From assembly GCF_001194135.2 (NCBI RefSeq), contig NC_068999.1, forward strand, positions 3,211,781-3,275,780: a DNA stretch of 64,000 nt, given 5' to 3'. The DNA comes from Octopus bimaculoides (lineage: Eukaryota). A model generated the notes under the pieces. That model had not been told where the DNA came from, made no database searches, and saw nothing but the letters and a program-made list of their open reading frames with translations. Made by a program: the position numbers and the translations under genes. Shown here piece after piece: positions 1-64,000 of the stretch; the stretch's first letter is position 1, and every line of letters begins with the position of its first letter.

Positions 1-36
<36 letters not shown>

Positions 37-37
37 C

Positions 38-97
<60 letters not shown>

Positions 98-146
98 CCA
101 CCATCATCATCATCATCATCATCATCATTGTCATCATCATCATCAG
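1..146. repeat. (CAT)n microsatellite
   Basis: Near-perfect CAT array with occasional CAC; runs off the window start. Confidence 0.97.
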
Positions 147-1297
147 TTTGATGTTAATTGTTCAAAGTTTATCTTGTTCTTCTCTGCAGTATTCTTTCTG
201 CATGGATCTTGTAAGGCTGTGTTTAAACTGTTTTACTTCACAGCCATGTAGTTCTGGGTTCAGTCCCTGTCTACAGTACCCTGTGCACATGTCTTTTACA
301 GTAATCTCGAGTTCACCAGCTTTGCATGGAATTTGAGAGACAGAAACAATGTGAAAGTTCTTTACATACACATATATGTATGTGTGTTTGTGTGTGTGTG
401 TGTGTGTGTGTTGTTTACTGATGTGTATAGACAAAATATGTAAACATTAGAAAGAAGACAACAAACTGGTGCTGTTTGAATGAAATCCCTTGTGACATTT
501 GTTCTTGACCGAGTTAAGGACACTCCTTTGTCATGTGAATTTATGAGAATACAATGAACCAGTGACTGATCCATTAGAAACTTCTACCCAACCATGGTGT
601 TATTCCTCAATTGAGATTTAGACTTTTTTAATCATTGAAATATTCCCTGTAATTTGTCACCTAATTGTGATTTCAAACCATCTAATCTTTGACCTTATTA
701 GCTCAGTTTTACCTCAGGTTACTGCTGGCCCCACCAATTCCAATTAACTAATGACCTGTAATCCTTTGGGTATTTGGGGTCTCCCTGACTATTTTATCCT
801 CACATAATGATTCATACAAGAATACAGTGAAAGAGTCTATAATTACTTTCACTTGTGTCTAAGAAACAATCTGAACTCAGCACTTTTGGATTGTCACTTA
901 TGCAGTATCCTTGTTACTTAGGATGATAAATTCTTCCTGGTCATGGTATCTGTGTACAGCTTAGTGGACTGTGCCTACAAGAATTAAACACATGTGCCAA
1001 GGTAACACTGCTCCTGAGACTGGTGACAGGATAAAATTCTTTAAAATGCAGATGTACAGATCTACAACCTAGCGACCCCTTCCCTTTACAAATCTGTACT
1101 GAAATAACCTTTTACCCTACAGACCTGTACCCTAACAACTGTTCTGCTTATAGAGATGCACTCTAATAACATTTACACCCTGTATCTACAATAACATATG
1201 CTGAGTCTCTTCTGCTATGCAGTTGTTCTATTTTAGTTCTGGAATATGACTGTTACTACAGATGCATTATCATCTTTACCAATATTTAGTATCTATT

Positions 1298-1518
1298 AAG
1301 GTGGCGAGCTGGCAGAATCATTAGCACGCCGGGAGAAATGCTTAGTGGTATTTCACCCATTGCTACATTCTGAGTTCAAATTCTGCTGAGGTCCACTTTG
1401 CCTTTCATCCTTTCATCCTTTCAGGGTCGATAAAATAAGTACCAGTTGAACGCTTGGGGCCAATGTAACCAACTCATCCCCACCTCCCCCAAGCTGCCCT
1501 TGTGGCAAAAATTTGAAA
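1298..1518 (+). mobile_element. tRNA-headed SINE, family A (working name)
   Basis: A-box-like TGGCAGAATC and B-box-like GTTCAAATTC, then body GGGTCGATAAAATAAGTACCAGTT; about ten homologous copies in the window. Confidence 0.85.
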
Positions 1519-2639
1519 TAATTGTAACATTTATTTCGCAGGTTGATCACCAAACCAAGACACTGGCACTAAAGAACTCTGTGCAACTGTGTCAGGGTGA
1601 ACCATCATTTGAAGGAGCAACGAGAGAACCCATCACTATATGGACAGTCATCCTCAGTTGTGAATGAAGACCATTGTACATGTGTGTGTGTGTGTGTTGG
1701 TGCATGTATGTTTGTGTATGTGTGTAGCTATGTGGGTCTGAGTGGATTTGTGTGTGTCTGTGGCAGGGTTGGATTCACCATTCCTGGAAGAAAAACCTAC
1801 CAATATTCTCTCCTTTTAGAATTTCATTTAACCAAAATGTCTCTCATCTATAGACACAACCATAAATGTCCTCAAACCACCAACACAGTCTGTATGTGGT
1901 CACCACATCAGCTAGAAATAACAGCCAAATCTCTCCCACCTTCCAGAAATAAAAGAAAAGGAAAGCACACATAGGATAATGTAGTCTATAGTACAGTGTC
2001 TATGGGATGGTCACAGTTAGAATGTCTTTGGTCGTAGGTCTAGTAGAACAGTGATGATTTTGGGTTAAACAGCAATCACCACCACCACCATAATCATCAT
2101 CATCATCATCATCATCACCATCATCATCATCATCGTCATCGTCGTCATTATCATCATCATTATTATCATCAAAAATATTGTTTATTTTTAATATCATTTC
2201 TTTCCATCTCTACGCAGAAGTCTTAATAAAAAATTAACAAAATTAATTTCTGTATCCATTCGGTTTTATCATCTGAAGCTTTTAGTTTACAATTCTAAGT
2301 CTAACTGGTTTTGTTGTTATTGTTGTTGTTGTTGTTGTTGTTGTACATCTCTAACTCATTTGCCGATTTTCTTATTTTATGACGAAAGTAATTCTGATTT
2401 TAATATAAATGTTCAAATACGCAACCAAATAGAAGAAGCTACATAAATGTATCCAAGGACCCAGTCATCGTCCAACATCTAGTGTTAATAAGATGTTACA
2501 CTCAAAAACCCATCAATTATTCGAGGCGGGTGGATGAATAATTAAAGAAGGTGAACAGTATTTATTTTTATCGATCCTAAAATGCATGCAAGGCAAAGCG
2601 AACTATAGCAAGGTTTGAACTTAGAACCTTGCGGCATGT

Positions 2640-2790
2640 AACTACGAAATAATTAAGCCCTCGCTGTTCGCGTCTCTGTTCGCGCACCGCCCTTCCTAAT
2701 TGGAAAAGCAGGCAGGAGGTGTGGCCCGTTGGGAGACGACGTTAGAGTTGTCTGTCCTTGTTCGTTCTTATTCTCAAAATGGCGTAAGAC
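2640..2790 (+). promoter_or_regulatory. CpG-retaining promoter-like region
   Basis: Local CpG cluster (ctcgctgttcgcgtctctgttcgcgcaccgccc) in CpG-poor DNA, GC-box-like CCGCCC, reverse CCAAT (ATTGG ~2699) and YY1-like AAAATGGCG at 2776-2784, upstream of a donor-terminated ORF. Confidence 0.55.
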
Positions 2791-2852
2791 GGATCTCTTT
2801 CTGCCGACTTCACCACTTACATGGAGTACTCGTTTATTCAGTTGGTTTCATA

Positions 2853-2951
2853 ATGACCGAAAGGAAATTTCGTCAAGCTTTACAGAAAGTTGGATGTGCA
2901 GCAAAAGTTCGTGCAAATGTGTCTCAGGCTGTTCGAGAGAGCATCATTTCG
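2853..2951 (+). CDS. Candidate first coding exon (33 codons, phase-0 donor) of an unidentified spliced gene
   Basis: ATG at 2853, non-repetitive ORF MTERKFRQALQKVGCAAKVRANVSQAVRESIIS, consensus donor TCG|GTGAGT at 2952; follows the CpG-rich region. No homology recognised. Confidence 0.5.
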
Positions 2952-3404
2952 GTGAGTTTTTGGTTTACTTCAATCAGGAATCGATCAGCCGAGCATTTCC
3001 TTCCTTCTTAACCACGATTCCGCCTCATTTACCCACTAAAACTCGTATATAACCACCCAATGACACTAAATAACCATTGTCTGGCACTGCTCTACACATA
3101 TTTACAGCTGTCAGTTGTTATTTACAAAATATCCATAAAAAATCATTAATGTTTTCCGCTCTCTCTCTCTCTTTCTCTTTTTGCCGGTTTCTTTACTTTC
3201 TCTTTTTCCTTCTGCTACGCTAAATCGAAACTTCGCCCAATTCGCAAACCTCTGCCTATTTTAGGCAATTGTTTTCTTCTATATCTTTCAGTAAACACTT
3301 AAAGTTGTTGGATAGGTTTCTAGTCAAAATTCTTTCCTTTATTTCATATCTTGGCTTCACCTCGAATATCCACTCTGTCACACTGTCACGTTCTGTGCAT
3401 GTGT

Positions 3405-3660
3405 ATTTCTATCTATCTATCTGTCTGTCTATCTATCTCTATTTGTCTGTCTATCTATCTCTATTTGTCTGTCTATCTATCTCTATTTGTCTGTCTGTCT
3501 ACCTATCTGTCTGTCTACCTCTCTATCTATCTATCTATCTACCTATCCTCCTGCTTCTCTGTGTATCTGTCTGTCTAGCTAGCAAGCTAGCTCTATATAT
3601 ATCTAGCTATCTGTATGTTTATCTCTCCTGTGTGTATATATATACATACATACATACATA
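3405..3660. repeat. Compound (TCTA)n/(TCTG)n/(TACA)n microsatellite
   Basis: Visible tetranucleotide arrays. Confidence 0.9.
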
Positions 3661-4999
3661 CGCGGGGGAGGACAGACACTAGTGTCATGTCTCGTATAAC
3701 TTCCTACCAAAAAAAAACTATTCGTGTTCTAACATTGGACTGTGTTTCCATAGAACTATATTTAGCAACAGGACTACATACCTGATAATGATGCTAATCT
3801 TACTTAGGTTGGCATAAGTCCACAATTGTGGAGAGCAGAGGAATTGCCAATTGAATTTAGTCGAAGACATAAAAGGCAAACTCGATATTGGCGGGAGTTG
3901 AACTCGTAACTTCGACCGACCAAACATTGTCAGGCATTTAATCTGTCACCTTACCATTTTGTCTCTCCTGTAGATCTGTTTCATTCAGAACTGTCTCTCT
4001 AGAACCATTTGTAGCAGTGGTAGAATGCTTTCTGCTAAAATTATCCGCCACTCTAATTTAAAGACAAACCAACACTTAAAACCAAGTGACTTTGGCATTT
4101 ATTTATAAACCGTCCATGCTGTCACCTCAGTTTAAAAGAAACTCTTTACTCTGTGACATTGATGTTGTTGCTGCTGGTGATGATGATGATGATGGGACTT
4201 GTTAGTCTTAGATATTTTTACACCTGCCACTTTGGAACTGCTCAACTACAACCATCTGTGTGTGTGTGTGTGTGTGTGTGTCCCCCACTGTTAGCAATTG
4301 TCAGTTGTTGAACTGCTTACGTATTTTTCTCTTTATTATTTGTTGTTACCTGTCCGTTATATCAACGTCGTAGACCACACCTTAGATTGTCGTCACCTTT
4401 ATCAGCTGATCGCTTTCCTGAGACTCTGCCAAGGGTTTCTTCACCTCACTCCCTTATTAATTTTTCTCTTCAATTAACCTGCCAGGTTATAGCTCCGGGG
4501 CGACTAAACGGCATTACATCTCTCTCTCTCTGTATGTATATATATATATATATATNNNNNNNNNNTATTGTCTAAATCGGTAAATCGGAAAAAAATATGC
4601 ATTCGTATATTTATCAATGGAGTGGGTGTATCAATACACCTGCATATTGTTATAGAATAACGTGTACTTTAATATATATATATATATATATTAATGTAGA
4701 AGGTTGAAAAGGAACACACGAGTTGATATGTATAAGGAAAATAAGTGAAGGTAGAAAATGCTGAAATAATTTTTATCGTGAAGAACACATCCGGCCGTCC
4801 TTGTCATCTGAATTCCCCAGTTGATAATCTCACCTGTTCCTCCACCTTCACTTATCTGGCACCCATAGCAACCTGTTGTTTCTAATGAAAGATGAGATAT
4901 TTGGCATCTAAAATATGTGATGGGGAAAAACCAGACACCGAACTAACCTTTATAATTAGTTGGTTGTTGTCTCGTGTATCGGATTTCGAATCTAGCTGA

Positions 5000-5185
5000 C
5001 ACCAATATCACCTTTGTACCCTCAGAATCTGCACAACAGACATTCCAGCTATGACCATTCCACCTTTTTATTTGTAGTATGTATATATAGCATCATACCT
5101 AATATAGCATTTTTTTAAGACTATGACTCTAGGTGAATTTAGCTGTTATTTCTAGGAAGTCGAGCAACCATGTTTATCCTCCTTC
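5000..5185 (-). mobile_element. Dispersed repeat family E (SINE-like, (AAC)n tail)
   Basis: Shares cattccagctatgacc and gctgttatttctag motifs with copies at ~26860, 32960, 53270 and 55330. Confidence 0.55.
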
Positions 5186-5485
5186 CCTACACACACCAGT
5201 TATATATTAAGGTGAGGTGATTATTTTAGCAACAACACCTTATATGTTTGTGTGTGTCTGTAATTAACGATATTAATAGCCTCTCAAATTTTGTCTTCCT
5301 TTTTCCCTGTGTTCTGAGAGCAATAAACATTCGTAAGACTGGATTCTATCAAGTGGTTCTAAAACCGTTTCAGAATCTGGGCTGGACATTTTTTTTTTTC
5401 AGCTTCACGTGGGAGCTAGAATATATCCGAACACAAATGTCGTCTCTCAAAGTTCGAATTTCCCTTTCCGCTTGTAAATGGCTCA

Positions 5486-5486
<1 letters not shown>

Positions 5487-5568
<82 letters not shown>
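5487..5568. repeat. (TA)n microsatellite
   Basis: Long TA array. Confidence 0.97.
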
Positions 5569-6390
5569 GAGTGAAATTCAGAGCAAATTGTGTCAAAGGA
5601 ATTTTTGTGTGTATATACATATATACACACCCGTGCAGGCAGTAGGCAGTGCTCCAATTGTCCTTGGGTGTAAAATGTCTTGTTTCTTAGACATAATACT
5701 ATCGATATGAAGTTTGTAAATATATCCACACATACACACGCCTTTTCGGTATTGCGTGTATAAATAATCTATATCGACCCACACACACACGCAATGCGTT
5801 TATAAATCTATCGATACATTTATACTCGTTAATAAATGTATCGATACGGATAAATAAATTGGGACAGTGATTAGTTTTGTGAACGTTTCGAGAGAGAGGG
5901 CATTATTGCGTGTTGGGGATGACTTCTGTAGCAGAGTACATAACAACAACAACAATAATAATAATAACAATAATAATAATAATGATGATGATGTATCAGT
6001 CTGTATCTACTTCCGTTCGTTGTCCATGGCATTTAAGATCAGGTTGCTAAGAGGTTTTACCACCTCCACACTCTAAACGGAAGCAATATTTCGTTGCTGG
6101 TTTCATTCATTCATCCTTGACACGGTTGGAATTTCCAGTCTCTCAGATTAGGGGGTCACACTTTGGAGTGTCTATGGTAATATTAAAATAAGACGTCTTT
6201 AAAAAAATATAATAAACTGTTGCACGCACTTCCTGGCTGGGAAATATCATTTATGTGTGTCTGTTCGTATACATATGTATCCTGTGAGCTTGTGTATCAG
6301 GTATGTAATATATATGGGCGGGTTGCTTGTGATATATAACTCTCTGTTTAATACGTGTATTTGTGTCATTGGGAATTTATAAATGTATAT

Positions 6391-6770
6391 TCTTTTGACT
6401 GCAACCATGCTGGAGCACAGCCATTAGTCGAACAAATCGACCCCAGGACTTAGTCTTTGTAAGCCTAGTACTTATTCTATCGGCCTTTTTTGCCGAACCG
6501 TTAAGTTACAGGGACGTAAACACACCAACATCGGTTGTCAAACGATGGTGGGGGAGGAAACAAACACAGACACATATATATATATATATATCTATATATA
6601 TATATCTATATATATATATATATATACACACACACATGACTGGCTTCTTTCAGTTTCCGTCTACAGTAGAGGCTATAGTAGAAAACACTTGCCCGAGATG
6701 CCACGCAATGAGACTGAACCGGGAATCATGTGGTTGGGAAGCAAGTGTCTTACCACACAGCCATACCTGC
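6391..6770 (-). mobile_element. tRNA-headed SINE, family B, with central (TA)/(CA) microsatellite
   Basis: Reverse strand reads tggctgtgtggtaag...ggttcagtc(t/c)c... head; body cctagtacttattctatcgg...gacgtaaacacacc matches many other copies. Confidence 0.85.
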
Positions 6771-6804
6771 ACCAAATGTATACATGGTATATCCATGTAT
6801 ACGT

Positions 6805-7345
6805 TATCATCATAATTTAACGTCCGTTTTCCATGCCTGGCATGAGTTGGACAGTTTGACAGGAGCGAATGCAAGCCAGAGGACTGCACCAACTTTTGTC
6901 GTCTGCTTTGGTATGGTTTCTATGGCTGGATACCCTCCCCACTCAGTGTACTTACTGGGTTCCTTTTATGGTGGCGTCACCAGCACTGGCAGGGTCACCA
7001 GTTAACTTGCAAGACAAACACCTTTCAATTGGGGAGCAGTATTGAGGGAGGTGGCTTGGGGCCAGTTGACAGTTTAAAGCATTATAGCGGGATGGAGATA
7101 AGTGCCTTTCACAAACCATCCATTTATCCCTAACTTCCTCAGAGACCACCATATCACAGAATGAGTTACTCTGTCAAAAGTTTTCTTCAGGTCAATGAAT
7201 GCCAGGTACAATGGTTTAATTTTAGCTACATACTTCTGCAGGCGGGCCAGACCATTGCTAATGGGGGTCACCTAGTTGACCGGAACATTGTGTCAGTTGG
7301 TCAATCAGACCCTTGTCAGTGGAGTCACCAGGTGGACCTCTGGAC
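6805..7345 (-). mobile_element. Degenerate, internally deleted RTE-clade LINE (RT fragment plus 3' tail)
   Basis: Minus-strand translation KPLYLAFIDLKKTFDRVTHSVIWWSLRKLGI matches the non-LTR RT motif AF(I/V)DLxKAFDRV; adjacent tail ...ccaggcatggaaaacggacgttaaa. Confidence 0.8.
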
Positions 7346-7599
7346 AATGAAGTGTCTGATCTAGACCACTGAAGTGAGCAGGGGACAAAATACTGACCCC
7401 TTGGTTAGTTGTCTTGAATCCACTTGAGTTAGTCATCTGAAGCTCTCTTGACCATGTGTGTGTATGTGTCTGTCTATAATATATGCATATTACGTATGCA
7501 TACATGTGAATGTGCAAACAGCTGTGTGTGTATATGTGTATACTTAAAAGGTACAATTAATGCTGATATGCTGCAGTATTTGTGTGTGTTTGTATGTAT

Positions 7600-7703
<104 letters not shown>

Positions 7704-8237
7704 GTATGTATGTATGGTTTGTTAAAACTGTTTTTTCTCTCTTCCCTTGACTGATTTCATTCAAAGAATGTCAAGATTACTAACAGCTGCCAACACCTCA
7801 ACTCTATAATTTAGTATTTGGTAGGTGTTACTTTGGCACTTTTTCACACACCGTTCTCCCAATGCCATTGGTCGCCAGTTTACATCACATCTGTTTTTGT
7901 GTTTCCTACAATTAGATTGTTGTTGTTGTTGCTGTTGTTGTTTCTTATTTTCCTGCCAACCTGCTGAATTAGATTTAACCCTGAGTCAAGAGATGAATGA
8001 GTGAATGGCTGATGGTTCAGACTATAATTGTTCTACTATATCTACAACTAAGGTATACTCAACACAGGCTACTTAAGTCCACTTTGGTGTATTAAATAGA
8101 AACGTTTATTGTATCATATAACAATCATCATCATCATGCTTTAGATCTGTATCCTAATAGATGTGTCCTCACCATAGTGTCCTGTCCATTAGCTGATTCC
8201 AGCTGAAGAAAATGCTCAAAGCAAATAGTAATATTAC

Positions 8238-8388
8238 TTTCATATTTTGGCACAAGGCCAGCAACTTTTGGAGAGGGGGTAAATTGATTACATCGACCGC
8301 CAGCACTCAACTGGTACATATTTTATCGACCTTGAAAAGATGAAAGGCAGAGTCGACTTTGGCAGAATTTGAACTCAGAACATAAAGC
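8238..8388 (-). mobile_element. SINE family A, partial
   Basis: Reverse complement of the family A body. Confidence 0.8.
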
Positions 8389-8597
8389 CAACCAAAAGCA
8401 AAATAGTAATATTACAGAGCAGAAAGGAGATTAGAGAAATTCTGCTGGGTCAAGGGAAAATGTTCTATGAATTATCATATAAACTGACCATTCCACAATG
8501 TCCATGTGCCTAATATAACCCTATACTATTGACCAATATTGAATCCTCATCATCATCATTATTATTATTATTATTATTATTGATTGTGTGTTTATGT

Positions 8598-8812
8598 GGT
8601 TGTAAGCTAGCACAATTGTTAGCATGTCGGCTAAAATGCTGTGCATTTTGTCCACCGTTACATTCGAAGTTCAAATTCCGTGAGGTCAACTTTGCCTTTC
8701 ATCCTTTTGGGGGGGGCCAATAAAATAAGTACCAGTTGTGTACTGGGGTTGATGTAATTGACTTGACCCCTCCCACCAAATTTCAGGCTTTGTGCCTATA
8801 ATAGAAAAGATT
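8598..8812 (+). mobile_element. SINE family A, diverged
   Basis: gttcaaattcc B box, taaaataagtaccagtt body, ATT-rich tail. Confidence 0.8.
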
Positions 8813-8877
8813 ATTATTATGTAGTGCATGAAATTCTTGGCCTTGAATCACTCTTTTCTGCTAAATATTAAAATATA

Positions 8878-8912
<35 letters not shown>

Positions 8913-9798
8913 NNNNNNNNNNNNNNNNNNNNNNNNNNNNNNNNNNNNNNNNNNNNNNNNNNNNNNNNNNNNNNNNNNNNNNNNNNNNNNNNNNNNNNNN
9001 NNNNNNNNNNNNNNNNNNNNNNNNNNNNNNNNNNNNNNNNNNNNNNNNNNNNNNNNNNNNNNNNNNNNNNNNNNNNNNNNNNNNNNNNNNNNNNNNNNNN
9101 NNNNNNNNNNNNNNNNNNNNNNNNNNNNNNNNNNNNNNNNNNNNNNNNNNNNNNNNNNNNNNNNNNNNNNNNNNNNNNNNNNNNNNNNNNNNNNNNNNNN
9201 NNNNNNNNNNNNNNNNNNNNNNNNNNNNNNNNNNNNNNNNNNNNNNNNNNNNNNNNNNNNNNNNNNNNNNNNNNNNNNNNNNNNNNNNNNNNNNNNNNNN
9301 NNNNNNNNNNNNNNNNNNNNNNNNNNNNNNNNNNNNNNNNNNNNNNNNNNNNNNNNNNNNNNNNNNNNNNNNNNNNNNNNNNNNNNNNNNNNNNNNNNNN
9401 NNNNNNNNNNNNNNNNNNNNNNNNNNNNNNNNNNNNNNNNNNNNNNNNNNNNNNNNNNNNNNNNNNNNNNNNNNNNNNNNNNNNNNNNNNNNNNNNNNNN
9501 NNNNNNNNNNNNNNNNNNNNNNNNNNNNNNNNNNNNNNNNNNNNNNNNNNNNNNNNNNNNNNNNNNNNNNNNNNNNNNNNNNNNNNNNNNNNNNNNNNNN
9601 NNNNNNNNNNNNNNNNNNNNNNNNNNNNNNNNNNNNNNNNNNNNNNNNNNNNNNNNNNNNNNNNNNNNNNNNNNNNNNNNNNNNNNNNNNNNNNNNNNNN
9701 NNNNNNNNNNNNNNNNNNNNNNNNNNNNNNNNNNNNNNNNNNNNNNNNNNNNNNNNNNNNNNNNNNNNNNNNNNNNNNNNNNNNNNNNNNNNNNNNNN

Positions 9799-9872
<74 letters not shown>

Positions 9873-10404
9873 CATATATTTTCCATATTCATATATTGTA
9901 CATATTCATATGTAATATATGAACTTAAGTAGTTGACAATCCTTTTACTTCAAGTTTCTCTAATGGTTTTAAGTTCAATTTTTAGGTGGGGCCCTTTTAG
10001 GTGTCCTTGTATATGCCATAAGGAATGCAGTTGGCTTTTGATGGTGAATGAAGAGGATATGAGGATGATTCTTCTGAAATTCCAAGCACTCCATTTCTAC
10101 CAACACTCCTAGAATGTCAAGTATTTCAGTATCTTTAGAGTGACTTAATCCTTGTTGTTGTTGTTGTTGCAGTTAGATTTACGGTTAGATAAAATCTTGA
10201 ATCCATGAAGACATGGAAATTCTTTCAAATGAGATTTGATGAGATAACTGACATGGAAACTTGCGGGAAATCACAGCTAAATCAATTTAGATATTTGTAG
10301 AAACGCATACAGATCATTGGCTACGAGGTTAAGCTGTTGAACCTGCAGATCACAAGGTGCTGAGTTCAAACCAATGTAGAAGAATGTTACTTTACCTCTT
10401 GGTA

Positions 10405-10740
10405 AAAGAGTAAAGACCCCCTTCGGTCATGAATGACCGTGGAATGCACCGAGAAAGTTCCTCTCCAAGGCACAAGTCCGGGCAGGACTGTCTGTGGAAG
10501 ACCAGCAGTCGCCCATGCATATCAGCCTCCCCTCTCCATGTCACTAGTGTTGTCCAAGAGAACGGTGCAGCTTGGCACCAGGGACGTTGCAACTCATTTC
10601 TGCAGCTGAGTCAACTGGAGCAACATGAAAAATAAAGTGTCTTGCTTAAGAACACAACACATAACCCGATCTGGGAATTGAACTCGCTACCTCATGATTG
10701 AGAGCCCGATGCTCTAACCACTGAACTATGTGTTTTCACT
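10405..10740 (-). mobile_element. tRNA-headed SINE, family C
   Basis: aagacccccttcggtcatgaatgacc...gaagaccagcagtcgcccatgcat...ctctaaccactga; homologous to 35790-36136 and 40941-41300. Confidence 0.85.
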
Positions 10741-10995
10741 ATGGTACCATGGTACCTCTTGGTACCATGCATTTATCTAATTTCCTATGTGGGACTTATT
10801 TTGAAATAGCTCTTCTCACATTGTGTTTCAGTGGTTCTCATACAGCAGAGATGTGTAAATTTGCAGCTCTATCCCACCCACAGAAGTTTGTTTTTACTGC
10901 TTAACTCTAATGAAGCAAACCTGTTTCAGTTATCATTTAAAAAATACCGAAAAGAAAAAGAAAAAAGATGGAATAAAAAAAACCATAATATTATT

Positions 10996-11185
10996 TTTTA
11001 CTTGTTTCTCTCATTGGACTGCAGCCATGCTGGAGCACGATCTTGAAGGGTTTTAGTCGAACAGATTGACCCCCAATACTTATTTTTTTGAAGGGCTGGT
11101 AATTATTCTGTTAGTCCCTTTTGCTGAACTGTTATGTTACAGGGATATAAACAAACCAATGCCAATTGGCACACAGCATGGGTGG
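10996..11185 (-). mobile_element. SINE family B, 3' part
   Basis: ttttacttgtttc...gactgcagccatgctggagcac...tagtcgaacagattgacccc. Confidence 0.75.
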
Positions 11186-11964
11186 GGGAAGACTCAGAGA
11201 GATGGGGAATATATATATATATATTAGATAAATGTGTGTGTGTGTGTAGATAGATAGATACACGCATGTATATAGATATTATATAGACATGTATAACCTT
11301 AGATTTATGCACACACACAGCTCTTTATCTCTATTTATGCCTTTCCTTATCAACACCAAATCTATCTTCCTACCAATATAACTTTACCAAGTGTTCATGT
11401 TCTTATCTATTCCTGCAAAATTCTTCACTTATAAATCATTGTCGTCTTCATATCCAAGTGGAATTGTTACAAGATTATTACATTGGTTTCTGCCATTCTT
11501 CAAGGGGGCTATCTTCAAAATTCCGCTTGTTGGTTAAAAATTAATTTCTGTTTCAAGAAGTATATCTTCATTAAAATTAACAGATATCTACATATTCAAA
11601 TAATTAACAATTAATACATCAACAACGAGACCTCTACTTGGTTGATTGATCCGCTTGAAATAGCAGTCAGGTCTTCTCTAAATCACACTCTAAACACATT
11701 GGGCAGTGTAGTCTTAGATACATTATGTATTCTTTTTTTTTACTTGTTTCAGTCATTTGTCCACTAAGCTGTCTTCATGGTAGTAAATGGCAACGTCAGA
11801 TTTGGAACAGGGACTGTACAGGACTAAGCGGGCTATGATGAAGATCCAGGAATTATAGATAGATTTACAATAAAGAAAGGATTATCAATTATATATATAT
11901 AGCTGGTATTTTTATATATTCATTTGAAATATGTTTTGTGTCCATAGTGAGATTTGAACTGATA

Positions 11965-12135
11965 CAAGCGTATGGCTACTGTGATACCAGGATATTGTAA
12001 GATGAGTACTATAACCAGTAGTATGGCTACTGTAATGTAGGAGTACTGTGTCACCAGGAGACATTAGTATAGCTGTTGTAAGACAGGGGTACTATGACCA
12101 GTAGTATGGCTACTGTAATGTAGGAGTACTGCCAT
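11965..12135. repeat. Local tandem duplication, period about 83 bp
   Basis: gtactat(a/g)accagtagtatggctactgtaatgtaggagtactg occurs at ~12006 and ~12089. Confidence 0.85.
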
Positions 12136-13214
12136 CAGGATACGAAGGTAGCGCTGCTTTAAGATATGAATTTTGTGATCAGGAGCTGTAGTAGTAGTAG
12201 TAGTAGTGGTAGTGGTAGTAGTAGTAGTGGTAGTGGTAGTAGTAGTAGTATTGTGATAAAAATCACAAGTGTGTGTGTGTGTAAAAATGAAGTGTCTGAA
12301 TGGCATTTGTTTATCTGAGTACTGCTCTTAAGACAGGAACCTAAGATTAATATCAGTTCTAAGTATTATAATAATAATAATAATGAGAATGGTGATGATG
12401 ATGATAATCATATGCTGTTGCTGGCCAATTTGTCTGTTTTACATATATGGGAGAGAGAGAGAGAAGAGAGAGACACACAGACACACACACACACACATAG
12501 ACACATATGTATGTATGTCTTGTCTTAAACTCCTTCCTTTAAGGTTATTAGGGCAGGAGGTACATTCTCTCCCCACCACTCACACACACTCCTCACACCA
12601 CTTACACGCTCCTTTTACGAGATTCCCACATGGGTATCTTGACTTTTTTGTGCTGACACCCACCACTTATTGTTGTCGTAATTTTAGCACCACCTTCAAC
12701 ATCACCACTTTCATTGTCATAGTCGTCATAACTGCCACCGCCACCACCACCACCACCACCACCATCCTCGTCACAACCATTACTACCACCACCACCACCA
12801 TCATCATCACCACCATCACCACCATCAATATCATCTAACCCAATTTTATTATCATAACCGTTACTACTATAATCATCATCATCATCATCATAACAGTTTG
12901 TCAGACTAGTTGTAGGCATTGTAATTATTGTTGTTGTAAATATTTTCACCACCACCACCACGAGTCAAACTATCTTCCTCGTCATCATCATCTTCATCAA
13001 TATCCTTTGAACAGTCTCGTCCTGGTCCTACTCGGCCATTCCATTTCAAAAGCATTATCATCAACAATATTCTAACGGTCAACTATTAACTTGGAGACCT
13101 TAAGATCCCTCTGCGCCCTGTCCAGTATCTCACCACGCCACGTGGGTCTGAGTTAGCTTCTCTGTGAGACATAATGTAAACATTCACTGCACTGCGTTGT
13201 TTAAAGTCTGTACG

Positions 13215-13253
<39 letters not shown>

Positions 13254-13559
13254 GGAGATGGAGGAGGGAAGGAGGGAGATGGAGGAGGGAAGGAGGGAGG
13301 TGGTGGAAATAGCTGTATGTGTTTGTAAAGAATTATTAAATTGTTCATAATGAAGTTAGGAATCTAATCTCTGTTGCCAAGGTTACACAGCATTTATTGT
13401 TGTGTCACATTAGACTCTGTTACCTTAGGCTATTTGGTGGTGTTACTATGGAATAAGTGTGTAGGATGTTGATGAGATGGGTAAGGGCAGATGGGATGTG
13501 TGTGTGTGTGTGTGTGTGCGTGTGTGTGTGTGAGTCTTTTTGACATCATGCAACAGTTG

Positions 13560-14130
13560 TAAACAAGTGTCCCTGTCATATAAGCAGTGTTCTTCATTTC
13601 TAGTCTTCTATGAAAACATGTCCAGCCATGGAGAGATATCGCTTTGTTTGTAGTGTGCAAGGGAGAAGACATTGCTGGTATGGTTGCATGATGCATATGG
13701 AGAAGGACGGCTGCATAAAGAAGTGCCAATCTGTAATTGTGGAGGGAATCTGTGGAAGAGGTAGACCCAGGAAGATGTAGGACAAGGTGGTGAAATATGA
13801 TCCTTGGTTGTTGAGTCTCCTGGAGCCAATGCCAAATGAATGAGACTCCTGGTGATTGAGAAGACATGTCAAGACACGTGGTCATGGCCAGTGACGCATA
13901 AAAGGCAGCCATGTCGGTGACACGCAAAGGGCACCTGTGCTGGTGACCTGTGAAGGGCACCTGTGCTGGTGACCCATGGAAGACACCCAGTACACTCAGT
14001 AAAGTGACTGGTGTTAGGAAATGCATCCAGCTGTAGAAACCAAGTCAAAACAGATGACTGGAGCCTGGTGCTGTTCTCTGGTTTACCAGCTCCAGTCAAA
14101 CTAACCCATTTCAGCATTAAAAAAAAAAAA
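13560..14130 (+). mobile_element. RTE-clade LINE 3' end (decayed ORF C-terminus plus 3' UTR)
   Basis: Translation VQGRRHCWYGCMMHMEKDGCIKKCQSVIVEGICGRGRPRKM* matches the RTE C-terminal pattern RRLRWxGHVxRM...GxRxRGRPRKTW; followed by the family D tail and poly-A. Confidence 0.85.
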
Positions 14131-15399
14131 AACAGATGTTAAATGATGAGGAGGAGGAGGATTTGAAAAGCGGAAGAGCATCTAACCATAGAAAATTTGC
14201 TTCAGTGAATGCCCATACAAGCATGGAAAGTGGCCATTAAATTGATGACAGATTTTCAGTGCAGTTATGTATGTGTATCTGTCGCTACCATTGCTGGTGT
14301 ATTTGACATTGAGAAATGCATGCATGTCTCTCCCTCACATTTTCTTTTCACTTAAGAAGCACAGAGGAAACGAAAATTAAACCTCAAGTGATCCAGTTTC
14401 AGTTCTTACCAGTGGCCATTCCAACTTTGATTTGTGTGACCTCTTCAATGATTACCTGCTCTTCTTCTCTCTGTCTCCTATTCTCTCTCACCTTGTCCTG
14501 TTTATTTTATCTCGTCTTTTTGTGGTTTGTATCACTATTTGTTCATGCATCTGTATCTTTAAGACACAGTTTGTATCCATGTCTGTCCCTAATTTTTATT
14601 TTGCCGTATTCTGTCTTCAGTTGTCAGGTTGTGGGGTACAAATCTCTTCATGGAGTTGGTGTTTGGAACATAACTTAGGATGGGGTGGTTAGAAATGAAA
14701 TTCAAACAATTCAAAAATCTTCAGTTTTGTATGATAAAAGCCAGGTGTAGTACGAAGCAGGTCATCATCGGATGGGTTAAATCTAAAATGTTTCACACAA
14801 AACATCAAACAGTCATCCGTGCAGGAGTGTTACCTATATTCGGTAGCAACATGGGAACGACGTGTGTGGAATGCTTACGGCTTATGAATGAATAGAATGA
14901 GGACAGTTATTTATAGAAACATGGTTCAAACTCAAGCAGTGGAGAAATACCGAGAAATTACAGGTGACATGTTAACACATTTCTCATGCCCTGGCAGATC
15001 AACACAACTTTCTTGGAATTTTTATAAATTCATTTCTATTATGTGACCATTTTACCTATATCATCATCATCATTTAACATGTTTCCCATACTGGCATGGG
15101 TTGGGCAGTTTGACAAAAGTTGTCAAGTTAGAGGAGTGCACCAACTTCTTGTGTGGTATGTGTGTGTGTGTGATCATCATTGTCATCTGTTTATGTCTAT
15201 TTACTGTGCTGTCATAGGTCGGACACATTCATCACTGTCCGAGTTTATATTCAAACTCAATGTTTTCCAAGCCAAATCGAAACACCATGTCTTGCTTTTA
15301 TATTACATTTTTGGTTTGGTTGCCATGGCTAGATGCCCGTCTTGTCACCAACTGTATTACAGAATGTACTGGTGGCATTTTATCAAGGCATCCATATGT

Positions 15400-15700
15400 G
15401 CTGGCTCAAGCCATTACTGCAGAAGCTGGACGTTCCAAAGAGCACCTCGTTTGAACTAGGATGCAGAAGATTTGTGTCAGCTTGTGCAAACAATGTCACT
15501 GTAATAGTGTTGGACATCACGTAAATTGAGGTGATTGGCACTACCCCAAGGGACTGTGAAGCAGTGACAGGAGCAAAGATTAACCCAGAGAAGTCAGTGA
15601 GCCTGCAGGTCAGCCCCTGGAAAGGCGTGATATGGTGCTGAATGGCAAGACCAGTGAAATTACTTAGGGACCTCCAGAGCAAACCAGACCCCAAGGATGC
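15400..15700 (+). mobile_element. Decayed Tx1/L1-type LINE reverse transcriptase fragment
   Basis: Translation PLLQKL...FVSACANNVTVIV...EAVTGAKINPEKSV...PVKLL; CANN is read as a decayed YADD, and GAKINxEKS is typical of Tx1/L1 RT. Confidence 0.7.
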
Positions 15701-15721
15701 AAGGTTGACTTAGCCACTCAT

Positions 15722-15823
15722 CCATTCAAGGTCGATAAAATAAGTACCAGTTGTACATTGGGGTCAGTGTGATCGACTGGCGCTCCCCTCAAAATTTCAG
15801 GCCTTGTGCCTATAGTAGAGAGG

Positions 15824-15871
<48 letters not shown>

Positions 15872-15880
15872 TATACATTC
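15722..15880 (+). mobile_element. SINE family A 3' half with (ATT)n tail
   Basis: ggtcgataaaataagtaccagtt...ccttgtgcctatagtaga then (ATT)n. Confidence 0.75.
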
Positions 15881-17559
15881 TGAGTTTAAATCTTGCAAGT
15901 GTGAAACTTTACCTTCCCTTCTGCAGTCAGTAAATAGGTACCAGTGATACACTGAGGTCTACGTAATGAACTGTCCCTCTCACAAAAGTGCCATTGTTAT
16001 TCTAAAAGGAGGAAATGGTAGAATGACTACAGAAGGGATAGTTACTTCCCCCCTTTTTATATTTTCAGTTCAAATTCTGTCACATGAGGGTGGATAAAAT
16101 AAATAGTCTCATACTGGGTTTGATCCCGTGAACTGAATCTCTCCCTTATACATTCGTAGTTTTTATTTAAGAGCTGAGGGAAGAAGAGCCGCCCATGGCA
16201 CTTCCAGCCCCTTCAGGGTTACATATTGTGTGTCTACCCTGCAGTGAATGCTTGTAGTTTTTATGCTGTGGCTGTTAGAGCCATTGTTAATGGTCAGCCT
16301 AACGAAGAGGGCTTTTAAACTGTGGTCATTTCAGATGTCAAGAAATATAAACATACACATACACACCTCACTATATGTAATAAATAGGTAGCTACTGTAT
16401 GAAACTAGGCCCTGTAGTTAAACCACGGGGCTTTTGGCAGCTTTGAATCTAAATTGAACCAATTGGTTTCATCATATTTATGACTCATCAGAATTCCCCT
16501 ATTTCTCCCCTCCTAAATTCTGAGAGACAGTTGAGAAGAGCTAGTTATTAAACTGTGATTGGTTCGTTAAATTAATAAAGCTGGTAACCAATCATCAATT
16601 ATTATAGTACAAACACAGTGTGAGTTATTAATCATCATCGTTATTATATCACCAATTTATGGTTGGCTTCCATGTTGGTGTGGATGTGTTGGCAAGTTCA
16701 ACAGGATCAAGCAATGTCTCTAGTTTCTATGGCTTTAGAGTATGTGGTCATGGTTGGATGGTCAGTCACTCTGGTTCAACAATGAGAGTTCATTTGATTA
16801 ATAAATTGAGTTATCTGTTGCTTCTGAATTAATCTGTAATTGGTTGAGTATCCCATAGAGATGTCTACCCTTAATATAATTCTCTGGTAGACATCAGCAT
16901 GACTTAGTGTCAGACAAAGATGTACCTTTAAATTACTGTTACAATCTATTCAGTAGGCTTCTCTATAGTTTCCCCCATTTTCACAAGATATAGATCGCCA
17001 TAAATGATATTAGCCCCAGACGTCATGCAGTGGAGACTGATCCCAAGACCTGGTGGTTATGAAGTGGAATGTCTCAACCAGTGGGCCATTTCATGGCCTG
17101 CATGGTGTGGTTTTACGTAAATGACAAATAAACCTGTTGTGTTGCTGTGAAACCAGACTCTATCGTTAAACCATGTGTTGTCTCAATGACATCATCATCA
17201 TAATCATCATAATCATTGTCTTGTAAAGCTACCTTCACTGGTGATGATAATGATAATGATGATGGTGGTGGTGGTGGTGGTGGTGGTGGTTACTGTGATA
17301 TTGAACTACATGGTCTAAACCTGGAATTAGGAAATATGAGAGGTTGTTTGTGTGTGTTAACTGATAACTTTCTCTTCTCCTCCTTCCCCTCGTGAGTAGT
17401 TTAACTGTTTAATGAGAGACTGAATGGTCGATGTTCTAGACTGTGTAATCTCTGTTTCATGTGTGTGTGTGTGTGTATATGTATGTATACGTATGTATAT
17501 ATCTGTGTGTGTGTGTGTAGTCTGTTGGTGGATCTCTTCATTCACTGTTGTGCGTTCTG

Positions 17560-17800
17560 CAGAATTTCTGTCTCACCTACGCCACTACCTCCTCCATCAT
17601 CTCTGTGTGTATACCTCTACCACCTACACTGCTATTTCCATCACCTCTATTCCAGCACCACCATCACCACCACCTCCTTCAGCTACACCATTACCACACC
17701 CATGTGCACTCTCATATCGACACCTCTCCCACCTCTTTCACTGCTTGCATCATCTCTACACCACTACCACCACCACTACTACTACTACCACCAAACCATC
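17560..17800. repeat. CAC/CAT/ACT-rich low-complexity tract
   Basis: Degenerate trinucleotide repeats; explains the His/Thr/Pro-rich ORFs. Confidence 0.8.
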
Positions 17801-18292
17801 TCCAGCCACTTTTCTATGTTTGTGATGTTTGTACTCAGACCATTGCAGCTATCTGTTGCAGACCGCATATCATAATTATTTATTATATATATATATATAA
17901 TTTGTATGTGTGTGTGTGTTTTGCTGTATGTTTAGATGTGCATCCCCCAAAGATGTCTCCATTACATGCAATAATAAATGGAGGGACCCAACTGGAGTGA
18001 AAGGTCTGCAGAAATTTGTAATGCTATTTCTGACTCATGGACACTTGCTTATGTCACTTTGCCATTCTTAGTCATCTTTCCATTGCACTCTTACCACCAA
18101 AACCACCATCACCACTACCACCACCACCTCCACCACCCGTTGCCACCACTTTCCTCCACCACTTCCACTCCTAATCCGTTCCTCAGTCTCTTATCAAATA
18201 GTCTTCAAACATTGTCAGAAGTCAGAACTCACTCCACCTTCCACCAGCTCTTTCATGTATCACAGTTATATATGTGTGTGTATGTATGTATG

Positions 18293-18334
<42 letters not shown>

Positions 18335-19298
18335 AATATGTGTGTATANNNNNNNNNNNNNNNNNNNNNNNNNNNNNNNNNNNNNNNNNNNNNNNNNNNN
18401 NNNNNNNNNNNNNNNNNNNNNNNNNNNNNNNNNNNNNNNNNNNNNNNNNNNNNNNNNNNNNNNNNNNNNNNNNNNNNNNNNNNNNNNNNNNNNNNNNNNN
18501 NNNNNNNNNNNNNNNNNNNNNNNNNNNNNNNNNNNNNNNNTATATATATATATATATTGTATTATATTAAGTTATATCTCCTGTTATTCCATCGCTGTCT
18601 CTATAAAACATTGATGATTGTTATCAAAACTTGTAAATATTCTTGCCTTCTCTGACATGTTAAAAGGATAAAAAGATAAAAAGCAAAAAAATGGTCACAA
18701 ATAAATTAACTTTTTATTATAATTGAAGATTTCGCTCTGATCTGTCGACTAATGTTAGTTTTGATATTTCAAATGATAAATTCCTTGTTATTTTATTTCT
18801 GATTTAACAGCGCCATGTGTTGTTTGGAAATGTCTCTTGGTTCTGCGATGTCATTTTGAAATGGCATTTCTCAATAACAGGCATATAGTGAAATTTGTTT
18901 TTGTCTGAAGGTTCTGCAGTTTGCCACTAGGGTTGGGAGGGGTGGGGGTGAAATGGTTGCATGGATAACTTCTGGGACTATAAATTCCTTGTTTGTGAGT
19001 TCAAATCTGATGTTGCTTGTGTTTTATTCTTTCCTATATCTCAATTCATGCCTGTAAGAAATAGCTACCATCTCAGAGGGAATGTTACTGATGATGGACT
19101 TGTAATCTATCCAGGGATATTTTCCTTCTGCTTCACACCATTAAGCCAGAACTCTCAGCAAAAGACACTTAGAACGAAATAAAGTCTATTTTAATGTATC
19201 CTATACTTTTAGATATTCAACTGTTTATGGCTCAGTCCACCTGGCTGACAATACATTGATGTTGTTGCTCTGGACCATTCAACTCTGAATGTACAAAA

Positions 19299-19589
19299 CA
19301 GGGGTTCTCAACCATTTTTTTTTTATCTATGGACCCCTTTGATTACTGTTTTATTCTGGTGGATCCCATAACCATTCAATGTTTAAAATCTAGATTTTTA
19401 TAGCTACTTCTTTCAAAATTCCTAGGTTGAAGTATTTCAAACATTAGGGAACCTTAGCTATTTCTCGCAAAACATACCAAGGCAAAACTTTTTCAGGGGC
19501 CCCTTAAATTACTATTGTGGATCCCCAATTTACTATTTTGTTGCGTGGTCCCTCAAAAATCTTACATGGACCCTGGTTGAGAACCACTA
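19299..19589. mobile_element. hAT-type MITE nested in a family E repeat
   Basis: TIRs CAGGGGTTCTCAACC / GGTTGAGAACCACTA; flanks continue a family E sequence. No clean TSD. Confidence 0.7.
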
Positions 19590-20176
19590 TGATCAAAAGC
19601 TTTCAGCCATGACCACCTTGTCTTACTACAGGCATCTGGAACTACATTATCCTATGTGTCTTTCCCTATTTTGAGATGCGATCCCAGGGAGTGAGAGTGT
19701 GTCATGGAGATCAGATTGTACCAAAAAATGGTAACTGCTGGCGCTTGGAATGAGCGAAAGGAAGAAAGCTTTTAGTCTCTGTGAAGATGTTCTAATAACT
19801 TTGCAGGTCAGAGGTCATGGTGGTCAGTTGTGGTCAAGATGAATTTAGAACTAATCATTGACTTTTAATAAAAGTATTTGTTTTAGACAAGTGCAGAGTG
19901 TAGTTGCTCAATGTGTTAAAAATAGCAGCCAAATCTCCCTTTAATTACACACTACTGTTTTAAACAAGAAAGGACTTGCAGTGTCACAGTGGCGGCAACA
20001 ACCACAACAACATCAACAATGCAACGAGCAGTGTTGTTGTCAGTGAGGGTGGGGGGCATCTGCTGTACAGTAGCCAAATCTGAAGTTATAATTTTTGGTA
20101 CTGAAATCTCTAAGTGGAACCACTTAACCTTGGGTTTTTCAAAATCTCGTTTACTCACCTTGGTTACCCCAACCCT

Positions 20177-20211
<35 letters not shown>

Positions 20212-20899
20212 AAGCACTTCCCTGCCTCTTTCTCCATTGACTTCATCTACTTCCTCTCTCTCTCTGTTTTTTTTCCCTCTTCTCCCCCATCTTCATCTTC
20301 CACTTCCTCCCCCCTCCATCTCTTCCTCTCTCCGCCTCCCTTTCAAAGTTTATGCAACAGCAGTAAACTATTTCCCACTTTCATCAATATTTAATTATTA
20401 AATATTTATAAACATTAAACATTTATCTGGTTTTGTCTGGCAACCCACCTCGCACACTCCCTGCACTCTCTCACCTCTCAAACCTGCACCTTCCTATTAT
20501 CCCACAAAACCTTTCTTCATTATCACTCTCCTTCTTGTGTATGTGTGTGTATGTATACACACACACACACACACACACACTCTCATATAAGTACACACCT
20601 TTGGCTATCGCTTTGTCTCTAATCTCTAATGTAATATCTCTGTTTTATTTACTGCCACTGTGTGTTTGTGAAGGCTTTGGTGCCAAATATGAACTGTAAT
20701 GAAGCCAGCCAATGCCAGCATGCAAAGAAGACATAAAATGATGATGATGATGATGATGAGATATAAAAATCATCATCCAGTGTTTTAAATCCGGGGTTTG
20801 TCCCCGTTAACAGGGGTGGTTGGATCTACCTCAATGCCATAGCAACCAAAGGTAGGCAGGTGCAGCCCACCCCAACCTTTGGGCTGGCTGGTGCCCATT

Positions 20900-21115
20900 C
20901 TCCTTTGCTATCATGAGGCTTTTTTGGAGCTGGATTTTCTACAGGGAGCATGCCCTTGCTTACCCCCAACCTCAGTTTCTAGACATGAGTGGTCCCAAGA
21001 CCAAGGCCTCCTTTGCTACCATGAGGCTTTTTTGGAGCTGGATTTTCAATGGGGAGCATGCCCTTACTTACCCCCAACCTCAGTTTCTGGATATGAGTGG
21101 TCCCAAGACCAAGAC
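20900..21115. repeat. Two-copy tandem repeat, 108-bp unit
   Basis: ctcctttgcta(t/c)catgaggcttttttggagctggatttt...gtcccaagaccaag starts at 20900 and 21008, with few differences. Confidence 0.92.
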
Positions 21116-21224
21116 CTCTACCACAATTTTTAAGAAATGTGGTGGAAAACTAGCTCAGGAAGGCAGGGACGCTACTCCCTGAGACCCCTTTCAGAGTGCC
21201 CCCTACTTATGATGATGATGTATA

Positions 21225-21600
21225 GAAATCCTCATTTAATGTCTGTTTTCAGTACTGACATAAATGGATGGTTTGGCAGAATGTGTTGAGCTGACAGGAT
21301 TGTACTGAGCTTCAATATCAGCTTTTGGCATGATTTCTATGACTGGATGTCCTTCCTAACGCTCAACACTTTACAGCGTGTCACTGAGTGTCACTATCCT
21401 CCCCTGCCGAGTGAAGGAGGAGGTGGCTTTATGCCAGGTTCTAAGGGGCTAAAAGTATGATAGGCAGACAGACAAGCACAGATGCCTTGCTCTCGAGGAG
21501 ATACACGACCACCCTGCATTATATGGAGGTGGATGGGAGTAGCTGGGAAGGGGATAGAGATGGTAGTGATCAGTTGTCAGAGTGAACTGTCAGGATAGAA
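21225..21600 (-). mobile_element. RTE-related repeat, family D long form
   Basis: gactggatgtccttcctaacgc motif plus an extension shared with 6960-7130. Confidence 0.6.
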
Positions 21601-21609
21601 GGTGAGGTT

Positions 21610-21840
21610 GCAGGTTCAAACCAGTTCTATGGCACCTTGAGCAAGGGTCTTCTACTACAGCCTCAGGTTGACAAAGAGCATTGTGAGTTGATTTCATAGA
21701 TGGAAACAGAGAAATGCTTGTAATATATATTGGCGTATGTCCGTGTGTCCCCTTGTCTTGACATTGTACAGTAGTTATAAGCAAGTGCACTATCATACAA
21801 GCCTGTGTTGTTTGCTTCCAATCTTCTGTGAAAACAAGTG
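21610..21840 (+). mobile_element. SINE family B head variant
   Basis: caggttcaaacc...ggcaccttgagcaagggtcttctactacagcc; same body as 53922-54190. Confidence 0.7.
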
Positions 21841-21854
21841 CATCATCATCATCA

Positions 21855-22115
21855 TCATCATTTAACGTCTGTGTTCCATGCTAGCATGGATGGGATGGTA
21901 CCACAAGAGGCAGCCAGGTCGAAGTCTGCACCAGACTTCTGTGACTGTTTTGGCAGGATTTTTTACAGCTGGATGCCCTTCCGAACACCAACCACTCAAC
22001 AAAATGGGCTTTGTGCTTTTAACATGGCACAAGCACGGGAAATACCACCTTGCTTGGAAACAAGTGAAGGCTGGCAAGAAGGGCACCTGGCCACAGAAAA
22101 TCTGCTTCAACACAT
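21855..22115 (-). mobile_element. RTE-tailed repeat, family D
   Basis: (CAT)n-tttaacgtctgtgttccatgctagcatgg...gctggatgcccttcc. Confidence 0.75.
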
Positions 22116-22119
22116 TCCA

Positions 22120-22200
22120 TGATGATGATGATGGCAATGATGATGATGGCAATGATGATGATGGCAATGATGATGATGGCAATGATGATGATGATGATGA
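22120..22200. repeat. 15-bp minisatellite (GATGATGATGGCAAT)x4 merging into (GAT)n
   Basis: Directly visible. Confidence 0.9.
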
Positions 22201-23304
22201 TATAGAGTTTTAAAACTCTCTAAAAAGGGAAGTAGATTTTCTGCTTACCCATGAAACAAGATATGCAGTGAAACACTCCTTCCTCCATTGCTTTCATTAT
22301 TCTCTCTTTCTTTCTCTTGCACTCTTTCTTGCTTTCTTTCTATTTCTTTCTCTCTCTCTCTCTTGCACTCTCTCTCTTTCTGTTTCGTGCTCTTTCTCTC
22401 TCTCTGGTACTCTCCTCCTCCTTTTACTCTCTNNNNNNNNNNNNNNNNNNNNNNNNNNNNNNNNNNNNNNNNNNNNNNNNNNNNNNNNNNNNNNNNNNNN
22501 NNNNNNNNNNNNNNNNNNNNNNNNNNNNNNNNNNNNNNNNNNNNNNNNNNNNNNNNNNNNNNNNNNNNNNNNNNNNNNNNNNNNNNNNNNNNNNNNNNNN
22601 NNNNNNNNNNNNNNNNNNNNNNNNNNNNNNNNNNNNNNNNNNNNNNNNNNNNNNNNNNNNNNNNNNNNNNNNNNNNNNNNNNNNNNNNNNNNNNNNNNNN
22701 NNNNNNNNNNNNNNNNNNNNNNNNNNNNNNNNNNNNNNNNNNNNNNNNNNNNNNNNNNNNNNNNNNNNNNNNNNNNNNNNNNNNNNNNNNNNNNNNNNNN
22801 NNNNNNNNNNNNNNNNNNNNNNNNNNNNNNNNNNNNNNNNNNNNNNNNNNNNNNNNNNNNNNNNNNNNNNNNNNNNNNNNNNNNNAATTAATCATTATTA
22901 TAATAGTGCTATCATCATCATCATTATTATTATTATGTAAAGTGTTGGCACGTGTCTCTGGACTATTGTAAGAATTCAATGAAAAAACAATAATAAAGCA
23001 TTGTGTTCTGACATTGTCCAACAACACCATCCAATCCTAAAACACGCTTCTGCTGCTGCTGCAGCTGTTACCATTGCTGTTGTTTAACTGGGTTTCTGTT
23101 TAGTTTTTCCAACTGGTTAGTTTCCAATTTAACCAGATTTATTGGTCAAAGTTTATCTTTTGCTGTTAGAATTTAGACAAGAGTTTCACAGAGAAGCTTT
23201 AGAAATTTTTACCATTATTGTTTCCACTGGAATCTGCTGCCACTACCCACCACGCGTCACCCTCACATTCCAAACTCTGTCCTGTCAATAATGTGTCTTT
23301 TATT

Positions 23305-23525
23305 CTTTTACTTGTTCCACTCAGTAGACTCTGGCCATGCTGGGGTACCGTCCTGAAGAATTTTTTTTGGTTGAATGAATCGCCATCAGTATTTATTTAT
23401 TTAGTTTTAAAGCCCGGTACTTATTCTGTTGGTCTCTTTTGCCAAGATGCTAAGTTACAGGGATGAAAACACACAAACACCAGTTGTCAAGTGATGGTGG
23501 AGGACAAACATGGATGTCAAGACAC
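23305..23525 (-). mobile_element. SINE family B, 3' part
   Basis: cttttacttgttcc...ggccatgctgggg...ggtacttattctgttggtctcttttgcc. Confidence 0.75.
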
Positions 23526-23564
23526 ACACATTTACATATCATCATCATCATCATCATCATCATC

Positions 23565-23905
23565 ATCGCCATGGATGGTTTGATAAGAAGTGTGGCAAAC
23601 CAGGGGATTGTGCCAAGCTCTGTTGTCTGCTTTTGGCTTGGTCCCTACAGCTGGATGCCCTTCCTAATGCCGACCACATGGGGAGCAGTGTGTGTGTGCG
23701 TGTGTCATCATCATCATCATTGTTTAACGTCCATTTTCCTTGCTGGCATGGGTTGGACTGTTTGAATGAGGTCTGGAGAGCCAGGAGACTTCACCAGGCT
23801 CCAATCTGATCTGGCAATGTTTCTACAGCTGGATGCCCTTCCTAACGCCAACCACTCTGAGAGTGTATTGACTGGCTCCTGTGCCGGTGGCACATAAAAA
23901 GCTTG
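23565..23905 (-). mobile_element. Two tandem family D (RTE-tail) copies
   Basis: ctacagctggatgcccttcctaa(t/c)gcc occurs at ~23645 and ~23823, each downstream of a (CAT)n run. Confidence 0.75.
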
Positions 23906-23925
23906 CTTGTGTGTGTGTATGTATG

Positions 23926-23999
<74 letters not shown>

Positions 24000-24394
24000 T
24001 ACACACACAGATATATTTGACATTTCTATTCAGTTGTTACATCCAGTAGTAAATGGTTATTTTTATGGCTGACAGCCAGATATTGTCTCCACAACAACAA
24101 TGGTGGCAGTAGTGGTAGTAATGCAAGATGGTGGTGGTGGTGGTGGTGATAAGGATGGTGCCAGCCTTCTACTGTAAACACCCACCTATTGTTTTGTTGT
24201 TATTTGTTAGTAACAAGGAAACAGCAACTAGTAGCTTGCTTACTTAACAGTTTGTGTGTGTATGTGTGCATTGTATATATATATATATATATATATGTAT
24301 ATACATATAACTTTCACTATAAACACTGACTGTTATAGGGTGGAGTAGTTTCATGGACTATTTAGTGAAGTGAAGATGAGAAGGATGGATATAT

Positions 24395-24438
<44 letters not shown>

Positions 24439-24631
24439 ATATATATATTCACATATAAGCACTTTCTTGTATTAAAGTATGAGAAGAGAGCGAGAGAGAG
24501 GGGTAAATACATGCATACACCCATTTATATCTGTATATGTGTGTGTGTGCGTGTGATTTATAGTTTAAGCAGGAGAGAAAGAGGTAAACACCTACACACA
24601 CACATGCATCCACCTGCCCCCATCTCCACAC

Positions 24632-24713
<82 letters not shown>

Positions 24714-25724
24714 TTATCATCATTTCCTGCCTGTTTTTGATACTGGTATGGGTGGGACACTTTAACAGGACCCAACATGTAGGGCCACATGTGGGAGTCA
24801 CATTCACTGTGTCTAGCTGTGTTTTTGTTTAACCCTGGGTCAACCCTCATCTTGCTTTCAGGAACGGTATACCCTTAGCTGTATGGTGAAAACATCCACC
24901 TAGCACCCATGTGGATCCAGTTTCAATTCCTCTCTGTGACACCTCTGATTCCTGTCTTCTATTGTAGCCTCAAACGGACTAAGACTTTGGGAGTGAAATT
25001 TGGTATAATGGAAACTAGGGTGAAACCTGTGATTTTTGTGTTCATGTGTGTGTTTATCTATTCTGGTGAGCAACATTGTTTCACGTTATTTCAGAAAGTG
25101 ACTTCAGCCGTTCAATAAATGGGAGTTTGTAAAGTACCAGACTGAAATAATTATTAGGGTTGATGGATTAAAACACCTTTGAAGGTGGTGCTCCAGCATG
25201 ACCGCAGACCGATGAGAGAAATCGGTAAAGAAAATGTGGGTGTGTCAGTTTTAGGACAGGTATCTCATGTTGTAAGAGGCAACCAAAAGGGTTGGTGATA
25301 GGAAGGACGTCTGGCCTACCTCAGAGAACCTGTTCAATCCATGCCGTCATGAGAAAGTAGGCGTAAAAACGATCATAACGTGTGTGTGTGTGTGTGTGTA
25401 CAGTTTTGTATGTCCATTTTCTAATATTTTTTTATATAGAGAAATTTCAAAGTACACCTTTGTAGTGGTTGCACCTAATAAAACTGCGTCTTTCTTTTTG
25501 CTCGTGTTGAATCATCAGTAGGTTTCATATATAAAAGGATTAACGAAACCTGTTCTTAATCTGCTGAAGCAAACAAGAAATATTTCATTTTCCTTCTTAC
25601 GTAATTGATTGCTCTGGAGTACCTGATGTAAGGGAGGTAACTTCTCTGTTCTTGGTTGACTTTAATCAGTTTGTAATAAACACAACACCTAGTTACCTCT
25701 CCCTCTCCCTAATGATAACATTCT

Positions 25725-25767
<43 letters not shown>

Positions 25768-25780
25768 TGTGTAATAGAGC

Positions 25781-25992
25781 TTTTCTACTCTAGGCACAAG
25801 GCCTGAAATTTTGGGGGAAAGAGCAAGTCGATTACGTCGACCTCAGTACGTAACTGGTACTTTATTTATCGACCCCGAAAGGATGAAAGGCAAAGTCGAC
25901 CTCAGCGGAATTTGAACTCAGAACGTAACGGCAGACGAAATACCGCTGAGCATTTCGCCCGGCGTGCTAACGATTCTGCCAGCTCGCCGCCT
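25781..25992 (-). mobile_element. SINE family A, full length, apparently young
   Basis: Complete copy with most CpGs retained (cccggcgtgctaacgattctgccagctcgccgcct). Confidence 0.9.
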
Positions 25993-25994
25993 AT

Positions 25995-26695
25995 CTTTTA
26001 CTTGTTTCATTTCTCAGACGGTGGCCATGCTGGGGCACCGCCATGAAGGGTTTTAGTCGAACAACTCGACTCCAGGACTTTTATTTATTTATTTTTTTTA
26101 AAGCCTAGTTCTTATTCCTTTACACGCTTTTGCCGAAATGCTAAGCTGCGGGGGATGTAAACACACCAACACCGATTGCTAAGTGGTGATGGGGAGACAA
26201 ACACAGACACAAAAACACACACTTGGTGACACTGCGGGTGCTGGTGGCACATAAAAAGCATCCAGTCCACACTGTTAAGTGGTTGGCATTTGGAAGGGCA
26301 TCCAGCTGTAAATAAGACAATGCCAAAACTGACCTCACCTGTGCTGGTGCCATGTAAAAAGCACTCGGTCCACTCTACAGGGTGGTTGGTATTAGGAAGG
26401 GCATCCTATCAGAAAAACCCTACCAAAAGGGACACAGTAGCCTAGGGTAGTTTCTATACCTGCCTGGCTCCTGTCAACTGTCCTACCCATGCATGCATGG
26501 AAGACGGACATTAAATGATGATGATGATGTATATACGACAGGCTTCTTTCAGTTTCCATCTACCAAATACACTCACAGAGCTTTGTTCAGCCCGAGGCTA
26601 TAGTAGAAGACACTTGCCCAAGGTGACACACAGTGGGACTGAACCTGGAACCATCTGGTTGGGAAGCGAGCTTCTTACTACACAGCCACACCCAC
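25995..26695 (-). mobile_element. SINE family B interrupted by a plus-strand family D element (~26222-26528)
   Basis: B 3' part at 25995-26220 and B head at 26529-26695, with a D element ending in (GAT)n between them. Confidence 0.75.
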
Positions 26696-28057
26696 ACCCA
26701 CATATCTATCTTTTACTTGTTTCAGTCATTAGACTGTGGCCATGCTGGAGCACTGCTTTAAAGAAAATTTTAGACAGTGAGATGAGTCTTCAACAGTAGA
26801 ATCCCAACAACCCAATGGATTATTCTAAAGTGATCATTCTTGGTGACTTTATTGTCATTGTTTAACCCCAGGTCAATCCTAATTGTACAGGTCTTTAATC
26901 AAATGGTTCTAGTCATGACTGTCCCATAGTGTACCTAGAGTTACATTGTCCACTGTATTCTGTCTTTATTAAGGTGGTAGCGTCTGATTGAGAGGAAAAT
27001 TGGTCGCTGTTTGGAGCAGATCAAGCAATGAAATAGTCGTTCGCAAATTGGTTTGACATTAGTGAAGATGGCGCCAGAGATGTTTAGAAGGGAAGTAATT
27101 TCTGATGAAGCCTTAGACAAGATGTGGTGGTAGTGGTGGGAGTAGATAGATTGTATGAGGAATGGTTTACAGTGAAGCGGAGGGGGTGGGGGTATTGCTT
27201 TATTGGTAACCAGGTGGGTGGGAAGGCAGTTGAAGGCTACTTGAACAGAGGTAATCAACGTTTTTACCTGAGGTAACCACAGAACAGATTGATTTATCTG
27301 TTCTGTTTAACATAACGAGAGATGTGATTTAATTTTCATTGTTAACAAATGTAATTAGAGCAATAATTTTAATTTCAGATAATTTCTTCTTGACTTTATA
27401 TCATCCAGCTGCAGGCATTGCCTTGGGCTAAATGAGCAAAACAGTACAACTCTGTTTGTCCAACACATCTTCTTTAATTATAGAAAACACTGTTTTCATC
27501 AGTTTTTGTCTCTTTACAATCTTTCCTCCTGATTCAATATTGCAGCTGCCATTGCGTTCTCTTGTGTTTACCGTGTCAATAAGTGTGTGTGTGTGCATTC
27601 ACACACACACACACGCACACACACACACACATGATGCAGCCATGCATACAAACACATGAATACATGTGAGTTTGTGCAATCAAACCAGAAAACAGTCAAT
27701 ATTATGAAAATGCAGTTTATTTACATTCAAGGTGAAAAATTCATCATGGCGTAATATACTAATTACTACAAACTTTGTTAGCAATCTTTAATTGAACTTG
27801 TAGCAGTTGAATTACTCAACTTGGAAGTACCTGTAAAATATCTAATGATGAGTGTGTGTGTGTATGTGTGTGCATATGTATGTCAACACACACACACACG
27901 TGTACACACACTTCTTTCCGCCACCTCTTCTCTTTCTTTTCTTTTTTTCTGATGGAGGACTAGTGTCCAAATCATTAATGATCCTGCCTTCAAGTATTAT
28001 ACTAATATCACCCTTTGTTAAAACTTCTCCCTTGGTTTTTTTCTTGTTTTTGCTCAT

Positions 28058-28098
<41 letters not shown>

Positions 28099-29871
28099 TT
28101 GAATTTATTGTGGGCTGAAACTTCACAAATCATTGAGTTCCTCATTGCCAATAATTATGTAAAGACCCGCCACAGGGTGTATCAATTTGTGAAGTTTCAC
28201 CTACCAAGATATCATTATATCACTCTACCTTTTGTATTGAGCTCTTTGTTCCTTGTTTACACTAATATGTATACATACATCAATGTGTTATATGTGCATA
28301 TATGTATATATGCACATACCTGCATTCGTATGTGTGTATATAGGAACATTGTTCAGCTGGAAATGCTTTGTTCAATGGAAAGTCACAATGTTTAAAAGTC
28401 AGTTGTATCACTCAAGTGTCTGTTTATTTTCAGTGTCGTGGACTCACACCTGAGGTAAATACTCTATACACACACAACACATTTCTCTATCGGTGTTGTC
28501 TCTTGGTTGGCTGTTTGTGTCTCTTTGTTGCTTCTTGGCTAATGTAAATATATTTGTTTATGGAGAGCGAGTGTGGGGCGAAGGAGAAAGTGCATGTGTA
28601 CGCAAGAAAGTTGAACTGCAAGTTTTGTACACAAATGCATTTGTATATATATATATATAGATGTGTGCGTGTGTGTGTGTATGTATGTATGTATTCATAT
28701 GGGTACACACTACTGATGGAAGTGTTTCTATGTACCAGTCATACATATCTGGGGTGTGTGATCTTCAGGTTTTTTTTGTTTTTGTTTTTTATTTATGCCA
28801 AGAGAAAGTCTGTGAATGATGAAAATTAAATCAAAGCATGAACCGTACTCAGTATTGTGAAAGCTGTACCATTATTTTGCTGTAAAAGACCAGCTGCTGT
28901 TGTTCTTCCAATGTCTGTGTGCATGACTGCTCAGTGGCCTGCATGTCATCATCTTACCATTTCCAGATATTCCATTTTGTAAAAGAAATTCTTAAGAAAT
29001 TATTTAAAAATGTAATTGAATGAACTGCTAAAGTTTTTAATCTGAAGTGATGTTAGATTGTTGGAAGTTATAAGCTTAAATTCTTTATGTGTGTATATAT
29101 GTGTGTGTGTATTGTTTTTAGATGGTTTCTTTGTTTCTTAAACTTTATATGAATGTCTTTAACTCTCTTATTTTTTAACCATTCTGTTTTTTTTTACATC
29201 CTGTTTGTGGCACCAACACCACTTTATATTTTTCTTCAGCTTTTTTTTTAGGTTCTATTTTTTTTTTTTTTCTATTTCTTCCATTACTTTTTCTTTGGGT
29301 CTCTTCATTGATTATGTTTCATAATAATGAAGAATTGGTCTTCACTGTTTTCCAGGATACACACACATTCTCTTCTCCCCAATGAAATACATTGAATTCT
29401 TTGGCATGCTATGAATTTTCTTGATGTAATTTTATTCCTTTATTCACAGCACCATTCTAAGAATGCAAAGACCTGCTGTCACTTTATTGCTAGAATAATA
29501 AAATCCAACATTAATTTAATTTGAATTGCATTAAAAAATCATCCAAAATGAACAAAACTGTCTCACTGTTTTGTTGACCTTCCTTTAACTAATACCAAAG
29601 CTTTCACCCAATTAGGCAAAGATTTAATTAAATAATCAATGATTGACTGAGCCATGTTTACTCATTCCTCAGTCGATGCTTCTGTTCTCTAATTGATGGG
29701 ATTTTGGCTGATCTTCCTTGCAGCCTTCTCTCAAAATATTCTTCTGTGTTCTATTGGAGTAAGATTGGGTATTTGAACAATTCAGTTCAGCGATTCAGTT
29801 CTGTGAATTCTTTTCCAAACTTGTGATACCTTGTTTGTATGATATGGGGCATTCCATCAACTAAATTGATA

Positions 29872-30138
29872 GTTCCATATTTAAGAGATGAGGAATTACT
29901 TACATTATTTACATTTGACGGATATTTGTCCTCATCTTGTTTGTTGTTAACAACAACGTTTTGGCTGATGTAATAATAATAATAATAATAATAATAACAA
30001 CAACAACATCGAAAAATACCTAGGAATGAGAACCCAGGTTCGAAATTTCCCCAAGACACCTGATGAAGGCTGGAGGGTATATCAGCCGAAACGTTGTGTT
30101 AACAACAAAGATGAGGACAAATATCCGTCAAATGTAAA
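29872..30138. mobile_element. Penelope-like pseudo-LTR fragment with an inverted 5'-truncated copy
   Basis: 29907-29969 is the reverse complement of 30081-30138; the plus copy carries a minimal hammerhead. Confidence 0.7.
30055..30100 (+). ncRNA. Minimal type I hammerhead ribozyme
   Basis: GACAC-CTGATGA-A-GGCTG(gagggtatat)CAGCC-GAAA-C-GTT-GTGTT: stem I GACAC/GTGTT, stem II GGCTG/CAGCC, palindromic stem III AACGTT; predicted cleavage after 30095 (GUU). Confidence 0.75.
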
Positions 30139-30943
30139 TTGATAACATTTAAAAAATATTCCAGTGATTATGTGTAGGTGTGTATAAATAAACAAACATA
30201 TTTCAAAAATGTAGCACTGTCATGTTTTTACATTCATACTATGGTGATTTTTTACCTGTGCATATATATGTGCATGCACACACACACACACAATATCCCA
30301 TGTATACATCAGCACACATACATTGTTTCATGTGGATGCCTGCTCCATGAATAACTGAAACCTGTTTGAATGTCAGACTTTAATTGAAAGGTGTATAAAA
30401 AAGCCATGGAAGAATGCAACAAGTGACGTCAAGGTAGGGGAGTAATGAATTAAGCTGGATGAGTGATGGATAAAGAAAAAGTGGTAATAAATGTTGGTGA
30501 TTAAAAATTTTTCTTTATCTAAATAAGAAAATATAATAAAAATTTGTTAAACTCCTATAAATTTATAAAAATATTGTAAATTAAAATTGATTTTTTAAAA
30601 ATGGTTTTTAAAAAAAGTGAAGATAAAATGAAGCAAAATTGATTTTAAAACAACTTCAGGTAAAGTGAACAAAAATTGAGAAAAGAGTATTGGTGCTAGT
30701 AGATCATGGAATCAGGGAACCAGAACACCAAAATAAGGCAGTAAGGGTCGGGGTTGCTTGAATGGATGGGCAGAGTTACCAGAAGTGACAAAACCTTTTC
30801 AGAAAGGAGTTTACAAAAGTTAAGATGACTGTAAAAACATCAGTGTTTTTATCTGAGCAAAAGTAACATCAATATTCTTTTCTCCTCTGTTTTTAAAGTT
30901 ATCATTTTGATTTTAATTTTTATCTTGAAGAATTCGTTTAAAT

Positions 30944-31257
30944 CAGAGGTTCACAAACTTTTTGGCCCCCCCCCCCTCCATGGCCACATAATACCCCTCA
31001 GTGACCCCATCCCTATTTTTATGTATAAATAGATATTTTACTAATTTATATATACTATGAATCATTTGATATTTAATATAATATTATATAATTTGTATAC
31101 AATACTATAATAATATTATAATAAATTCATAGCGTCCCCCAATCCATTGCTTTCCTCCCAATGCCTCCTTTTTTCCTACTGCCCCCTTAGGCGCCAATGC
31201 CCCCCTGGACCGTCTCAATGCCCACTGGGGTGGGAGCACCCACTCTGGGAACCTATG
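30944..31257. mobile_element. hAT-type MITE with perfect 8-bp TSD
   Basis: TIRs CAGAGGTTCACAAA / TCTGGGAACCTATG; GTTTAAAT duplicated at 30936-30943 and 31258-31265. Confidence 0.88.
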
Positions 31258-32959
31258 GTTTAAATGAATAAAAGCTCTTTGGTGGTTGTTATGCCCTCTA
31301 ACACTAAAACGAAAGCACATTATGCACCGGGCTGCAAATATGAGAATATGGCATGCACGAGACTCTTGACCCATGAGTCACTTTGTAACTTCTGCCAATT
31401 TTAAAAATAAAATATACACATGTATTGAGTTCTATCTATCATGTTTGTACTACTAAACCTATAAATGTGTGTGTGTCTATATATTATTTACTTTTCCATT
31501 AAGGTTAGATCGATACAAAAACTACTCCAGCTAGTGAGCGATAAATATTATTTATTTATTTATATGGTGTACATATATATGAACACACACAAACACACAC
31601 ACACACACACATATTTGCATGTGGTTGTCTTGGTACATTGCTTTAGTTGGTAGCGATGGGACCCTAACTTATTGAAGTGAACCCTGTCCCCTCCTGTTTA
31701 CTACTTCTAATCACAATATGAAGAAGAATGTGTTCTTTTATTCTCTGTATTTCTTTTCTTCTACAAATGGTTCTCTAAATGGTAAACCCCTGTATTGTTA
31801 TCCAGATTCTTAATAAATCGTATCTTACAATTGTTACAAACGTTCTTGTAAAACGGTAAATGGTACCTGTAATCATTATTGAGATTTCTAAAATGTGAGA
31901 AGCATTGAATGCAGCTGATCAATAATCTATTAGCTAACTGTCTTTGAGTGAAAACATACAACTGGTGCCAGCCACCACAGAATCTTCAGTTTGGAACATT
32001 CTTTAGTTGTGTGTGTGAAAGAGAGAATTTTCTTGTATATCTTTTGTATATTGAGATTATAGAAAGGAGTGTGGAGGTGGAGGTGTGGTGTAATGTCTGG
32101 TTTTGGAATTTATCAATTGGAAACAGACCAAAGTGAATGGAGAAGCTGAATGAAATAGGACGAAAGCAGCACCAAATTACTAGTTCCATCTCCCTATGTC
32201 AGTACACCAAACTGATATCATATTAATGATAATAATCAACCTTTTCAAAAAATTTTTCTTTCTTTTTATTTTCTTTTTTTTTTTTGCTTTCTTTCAATGT
32301 CAGCTTTTCTAGCATTTTGCTGCAGCTTTTTTTTATTTTTATTTTTTTAATAATTTTTTTTTTTTTTGTCAGTTTTATTCTTTAATCAATACCCTTCTAG
32401 ACCTGAAGAGACAAGTTCAATTTCTATAATAGCTTAAACTTGTCTTATAGTTATTGTCTCATTGCTACTAGAGATCTAAAGTGCTGTAAAAATATTTTTT
32501 CACTGGATTAAGAATTCCTGGTGTTGTGTGGCCTTTTTTTTTTTTTTTTTGTAGAATATCCAATCTGTTATGTTTCTGTGGTGCCATTATGTTTTGGTTA
32601 GACTGTTCTCAGTCTGTGTTTCCTCCTCCTCTTCCTCCTCCTCCTCCTGACTTCACTGGTCTCAGGGTTGTGAAGGCCTTGACAAAATACTCTCACTGTG
32701 ATTTAGCATTCTGAAGCTTGATATTGATTTCTGATCAAAGGAATTATCAAGAATCCTTGTAGGTGTCTCTGCTGTAGTTTTGGTGACGACTGAGTTCTTC
32801 CAAACTGATTTCCCCAATGTCACATGACATCAAGCTGCTATTTCATTGGCTGTGTCCTACGACTATAGATTATGGGATGTTATTTGAGCTTCAAGTGTCT
32901 GAAGCTGTTGTTGTTGCAAGGGTTGTGGTGTGGCCAGAGTGAGGTTTCTGTGGAATATG

Positions 32960-33260
32960 GTTGCCTTTGTTTGGCCCAAGGTCATTGCTGACCTAGCAGA
33001 CCTATGATCAAAGACATTCCAACAATGACCCTCACATCTTTTTCCTTTTTTTTTTAAGGGAACCCAGTACTCTGTTATCTAATGTATATTTTCTTGTTTT
33101 TGTTTAGCCCAAAGTCAACTGTGATCAAATATATCCAACCATGACCACCCTCCTTTTTTTTTTCAGACTGCATTATTCAGTGTGTCCATCTTTTCTATGA
33201 CTGTATGATATAATTTGTAAAATATTTGATTGCTATTTGTAGCCGGTTGAGCAACCATAT
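32960..33260 (-). mobile_element. Family E repeat, two adjacent pieces
   Basis: cccaaggtca...gacctatgatcaaagacattccaacaatgacc, with a similar second piece at ~33105. Confidence 0.6.
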
Positions 33261-33924
33261 TGTGACTCCTTTACTGTGATTGGTCAGTTGTTCCCTTACT
33301 GCCATGGTCAGCTTGGTTCAAATTCTGGTCCCTTCCCTAAGTACATCAGTACCCTACTTTATGCAATTCAACTATAATTAACCTTACTGCATAGGTCACT
33401 TAATCAAATAATTAATTTATTTGCATCAAATTACAAACCGTCCTCTTCATCTTTAATCTCCGTTCACTTTTGTGTTTTGGTATGTTTATTTTTCTAATTA
33501 CTTGATTAGTTTCATCAAATTATTTCCTGATTTATATCAGATTTAATTAAATCTCAGGAGCAGAAACCATTTTGTCTCCACTCTCAACTATTGTTATGTT
33601 GTTTGATGTTGTTTACAGACCGACTGCAAATTGGTGTTTCATTTTGTGAGCCAGGAGCCAGGCAGTAATAGCGTGTTGTCAGTTCTTTTATGTTGACAAA
33701 CTAAACAGATGTCACACCGAGACACAATGACACCATGTTTTTATGTGTGTCTATATAAACCCCGCTCTATTGTAGAAGGACACCAGACAATAATTAGAAT
33801 ATTTTAGAGTTCAACAAGAGAAATAACAGGATTGCCAGTGTTTTGTAGTTTTTAAAAACCCAGTTTGTTGATTTGATTAAAATAATAAAATGAATATCTG
33901 TCATTATTATCAGGATAATCATCA

Positions 33925-34035
33925 CGTGGAGGCCCGTGGCTTTGTGGTTAGGGTGTTGGACTGATGATCATAAGATTGTAGGTTCGATTCTTGGACCAGG
34001 CGATGCATTGTGTCCTTAAGCAAAACACTTCATTT
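33925..34035 (+). mobile_element. SINE family C head
   Basis: gtggttagggtgttggac...ggttcgattc...caaaacactt. Confidence 0.65.
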
Positions 34036-34147
34036 TCCTCTCTATCTTTTTCTCTCTCCCTCTTTTTTTCTCCCTCCCTCTTTTCTCTCTCCCTTTTTCT
34101 CTCTAATCACATGATGGCTTTACCAATGGGCTAAGTAACAGAATGAT

Positions 34148-34325
34148 TATAAGATAATGATTTCAAATTTTGGCACAGGGCCGGCTATTTCGGGGGAGAG
34201 AGGTAAGTTGATTCCATCTACCCCAGTACTCAACCGGTACTCATTTTATGAACACTGAAAGGATAACTCGACCTCGGTGGAATCTGAACTCAGAAAAATG
34301 AAGACAAACAAAATGCTGCTAAGCT
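34148..34325 (-). mobile_element. SINE family A
   Basis: Reverse complement of the family A body. Confidence 0.75.
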
Positions 34326-34974
34326 CACCACCTTAATAATAATAACAACAATAATATTAATAATAATAATAATAATAATAATCACCTGGATTATTATCCT
34401 TATTTTTTATCAATTTCTCAGTTCTTGATAAAAGTTTCCAAAATCTGTAAATCAATATTTCTCCATGCATCTATTTTCCTCAAAGACCTGCTCAGTCAAC
34501 TGTTGTGGTACCTGCCACGATTGAACCAAGCTTATTATCTCTGTATCACATGTTGATGCCCGAAGTCAGTTTCTCTCTGTAAACCACAGCCTATTGGAAT
34601 TCAAGTGAAAGTAGGAGGCTGGTTTCCAAGAGAGGAACAGAGCTCTCTCGCAGGAATTTAGATAAAAGTAATAGTCACATGCCGAAGGTTATGAAAGTTC
34701 TGTGGATGAGACAGATATCTATATTGGGATCTGTATTGATTTCCATATGGCTGTCGATACAGATATCTGTATCAACGTCGATATTGATAAGATATGTAAG
34801 TGTAGCAAACCTTATACTGTGCCTACCTGCTGGTCTTTGGTCTTTCCTTATCCTATCCAGAATATCATATTCTCCTTTTCTGAATTCCTGCTATTGAAGT
34901 GAGATCTTTATCAAATTATTTCCTTTACATCCTCATGGCCGACAGTGTTTTCAGTGCTGCCATCTTCAGTAGTA

Positions 34975-35495
34975 CTCTTTTACTTATTTCAGACTGTGGC
35001 CATGTTGGAGCACTACCTTAAATCGAGGAAATCGACTCCAAGATTTATTCTTTGTAAGCCTAGTACTTATTCTATCGGTCGCTTTTGCCGAACTGCTAAG
35101 TTACGGGGACGTAAACACACCAGCATTGGCTGTCAAGCAATGTTGGGNNNNNNNNNNNNNNNNNNNNNNNNNNNNNNNNNNNNNNNNNNNNNNNNNNNNN
35201 NNNNNNNNNNNNNNNNNNNNNNNNNNNNNNNNNNNNNNNNNNNNNNNNNNNNNNNNNNNNNNNNNNNNNNNNNNNNNNNNNNNNNNNNNNNNNNNNNNNN
35301 NNNNNNNNNNNNNNNNNNNNNNNNNNNNNGAGACAAACACAGACACACACATATATATACATATACATATATACAATGGGCTTCTTTCAATTTCCGTCTA
35401 CCAAATCCACTCACAAGGCTTTGGTTGGCCCGAGGCTATAGTAGAAGACACTTGCCCAAAGCGCCACGCAGTATGACTGAACCCGGAACCATGCA
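34975..35495 (-). mobile_element. SINE family B with an N gap in its central microsatellite
   Basis: Both halves match family B. Confidence 0.85.
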
Positions 35496-35789
35496 GTTCA
35501 AGTTATTCTCATGAAACCTAAACAAGTGGAGGGAGCATAGTACGCTTTCATATTTTAAAGTGTTTGTCTCCTTTGAACTGTATTTGTTTATCAACAACTG
35601 ACCCCATTAGAGGAATCACCAACTTGTGTCTTTAATGACCAATTGTTTTTTTTTTCTGAGTAGCCTCTGGTCAGTTCAGATTCAACAGATCTGTGCATTT
35701 ATCATCGTAGATATTCTTGTTGTGACCATCTCTCCTTTTAAATATTTTGGGCAACATTGTCTGATGTTTGTTTTTAGTTGAGACAGTAA

Positions 35790-36136
35790 AGGGTAATGAT
35801 CCCCTTTGGTCAAGAATGACTATGGGATTGCATCTAGAAAGTTCCCCTCTGAGGTACAAGTCCAGGCAAGGTTGTTTATGGAAGACCAGCAGTCGCCCAT
35901 GCATACCAGCCTCTCCTCTCTCTTTGCTGCTGATGTTATCCAAGGGAAAGGCAAAGGGGCCGATACAGCTTGGCACCAGTGATGTCGCAACTCATTTCTT
36001 CTACAGAGTGAACTGGAGCAATGTGAAATAAAGTGTCTTGCTCAAGAACACAACACACAGCCTGGTCCGGGAATTGAACTCACTACATCATGATCGTGAG
36101 CCTGATGCTCTAACCACTGAGCCATGCCCCTTCACT
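35790..36136 (-). mobile_element. SINE family C, full length
   Basis: Homologous to 10405-10740. Confidence 0.85.
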
Positions 36137-36791
36137 TGAGACAGTAGGGTGTTATTTAACGGTGCTTTGGCTGCTATTTCTAGTATGCAGAGAGACCACA
36201 CATGTTCTTTCATCATTGGCTCTAGACCTGTCTTATAGTAGACTCCTGGGTGTTGAGTCTCCACTTCAATTGTACTGCCACCCACCCACCCACGACACCT
36301 AATCAACATCATTGCTCTATTCTTCCAGTCTCTTTTCATCACCTGCCATTCCACATCTGTTCTCCATCAAACTTGACATTGCCTTCCCGCCCCTACCCCA
36401 CCCCACGCGCCTCATTCCTATTGTCATCCAGTATTCTACATGTTACCGTTTCTTGGTTATCAAGTAGGCAAGTTGGTGGTGATGGTGGTGGTGGTGGAGA
36501 CAGTTAAATTACAGTTGTACATCAAAAAGGTGAGCTCAGAGGGTAGATAGGCTGTGTGGGTGGAGGGGGGCATTCTATTTCGGTCTGTGAAGGAAGTGTG
36601 TGTAGGGGGGAGGGGTTTGGAGGGTAGCCCCCCCTCCCACTCACCCACCTCACCTCTTACAACTCTGCATGACATTTCAGATGGAAGCAGTTGAAAATGA
36701 AAACCATCTGCAAAATAAAATAGAATTTTTTTTTGTGTGGTATGTATCTGTATACATGTGCATGTGTACCTTAACATAAGCATATTCACTC

Positions 36792-36794
<3 letters not shown>

Positions 36795-36828
<34 letters not shown>

Positions 36829-37125
36829 AATATATAGAAATGTGTGTGTGTATATATATATATAGAGAGAGAGAGAGAAAGAGAGAGAGAGAAATGTGTG
36901 TGTATACATATATAGAAATATATGTGTGTGTTTGTGTATATATGTATACATATATAGAAATGTGTGTGTGTGTGTATGCATACAAACATAGAAATATATA
37001 TGTGTGTGTGTATATGTGTACATACATAGAAATATATATATCTGTGTATGTGTATAGGTAATGTATGTCTGTATGTATGTATGTATGTATGTATGTATGT
37101 ATGTATGTATGTGTGTAAGTATGTG
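36795..37125. repeat. Compound (TG)/(TA)/(AG)/(TATG) tract with recurring atatagaaat
   Basis: Directly visible. Confidence 0.9.
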
Positions 37126-39954
37126 TGATCCAAATAAGACAAAGAAATTCTTCAACACATCTTTAATGATTTCTTGATAGAAAATCTGTTTGTAAACTCT
37201 GCTAGTTTATGCAAAAATTTGAAGTGAAAGTTTACATAATGTTTGCAGTTTGAGACATTGGAGTGACACTTCATCAGACTTGCATCAAAGGTGCACTTTC
37301 ACATGGTGCATCTTCCAGACATTGCTTTTCTTTTTCTTTTTCTTTACAACTGGATCCCATTAATGTTTTCTAATTTCTTACTCGACTTTGAAACAGGAGT
37401 GAAACCTGTTGTCAGCCAAGCAAACTGAGAAATATACAGTAATGTAACTAACCAACACATACAATACAAATGCTGCAGTAAGGCTTGAGCTCATGACCAA
37501 ATGGCTATGTCCACCTTGTCCACTACTTAATCCTCACAAGCACCACACTTTATTTTATATTCCATACCTTTGTGCTATTACTAGACACTATTAAATTACA
37601 CTCTACCACCGTACACTACACCCTACTCTATTACTCTTCTATCGTACTTCACCCCACTCTACTATAAGCTCCACTGTGTTCTTCAAATACATTGAAACAG
37701 TAACTTTTGTGCTGCCCAGTATCACCACCACCACCACCCCACCATCACTACCACAACCATATTATCACTACTACCATCTCTACCACCACCATCACCACCA
37801 TCTTAGAATGTAATTAGTCAGTCGCAAACATCGCATTAAACATTTATGTTTTTATTCAGCTGATTTCATCAAACATGGTGAATGTTCTAGAAATTTTCTG
37901 ATAAACAACTGGCTGTCCCTATCAATTGAACCCATACTGGTTCGTTGGTTATCTTGGCATTCAAGCAGATTCCTTGATGTCACTGCACCTTGCTTGTCCA
38001 AGCTAGACTTAGCTCCTAGCAACACTGCTTCTATCCTACCTCGACTCTGACTTTTAATGACGACACCAATTATTCTGGCTGACTTGCAGTAAAGTGTAAG
38101 GGTCAACTGCTGTGAAAAGATCAGTGGAATGGTAAATAGGAGATTCTGCTAGACTTATCTCCTCCATCAGTTCCACTTTCTCAGAATCTACATGGAATGT
38201 GTCCTTGGTCTATAATTAGGTCTTCACACAGAAACAAGAAAAAATGCAGAAAAAACAAAACAAAATGACATCAACAAACTTAATTGATTAGCAACTGATA
38301 TATACATGGAGTTTGTATGTGTGTTTATTTGTGTGTGTATGTATGTATTTGCTATGTGTATGTGTGTGTGTGTATGTTGTGTGCGTGTGTATATCTTGTC
38401 TATTTATTTCCATGAAATGTCATTTCCCAGATGTATTTCTTTCTTCGCCAACTTCATCAATCCTCTTTTATTGATTCGTTTCTTCACATCACTATTCTCC
38501 TCATTCCTCTAATGCTTCACCACATGTGTTGACAGCACATGTGGATGATACATGGCCACTGTACATTTTAATACATGTTGATGATATATGTTTATATGAC
38601 ACTTTGACAAAACATCACATGTTGATAGCACATTAATATCACATACAACCGACATGTTGATAAATGTTGATGACATGTTGAGTACAAACATTTGCCACAT
38701 GTATTAATGACATGTCACCAATCCACATTTACTACATTTACTGATATTGTCATGTGTTAATGACACATGATGAACCCAAAGATTCTATTTCCAAATTCTC
38801 TCTTTGACTTATTTATGTCATTACCAAAAGTACACTCTCTCAAGGAACTTCAGTTTTTCCTTTTCTTTTTTTAAATGGTAAATTCTGTTCTCTTCTTCCA
38901 GCATCGAAACAGGACCCACTCTTGGTTTCAAATTTAACTGAGAAGAAAAAATGAAATTAGAAATTAGAAGCAAAAAGAAACAAAGCAAAATCAGAATTGG
39001 GTGTTGGTTGTTCTTGCTGCTTAGTTTAGCAATTTCTTCGATGGCCTGTCTGAGAACAGAGTTCCTCCTGATTTATCATAAAATGGGGGAAAATAGAAAA
39101 AAAGAAAAATTGTGTCTTTAGATAGTTATAACAATAGTGGTGATGGTGGTGGTGGTGGTGGTGGTGGTGGTGGAGATGGTGAAACTGCTGCCATTTTGTT
39201 TGTCAATATCAAAAATGATGTTGGTGGTGTTTTCTTTTACTTTGCTTTCTACCAATTCTGTAGATTGTTTGTGTCTGAATGACAGGGGAAACATATTCAG
39301 GTCATCATCAACATCCCTTTTCCCATGCTGGCATGAGTTAGACGTTTCAGCAGGAACTGACAAGCCAGAGGATTGCACCAAACGTCAATGTCTGCTTTGG
39401 TGTGGTTTCTACAGCTTAATGCCCTTCAAGGAATTTGCAGCATATTAGGGGGTCAGGGTACATGATTCCACATAAAAAATTTACCGAGGTTTCTCCTTCA
39501 TTAAGTCCCTTCCTCCTTGTTCACTAAACAACATCTTCACCAACAAAACTGAATCCTATCCAGTTGTTGGTATGTGTTAGGATGTAAGGACGTATTTAAA
39601 ACTAGATGCACCTTACCTCATAATTATACTAATGTACTGCTTGTTGGACTGTGCTAATTACAGGAAATATACAGTGCATCACTGATAAAGTGACAGAAAT
39701 AAATAAGTTTGACTAATTAAACCGACATCTTAATGAGTGAGTTAATTATGCTTGTGAACTCAACTTCCACAATAGTTCCAGTGTTTAGTATATTTTTGAC
39801 TTTACATAATTTGTGCATTTAGCAAATGAAATCTAGAATTTCCTAAAACATTGGCTGTTCATAAAGAATCTCTATTATGGCATTCATCTCTCTATTTATA
39901 TTTTATTGACAGATATGGTCGGCAAAATAGTTAAAGTCTGTAATAACCAATGAT

Positions 39955-40260
39955 AGCTCTCTCTATCTAATACTCTCTCTCTCTCTCTCTCTCTCTAATA
40001 CTCTCTCTCTCTCTCTCTAATACTCTCTCTCTCTCTCTCTCTCTAATACTCTCTCTCTCTCTCTCTCTNNNNNNNNNNNNNNNNTGTAATAACCAATGAT
40101 AGCTCTCTCTATCTAATACTCTCTCTCTCTCTCTCTCTCTCTAATACTCTCTCTCTCTCTCTCTAATACTCTCTCTCTCTCTCTCTCTAATACTCTCCTC
40201 CTCTGTCTCTATGCTTCTGTCTGTCTCTATCTAATACTCTCTCTCTCTCTAATAATCTCT
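39955..40260. repeat. (CT)n array punctuated by TAATAC
   Basis: Directly visible; partly duplicated across a short N gap. Confidence 0.9.
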
Positions 40261-40940
40261 TCCCTCTCTCTAATATGCTCCCCCCCCCACTCTCTCATAC
40301 TTTCTGTCTGTCTCCGGTAACAACCTCCTCTCTCTTTATCCATAGTAGCTCTCCCCCTATCTCTCTCTATCTCTGATAACTTCTCTCTCCATCTCTTGCA
40401 ACTGTCCTTCTCTTGTTACTGTTCCCTTTCTTTCTATCCATTGAATCTCTCCTTATATCTCTTGTCATTCTCTCCCCATCTCTAAAGGGTCCTTCTTGAG
40501 CCTATGTTCAACCTCGAACCCCTTTAAAACGTGCCTGGGTTCAGTTCATCATTGGCTTTGGTGAGGGTGGCCTTGTGCCACTCGGGTGTCCTCACAACCT
40601 TAGAATGTGTCCATACCCTCAAGGTAACATGTCTGAAAAGGGGACTTAAGAACGAGGGGTGAATGTTGCATGAGTGGGAGGAGGGGAAATAGGGACGGAC
40701 AGCAATAAAGGTCAAGGAGGTCACGGGGAAAAATAAGTGATAATTAACTGTTTAATATCATTGGTTAATTATGAATTATCTGTAAGTGTATTGGTTCGTT
40801 ATGATAGTTGTCTCTAATATCATTGGTTAATTATAAGAGGCATCTATAATATCGAAGATGGTGGGACAGATTTCAGAAGTGCCTAATCTATATATATATC
40901 CTACTCATCATAGTTTTAATGTCTACTTTTCCATGCTGAT

Positions 40941-41300
40941 GTGAAGGTGCCTAACTCAGTGGTTTGTACATTGGGTTCACAATCATGAGGTTGTCAGTTC
41001 AGTTCCCAGACCAGGCTCTGTGTTATGTTCTTGAGCAAGCCGCTTTATTTCACGTTGCTCCAGTTCACTCAGCTGTAGAAATTAGTTGCGACATCACTGG
41101 TGCCAAACTGCAACGGCCATTGCTTTTCCCTTGGATAACATCGGTGGGGGTGTGGCAGGTNNNNNNNNNNNNNNGGGGGGGGGGGGGGGCTGGTATGCAT
41201 GGACAATTGGTCTTCCATAAAGAACCTTGCCTGGACTTGTGCCTCGAAGGGGAACTTTCTAGTTGCATCCCATGGTCATTCATGACTGAAGGGGGTCTTT
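40941..41300 (+). mobile_element. SINE family C
   Basis: Head cagtggtt...tcagttccc, body ...gtcattcatgactgaagggggtcttt. Confidence 0.8.
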
Positions 41301-41589
41301 ACCATTTTCTTTTTTATCCTTTCCATGCTGGCAAGGGTAAAACAAAATTCCTTGAAGCAGATTTCCTGCAGCCAGATGTTCTTCCTGTTGTCAGCCTTTA
41401 TTTGTTTCCTATTTCCAAGCAAGGTAATATTTCCCATGGTTCCATGAGACCATGTACAGCTCAATGGCTGTACACGATTTCATAGCAGCTTGCAAATGAC
41501 TGATATCACTTATATGATGGTGGCATTTGTCAACAATTACCACATCATGTGTCAAGATGTGGACACAGACAGACACACACATACATGTT

Positions 41590-41745
41590 CTGGTGCCATG
41601 TAAAAGGCACCCTGTAAAGTGGTTGGCATTAGGAAGGGCATCCGGCTAAAACAAACAATTGGTGCCTGGTGTGGCTCTCCAGTGTTGCCAGCTCCTGTCA
41701 AATCATCCAATCCATGCCAGCAGGCAAAACAGATATCAAATGATG
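41590..41745 (+). mobile_element. Family D (RTE-tail) repeat
   Basis: ggttggcattaggaagggcatcc...ccatgccagca...gatgat. Confidence 0.75.
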
Positions 41746-42993
41746 ATAATGATAATATATACATATATATAAATGTCCAACCATTGAAGTTTTATTCCTG
41801 GTAAATATATTTGCAAAGATTTTATTTGGAAAATTCTATAACTTTTCTCAAAAATATCTATAAATGACACTGGTCTCTGATCAGTGTGACTTAAAGATTC
41901 TAAGAAAGAATCAAAGAACGGTGAATGAGATCAAAATCAACAACTCAACAATTACACACACACACACACACACACGGAGTTCACTATTGAACAGTCTTCA
42001 CAATAAATGGTGTCTCTCTTATCTGTTTTTTTTATCTTGATTCTAAATAGAATATTTAAATCTTCTAATTTGTTTCTGTAATAAAACCTAATAAAAACTG
42101 TTTAATGCTGAATTGATAAATTTCCTGTTTTTCTCTGAGATATTCTGAAAATGTCTCTGAGCTGTTATCTTGACAAAATGTTGTTGATATTCCTTACAGT
42201 ATTCTTGTTCAGTTATTTACATTGTATTTTAGGTTTGGTGCTAGTTTCATGTGTTTTGTTATTATATTTCACATGTATTCCATTTATGAATTTCAACTAT
42301 TTCTTGGGGGTTTGTTTTTCCATTGTTTTCCCAATATGATTATCTTGTTTGACTTTTATCAGAGAAGCATCAGTAGAAAGGACTATGGCAGGAGATCTCA
42401 ACTAAATGTTACACCATATTTAATTTCAACTCTCTTCATATAAAGTTTAGATATCACTGGAACCAGCTTAGCCTTTCTTTAAAATAGATACCAGTAATAC
42501 AATGCGGTTGATTGAATAGACAAACCTTTTGCCTTGTAACCTTTGTGTCAAGAGTTTAGGGATTGTACATACCAGGGATGGTCNNNNNNNNNNNNNNNNN
42601 NNNNNNNNNNNNNNNNNNNNNNNNNNNNNNNNNNNNNNNNNNNNNNNNNNNNNNNNNNNNNNNNNNNNNNNNNNNNNNNNNNNNNNNNNNNNNNNNNNNN
42701 NNNNNNNNNNNNNNNNNNNNNNNNNNNNNNNNNNNNNNNNNNNNNNNNNNNNNNNNNNNNNNNNNNNNNNNNNNNNNNNNNNNNNNNNNNNNNNNNNNNN
42801 NNNNNNNNNNNNNNNNNNNNNNNNNNNNNNNNNNNNNNNNNNNNNNNNNNNNNNNNNNNNNNNNNNNNNNNNNNNNNNNNNNNNNNNNNNNNNNNNNNNN
42901 NNNNNNNNNNNNNNNNNNNNNNNNNNNNNNNNNNNNNNNNNNNNNNNNNNNNNNNNNNNNNNNNNNNNNNNNNNNNNNNNNNNNNNNNNNNNN

Positions 42994-43110
42994 CTACCAA
43001 ATCCACTCACAAGGTTTTGGTCGGCCTGAGACACTTGCCCAAGGTGCCACGCAGTGGGACTGAACCCGGAACCATGTGGTTGGTAAGCGAGCTACTTACC
43101 ACACAGCCAC
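42994..43110 (-). mobile_element. SINE family B head
   Basis: ctaccaaatccactcacaagg...gggactgaacccggaaccatgtggttggtaagcgagctacttaccacacagccact. Confidence 0.85.
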
Positions 43111-43984
43111 TCATCTCTTTTGATTTTTCAGAAATTCCTCTCATCATCTGCAGTATTGATTACTGACAACCATTATAATTCATCAGTGATATTACAAACA
43201 ATTATCGTAATTAACCAGTGGTATTACAGATAATTACCATCATTATAACCAGCCTCATTGCAGATAACTAGTATAACTGTAGTGTAATTATCATCAACCA
43301 GTGACATTACAGATAACTTTCATAACTATATCATGTTATATTAACAATGTTCCCCAGAGTGGGGCAGGGAGCAGGGTGGATTCTATCAGCAGAAATCTAT
43401 TTAATAAGAAAATAACATTCAAGTAAATAATACCTTTTCTGTTATGAGAGAAAGTTCATGTCAGATGTATATATGTGTGGTGATATGCGATAGTTCTTCA
43501 TGACACTATTTTAGTTTTACCCCAAACTCATTTTTTTTTTTCTCTATAATAGGATGATGTCAGTTAGTTAGGGGTGGTTTTATCACTTAATATTCCTCAC
43601 GCATATAGTAGACAGATCTATAAAAACATGGAGAAATAGTAAATTTTTTTTTTTTTTAGTCATGGATGAGAGCTGAAATGGTAATTCTGTATGGCACTAT
43701 TTCCAAATAACTTTTATTGATTCCTGTTGTACAAGAATAGTTTGTGTAGTCTCTGCAGCAGTCTTCCTTGGTTTGTAGCTTGAGGCATTCCTCCTGAAAT
43801 TAAAACATGAACAAACCAACTCGTGTATTTATATAGCCTTATTCTATCATATAGGTTGTATGTCTGATAAATGTGTGTTTAATATATTTATGTTTGCTTG
43901 CAGAACTTTTCCAGAACTTTTCCCATATTTCAGGAAGGCAGTGAAATTACAAACTCACTGAGAAGCTATCATTTTATTGATTAT

Positions 43985-44032
<48 letters not shown>

Positions 44033-44039
44033 CATATAT

Positions 44040-44509
44040 ATAAAGTAGTTGTATGCTGTCAACTTAATGTGACAGTCCCATGAATGGAATAATACTACTG
44101 CTATTTAGCCCTAGGAAGCAGCACCACTTCCTGTCGGCATTGACACATTTCCTGTGTCCTTATGTTTACAAAGGTGAGACAAGCACCTCCACTTAGCTAA
44201 GCCTGTATCCAGAGACATGTTCCTGAATGAATGTGTTTCACTATAATTATTATATGTTTACAAGAGCTTGACAGGCATCTCCAGCTAGCAGGCTATTGCT
44301 ACTCCAGACTGATGACGAGCAAAGACTCAGAAACATGTCTCTGGATGCAGGGTTAGCTGGGTGCACGTTCTTGTCCCTTGTAAACATAAGGCCGCAGGAA
44401 ATGTGTCAAGGCCGACAGGGAGCAGTGCTGCTTCCTAAGGCTAAATAGCAATAGTATTATTCCCTTCATGGGACTGTCACATTAAGTTGACAGCATACAA
44501 CTACTTTAT
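44040..44509. mobile_element. Fold-back element with ~185-bp inverted arms and a 100-nt spacer (Penelope/retrozyme-like)
   Basis: 44040-44226 is the reverse complement of 44327-44509 with scattered mismatches; a hammerhead straddles the spacer/right-arm junction. Confidence 0.8.
44303..44345 (+). ncRNA. Minimal type I hammerhead ribozyme
   Basis: TCCAGA-CTGATGA-C-GAG(caaaga)CTC-A-GAAA-CAT-GTC-TCTGGA: perfect 6-bp stem I, 3-bp stem II with a C/A mismatch at its base, palindromic stem III ACATGT; GUC cleavage predicted after 44339. Confidence 0.78.
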
Positions 44510-46141
44510 CGCATCACTACTGCATAAATCTCTCTGAGAGATTTAGAAATGTATTATTTCTACATATATATATATATATACCATATACATACATGCGCAC
44601 ATTAAACATTCCCGACTAGAAATTTTTACACACACTGAAGCATTGCTAGCTATTTGTTGATGACTTTAGCCTGACTAAAGATGGACCAATCATATGTCTG
44701 GATTTTGCATCTATCAAGAAGGATGTTCACTAACTATTGATTACATGTTGATTTAATTGAATTAATTTTCTCTGTTTCGACTGAGTTGTTGCTGATGAAA
44801 GATCAATCTCTACAAAAGAAGTCAATAAAACACACATTGGTAGCTGTGATTTCTCATTCCTTTTATTACTAAACTGTCTGGGTTTAGAAAATGGCCGGTT
44901 CCTGAACTTAATTCAGGCAAACAATGGATCTTGGCAAAAATCCATTGTTTAGTCATTTCAATGGATTAAAATAAAGCTATTAAGTATATATATATATATT
45001 TTTTTTTAAAGTTTATTTGTTTTACATCAAAAGATCCATAACAGAATAGCTGAAGAAATATTTAGAAAGTCAATATTAGTAGAGCAATGTTAGTGTGTGG
45101 TTGCGTCAAATATAAAAGTGTCTTGTTCTAGAATGTTCTAGAATGATCCGAGTCTGAAGCTTTTTAGGTCGACTTGGTCTTTTTTTCATCTTTCCAGCAT
45201 TCATAGAATATAAAGTAAAGTTATTACTTGACTCAATATAACTAACTGGATGTCTGTCTGTTATGACAATGAGTGCTCCAGTTGATCCAATCAGTGGAAC
45301 AGCCTGCTTGTGAAATTAACATGCAAGTGGCTGAGCACTCCACAGACATCATCATCATCATCATCATCATTGGTCTGTTTTCCATGATGGCATGGGTTGG
45401 ACTCTTTGACTGAAAACTGGCAGGATGAAAGAAGTTGACCTTGACAAAATTTGTGCTCAGAATTCTGCCAGTTTGCTGCCATGACCACCACCACCAACAA
45501 CAACAATACAGCTTCTATCTAGTTGCTCAACTTACTAGAAAAAGCAGCCAAATCTACCTCAAATCATGCTTTGCTTGGATCGAAACTGGAATATTGATGA
45601 TTGGGATGTCCTTTGATTATTGGTTTCTTGGGGCTAAACGACAGTAAATCATCATGGCTGCCATCATCATCATTGTCATCATCATCATCATTTACTTCCT
45701 CCTCCACCTTCTCCTCCAACCGCTGGGACCCCAAGTTTTCCTATCATTCCTCCCTCCATTCCACTGCCTGACAATTCCTGATAATTTCTAATTAATTTTG
45801 TAAATGTCACATCACATATAACGTGATGGATCTATTTTCCACTCCCCCCACCCCCGCACCGGTTCTCAGTTGTAAATATAGGTCAAGCGAGTCCAGGTCC
45901 CCACCGTGCCCACCTCACTTCCCCCTTATCTGTAGTTCCCTTTTTTTCTATGGTGGGGAGCGTGTTGTGGATAGGAAGAAAGAAAGAAGCCTAATGCCAT
46001 TTTGCTGCTTCCAAGACAGGCAACTGTCAGATTTTCTTGGGTCCCAGATAAGTTCCAACTCAGTGGGGAGGCACCAATCTGTCTTCAGATTCATTATTAC
46101 TGAATATAATTGGATTCAAGATGTTTTGTTATTCTATGAGG

Positions 46142-46192
46142 GTGATATCCCTGTTGATGTGATATCCCTGTTGATGTGATATCCCTGTTGAT
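46142..46192. repeat. 17-bp minisatellite (GTGATATCCCTGTTGAT)x3
   Basis: Three exact copies. Confidence 0.95.
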
Positions 46193-46344
46193 GTGTGTGA
46201 GATACGTGTGATGTATGGATGTGGTGAGATACCACTGTTTTTTTTTTTTNNNNNNNNNNNNNNNNNNNNNNNNNNNNNNNNNNNNNNNNNNNNNNNNNNN
46301 NNNNNNNNNNNNNNNNNNNNNNCCCCAGTTCTCCTTTTTTTTTT

Positions 46345-46442
46345 TTTTTTAAGTCGAAATTCTTTCAGTCTGTTTTACTAAATTGCTAAGTTATGGGGTC
46401 GTAAACACATCAACACCAGTGGTGGTCGGGGACAGAAACAAA

Positions 46443-46477
<35 letters not shown>

Positions 46478-46635
46478 TGGACTTCGTTCTTTCGGTTTCT
46501 TTCCACCAGATCCACTCACAAGGCTTTGGTTGGCCTGAGGCTTTAGTAGAAGACACACTTGCCCAAGGGACCATGCAGAGGGACTGAACCCAGAGCTATG
46601 TGCTTGAGAAGCAAACTTCTTACCCCACAGCCACG
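46345..46635 (-). mobile_element. SINE family B
   Basis: Body and head match family B; central (CA)n. Confidence 0.8.
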
Positions 46636-46983
46636 TCTGTACATCACTGTTGATGTAACAAGAATTTAAATATCTTACTCAAGGTTTTGGAATGGAAACT
46701 TTTCTGTTTCAAAATCCCAGCTTTTCTGTTTCAAAATCCTCTGCTCCTCTTTCTCATTTATTTTCTTTCGTCCCTTGAAGAGAGGAGGGTCCCATCAGTT
46801 CAAAAGTGCTGCAAACACTCTCTCCTATGACACAGCCTCCTTTGCCTGGTTCACTCCACAAAACAGCGCAGATTATAACTAAATTCTTTCTGTACTTTAT
46901 TGTTGATGTAAGAAATTGTTTTATTAATTAATCTTTATGTAATTATTGGTTGTAACTGATAGCATTGAGATATTCTGCCGTGA

Positions 46984-47063
46984 CTAATGAGTCTGTCTCC
47001 CTTTTATTTTCCCTTTTAGGTAAGTGAAGTTTTGTTTTATTATGAAGCTCTACAACTGTAAGT
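46984..47063 (+). promoter_or_regulatory. Candidate recursive splice site with 38-nt RS-exon
   Basis: Branch-like CTAAT (46984-46988), ~25-nt pyrimidine tract, TAG|GTAAGT (47017-47025), second GTAAGT at 47058-47063. Confidence 0.55.
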
Positions 47064-47226
47064 ATTCTAATTACTTCCTAATTAACCATCAGGCCAATGT
47101 AAACAAGACTGCAACAGTGAATGAATGCCACAGCACAGCCAGCACCGAGATTTGAAACCGTATCATGCTGATTAATCTCAGCATCTCTGTACTTAGAGAG
47201 TAAGACCGAAATTAGTAACTGCATGT

Positions 47227-47261
<35 letters not shown>

Positions 47262-47274
47262 GTATATATATATG

Positions 47275-47331
<57 letters not shown>

Positions 47332-48036
47332 TTATATATATATATGAATGACATATATGTTTGTGTAAGATTTTTTTCTGTCATACAATAATATACACAC
47401 CCTGATACATACACACTCACATTTATGATAAAAAAAAATTGGTCTATAAATATTCACNNNNNNNNNNACACACTCACATTTATGATAAAAAAAAATTGGT
47501 CTATAAATATTCACTATCTCAATAAACCTCAGTATTTTGATGTCTTCTGTAACACTTGGAAAAAGTATTGCACACACATACACACACACACAGAGAAGCT
47601 TGTGTGTGCATGTAGGGTAGAGATAGTGGTCACGTGTTAATTCAGTGGGATGGGGGGGGGGAGATGAAGGTGAGGTTTTCTCTAAGTTGAATATTAATAT
47701 TTTTGTATTCTTCTTGCTGTCAAAACCAAAAGCAGTATTGAGAAAAAAGTGATTGTTGAGTGTTTGAGAAGTAATTTAAGGCCAAACCAGCTGGGTTCAC
47801 GGACCAGATTCTAAACTTCTGACAAGTTCATAAATCAAAACATCACTGATTTAAAACACGGATGATGATGATTATGATGATGATGATAAACTCAATTGTG
47901 TTTTTTGATGACTCCCCCCTCCACATTTTCTTTTGTTCCATTGCTTATTCTGAAAATGCTTTGCCAAGTTGTTGAAGACTCTTTTGTCCTGGGGCAGTGC
48001 CAGGCAGAATGTTTCCATTGTTGACATCACTATCTT

Positions 48037-48217
48037 TTATCTTTTACCTGTTTCAGTCATTAGACTGTGGCCATGCTGGGGCAAATGAATCGACTCCGGG
48101 ACTTTTTTTAAGCCTGGTACTCACTCTGTTGGTTCCTTTTGCCAAATCCTTAAATTATGGGGATGTAAACACACCAATATCAGTTGTCAAGTGTTGGTGG
48201 GGACAAACAGACACAAC

Positions 48218-48251
<34 letters not shown>

Positions 48252-48385
48252 ATGGGTTTCTTTCAGTTTCCATCTACCAAATCCATTTCACAAGGCTTTG
48301 GTTGGCCCTGGGCTGTATATAGTAGAAGACACTTGCCCAAGGTGCCATGCAGTGGGACTGAACCCAGAACCATGTGGCTGGCAGG
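48037..48385 (-). mobile_element. SINE family B
   Basis: Near full-length copy with central (CA)n. Confidence 0.85.
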
Positions 48386-49066
48386 CAAACTCCAAATTCT
48401 ACACACCCGAGGTTCAGACATTTTCTTACTGTAATTTCATTCATTATGTTTGTGTGGTTGTTGTTGTTGTTGTTGTTAATTTGCCTCTCCAAGGTTAGAG
48501 TTTAGAAAAGGCTTGTCTATAATATGTTTNNNNNNNNNNNNNNNNNNNNNNNNNNNNNNNNNNNNNNNNNNNNNNNNNNNNNNNNNNNNNNNNNNNNNNN
48601 NNNNNNNNNNNNNNNNNNNNNNNNNNNNNNNNNNNNNNNNNNNNNNNNNNNNNNNNNNNNNNNNNNNNNNNNNNNNNNNNNNNNNNNNNNNNNNNNNNNN
48701 NNNNNNNNNNNNNNNNNNNNNNNNNNNNNNNNNNNNNNNNNNNNNNNNNNNNNNNNNNNNNNNNNNNNNNNNNNNNNNNNNNNNNNNNNNNNNNNNNNNN
48801 NNNNNNNNNNNNNNNNNNNNNNNNNNNNNNNNNNNNNNNNNNNNNNNNNNNNNNNNNNNNNNNNNNNNNNNNNNNNNNNNNNNNNNNNNNNNNNNNNNNN
48901 NNNNNNNNNNNNNNNNNNNNNNNNNNNNNNNNNNAAGGAAGTGGCTGAAAGGGTGGGGTTTCAATGGTTAATGTTTAATTTGAATTATGATCTGGTGTGG
49001 GTGTGTATGTTAGTGAGCCTGTATGCATGTAATAATAATAATGTACATGTGTTTGTGTGAGGAGAT

Positions 49067-49105
<39 letters not shown>

Positions 49106-49360
49106 CATGCATTACAGCTGTGTACTAAACGCTAATGATAGTTGAGTCACAAATGTTCCATAAAGCTAAAGTGTCAGTCTTTAATGGGAAAGGTCTGTGA
49201 CTATACGGTCCTTCCTTCCCTTCGTCCCTCCCTCATTGGTACTGTTCTGTCTCTTTAACCCAGACACTGATCCATTTACGTCCCACTTTACATGACAACA
49301 AATACAATAGGGATCACTGGCTTGGTTATTTACAGTTCAAACATACAACAACAACAACAC

Positions 49361-49572
49361 TTTCTACTATAGGCACAAGGCCTGAAATTGTGGGCGAGGG
49401 AGCCAGTCGATTAGATCGACCTCGGTACACAACTGGTACTTAATTTATCGACCCCGAAAGGATGAAAGGCACAGTCGACCTCGGCGGAATTTGAACTCGG
49501 AATGTAAAGACAGATGAAATACTGCTAAGCATTTTGCCCGGCGTGCTAACGATTCTGCCAGCTCACCGCCTT
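49361..49572 (-). mobile_element. SINE family A, full length
   Basis: Closely similar to 25781-25992. Confidence 0.9.
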
Positions 49573-49630
49573 ACATGCTTCATATACTATTACGACAATG
49601 ATATGCATTATTATTATGATGATACACTCC

Positions 49631-49848
49631 AAGACGGTAGCAAGCTGGCAGAAGCAGTACCGCACCAGAAAAAATGCTTAGCAGTATTTCTTCCAACTTT
49701 ATATTCTGAGTTCAAATGCCACTGGAGTTAACTTTGCCTTTTACCTTTTTGGGGGTCAATAAAATAAGTACCAGTTACGTACTGAGGTCGATGTAATTGA
49801 CTTACCTCTTCTTCTGAAATTGCTGGCCTTGTGCCAAGAATTGAAACC
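49631..49848 (+). mobile_element. SINE family A
   Basis: agctggcagaa...gagttcaaat...aaataagtaccagtt...ggccttgtgcc. Confidence 0.85.
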
Positions 49849-50299
49849 ATTATGATATACTCTTTTGTTAACTCAATGTCTTATGCATTATCACTGCTAT
49901 AATGATATTCACTATTCTTAATATAATTCTATTATTAACCGACATGCTCACCATGCTTCTGGGACATGTTCTACCTGGCCTTCATTTTCACTGATTTGTG
50001 GGTTGACCAGGTGTGTATGGTTTTGACAAGAGAGGAATCAGTTTGTAACTAATGAAGATTCTTTTCCTTGTGGTGGATATTTGTATTTGTGGACAGTGGA
50101 ATTTCACACTGGAGCACAGTAGCAGAATTTCTAAACTCAGTGTGGACATCCCAGATATTTAGTGAAATCTTTGGTTCACTGCTGACCATTCTTAGATGAT
50201 CTGGTACCTATTGTCAACAAATGGTTGAACTGAGACCAATATAAACTTCAATTTTACCTTCGAACAGTGTTCCACTAGTTATACTGGAAGGAAGATTTG

Positions 50300-50435
50300 A
50301 TCTCTTGACAGCTGTAGAAACTCTGCCAAATCAGATTGGAGTCTGGTGTAGCCACTTGGTTCACCAGTCGTCAGTCAGATCGTCCAACCCATGCTAGCAT
50401 GGAAAGCGGACCTTAAACGATGATGATGATGATGA
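50300..50435 (+). mobile_element. Family D (RTE-tail) repeat
   Basis: cagctgtagaaactctgcc...cccatgctagcatggaaagcggac...(GAT)n. Confidence 0.8.
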
Positions 50436-51017
50436 CAGCAGGCAAAAGATAATCCAGTATGTTCAGCCTCTCGTATCTATATTTTACCACCTTAATACCA
50501 CTAAATACCCTTGGGAAATGCATGAACACCACAATGCTGTCAATCCTATGGTATATTCCAATATAAGAGATCAATAATGTGTTATTTCAAACCAAATCCC
50601 TAGAGATTTGGAGATATTCCGTCAAACTCTGCGATATTCTATTGGCAGTCAGATTTTTTTTTTTTTTTTTTTTTTTTCTTCAATCATTTCATTTTTATTG
50701 GATTCTAATGAAGAGTTCTGCTAGAAAGAAGAAATCCAATAACAGAGATAAACCATTTAGTATTCTCCATGGCACCAAACTACAGTTGTGTCTTTAACTA
50801 TTGACTTCTCAATCAATAAATTTCTTTGGAAAAACCAAACCAAGCCTTCATTCTCAATAATCTTTCACCAAGGAATTCCATCTTAAATTCTTTGAGAGAA
50901 TATTTTTAGCGAGAATTGGCTGTTCTGTGTGTGTTTGTGTGTGTGTATGCATATGTGTGCACATGTGCATTTATGTGTATATATTCATGCATGCGTATGT
51001 ATGAATGTGCACGCATG

Positions 51018-51121
<104 letters not shown>

Positions 51122-52238
51122 CTATCGCTTGATATAGATTGCTTTGCAACCACATCATCATCATCCAGTGTTTTAAATCGGGGTTTTGTCCCCGTTAATA
51201 AGGGTGGCCTGATCGACCTCAATGCCATAGCAAACACCCTCACGCCGTCTTGCCCAGTTTTGGACACCCTCCTTTTGCAAACCAATCCCCCCAGTCTCCT
51301 TTATTTGGAAACCAGATAGGTATTAAAGACAAGAAGAGGAATTAACTTGAAGGATCTTTTTTATACTAATGTTGATTAGAAATTGTTGCATAATTTAGAT
51401 ATTTGCATCGCTAATTATATTATTAATTAATGACATCGATTGTTTAACCGTATTGTCATTGTAAGCAGGTCTCCTTTCTGTTGTTTCTATAGCAACCTGA
51501 GGATATTATTGTCGAGGTCATTGATGATTGTCCAAGATAAGGCTGGACCTCACAACTGTAAACAAAACATTTATCTGTGTTACCTGATATAATCTGGGGC
51601 CTCTAAGCAATGGACTGTACAGTCCTGCTGCATTAATTGACAAGTGTCAGTCATTGGGTGGTGGTGGTCATATTGGAGCAGAGTCTTTTTAAGGATATAA
51701 GTCAATTATAATGATCTCAAACACTTGTCCACTATTTTATTGGCCTAGGGTGTGAGTTACTTCATTGATCTCAGCAGGATTTGAATGTAGAATGTAAAGG
51801 CATGTAACTAAATACCACAAAGTATTTTGTCTGAGTGGTATATATTTACAGCTAGGTTGACTGAGCATGGTAATGGTATTTTGTTAATGTAAACAACATA
51901 GAACAAGAGAGGTGACTGGACATGAATTATCAACTGGTAATTGGCTGAAATGGTAAATGACCTACTAACAACAACGATGTAGTCAAGTGGACAACATTAA
52001 AATGAAGTGTGTTTTTTTTTTTCAAAACGCCCACACAGAAATTCTACTTTGCACAGTAAAATACTTCTAAAATGCACACACAAAATTATTGTTATTTTTA
52101 TTATTATTTATCCTTTTGGGGTTCATGAAATAAACACCAGGTGAATACAGAGGTGGGTGGGGTGTGTTGATGTGATCAACTTACCCCTTTCTTCCTAAAT
52201 TTGCTGGCCTTGTGTCAAAATTCGAAACCAGTAATTAT

Positions 52239-52460
52239 GAACTGGCAGAATCGTTAGCAGAATCATGAAGTTAGGAGAAATGCTTAGCAACAGTCTTCCG
52301 TCTTCACGTTCTGAGTTCAAATTCTTCCGAGTCCAACTTTATCTTTCATCTTTCATCTTTTCAGAGTTGATAAATTAAGGACCAGTTGACCCCTTGGATT
52401 GATGTAATCAATTAACCTTCTCCCCACTTCCAAATTTCCAGCCTTGTGCCTATAGCAGAA
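52239..52460 (+). mobile_element. SINE family A, preceded by a partial copy at ~52115-52230
   Basis: actggcagaatcgttagca...cacgttctgagttcaaatt...gccttgtgcctatag. Confidence 0.8.
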
Positions 52461-52478
52461 ATTATTACTATTATTATT

Positions 52479-53027
52479 GAGTGAGAGAGCGGTGAATGCC
52501 ATCAAAGTGACACTGGGGTAAAATATACGAAACTTAATATACCTACCATGACTACCCGTCCGATAAGGGTACACCAGGCACATACATCACAACCATGTGT
52601 GCATGACATGTTGATCTCATATCAAGATAAACAGTGCATGACCTCGCAGATGGGGCCCAGTTAGAATTTTTTTCAGGTCGAGTAGCCCATCCTGCTCAAA
52701 AGGTCCCTGAATAAGGGTTGTTTAAGGATATTGAACAAAACACCCATGTTTCCAGAGGTGAATTATTCAAACCCCAAAGACTTCCTCTCAACACATGATG
52801 CTCCCCCNNNNNNNNNNATGATCAGAGATGCACATATCGTCAGCCACCAAGGGACATGCTCAACTGGTTAAGGTCAAACAACTGACAAGCAAATCAGTGA
52901 TATTGAGCAGAATATTTGCTGTAGCCCATCTTTTATACCAAGACAAAACAATGTCCATGATAACACTTCCAATCAATTAAGATCAGAAGCCATGAAAGCT
53001 GCTGCCTGGTACTGCATCAGAGCATTT
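52479..53027. mobile_element. Unclassified ~550-bp insertion bounded by (ATT)n on both sides
   Basis: Sharp boundaries in ATT repeats, no ORF, no TIR seen; resembles an abundant octopus repeat from memory only. Confidence 0.45.
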
Positions 53028-53039
53028 ATTATTATTTTT

Positions 53040-53185
53040 ATTGGTGTTAGGAAGGGAATCCAGCTGTAGAAACTCTGCCAGATCAGATTGGAGCCAGGTG
53101 CAGCCATCTGGTTCGCCATTCCTCAGTCAAACCGTCCAACCCATGCCAGCATGGAAAGCAGACGTTAAACGATGACGATGACGAG
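53040..53185 (+). mobile_element. Family D (RTE-tail) repeat
   Basis: Nearly identical to 50300-50435. Confidence 0.8.
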
Positions 53186-53269
53186 TGATAACCATTATTT
53201 TTTTATTTTTTTGAAATTCTGAAACAATTCCAAAGAATTACTCTCAGAAATGTTATCTAAAAGTTTCAT

Positions 53270-53455
53270 GTGGTTTAGCCCCAGGTCAGTCCTAACTGAG
53301 TAGACCGATGATCAAAGGCATTCCACTCATAAATATACTGTTTTCTCAGGCATTGCATATCTAGGACTACATTATCCAATGTGTCCTATCTTCATTAAAG
53401 CAGTAGGGTGTAATATGAATTAGATCTGGCTGTGATTTTTGCTGTTTGAGAGACC
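53270..53455 (-). mobile_element. Family E repeat
   Basis: ttagccccaggtcag...gatcaaaggcattcc...gactacattatccaatgtgtcc. Confidence 0.65.
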
Positions 53456-53668
53456 ACTTAGAGACATTTTCCTTTTGATAATGTGGCTGCAATAATTTAC
53501 ATGCTTGAAGCTTATGTAGTCTTTTTTTTGTTTGTTTTTTTTTGTTTTTTTCTGTTGATGGATCTTCAATAAAATGACATTTGAACAAAATCACTTTCTG
53601 TAGCTATTCTAACACTTTTTTCTCATTTAAATTACAATCTCTGGGTCATTGCACTACTGAATAGACTT

Positions 53669-53700
<32 letters not shown>

Positions 53701-53921
53701 GGAGGGTAAACAGATTGCTCTGTGTGTAAAAATACTGTGTTTGAGATGGAATGTATGTGGGAACATATTACCGTGTGTGTGTGTGTAAAATAGGTTATAG
53801 GTGTTAACATAAACAAAATAATAGTAGATGATGTGTGTGTGTGTATGGAGAGAGAGACGGGGAAGGAGAGTGAAATATAATAAAATGATATAGTCAGTTA
53901 GTGATAATACATCATAACTAA

Positions 53922-54530
53922 AAGTGTCTTGGCCTTCTACTATAACCCCAGGCTGACCAAAGCCTTGTGAGTGAATTTGTAGATAGAAACTGAAAGAAGC
54001 CTACCATATATGTATGTATGAATGTATGTGTGTTTGTATCTCCTTGTCTTAATATTGCATAATAGTTGTAAATGTGTGTCGCTGTCATACAAGCATCATT
54101 GTCATCGATGGTCATACGGTCAGCAGTGTCATGCAGTTTTAGTATTCTGTGGAAACATGTTTGGCCATGGGGAAATATTAGTTTACTTGGGGACATTCAC
54201 TGGCTCAGGAATGAAATTTGCTGAGGGGGTGCAAACCCAGCCCTCCCCCCAATTTTACAAATAAGGTCATTTTTTAAAATTATTTCTTTTGTTCTTTGAG
54301 AAGAAACCCAATTCAAGCTACTTTTTACAGGTCGCTCCTTATTCGCTGTTTTCTAAACCCGAGAAAAGTAAGTAGGGGTGCACCACTGCACCCCCTGTTC
54401 CCGGGCCCATGGAGACAAGGGAGAGTTGGCAACAGGAAGGGTCTGTGACCATAGAAAATCTGCCTCAATAAATTCCATCTGACCCATGCAAGCATGGAAA
54501 AGTAGATGTTAAAATGTTGTTGATGTTGAT
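53922..54530 (+). mobile_element. SINE with family B head and RTE-type tail, interrupted by a MITE-like insert (~54197-54410)
   Basis: B head, then gggggtgca...tgcaccccc inverted motifs, then resumption of ggagagttggcaacaggaaggg...catggaaaagtagatgttaaa. Confidence 0.6.
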
Positions 54531-55329
54531 TGTGTCATCTGATGATTGCTTAACATAAGATAAGCGTGACTTATGTTGCATTATTACTAATAAACTCTAT
54601 CATTTTCCGCACAGAAGGGTGTGTGTGGGTAATTTCTACTGATTATATTTCTGTTATCTCTCAACCAAAATGAATTGTAAACTTATAAACTATTCTACAT
54701 TCCTATGACATGACTTACACATACAAACGGACATATAAAGACATACATATACACACACTTATTTGCATATACATACACATGCACATGTGCATCTATGTAT
54801 GCATCTCTATGTATATACGTATGTATATATATATACACACACACACATATACAGACAACTCTCATGTGCTTGTACAAAGTATCTGGTTGCAGTTTAGCCT
54901 TAGATTTCTTGGAAATCCTAATTAAAAAAACTGCGCACACTTTGTCCCAGTTGTGTGAAAGAATGGTTTCATTTTCTATGGCATTGTCATTCTGGGTATA
55001 GAAGTTGTCAGCCAAGCAGACTGAGGTGGACAGTAATGTCTGCTTCATTTAGGGTGGTGAATACTATAGAGTGAAATAGGAATCACCTGGTCAAAGGTAT
55101 TCCAGCTATAACCACTCAACATTTTTGGACGGTCATAACTGAAACTACTTTCTGTACAGCAATGTCTGCTTTGGAGGAGATTTGGCTGCTATTTCTAGTA
55201 AGGTGTAGTGGTTCGCTTTTTGAGGAAAACATGAACCTTGTTAATATGGTTATGGACACAATTTGATGGCATCAAAGATGTTATTTGTTTGATACTTGTT
55301 TGATTTGATTCTCTTGTGATCCAATTTAT

Positions 55330-55575
55330 GTCAGACCAGTGATAGAACGTCTGTGTAGTCACTCGATGTGCTAGATGTAACAGTCAAATCTCCTTCGAAT
55401 CACAACTTTCTGTCTTAGAAAGGAAAAGTGAAAGATATTGGATGATGTGGTCCTAGCTTCACTGTGTTGGAAGAAAAGTTGGGATGGTCACATCTGGTAC
55501 ACCAATGATCATATGCAGTGCTGTTGCATCAAGGCTGACCTTACAGGTTAAACAACAACATCAATAACAACTACA
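55330..55575 (+). mobile_element. Family E repeat with (AAC)n tail
   Basis: gtcactcgatgtgctag...caaatctcc...gggatggtca...aaacaacaac. Confidence 0.6.
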
Positions 55576-56375
55576 ACAACAAACATTTTGATTATTCTTA
55601 GAAACATGGCTGACAGTTCTTCAGATGTCTTTTTCTGTTTTGAAAATGGTCATCGGTAAGAATGGTAAGGAATGACAGTCATGTCTTGTAATGGTGGCTG
55701 TATTTCACGGAAGACAGTAAAATGGCACTTCCTAAGCTCAACTTGAAATGAGTGAGGAACAAAGAATCTCACTCAAAATGGTTCTTTGTTGGATTACTAT
55801 TTTGGCTACAGAATGGTTCTCTTTAAAACTACTAAAAGAAGGGGAAAAAAAAAGAAAACAAATGATAAATTACAAAAATTGCTTTTGGTGCCAATAAATT
55901 GGCTGAGATGAAAGAATTAGTTCAAAGAATTCTTGCAACAACTCCATTAGATATTTAAGGTCTAAACTGCATGGCAAAAGGGGTATTTTATCGGAATTAC
56001 AGCTGTAATGAGGAAACGAAGAAGCAGGCATGATACTGTTGCTGGAAATCGGGTGCTGTTAGATNNNNNNNNNNNNNNNNNNNNNNNNNNNNNNNNNNNN
56101 NNNNNNNNNNNNNNNNNNNNNNNNNNNNNNNNNNNNNNNNNNNNNNNNNNNNNNNNNNNNNNNNNNNNNNNNNNNNNNNNNNNNNNNNNNNNNNNNNNNN
56201 NNNNNNNNNNNNNNNNNNNNNNNNNNNNNNNNNNNNNNNNNNNNNNNNNNNNNNNNNNNNNNNNNNNNNNNNNNNNNNNNNNNNNNNNNNNNNNNNNNNN
56301 NNNNNNNNNNNNNNNNNNNNNNNNNNNNNNNNNNNNNNNNNNNNNNNNNNNNNNNNNNNNNNNNNNNNNNNNNNN

Positions 56376-56515
56376 TGTGTGTGTGTGTGTGTGTGTGTGT
56401 GTGTCTATATGTGGTTAATTATGTCTGTGTGTGTGTGTCTATATGTAGTTAATTATGTCTGTGTGTGTGTGTGTGTGTCTATATGTAGTTAATTATGTCT
56501 GTGTGTGTGTGTGTG
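56376..56515. repeat. Minisatellite (TG)n-ctatatgt(a/g)gttaattatgtc x3
   Basis: Directly visible. Confidence 0.9.
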
Positions 56516-57452
56516 TGGCTATGTCTATATGTATGGGAGTCTGTGTGGCTTAGTATGTCTATATTGTGTGTGTGTATGTGTGTATAACTTGATGGATGCC
56601 TGTATGCATGTATGTATCTGTCTTTATGTGGGTAACCTATTGAAATCTTTGTATAGCACATCATATCACTACTTCAGCACACACACACACACACACGCAC
56701 GCTTAGATGACTTGTAACATGTTGCTTTAAAATAATGTTGTTTTAAGTCCACTAAGAGAATCTGTTAGAGTCAAGGTTATACATACAATCTGCGGAACTA
56801 ATTATTTCATGTATGGTAGGCGTGTGTGTGTGTGTGTGTGTGTGTGTGAGGGGTAAGTGTAGGAGCAGGGTGGGGCTGAGGGTTGTCATACGATTTTCCT
56901 CAAACCCTAATTGTCAAATGTACACCATCGGAAGGTGAAATTTCAATCTCAAATTTTGTGAATTAAAGTTTAGTTGCTGAGAGAAGTGGCTTACCTTTAG
57001 TTCTGGATATGGATTTGTATGTATATGTATGAGGGGAGTGGGGGTGGTGCTCAAAAGTGCCTTTAAGGGCCTGGCTTGAGGTCCCTAACCTTCTGAGTTC
57101 TTTTACAGGGCTTAGAAAAACTGAAGGACTGCTGCAATAAATGTGTAAATCTGAGAGGGGAATATGTTGAATAAAATTATAATTAACTGATCCACCTGTA
57201 TTTTCCTTTTACCCAAAGCCAGGAACTTCATGGTACTCCCCCCCCCACCCCATACGTATGTGTATTTTTGTTTTCGTTTAGAAATGATAAGTAAAAAAAA
57301 AAATTCTTGACATGTAAAGTTGAGCCAATCTAGAAGAGCATTTGGTCGTAAAATGCTGTCTCAAATGAGTTGACCTTTATCCCATACCAGCTTGGAAAAA
57401 TGGACATAAAATGAATAAATAAATGTGAGTATGTTTCTATCTGTGTGTGTGT

Positions 57453-57712
57453 GTGAAGGCACATGGCTTAGTGGTTAGGGTGTTCAGCTTACTATCCTAA
57501 AGTCATGAGTTCAATTCCTGGCGATGAAGACACTTTATTTCACGTTGCTCCAGCCTTGCCACACTCTGTGTCATGCAGAATCTCCCTGAGAACTAAGTTA
57601 ACGGTACACATGTCTGTGGAGTACTCAGCCACTTGCAGGTTAATATCACGAGCAGGCTGTTCTATTGATTGGATCAGCTGGAACCCTCCCCATTGTAACT
57701 GACGGAATGCCT
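57453..57712 (+). mobile_element. SINE with family C-like head and a distinct tail
   Basis: ggcttagtggttagggtg...gagttcaattcc...cacgttgctccag; its tail matches the reverse fragment at 45245-45348. Confidence 0.7.
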
Positions 57713-58314
57713 ATATATGTGCGTTAGAGATGGTCTTACAGATTCCATTTCATATTTCACTTACAAGGCATTGGTCAGCCTATGGCTGTAGCAGAAGAAA
57801 CCGGCCAATGGTACCTCCCACCACATACAATGGAAACAAACTCTAAATTATATGGTTCTGAGGGGAATTTTAGAACATTCAGCCATTCTTGCATCTTTGG
57901 AGAGAGTGTTTGTATGTATGTATGTGTGTGTGTGTGTGTGTATACATGTGTGTATACACACACACACATACACACACACACATACACATTAAGCTGAATA
58001 GAACTCATCTAGTTTAATATCACAATATTTTGGTTGCGGGACACACTAGTTCTGGGAGAGGTTATAACTCTAAAATTGTAGATTTAAAGCCAAGCTAGAA
58101 ATAACTTCTTTATACAGAACTAATTTGTGTGTTCTTTTGGTAGTTTATATAATAATTGGTGTGTTGAGTGGCCATGGAGGAAGAGAGTGGTGTACATTAT
58201 ATACATGTGTGTGTGTGTGTAGGAAGAGACTGGTGTACATACATACAAATATATATATATAGATATATATTTATATAAAAGCACGTGAAGTGCCTGTTTT
58301 CTTATGTGCAAATA

Positions 58315-58345
<31 letters not shown>

Positions 58346-59012
58346 CGGAGTAGTAGTTGTTGCTGAATGACTTAACAAGCAGGCTGAGTGAAAAAGAACA
58401 ACCGATGCCTTAGGCGAGGCTCATCACTTTACTTCCCTGACAGGAGAAACTATTTTGTCAATGTTGCATATTTAATGCAAGTCTGTTCCATCCATTTCTC
58501 TGACTCATCAGCTCCTCCTCCTTCTCCTCCTCCTCCTCTTCCTCCACCTCCTCCTGGGGTATCTTTCTACGCTAGTTACATGATCCCATTGTTTTGGGGT
58601 ACCCATATATTAATTGTTTCTCAAACATGTACATGCTCAAGGGATATACAGGGCCGGAGGGGGACGGCGGGGGAGGGTNNNNNNNNNNNNNNNNNNNNNN
58701 NNNNNNNNNNNNNNNNNNNNNNNNNNNNNNNNNNNNNNNNNNNNNNNNNNNNNNNNNNNNNNNNNNNNNNNNNNNNNNNNNNNNNNNNNNNNNNNNNNNN
58801 NNNNNNNNNNNNNNNNNNNNNNNNNNNNNNNNNNNNNNNNNNNNNNCCTGTAATACCTGAAATTACTGGGTTTTGTGACCCCTCCCCGCTCCTCTCTGAT
58901 ACCTACCCCTATAAATGGGAGAAACAGGGTTGATATAACAAGGGTGGATAATATGAGAGAGACAGAGATGGTAGTCTCTCTCATACTTAATTGTTCTTTA
59001 CCCTCTCTCTAC

Positions 59013-59055
<43 letters not shown>

Positions 59056-59479
59056 GCATCTAAATGACAATTGCCTGATGGTTATCTATTTTCACTCTTT
59101 CTCTCTTTCTCTCTTCATTCCCACACACACACACACACACATACACACACACACACACACAGCAACACAGCATTGTGTGTGTGTCCATCTGTTCTTGCAG
59201 CAAAGCACCAAGCAAGCCTGTGGTCAATAAGATCCATTGTGATCCATCGATGGCTACTATCCAAATTTCAATCCATTATAGAATCTTTTTTATTTTATTA
59301 CTTTGGCCTGGAGGAAGGTACAGTGCCTATCGCCAATGTAGAATTCCTGGGTTTGGTCAGACCACAATTAATGTTCCGTTTAAACAATTGTAAGTTGACT
59401 TCTAGAACTAAATGGGCTCAGCGGGATGACATTCTGTAGTAGAAGGACTGGGTGTGCTGGTTAGTGTGATGTCTGGGGG

Positions 59480-59900
59480 GTGGGGGGGATTCTACAATAT
59501 AAGGGGAGGAGGGATGGGTATAGGAGGAGTGCCTCATTGTAAATGAGACCAGCCATCCATAATGAGCAAAGATCATGAAAAGAGACAGCAATTCTGTGGG
59601 CCAAGGATTGGACAGTATTTATGAGGGACCAGTTTTGGATGTGGTCCTGGATATTTGTCCATGTAGGAGCAGTCATTATTCGTTGGGGATGAAGAATGTA
59701 TATGTAACAATCTCGATTGTGGGTGTTGGATGATTATATGTGGCAGCAGTAACATGGCCCCTGTTGTGAGACCAGTTCTTACAACAGTAGATGGCGGAGG
59801 ACAAAGTGTCTGATGGCTCTGAAGAGGAAGGTCAGTCTTTGTGATGCAGTTTTTGCTTTGTTGTGGACACACTTTACCAAAACAGTTGATCGGGGGTGGA
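59480..59900 (-). mobile_element. Decayed CR1/L2-like LINE 3' coding remnant
   Basis: Minus-strand pieces AKTASQRLTFLFRAIRHF and QSLAHRIAVS resemble the post-RT motifs KKASxxLGxLxRxxxxF and SLxHRRxVAS. Confidence 0.6.
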
Positions 59901-60848
59901 GAAAAATTGACTGTGTTGGGAGAAGCGGGTAGCTGGGTGTGGGATTTATAGGAGCTGGGGGTATATTTGATTGAACTGGTGTGTGTTTTATTGACCCCTG
60001 GAAGGAGGAAAATATAGCTGATCTGAGTGAGATTTGAACACAGATACTAAACAAACACCACTCAACTGTTTCTAATTCATGACTTTGCCAGTTCTATCAT
60101 TCAGTGATTAATGATTAAGCAGTGTGGCACCATAGTGGATGGCTGTGGTAATGCAACTGTCTTGGGGGTTAAATACGAAAGGGTCATGGTGGCACAATAA
60201 AAGGGCTAATGTGACACAAGTCTCTCAGGGATTAAACATTACTGCTGGAAGGGACTGTCCGAGTACAAGTCTCTCAGCGGTTAAGTGGTATTCCCTAAAG
60301 GGGCTACTGAGATGCAAGTATCTCACCAGCCATCAGGAATTACTCCGTGAAGGAGTTTCAGTTTGAAAATTAAGCTAAAGGGACAATTTTTTGAATTGAG
60401 GGTTTAACAATGAAAATAATATATGTCCCCTTATAGTCTTTCAGATTTGTTATTTTATTGTGAGATTATATCAGCTTCTGTGTTTTGTGTGTGATCCCTG
60501 AGAATCTCAAGTGTCCAAGGTTGAATAACATGGAGCCTGTACATACCCACACTTACCATTGGGTTCCCTCCACTAGTGTCGGGGGGTGGGGGTGAAAAGG
60601 GGGTAGTGTTTTAGTATTTAATGAGCAGGAAATTAGAAGGATAAGAAGAATTTTCTCTTTAATTATATATTCATTAACATCATTGTGATTAACTCAGCAG
60701 ATCTGGAGGCCTTCATGACATCTCCCTTAGCTTTCTCTTGCAATTTCTCTCTCTCTCTCTCTCTTCTTTCTTTTTAATCTTATCCCCTTTTCTTTAAACA
60801 TTATTGAGAATAGTTAATCTGCTCCATAATCATTTAATCTGGTCTGTT

Positions 60849-60903
<55 letters not shown>

Positions 60904-61299
60904 TATATATATACATACACAGATTACACATACATCTGTATATACTTACTGTTGTCTATTGAATGGCTGTTGGACAAACATAGAAGCAAGCATACATACA
61001 CATACATACATACATACATACATAAACACACAGGCACACCTATCTCTGTTTCTCCGTCTCTCATCTCTCCTACATGCACACACACACATATGTAGAGAGA
61101 GATGGATGGCTGGATAATTGCAGTGACTAACATATTGACAATTCTATATAAATAGTGTACTTTTGCTATCTCCTCCTCATATAATGTTTGACAATTTGGT
61201 ACATCTGTGTAGTGGTGGTGGTGGTAGTGGTAGGGGTGGTGGACTTCAGGATATCTATTGGTATAGTGTGTAGGGGTGGCGATGGAAGTGGGGGCATTA

Positions 61300-61362
<63 letters not shown>

Positions 61363-61884
61363 TTGGTGCAGCTATATATATACACTATATCTGTGGAGTA
61401 GTGTGATATACACACTGGTATATCTGTGTTCTATGTATGTATCTATGTATATATGTGTGCATGTATGTATGTGTGCATGTGTATATGTGTATGTATAAAT
61501 GTGTGTATGTGTATATGTGTGTGTATATAAATATATACACACTATATGCGATATACTGCATCTGTGCTAGTAGTTGGAGTCCATAGCATTTGAGAATATC
61601 TATCGGTGTATCTTGATACATACTAATATGTGTGTAGCTGTGAACATATGAAGGTATTAGTATATCTGTTGTTATAGCTACACTGCCACCCTCCCTCCCT
61701 CCTTGCCATGCACCACCACTACTAATGCCAACACCACCACCACCACTGCCCGCTATTCTTTCTCGCAACAACCCCATTTCATCTTTCCTGCCAGTGCCTG
61801 CTTTCATCTCTTCCATCCACTTTGTGGCAGTCGCAACCGTTGAATTCCTATAACTTCTCTGTACTGCTATAACAGTCTTAGTAG

Positions 61885-62003
61885 TAGTAGTAGTAGTAGT
61901 GGTAGTGGTAGTAGTTATTGTTGTAGCTGCTATTGTTGTTGTTGTTGTTGTTGTGTACTGATAGCAACTGTCTCTACTTAATGTAGTTCTGCTTTCAAGC
62001 CAG

Positions 62004-62062
<59 letters not shown>
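61885..62062. repeat. Adjacent (GTA)n, (GTT)n and (CT)n microsatellites
   Basis: Directly visible. Confidence 0.93.
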
Positions 62063-62064
<2 letters not shown>

Positions 62065-63278
62065 TCCTCCCTCCCACTGTTACACACTAAATCACTTCTA
62101 TGTGTGTGTGAGTGGGTGTGTACACTTGTGTGGTGGGGGTTTCCCTTCCACTCACATTGTGGCTATGTATTTTCTACCTGACTGTCACAGAATTTTTCCT
62201 CTCAAAGACAACTGCAGAGGAAAGGAAGATATTTCTAATTTCTTGCAGATGTTTTTCCGTGTCTTCTCCATAAATTTCCTCGACCGTTTTTCTTGTCTTT
62301 TTCTTTCTAATTATTACTCTGTTACATTGCTAATTGGGCCAGCATTCTTAACGAAATCATTACATAGCAAGCTGTCATATTGCAAATAGAAAACCCACAA
62401 AGCATTATTCTTCTTCCTCATTCAACGTCTCCACCAAAATAAATTTATTTTTATTACTATTTATATATATAAATATATATATATACATATACATACATAT
62501 ATATATATATATTTACATATATGTATCTTTACACATAACTATATTTTCAAACAGAAAAAAGAAATTATATATATATCGATACATAGACGTGACGTGCATT
62601 TATACTTACATACAAATATATATATATATGTGTGTGTTTGCATGTAAGTGTTGACGGATGTTTCCATGGAATGCTTAAGACTTCGATTCTGCTGGAGACG
62701 GGTCCAAAATGTGTTACCTGTCTCCGCGACTGATTCCAAACATAGATGTGTTTATAACCCAAATAGCGGCCAGACGGAGACATCACCAACACATAATGGA
62801 TTATTAAACCAAGCACCTAAGTCACCTAATCACGCTCAATCTCAGGCAAGGCAAACTCTTTTTACCTTTTTTTTTCTCTTTCTTTGATTCTAATGATTCA
62901 TTGCTAATTCTGTTGATTGCCCTGCCAGTCTTTTGGCCATTACTGCTGTATTCCTCCACATTTACCATTTCTCTTGTCAACTGGTCTCTCTTGTGTCTTC
63001 CCTTTCTTTATGCACACACACATACATAAATGCATGCATGCCTACACACACACACACATATATATATATATGTATATATATAGTAAAGTTTATTTGCCAA
63101 CAGAATGTGGCAGCCCTATAAAGGACGATGTTACTGTTGTTTAAGCCCCAGGGAAACATGTTTGCCATCTGGCTACCGACACACAGTCTGTGTCCGTATA
63201 TATGTATATCAAACATATATGCATGTTATGTATAAGTGTGTGTGTGTATTGGAAGGCAGACATTAAACGAAGATGATG

Positions 63279-63321
<43 letters not shown>

Positions 63322-63574
63322 ACGAGTGAGTGGACAAATGTAAGAAGGGCACTCAACCAATTTATTGGGAGTTACATGTATGGATCAAAACAGTTTGATT
63401 CAAATTCGTTGGTACTCTTGTAAGAAACACACACATACACACACACACATATATATCTCATCATCATCATCATCATCATCATCATTTAGTGTCTGTGGTT
63501 TGGATGCTTCAGATTTGTCTGCTTGTCAGTTTATCTGTCTCTCAGTCAGTCTAATTATGTACACACCCATCGTC

Positions 63575-63660
63575 AGCATTAATGTCCATTTTCCAGGGTA
63601 GCATGGGTTGGATGGTTTGACAGGATCCAGCGAGCAGCAGGGCTACGTTGGACTCCAGTA
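63575..63660 (-). mobile_element. Family D tail fragment
   Basis: attaatgtccattttccagggtagcatgggttggatggtttgacagg. Confidence 0.65.
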
Positions 63661-64000
63661 CACACACACATATATACATTTACACACACACACATATAAA
63701 ATTGAGGCAGGGCAGTGCTTGTGATACTGTGCAGGACATCTAAGACAAGTGGGAGGAGGGAACAAAGGCATCCTGAAATCAAAGACCAGGTCCAAACACT
63801 TGCAACAAAGTATTGGGAGGGGGGTGTATCTATGAAAGCGGATCTGCCAAGCTGCCGCCAGGTGTGGTGTTAAATTGGTCTATGGACTAAGCCCATCACC
63901 CAAATATATCATGGTGAGATTTGAACTCCCGGTGCAAAGAGTCAGAACAACTACCACAACGATTGCCATCTGTCACTCTACTGACTCTGCTAGTTCACCA

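What the first reader, a model, noticed from the sequence alone, without database searches (positions are those of the whole stretch)
46984..47063. Consensus recursive splice site with RS-exon, ~44 kb into the putative intron
Seen: branch-like CTAAT about 32 nt upstream, pyrimidine tract gtctgtctcccttttattttccctttt, AG directly followed by perfect GTAAGT, and a second perfect GTAAGT 38 nt later. The 38-nt segment is open only in phase 0 (VSEVLFYYEALQ), the same phase as the 2951 donor. Known: AG|GTAAGT sites followed by a short cryptic exon are the recursive-splicing architecture of long Drosophila and vertebrate introns. Inference: recursive splicing, or a coding exon with competing donors, in a cephalopod gene; I do not know of this being characterised in molluscs.
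Basis: partly seen in the sequence, partly recalled or inferred. Interest (0 to 1): 0.7.

Follow-up and report, generated by a model that had tools for sequence, protein, structure and literature searches.

The report
Candidate recursive splice site in octopus
A very strong back-to-back "end-of-intron / start-of-intron" signal followed by a 38-base cryptic exon sits in unique DNA inside what is probably a giant intron of an octopus gene; it has every sequence hallmark of recursive (stepwise) intron removal, but no RNA or cross-species evidence could be obtained, so it stays a good candidate and not a finding.

Summary
The sequence is as described. ACTAAT lies 32 nt upstream of a 24/27 pyrimidine tract. 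Then come TTTTAG|GTAAGT at 47019/47020, a 38-nt segment, and a second GTAAGT at 47058.

The bare AGGTAAGT is at chance level (3 seen, 2.2 expected), and the other two copies lie in repeat elements. The full composite is expected only about 1e-5 to 4e-4 times per strand of this window. It is the only such site in 132 kb of octopus DNA examined on both strands. It is unique sequence, not a repeat.

The gene context needs correcting. Exon 2853-2951 is a real coding exon: against Octopus vulgaris it shows 7 synonymous and 1 conservative change. In the O. vulgaris gene model its donor joins a 21-nt micro-exon at 28434-28454, then an exon at 31806. It is not followed by a single intron of more than 44 kb.

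The exon-1 peptide resembles DOCK9/DOCK11 N-termini. No later coding exon is in the window, so the gene probably runs beyond 64000. That would put the site 18.6 kb into the next long intron.

All sequence-level criteria for a ratchet point with an RS-exon are met. Use by the spliceosome and conservation could not be tested. Verdict: plausible recursive splice site (about 0.4), a new member of a known kind, of moderate interest.

The parts
46983..46988 (+). Branch-point-like ACTAAT; presumed branch A at 46987, 32 nt upstream of the acceptor G
   Evidence: read directly
46991..47017 (+). Polypyrimidine tract, 24 of 27 pyrimidines, with TT at -5/-6
   Evidence: it is the only AGGT site on the + strand with >=22/25 pyrimidines
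47018..47025 (+). Juxtaposed acceptor and donor AG|GTAAGT, the putative ratchet point; the splice junction lies between 47019 and 47020
   Evidence: it is the only one of three AGGTAAGT sites in the window that is not inside a repeat copy
47020..47057 (+). 38-nt putative cryptic RS-exon; its length is not a multiple of 3, so inclusion would shift the reading frame
47058..47065 (+). Downstream donor ACT|GTAAGTAT, the putative RS-exon 5' splice site, with 8 contiguous bases complementary to U1
   Evidence: the U1 pairing rests on established knowledge of the U1 5' end
2853..2951 (+). First coding exon (33 codons, phase-0 donor TCG|GTGAGT) of the host gene; its peptide resembles DOCK9/DOCK11 N-termini
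   Evidence: 97% identical to residues 1-33 of O. vulgaris CAI9736701.1. Differences from O. vulgaris are 7 synonymous and 1 non-synonymous, P = 2e-4. tblastn E = 2.8e-4 with a DOCK9 N-terminus recalled from memory.
28434..28454 (+). 21-nt micro-exon (CRGLTPE), ttttcag|...GAG|gtaaat; a possible upstream partner whose end would regenerate GAG|GTAAGT
   Evidence: the splice sites and flanks are 94-97% identical in O. vulgaris
31806..31925 (+). Counterpart of the last CDS exon of the O. vulgaris model. The DNA is 95% conserved, but the reading frame is broken here by TAA at 31857 and TGA at 31896

Best explanation
The site is a recursive splice site (ratchet point) with a 38-nt cryptic RS-exon, in a long sense-strand intron of an octopus gene. 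That gene's first coding exon is 2853-2951 and it is probably the DOCK-D/zizimin-type orthologue.

Proposed mechanism, every step inferred:
1. The 38-nt unit is recognised by exon definition. U2AF/U2 bind the ACTAAT branch point, the 24/27 pyrimidine tract and TTTTAG; U1 binds ACT|GTAAGTAT at 47058.
2. The upstream exon is ligated to 47020. That exon is the micro-exon ending GAG at 28454, or exon 1 ending TCG at 2951. This step removes an 18.6-kb or a 44-kb segment as a lariat branched near 46987.
3. Ligation regenerates a consensus donor, GAG|GTAAGT or TCG|GTAAGT, at the junction.
4. This donor competes with the 47058 donor. When it wins, the 38 nt are removed together with the rest of the intron (more than 16.9 kb, running beyond the window), leaving no trace in the mRNA.
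5. When the 47058 donor wins, a frame-shifting 38-nt exon is included and the mRNA is expected to be degraded by nonsense-mediated decay.
For: Motif: branch point, 24/27 pyrimidine tract, TT at -5/-6, AG|GTAAGT. Duff et al. [quoted passage not shown]

RS-exon: a perfect donor lies 38 nt downstream and the length is out of frame. [quoted passage not shown]

Rarity: the composite is expected about 1e-5 to 4e-4 times per strand-window, and it is unique in 132 kb on both strands. It is not a repeat: 46640-47225 has no copy in the window or in L001.

Context:
- Exon 1 is under purifying selection.
- The only annotated continuation has a non-conserved ORF.
- Pfam finds nothing credible in any of 605 open fragments of at least 40 aa on either strand, and there is no DOCK-like second exon in the window. 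So the gene most likely continues past 64000.
- Both O. vulgaris gene models here are on the + strand.
- AT skew is negative in 30 of 32 2-kb bins.

The 18.6-kb segment from the micro-exon falls within the range of Drosophila recursive segments (2.6-63.6 kb, mean 18 kb). A very strong cryptic exon inside an intron of a constrained gene is tolerable only if something removes it again, and the regenerated donor does exactly that.
Against: There is no RNA evidence of any kind: no junctions, lariats or saw-tooth coverage. There is no conservation test either, because the O. vulgaris locus fetched ends at window position ~39.3 kb.

The site lies outside the CDS range of the gene model that uses the 2951 donor, which ends at 31925. 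It may instead sit in, or beyond, a second weak 170-aa model that starts at about 34747. Sense-strand intronic location is therefore inferred.

The DOCK-D identity rests on query sequences recalled from memory and got no support from Pfam or PDB.

The two competing donors are of similar strength: 8 contiguous U1 base pairs each when the upstream exon ends GAG. So skipping is not guaranteed.

The 25.5-kb intron 1 has no comparable site, so there is no independent sign that this gene uses recursive splicing. Recursive splicing has not been reported in molluscs.
Confidence: 0.42

Rival explanations
1. The signals are a non-functional coincidence. They exist in the DNA but the spliceosome does not use them to any meaningful degree. 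Possible reasons: the region is not transcribed on the + strand, it lies between two genes, or silencers suppress it, as with most deep-intronic pseudo-exons.
For: The core 8-mer is at chance level. The site is outside the CDS range of the annotated O. vulgaris model. No homologue, RNA family or coding signal is attached to it.
Against: The joint rarity of branch point, tract, AG|GTAAGT and a second GTAAGT at exon-like spacing. It is unique among all sites in 132 kb on both strands, and stronger than the real splice sites of the micro-exon and exon 3, neither of which passes the same thresholds. + strand transcription units are present on the upstream side.
Confidence: 0.33
2. It is a conventional short alternative or poison exon with tandem donors. 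The 3' splice site at 47019 and the donor at 47058 define a real 38-nt cassette that appears in some mRNAs of the DOCK-like gene or of the second + strand model. The exon merely happens to begin with GTAAGT.
For: The exon-definition unit is complete and strong. The 47058 donor has 8 contiguous U1-complementary bases, not weaker than the regenerated donor. The locus already shows one micro-exon and one exon with a non-conserved ORF, so unproductive or alternative exons occur here. PMC6224609 (listed) reports that many annotated exons are RS-exons.
Against: A 38-nt exon shifts the frame. The chance that an exon starts with exactly GTAAGT is about 1 in 4000. If it does, the regenerated donor will compete anyway, so this rival shades into recursive splicing with partial inclusion.
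Confidence: 0.17
3. The signal belongs to a mobile element or to the opposite strand, for example a repeat family that carries splice-like motifs, as the other two AGGTAAGT copies do.
For: The sites at 34201 (+) and 49807 (-) are copies of one interspersed repeat that contains AGAGGTAAGT. A SINE copy lies at 46502-46634 and a TA microsatellite at 47227-47350.
Against: 46640-47225 has no similar copy in the window or in 68 kb of O. vulgaris DNA, although the SINE families recur many times there. The reverse strand of the site shows no splice-like or coding feature.
Confidence: 0.05

Closest known systems
Drosophila intronic ratchet points with cryptic RS-exons (Ubx, kuz, Bx; Duff et al. 2015; Joseph et al. 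2018/2021, PMC8605326)
   Same: Long pyrimidine tract with TT at -5/-6, AG|GTAAGT, a short out-of-frame cryptic exon ended by a second donor, a location tens of kb into a long intron, and a segment size of about 18 kb.
   Different: No junction, lariat or conservation evidence here. The taxon is a mollusc. The downstream donor is as strong as the regenerated one, whereas in the fly cases tested the ratchet-point donor is usually the stronger.
Vertebrate RS-exons in long neuronal genes (Sibley et al. 2015, from my own knowledge; Blazquez et al. 2018, PMC6224609)
   Same: An RS-exon is defined first, then the reconstituted 5' splice site competes with the RS-exon donor. Inclusion gives an unproductive mRNA. 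The host would be a long gene, probably expressed in neurons.
   Different: Vertebrate RS-exons are often longer and many are annotated exons. Here nothing is annotated at the site and expression is unknown.
Deep-intronic pseudo-exons and poison exons (e.g. DMD pseudo-exons, PMC7175933)
   Same: A strong acceptor-donor pair enclosing a short frame-disrupting segment deep inside an intron.
   Different: Ordinary pseudo-exons do not begin with a consensus donor. The AG|GTAAGT juxtaposition is what sets this site apart.

Membership tests
Recursive splice site / ratchet point with RS-exon | [quoted passage not shown] | tested here: met
   TTTTAG|GTAAGT, 23/25 pyrimidines upstream, ACTAAT branch-like motif at -32. 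Criterion taken.
Recursive splice site / ratchet point with RS-exon | Short cryptic exon downstream, ended by a usable 5' splice site (~50 nt) and generally out of frame | tested here: met
   38 nt, then ACT|GTAAGTAT; 38 is not a multiple of 3. Criterion taken from PMC8605326.
Recursive splice site / ratchet point with RS-exon | Lies on the sense strand inside a long intron (11 kb or more in flies) | tested here: inconclusive
   Exon 1 is real and on the + strand. There is no further coding exon in the window. However, the O. vulgaris model using that donor ends its CDS at 31925, and a second + strand model starts near 34747 and has an unknown end.
Recursive splice site / ratchet point with RS-exon | The upstream exon end regenerates a functional donor after the first step | tested here: met
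   GAG|GTAAGT from the micro-exon, or TCG|GTAAGT from exon 1. Both have G at -1. Function is inferred from the consensus only.
Recursive splice site / ratchet point with RS-exon | The SA|SD core is conserved well above its flanks in related species | not testable with these tools
   The O. vulgaris locus L001 stops at window position ~39.3 kb. All routes to more sequence failed. At 89.5% identity a two-species comparison would in any case keep the 8-mer 41% of the time by chance.
Recursive splice site / ratchet point with RS-exon | Splicing intermediates: exon-to-ratchet-point junction reads, recursive lariats, saw-tooth nascent RNA coverage | not testable with these tools
   No RNA data are in reach.
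DOCK-D (DOCK9/10/11, zizimin) gene as host | N-terminal peptide RKFxxxLxKxGxAAxxRxxVSxAVRxS, followed by an exon containing EPLDYE, a PH domain, DHR1 and DHR2 | tested here: inconclusive
   Exon 1 matches human DOCK9/DOCK11 N-termini recalled from memory at 55% and 52% over 29 aa, E = 2.8e-4 and 1e-3. No later exon is in the window. Pfam and PDB give nothing for the 40-aa peptide.

The most novel reading that the evidence does not exclude
This is a working ratchet point in a giant 5' intron of an octopus DOCK-D-type gene. It would be the first recursive splice site documented in a mollusc or any lophotrochozoan. That would indicate that RS-exon-mediated stepwise intron removal goes back to the bilaterian ancestor and is used to process the unusually long introns of cephalopod neural genes.
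Probability: 0.4. Interest if true: 0.55.

Novelty: new member of a known kind. Interest (0 to 1): 0.42.

Why it matters
Recursive splicing has been shown in flies and vertebrates. The searchable literature holds no report for cephalopods or other molluscs. Octopus genes have very long introns and elaborate neural RNA processing. A validated ratchet point would extend the mechanism to a third major animal lineage. It would also give a sequence template (tract + TTTTAG|GTAAGT + a donor about 40 nt downstream) for a genome-wide search. If instead the site is unused, it shows how strong a splice-like composite can be without function. The corrected gene structure (real first exon, 21-nt micro-exon, non-conserved third exon) is also useful for re-annotating this locus.

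Tried and rejected
- Protein-database search with the exon-1 peptide, a nearby 118-aa ORF and the start of the second O. vulgaris model: no hits. The tool also missed the O. vulgaris protein that HMMER later found, so these negatives carry little weight.
- DOCK6/7 N-termini recalled from memory: no tblastn hit, dropped in favour of DOCK9/11.
- Pfam on all 605 stop-free fragments of at least 40 aa on both strands: only chance-level hits, E >= 6.7e-4.
- Rfam: 0 matches. tRNA scan: 0.
- Pfam and PDB on the exon 1 + micro-exon peptide: nothing.
- Exact look-ups of window ORFs near the site, to reach other assemblies or RNA-seq contigs: not on record.
- Metagenome scan for the motif: 0.
- Repeat origin of the site: rejected, as there are no copies.
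- The phase-0 openness as evidence: rejected as trivial.
- Sliding identity between the window and O. vulgaris as an exon detector: blocks of 97% identity are too common at this divergence to be informative.

Full report
**1. The observation**

ACTAATGAGTCTGTCTCCCTTTTATTTTCCCTTTTAG|GTAAGTGAAGTTTTGTTTTATTATGAAGCTCTACAACT|GTAAGTATTC

- CTAAT is at 46984-46988. The likely branch A, at 46987, is 32 nt from the acceptor G.
- The tract 46991-47017 is 24/27 pyrimidines.
- The acceptor AG is at 47018-19 and has T at -5 and -6.
- GTAAGT is at 47020-25, the 38-nt segment at 47020-57, and the second GTAAGT at 47058-63.
- The upstream exon, ATG 2853 to 2951|GTGAGT, is 33 codons with a phase-0 donor.
- The remark that the 38 nt are open only in phase 0 is true but uninformative. 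GTAAGTGA itself places TAA and TGA in the other two frames.

**2. Is it more than chance?**

The 8-mer AGGTAAGT alone is not enriched: 3 matches on both strands against 2.21 expected. GTAAGT is slightly depleted. The other two AGGTAAGT sites (34201 +, 49807 -) lie in two copies of one interspersed repeat and have purine-rich upstream sequence.

The composite is a different matter.
- On the + strand only 3 of 3105 AG dinucleotides are preceded by >=23/25 pyrimidines. Of 167 AGGT sites only this one reaches 22.
- In 40 Mb simulated from an order-3 Markov model of the window, the core occurs 0.31 times per window-strand, with >=20/25 pyrimidines 0.0046 times, and with >=23/25 never. About 2% of cores have a second GTAAGT within 100 nt.
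- Multiplying gives roughly 1e-5 to 4e-4 expected occurrences per strand of a 64-kb window, before counting the branch-point motif.
- As an empirical control I scanned the window and 68 kb of O. vulgaris DNA on both strands. No other AG|GTRAG site has >=20/25 pyrimidines plus a downstream donor. The candidate is the only + strand unit of strong acceptor plus GTRAGT within 200 nt.
- The real splice sites of this locus are weaker than the candidate.
- The segment 46640-47225 has no copy in the window or in the O. vulgaris locus, although SINE families recur many times there. So it is unique sequence, bounded by a SINE copy (46502-46634) and a TA microsatellite (47227-47350).

**3. What gene is this, and where is the site in it?**

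An exhaustive HMMER search with the 33-aa exon-1 peptide found one near-identical protein, P0001. This is CAI9736701.1, a 79-aa "hypothetical predicted protein" of Octopus vulgaris. Its locus (L001: OX597832.1 29,505,513-29,573,423, reversed) is collinear with window 1-39,335. Identity is 89.5% over 32.2 kb of aligned bases. The window therefore comes from an octopod close to, but distinct from, O. vulgaris.

Mapping P0001 onto the window gives three exons:
- Exon 1, 2853-2951.
- A 21-nt micro-exon, 28434-28454 (ttttcag|TGTCGTGGACTCACACCTGAG|gtaaat).
- A third exon starting at 31806, with the model's stop at 31923-25.

How well each is conserved:
- Exon 1 differs from O. vulgaris at 8 positions, 7 synonymous and one I/V (P = 2e-4 under neutrality). 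It is a genuine coding exon.
- The micro-exon and its flanks are 94-97% identical, with both splice sites intact.
- The third exon is 95% identical at the DNA level. In the window its frame is broken by TAA at 31857 and TGA at 31896. The C-terminal half of the 79-aa model is therefore not a conserved protein.

A constrained first exon whose only annotated continuation is unconstrained implies that the functional mRNA continues elsewhere. Pfam scans of all 605 stop-free fragments of at least 40 aa on both strands found nothing credible. So the next real coding exon is probably beyond 64000.

As a lead only: the exon-1 peptide (ERKFRQALQKVGCAAKVRANVSQAVRES) matches the N-termini of human DOCK9 (long isoform) and DOCK11, as I recall them, at 55% and 52% over 29 residues, with tblastn E = 2.8e-4 and 1e-3. 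The expected next motif, EPLDYE, is absent from the window. Pfam and PDB are silent on the short peptide.

A second O. vulgaris + strand model (170 aa, no Pfam hit) starts at L001:62804, which corresponds to window position ~34747, and runs off the end of the locus. I could not retrieve it, so its extent is unknown.

Consequence for the finding: the 2951 donor is not followed by one intron of more than 44 kb. The site is 44,068 nt from that donor, 18,565 nt from the micro-exon donor, and about 15 kb past the end of the annotated CDS. That it lies in a sense-strand intron is likely but inferred. The grounds are a + strand gene that must continue, + strand models, and T>A skew in 30 of 32 bins.

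**4. Mechanism proposed**

This is a ratchet point with an RS-exon.
1. Exon definition takes place across the 38 nt.
2. The upstream exon is ligated to 47020, which regenerates GAG|GTAAGT (from the micro-exon) or TCG|GTAAGT (from exon 1).
3. This donor competes with ACT|GTAAGTAT at 47058.
4. If the regenerated donor wins, the 38 nt leave with the rest of the intron. If not, a frame-shifting exon is included and the mRNA should be degraded.

All steps are inferred from sequence and from the fly and vertebrate models: PMC8605326, the abstract of PMC6224609, and 10.1101/006163. The match to published criteria is close:
- TT at -5/-6 (99.5% of fly ratchet points).
- A prominent pyrimidine tract.
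- An RS-exon of about 50 nt that is out of frame.
- Recursive segments of 2.6-63.6 kb with a mean of 18 kb.

The two donors are about equally complementary to U1, so partial inclusion is possible.

**5. Rivals**

- An unused chance composite (0.33). The site was picked after looking, and in a genome of a few Gb (size assumed) one to a few tens of such composites are expected by chance. Sense transcription is also unproven.
- A conventional alternative or poison 38-nt exon (0.17). This shades into recursive splicing with partial inclusion.
- Origin from a repeat or from the opposite strand (0.05), argued against.

**6. What could not be done**

- The O. vulgaris locus stops 7.7 kb (in window coordinates) short of the site, and every route to more cephalopod sequence failed.
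- Even with that sequence, one species at 10.5% divergence would keep the 8-mer 41% of the time by chance.
- No RNA data are available.

**7. Verdict**

The recursive-splicing reading meets every sequence-level criterion, but its two functional criteria (conservation and splicing intermediates) are untested, and its stated intron context had to be corrected.

Confidence in recursive splicing is about 0.42. If real, it is a new member of a known kind in a lineage where the searchable literature has no report of it. A specialist would find that interesting but not very surprising.

Noticed in passing
window 28434-28454 (+): A 21-nt micro-exon (CRGLTPE) joins exon 1 to the next exon in the O. vulgaris model. 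The exon and about 45 nt on each side are 94-97% identical between the two octopods, which is typical of regulated (neuronal) micro-exons.
   Followed up: partly
window 31806-31925 (+): This is the counterpart of the last coding exon of O. vulgaris CAI9736701.1. The DNA is 95% identical, but the window copy has in-frame stops (TAA 31857, TGA 31896). The 79-aa model is therefore probably an alternative terminal or poison-exon isoform, or a mis-model.
   Followed up: partly
window 2853-2951 (+): The exon-1 peptide resembles the N-terminus of DOCK9 (long isoform) and DOCK11 (RKF..L.K.G.AA..R..VS.AVR.S), with tblastn E = 2.8e-4 using sequences recalled from memory. The O. vulgaris annotation seems to have split this first exon off from the main gene.
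   Followed up: partly
window 2776-2784 and 2780-2855 (+): A YY1-like AAAATGGCG motif lies in a 97%-conserved block about 70 nt upstream of the start codon. There are two short upstream ORFs (ATGGCGTAA at 2780; ATG at 2821 ending in a TAA that overlaps the main ATG). This looks like a conserved promoter / 5' UTR.
   Followed up: no
window 34120-34300 (+) and 49710-49890 (-); L001 62206-62386: These are copies of one interspersed repeat that carries AGAGGTAAGT. They account for the other two AGGTAAGT matches in the window.
   Followed up: yes
L001 19482 (+), O. vulgaris intron 1: AG|GTAAGTAG preceded by 19/25 pyrimidines, in a stretch with no aligned counterpart in the window. It may be a lineage-specific weaker recursive-type motif, or an insertion.
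   Followed up: no
window 31502 (+) / L001 57071: AG|GTTAGA in the window against AG|GTAAGA in O. vulgaris, both behind an 18/25 pyrimidine tract, about 300 nt upstream of exon 3.
   Followed up: no
window 6545-6820, 26515-26800, 35390-35500, 42990-43110, 46502-46634, 48270-48400: Several copies of a SINE-like element, whose translation reads ...RRHLPKVPRSGTEPGTMW.... ARAGORN calls no tRNA and Rfam finds nothing. The window also has many N gaps and TA/CA microsatellites, so it is a draft assembly.
   Followed up: partly
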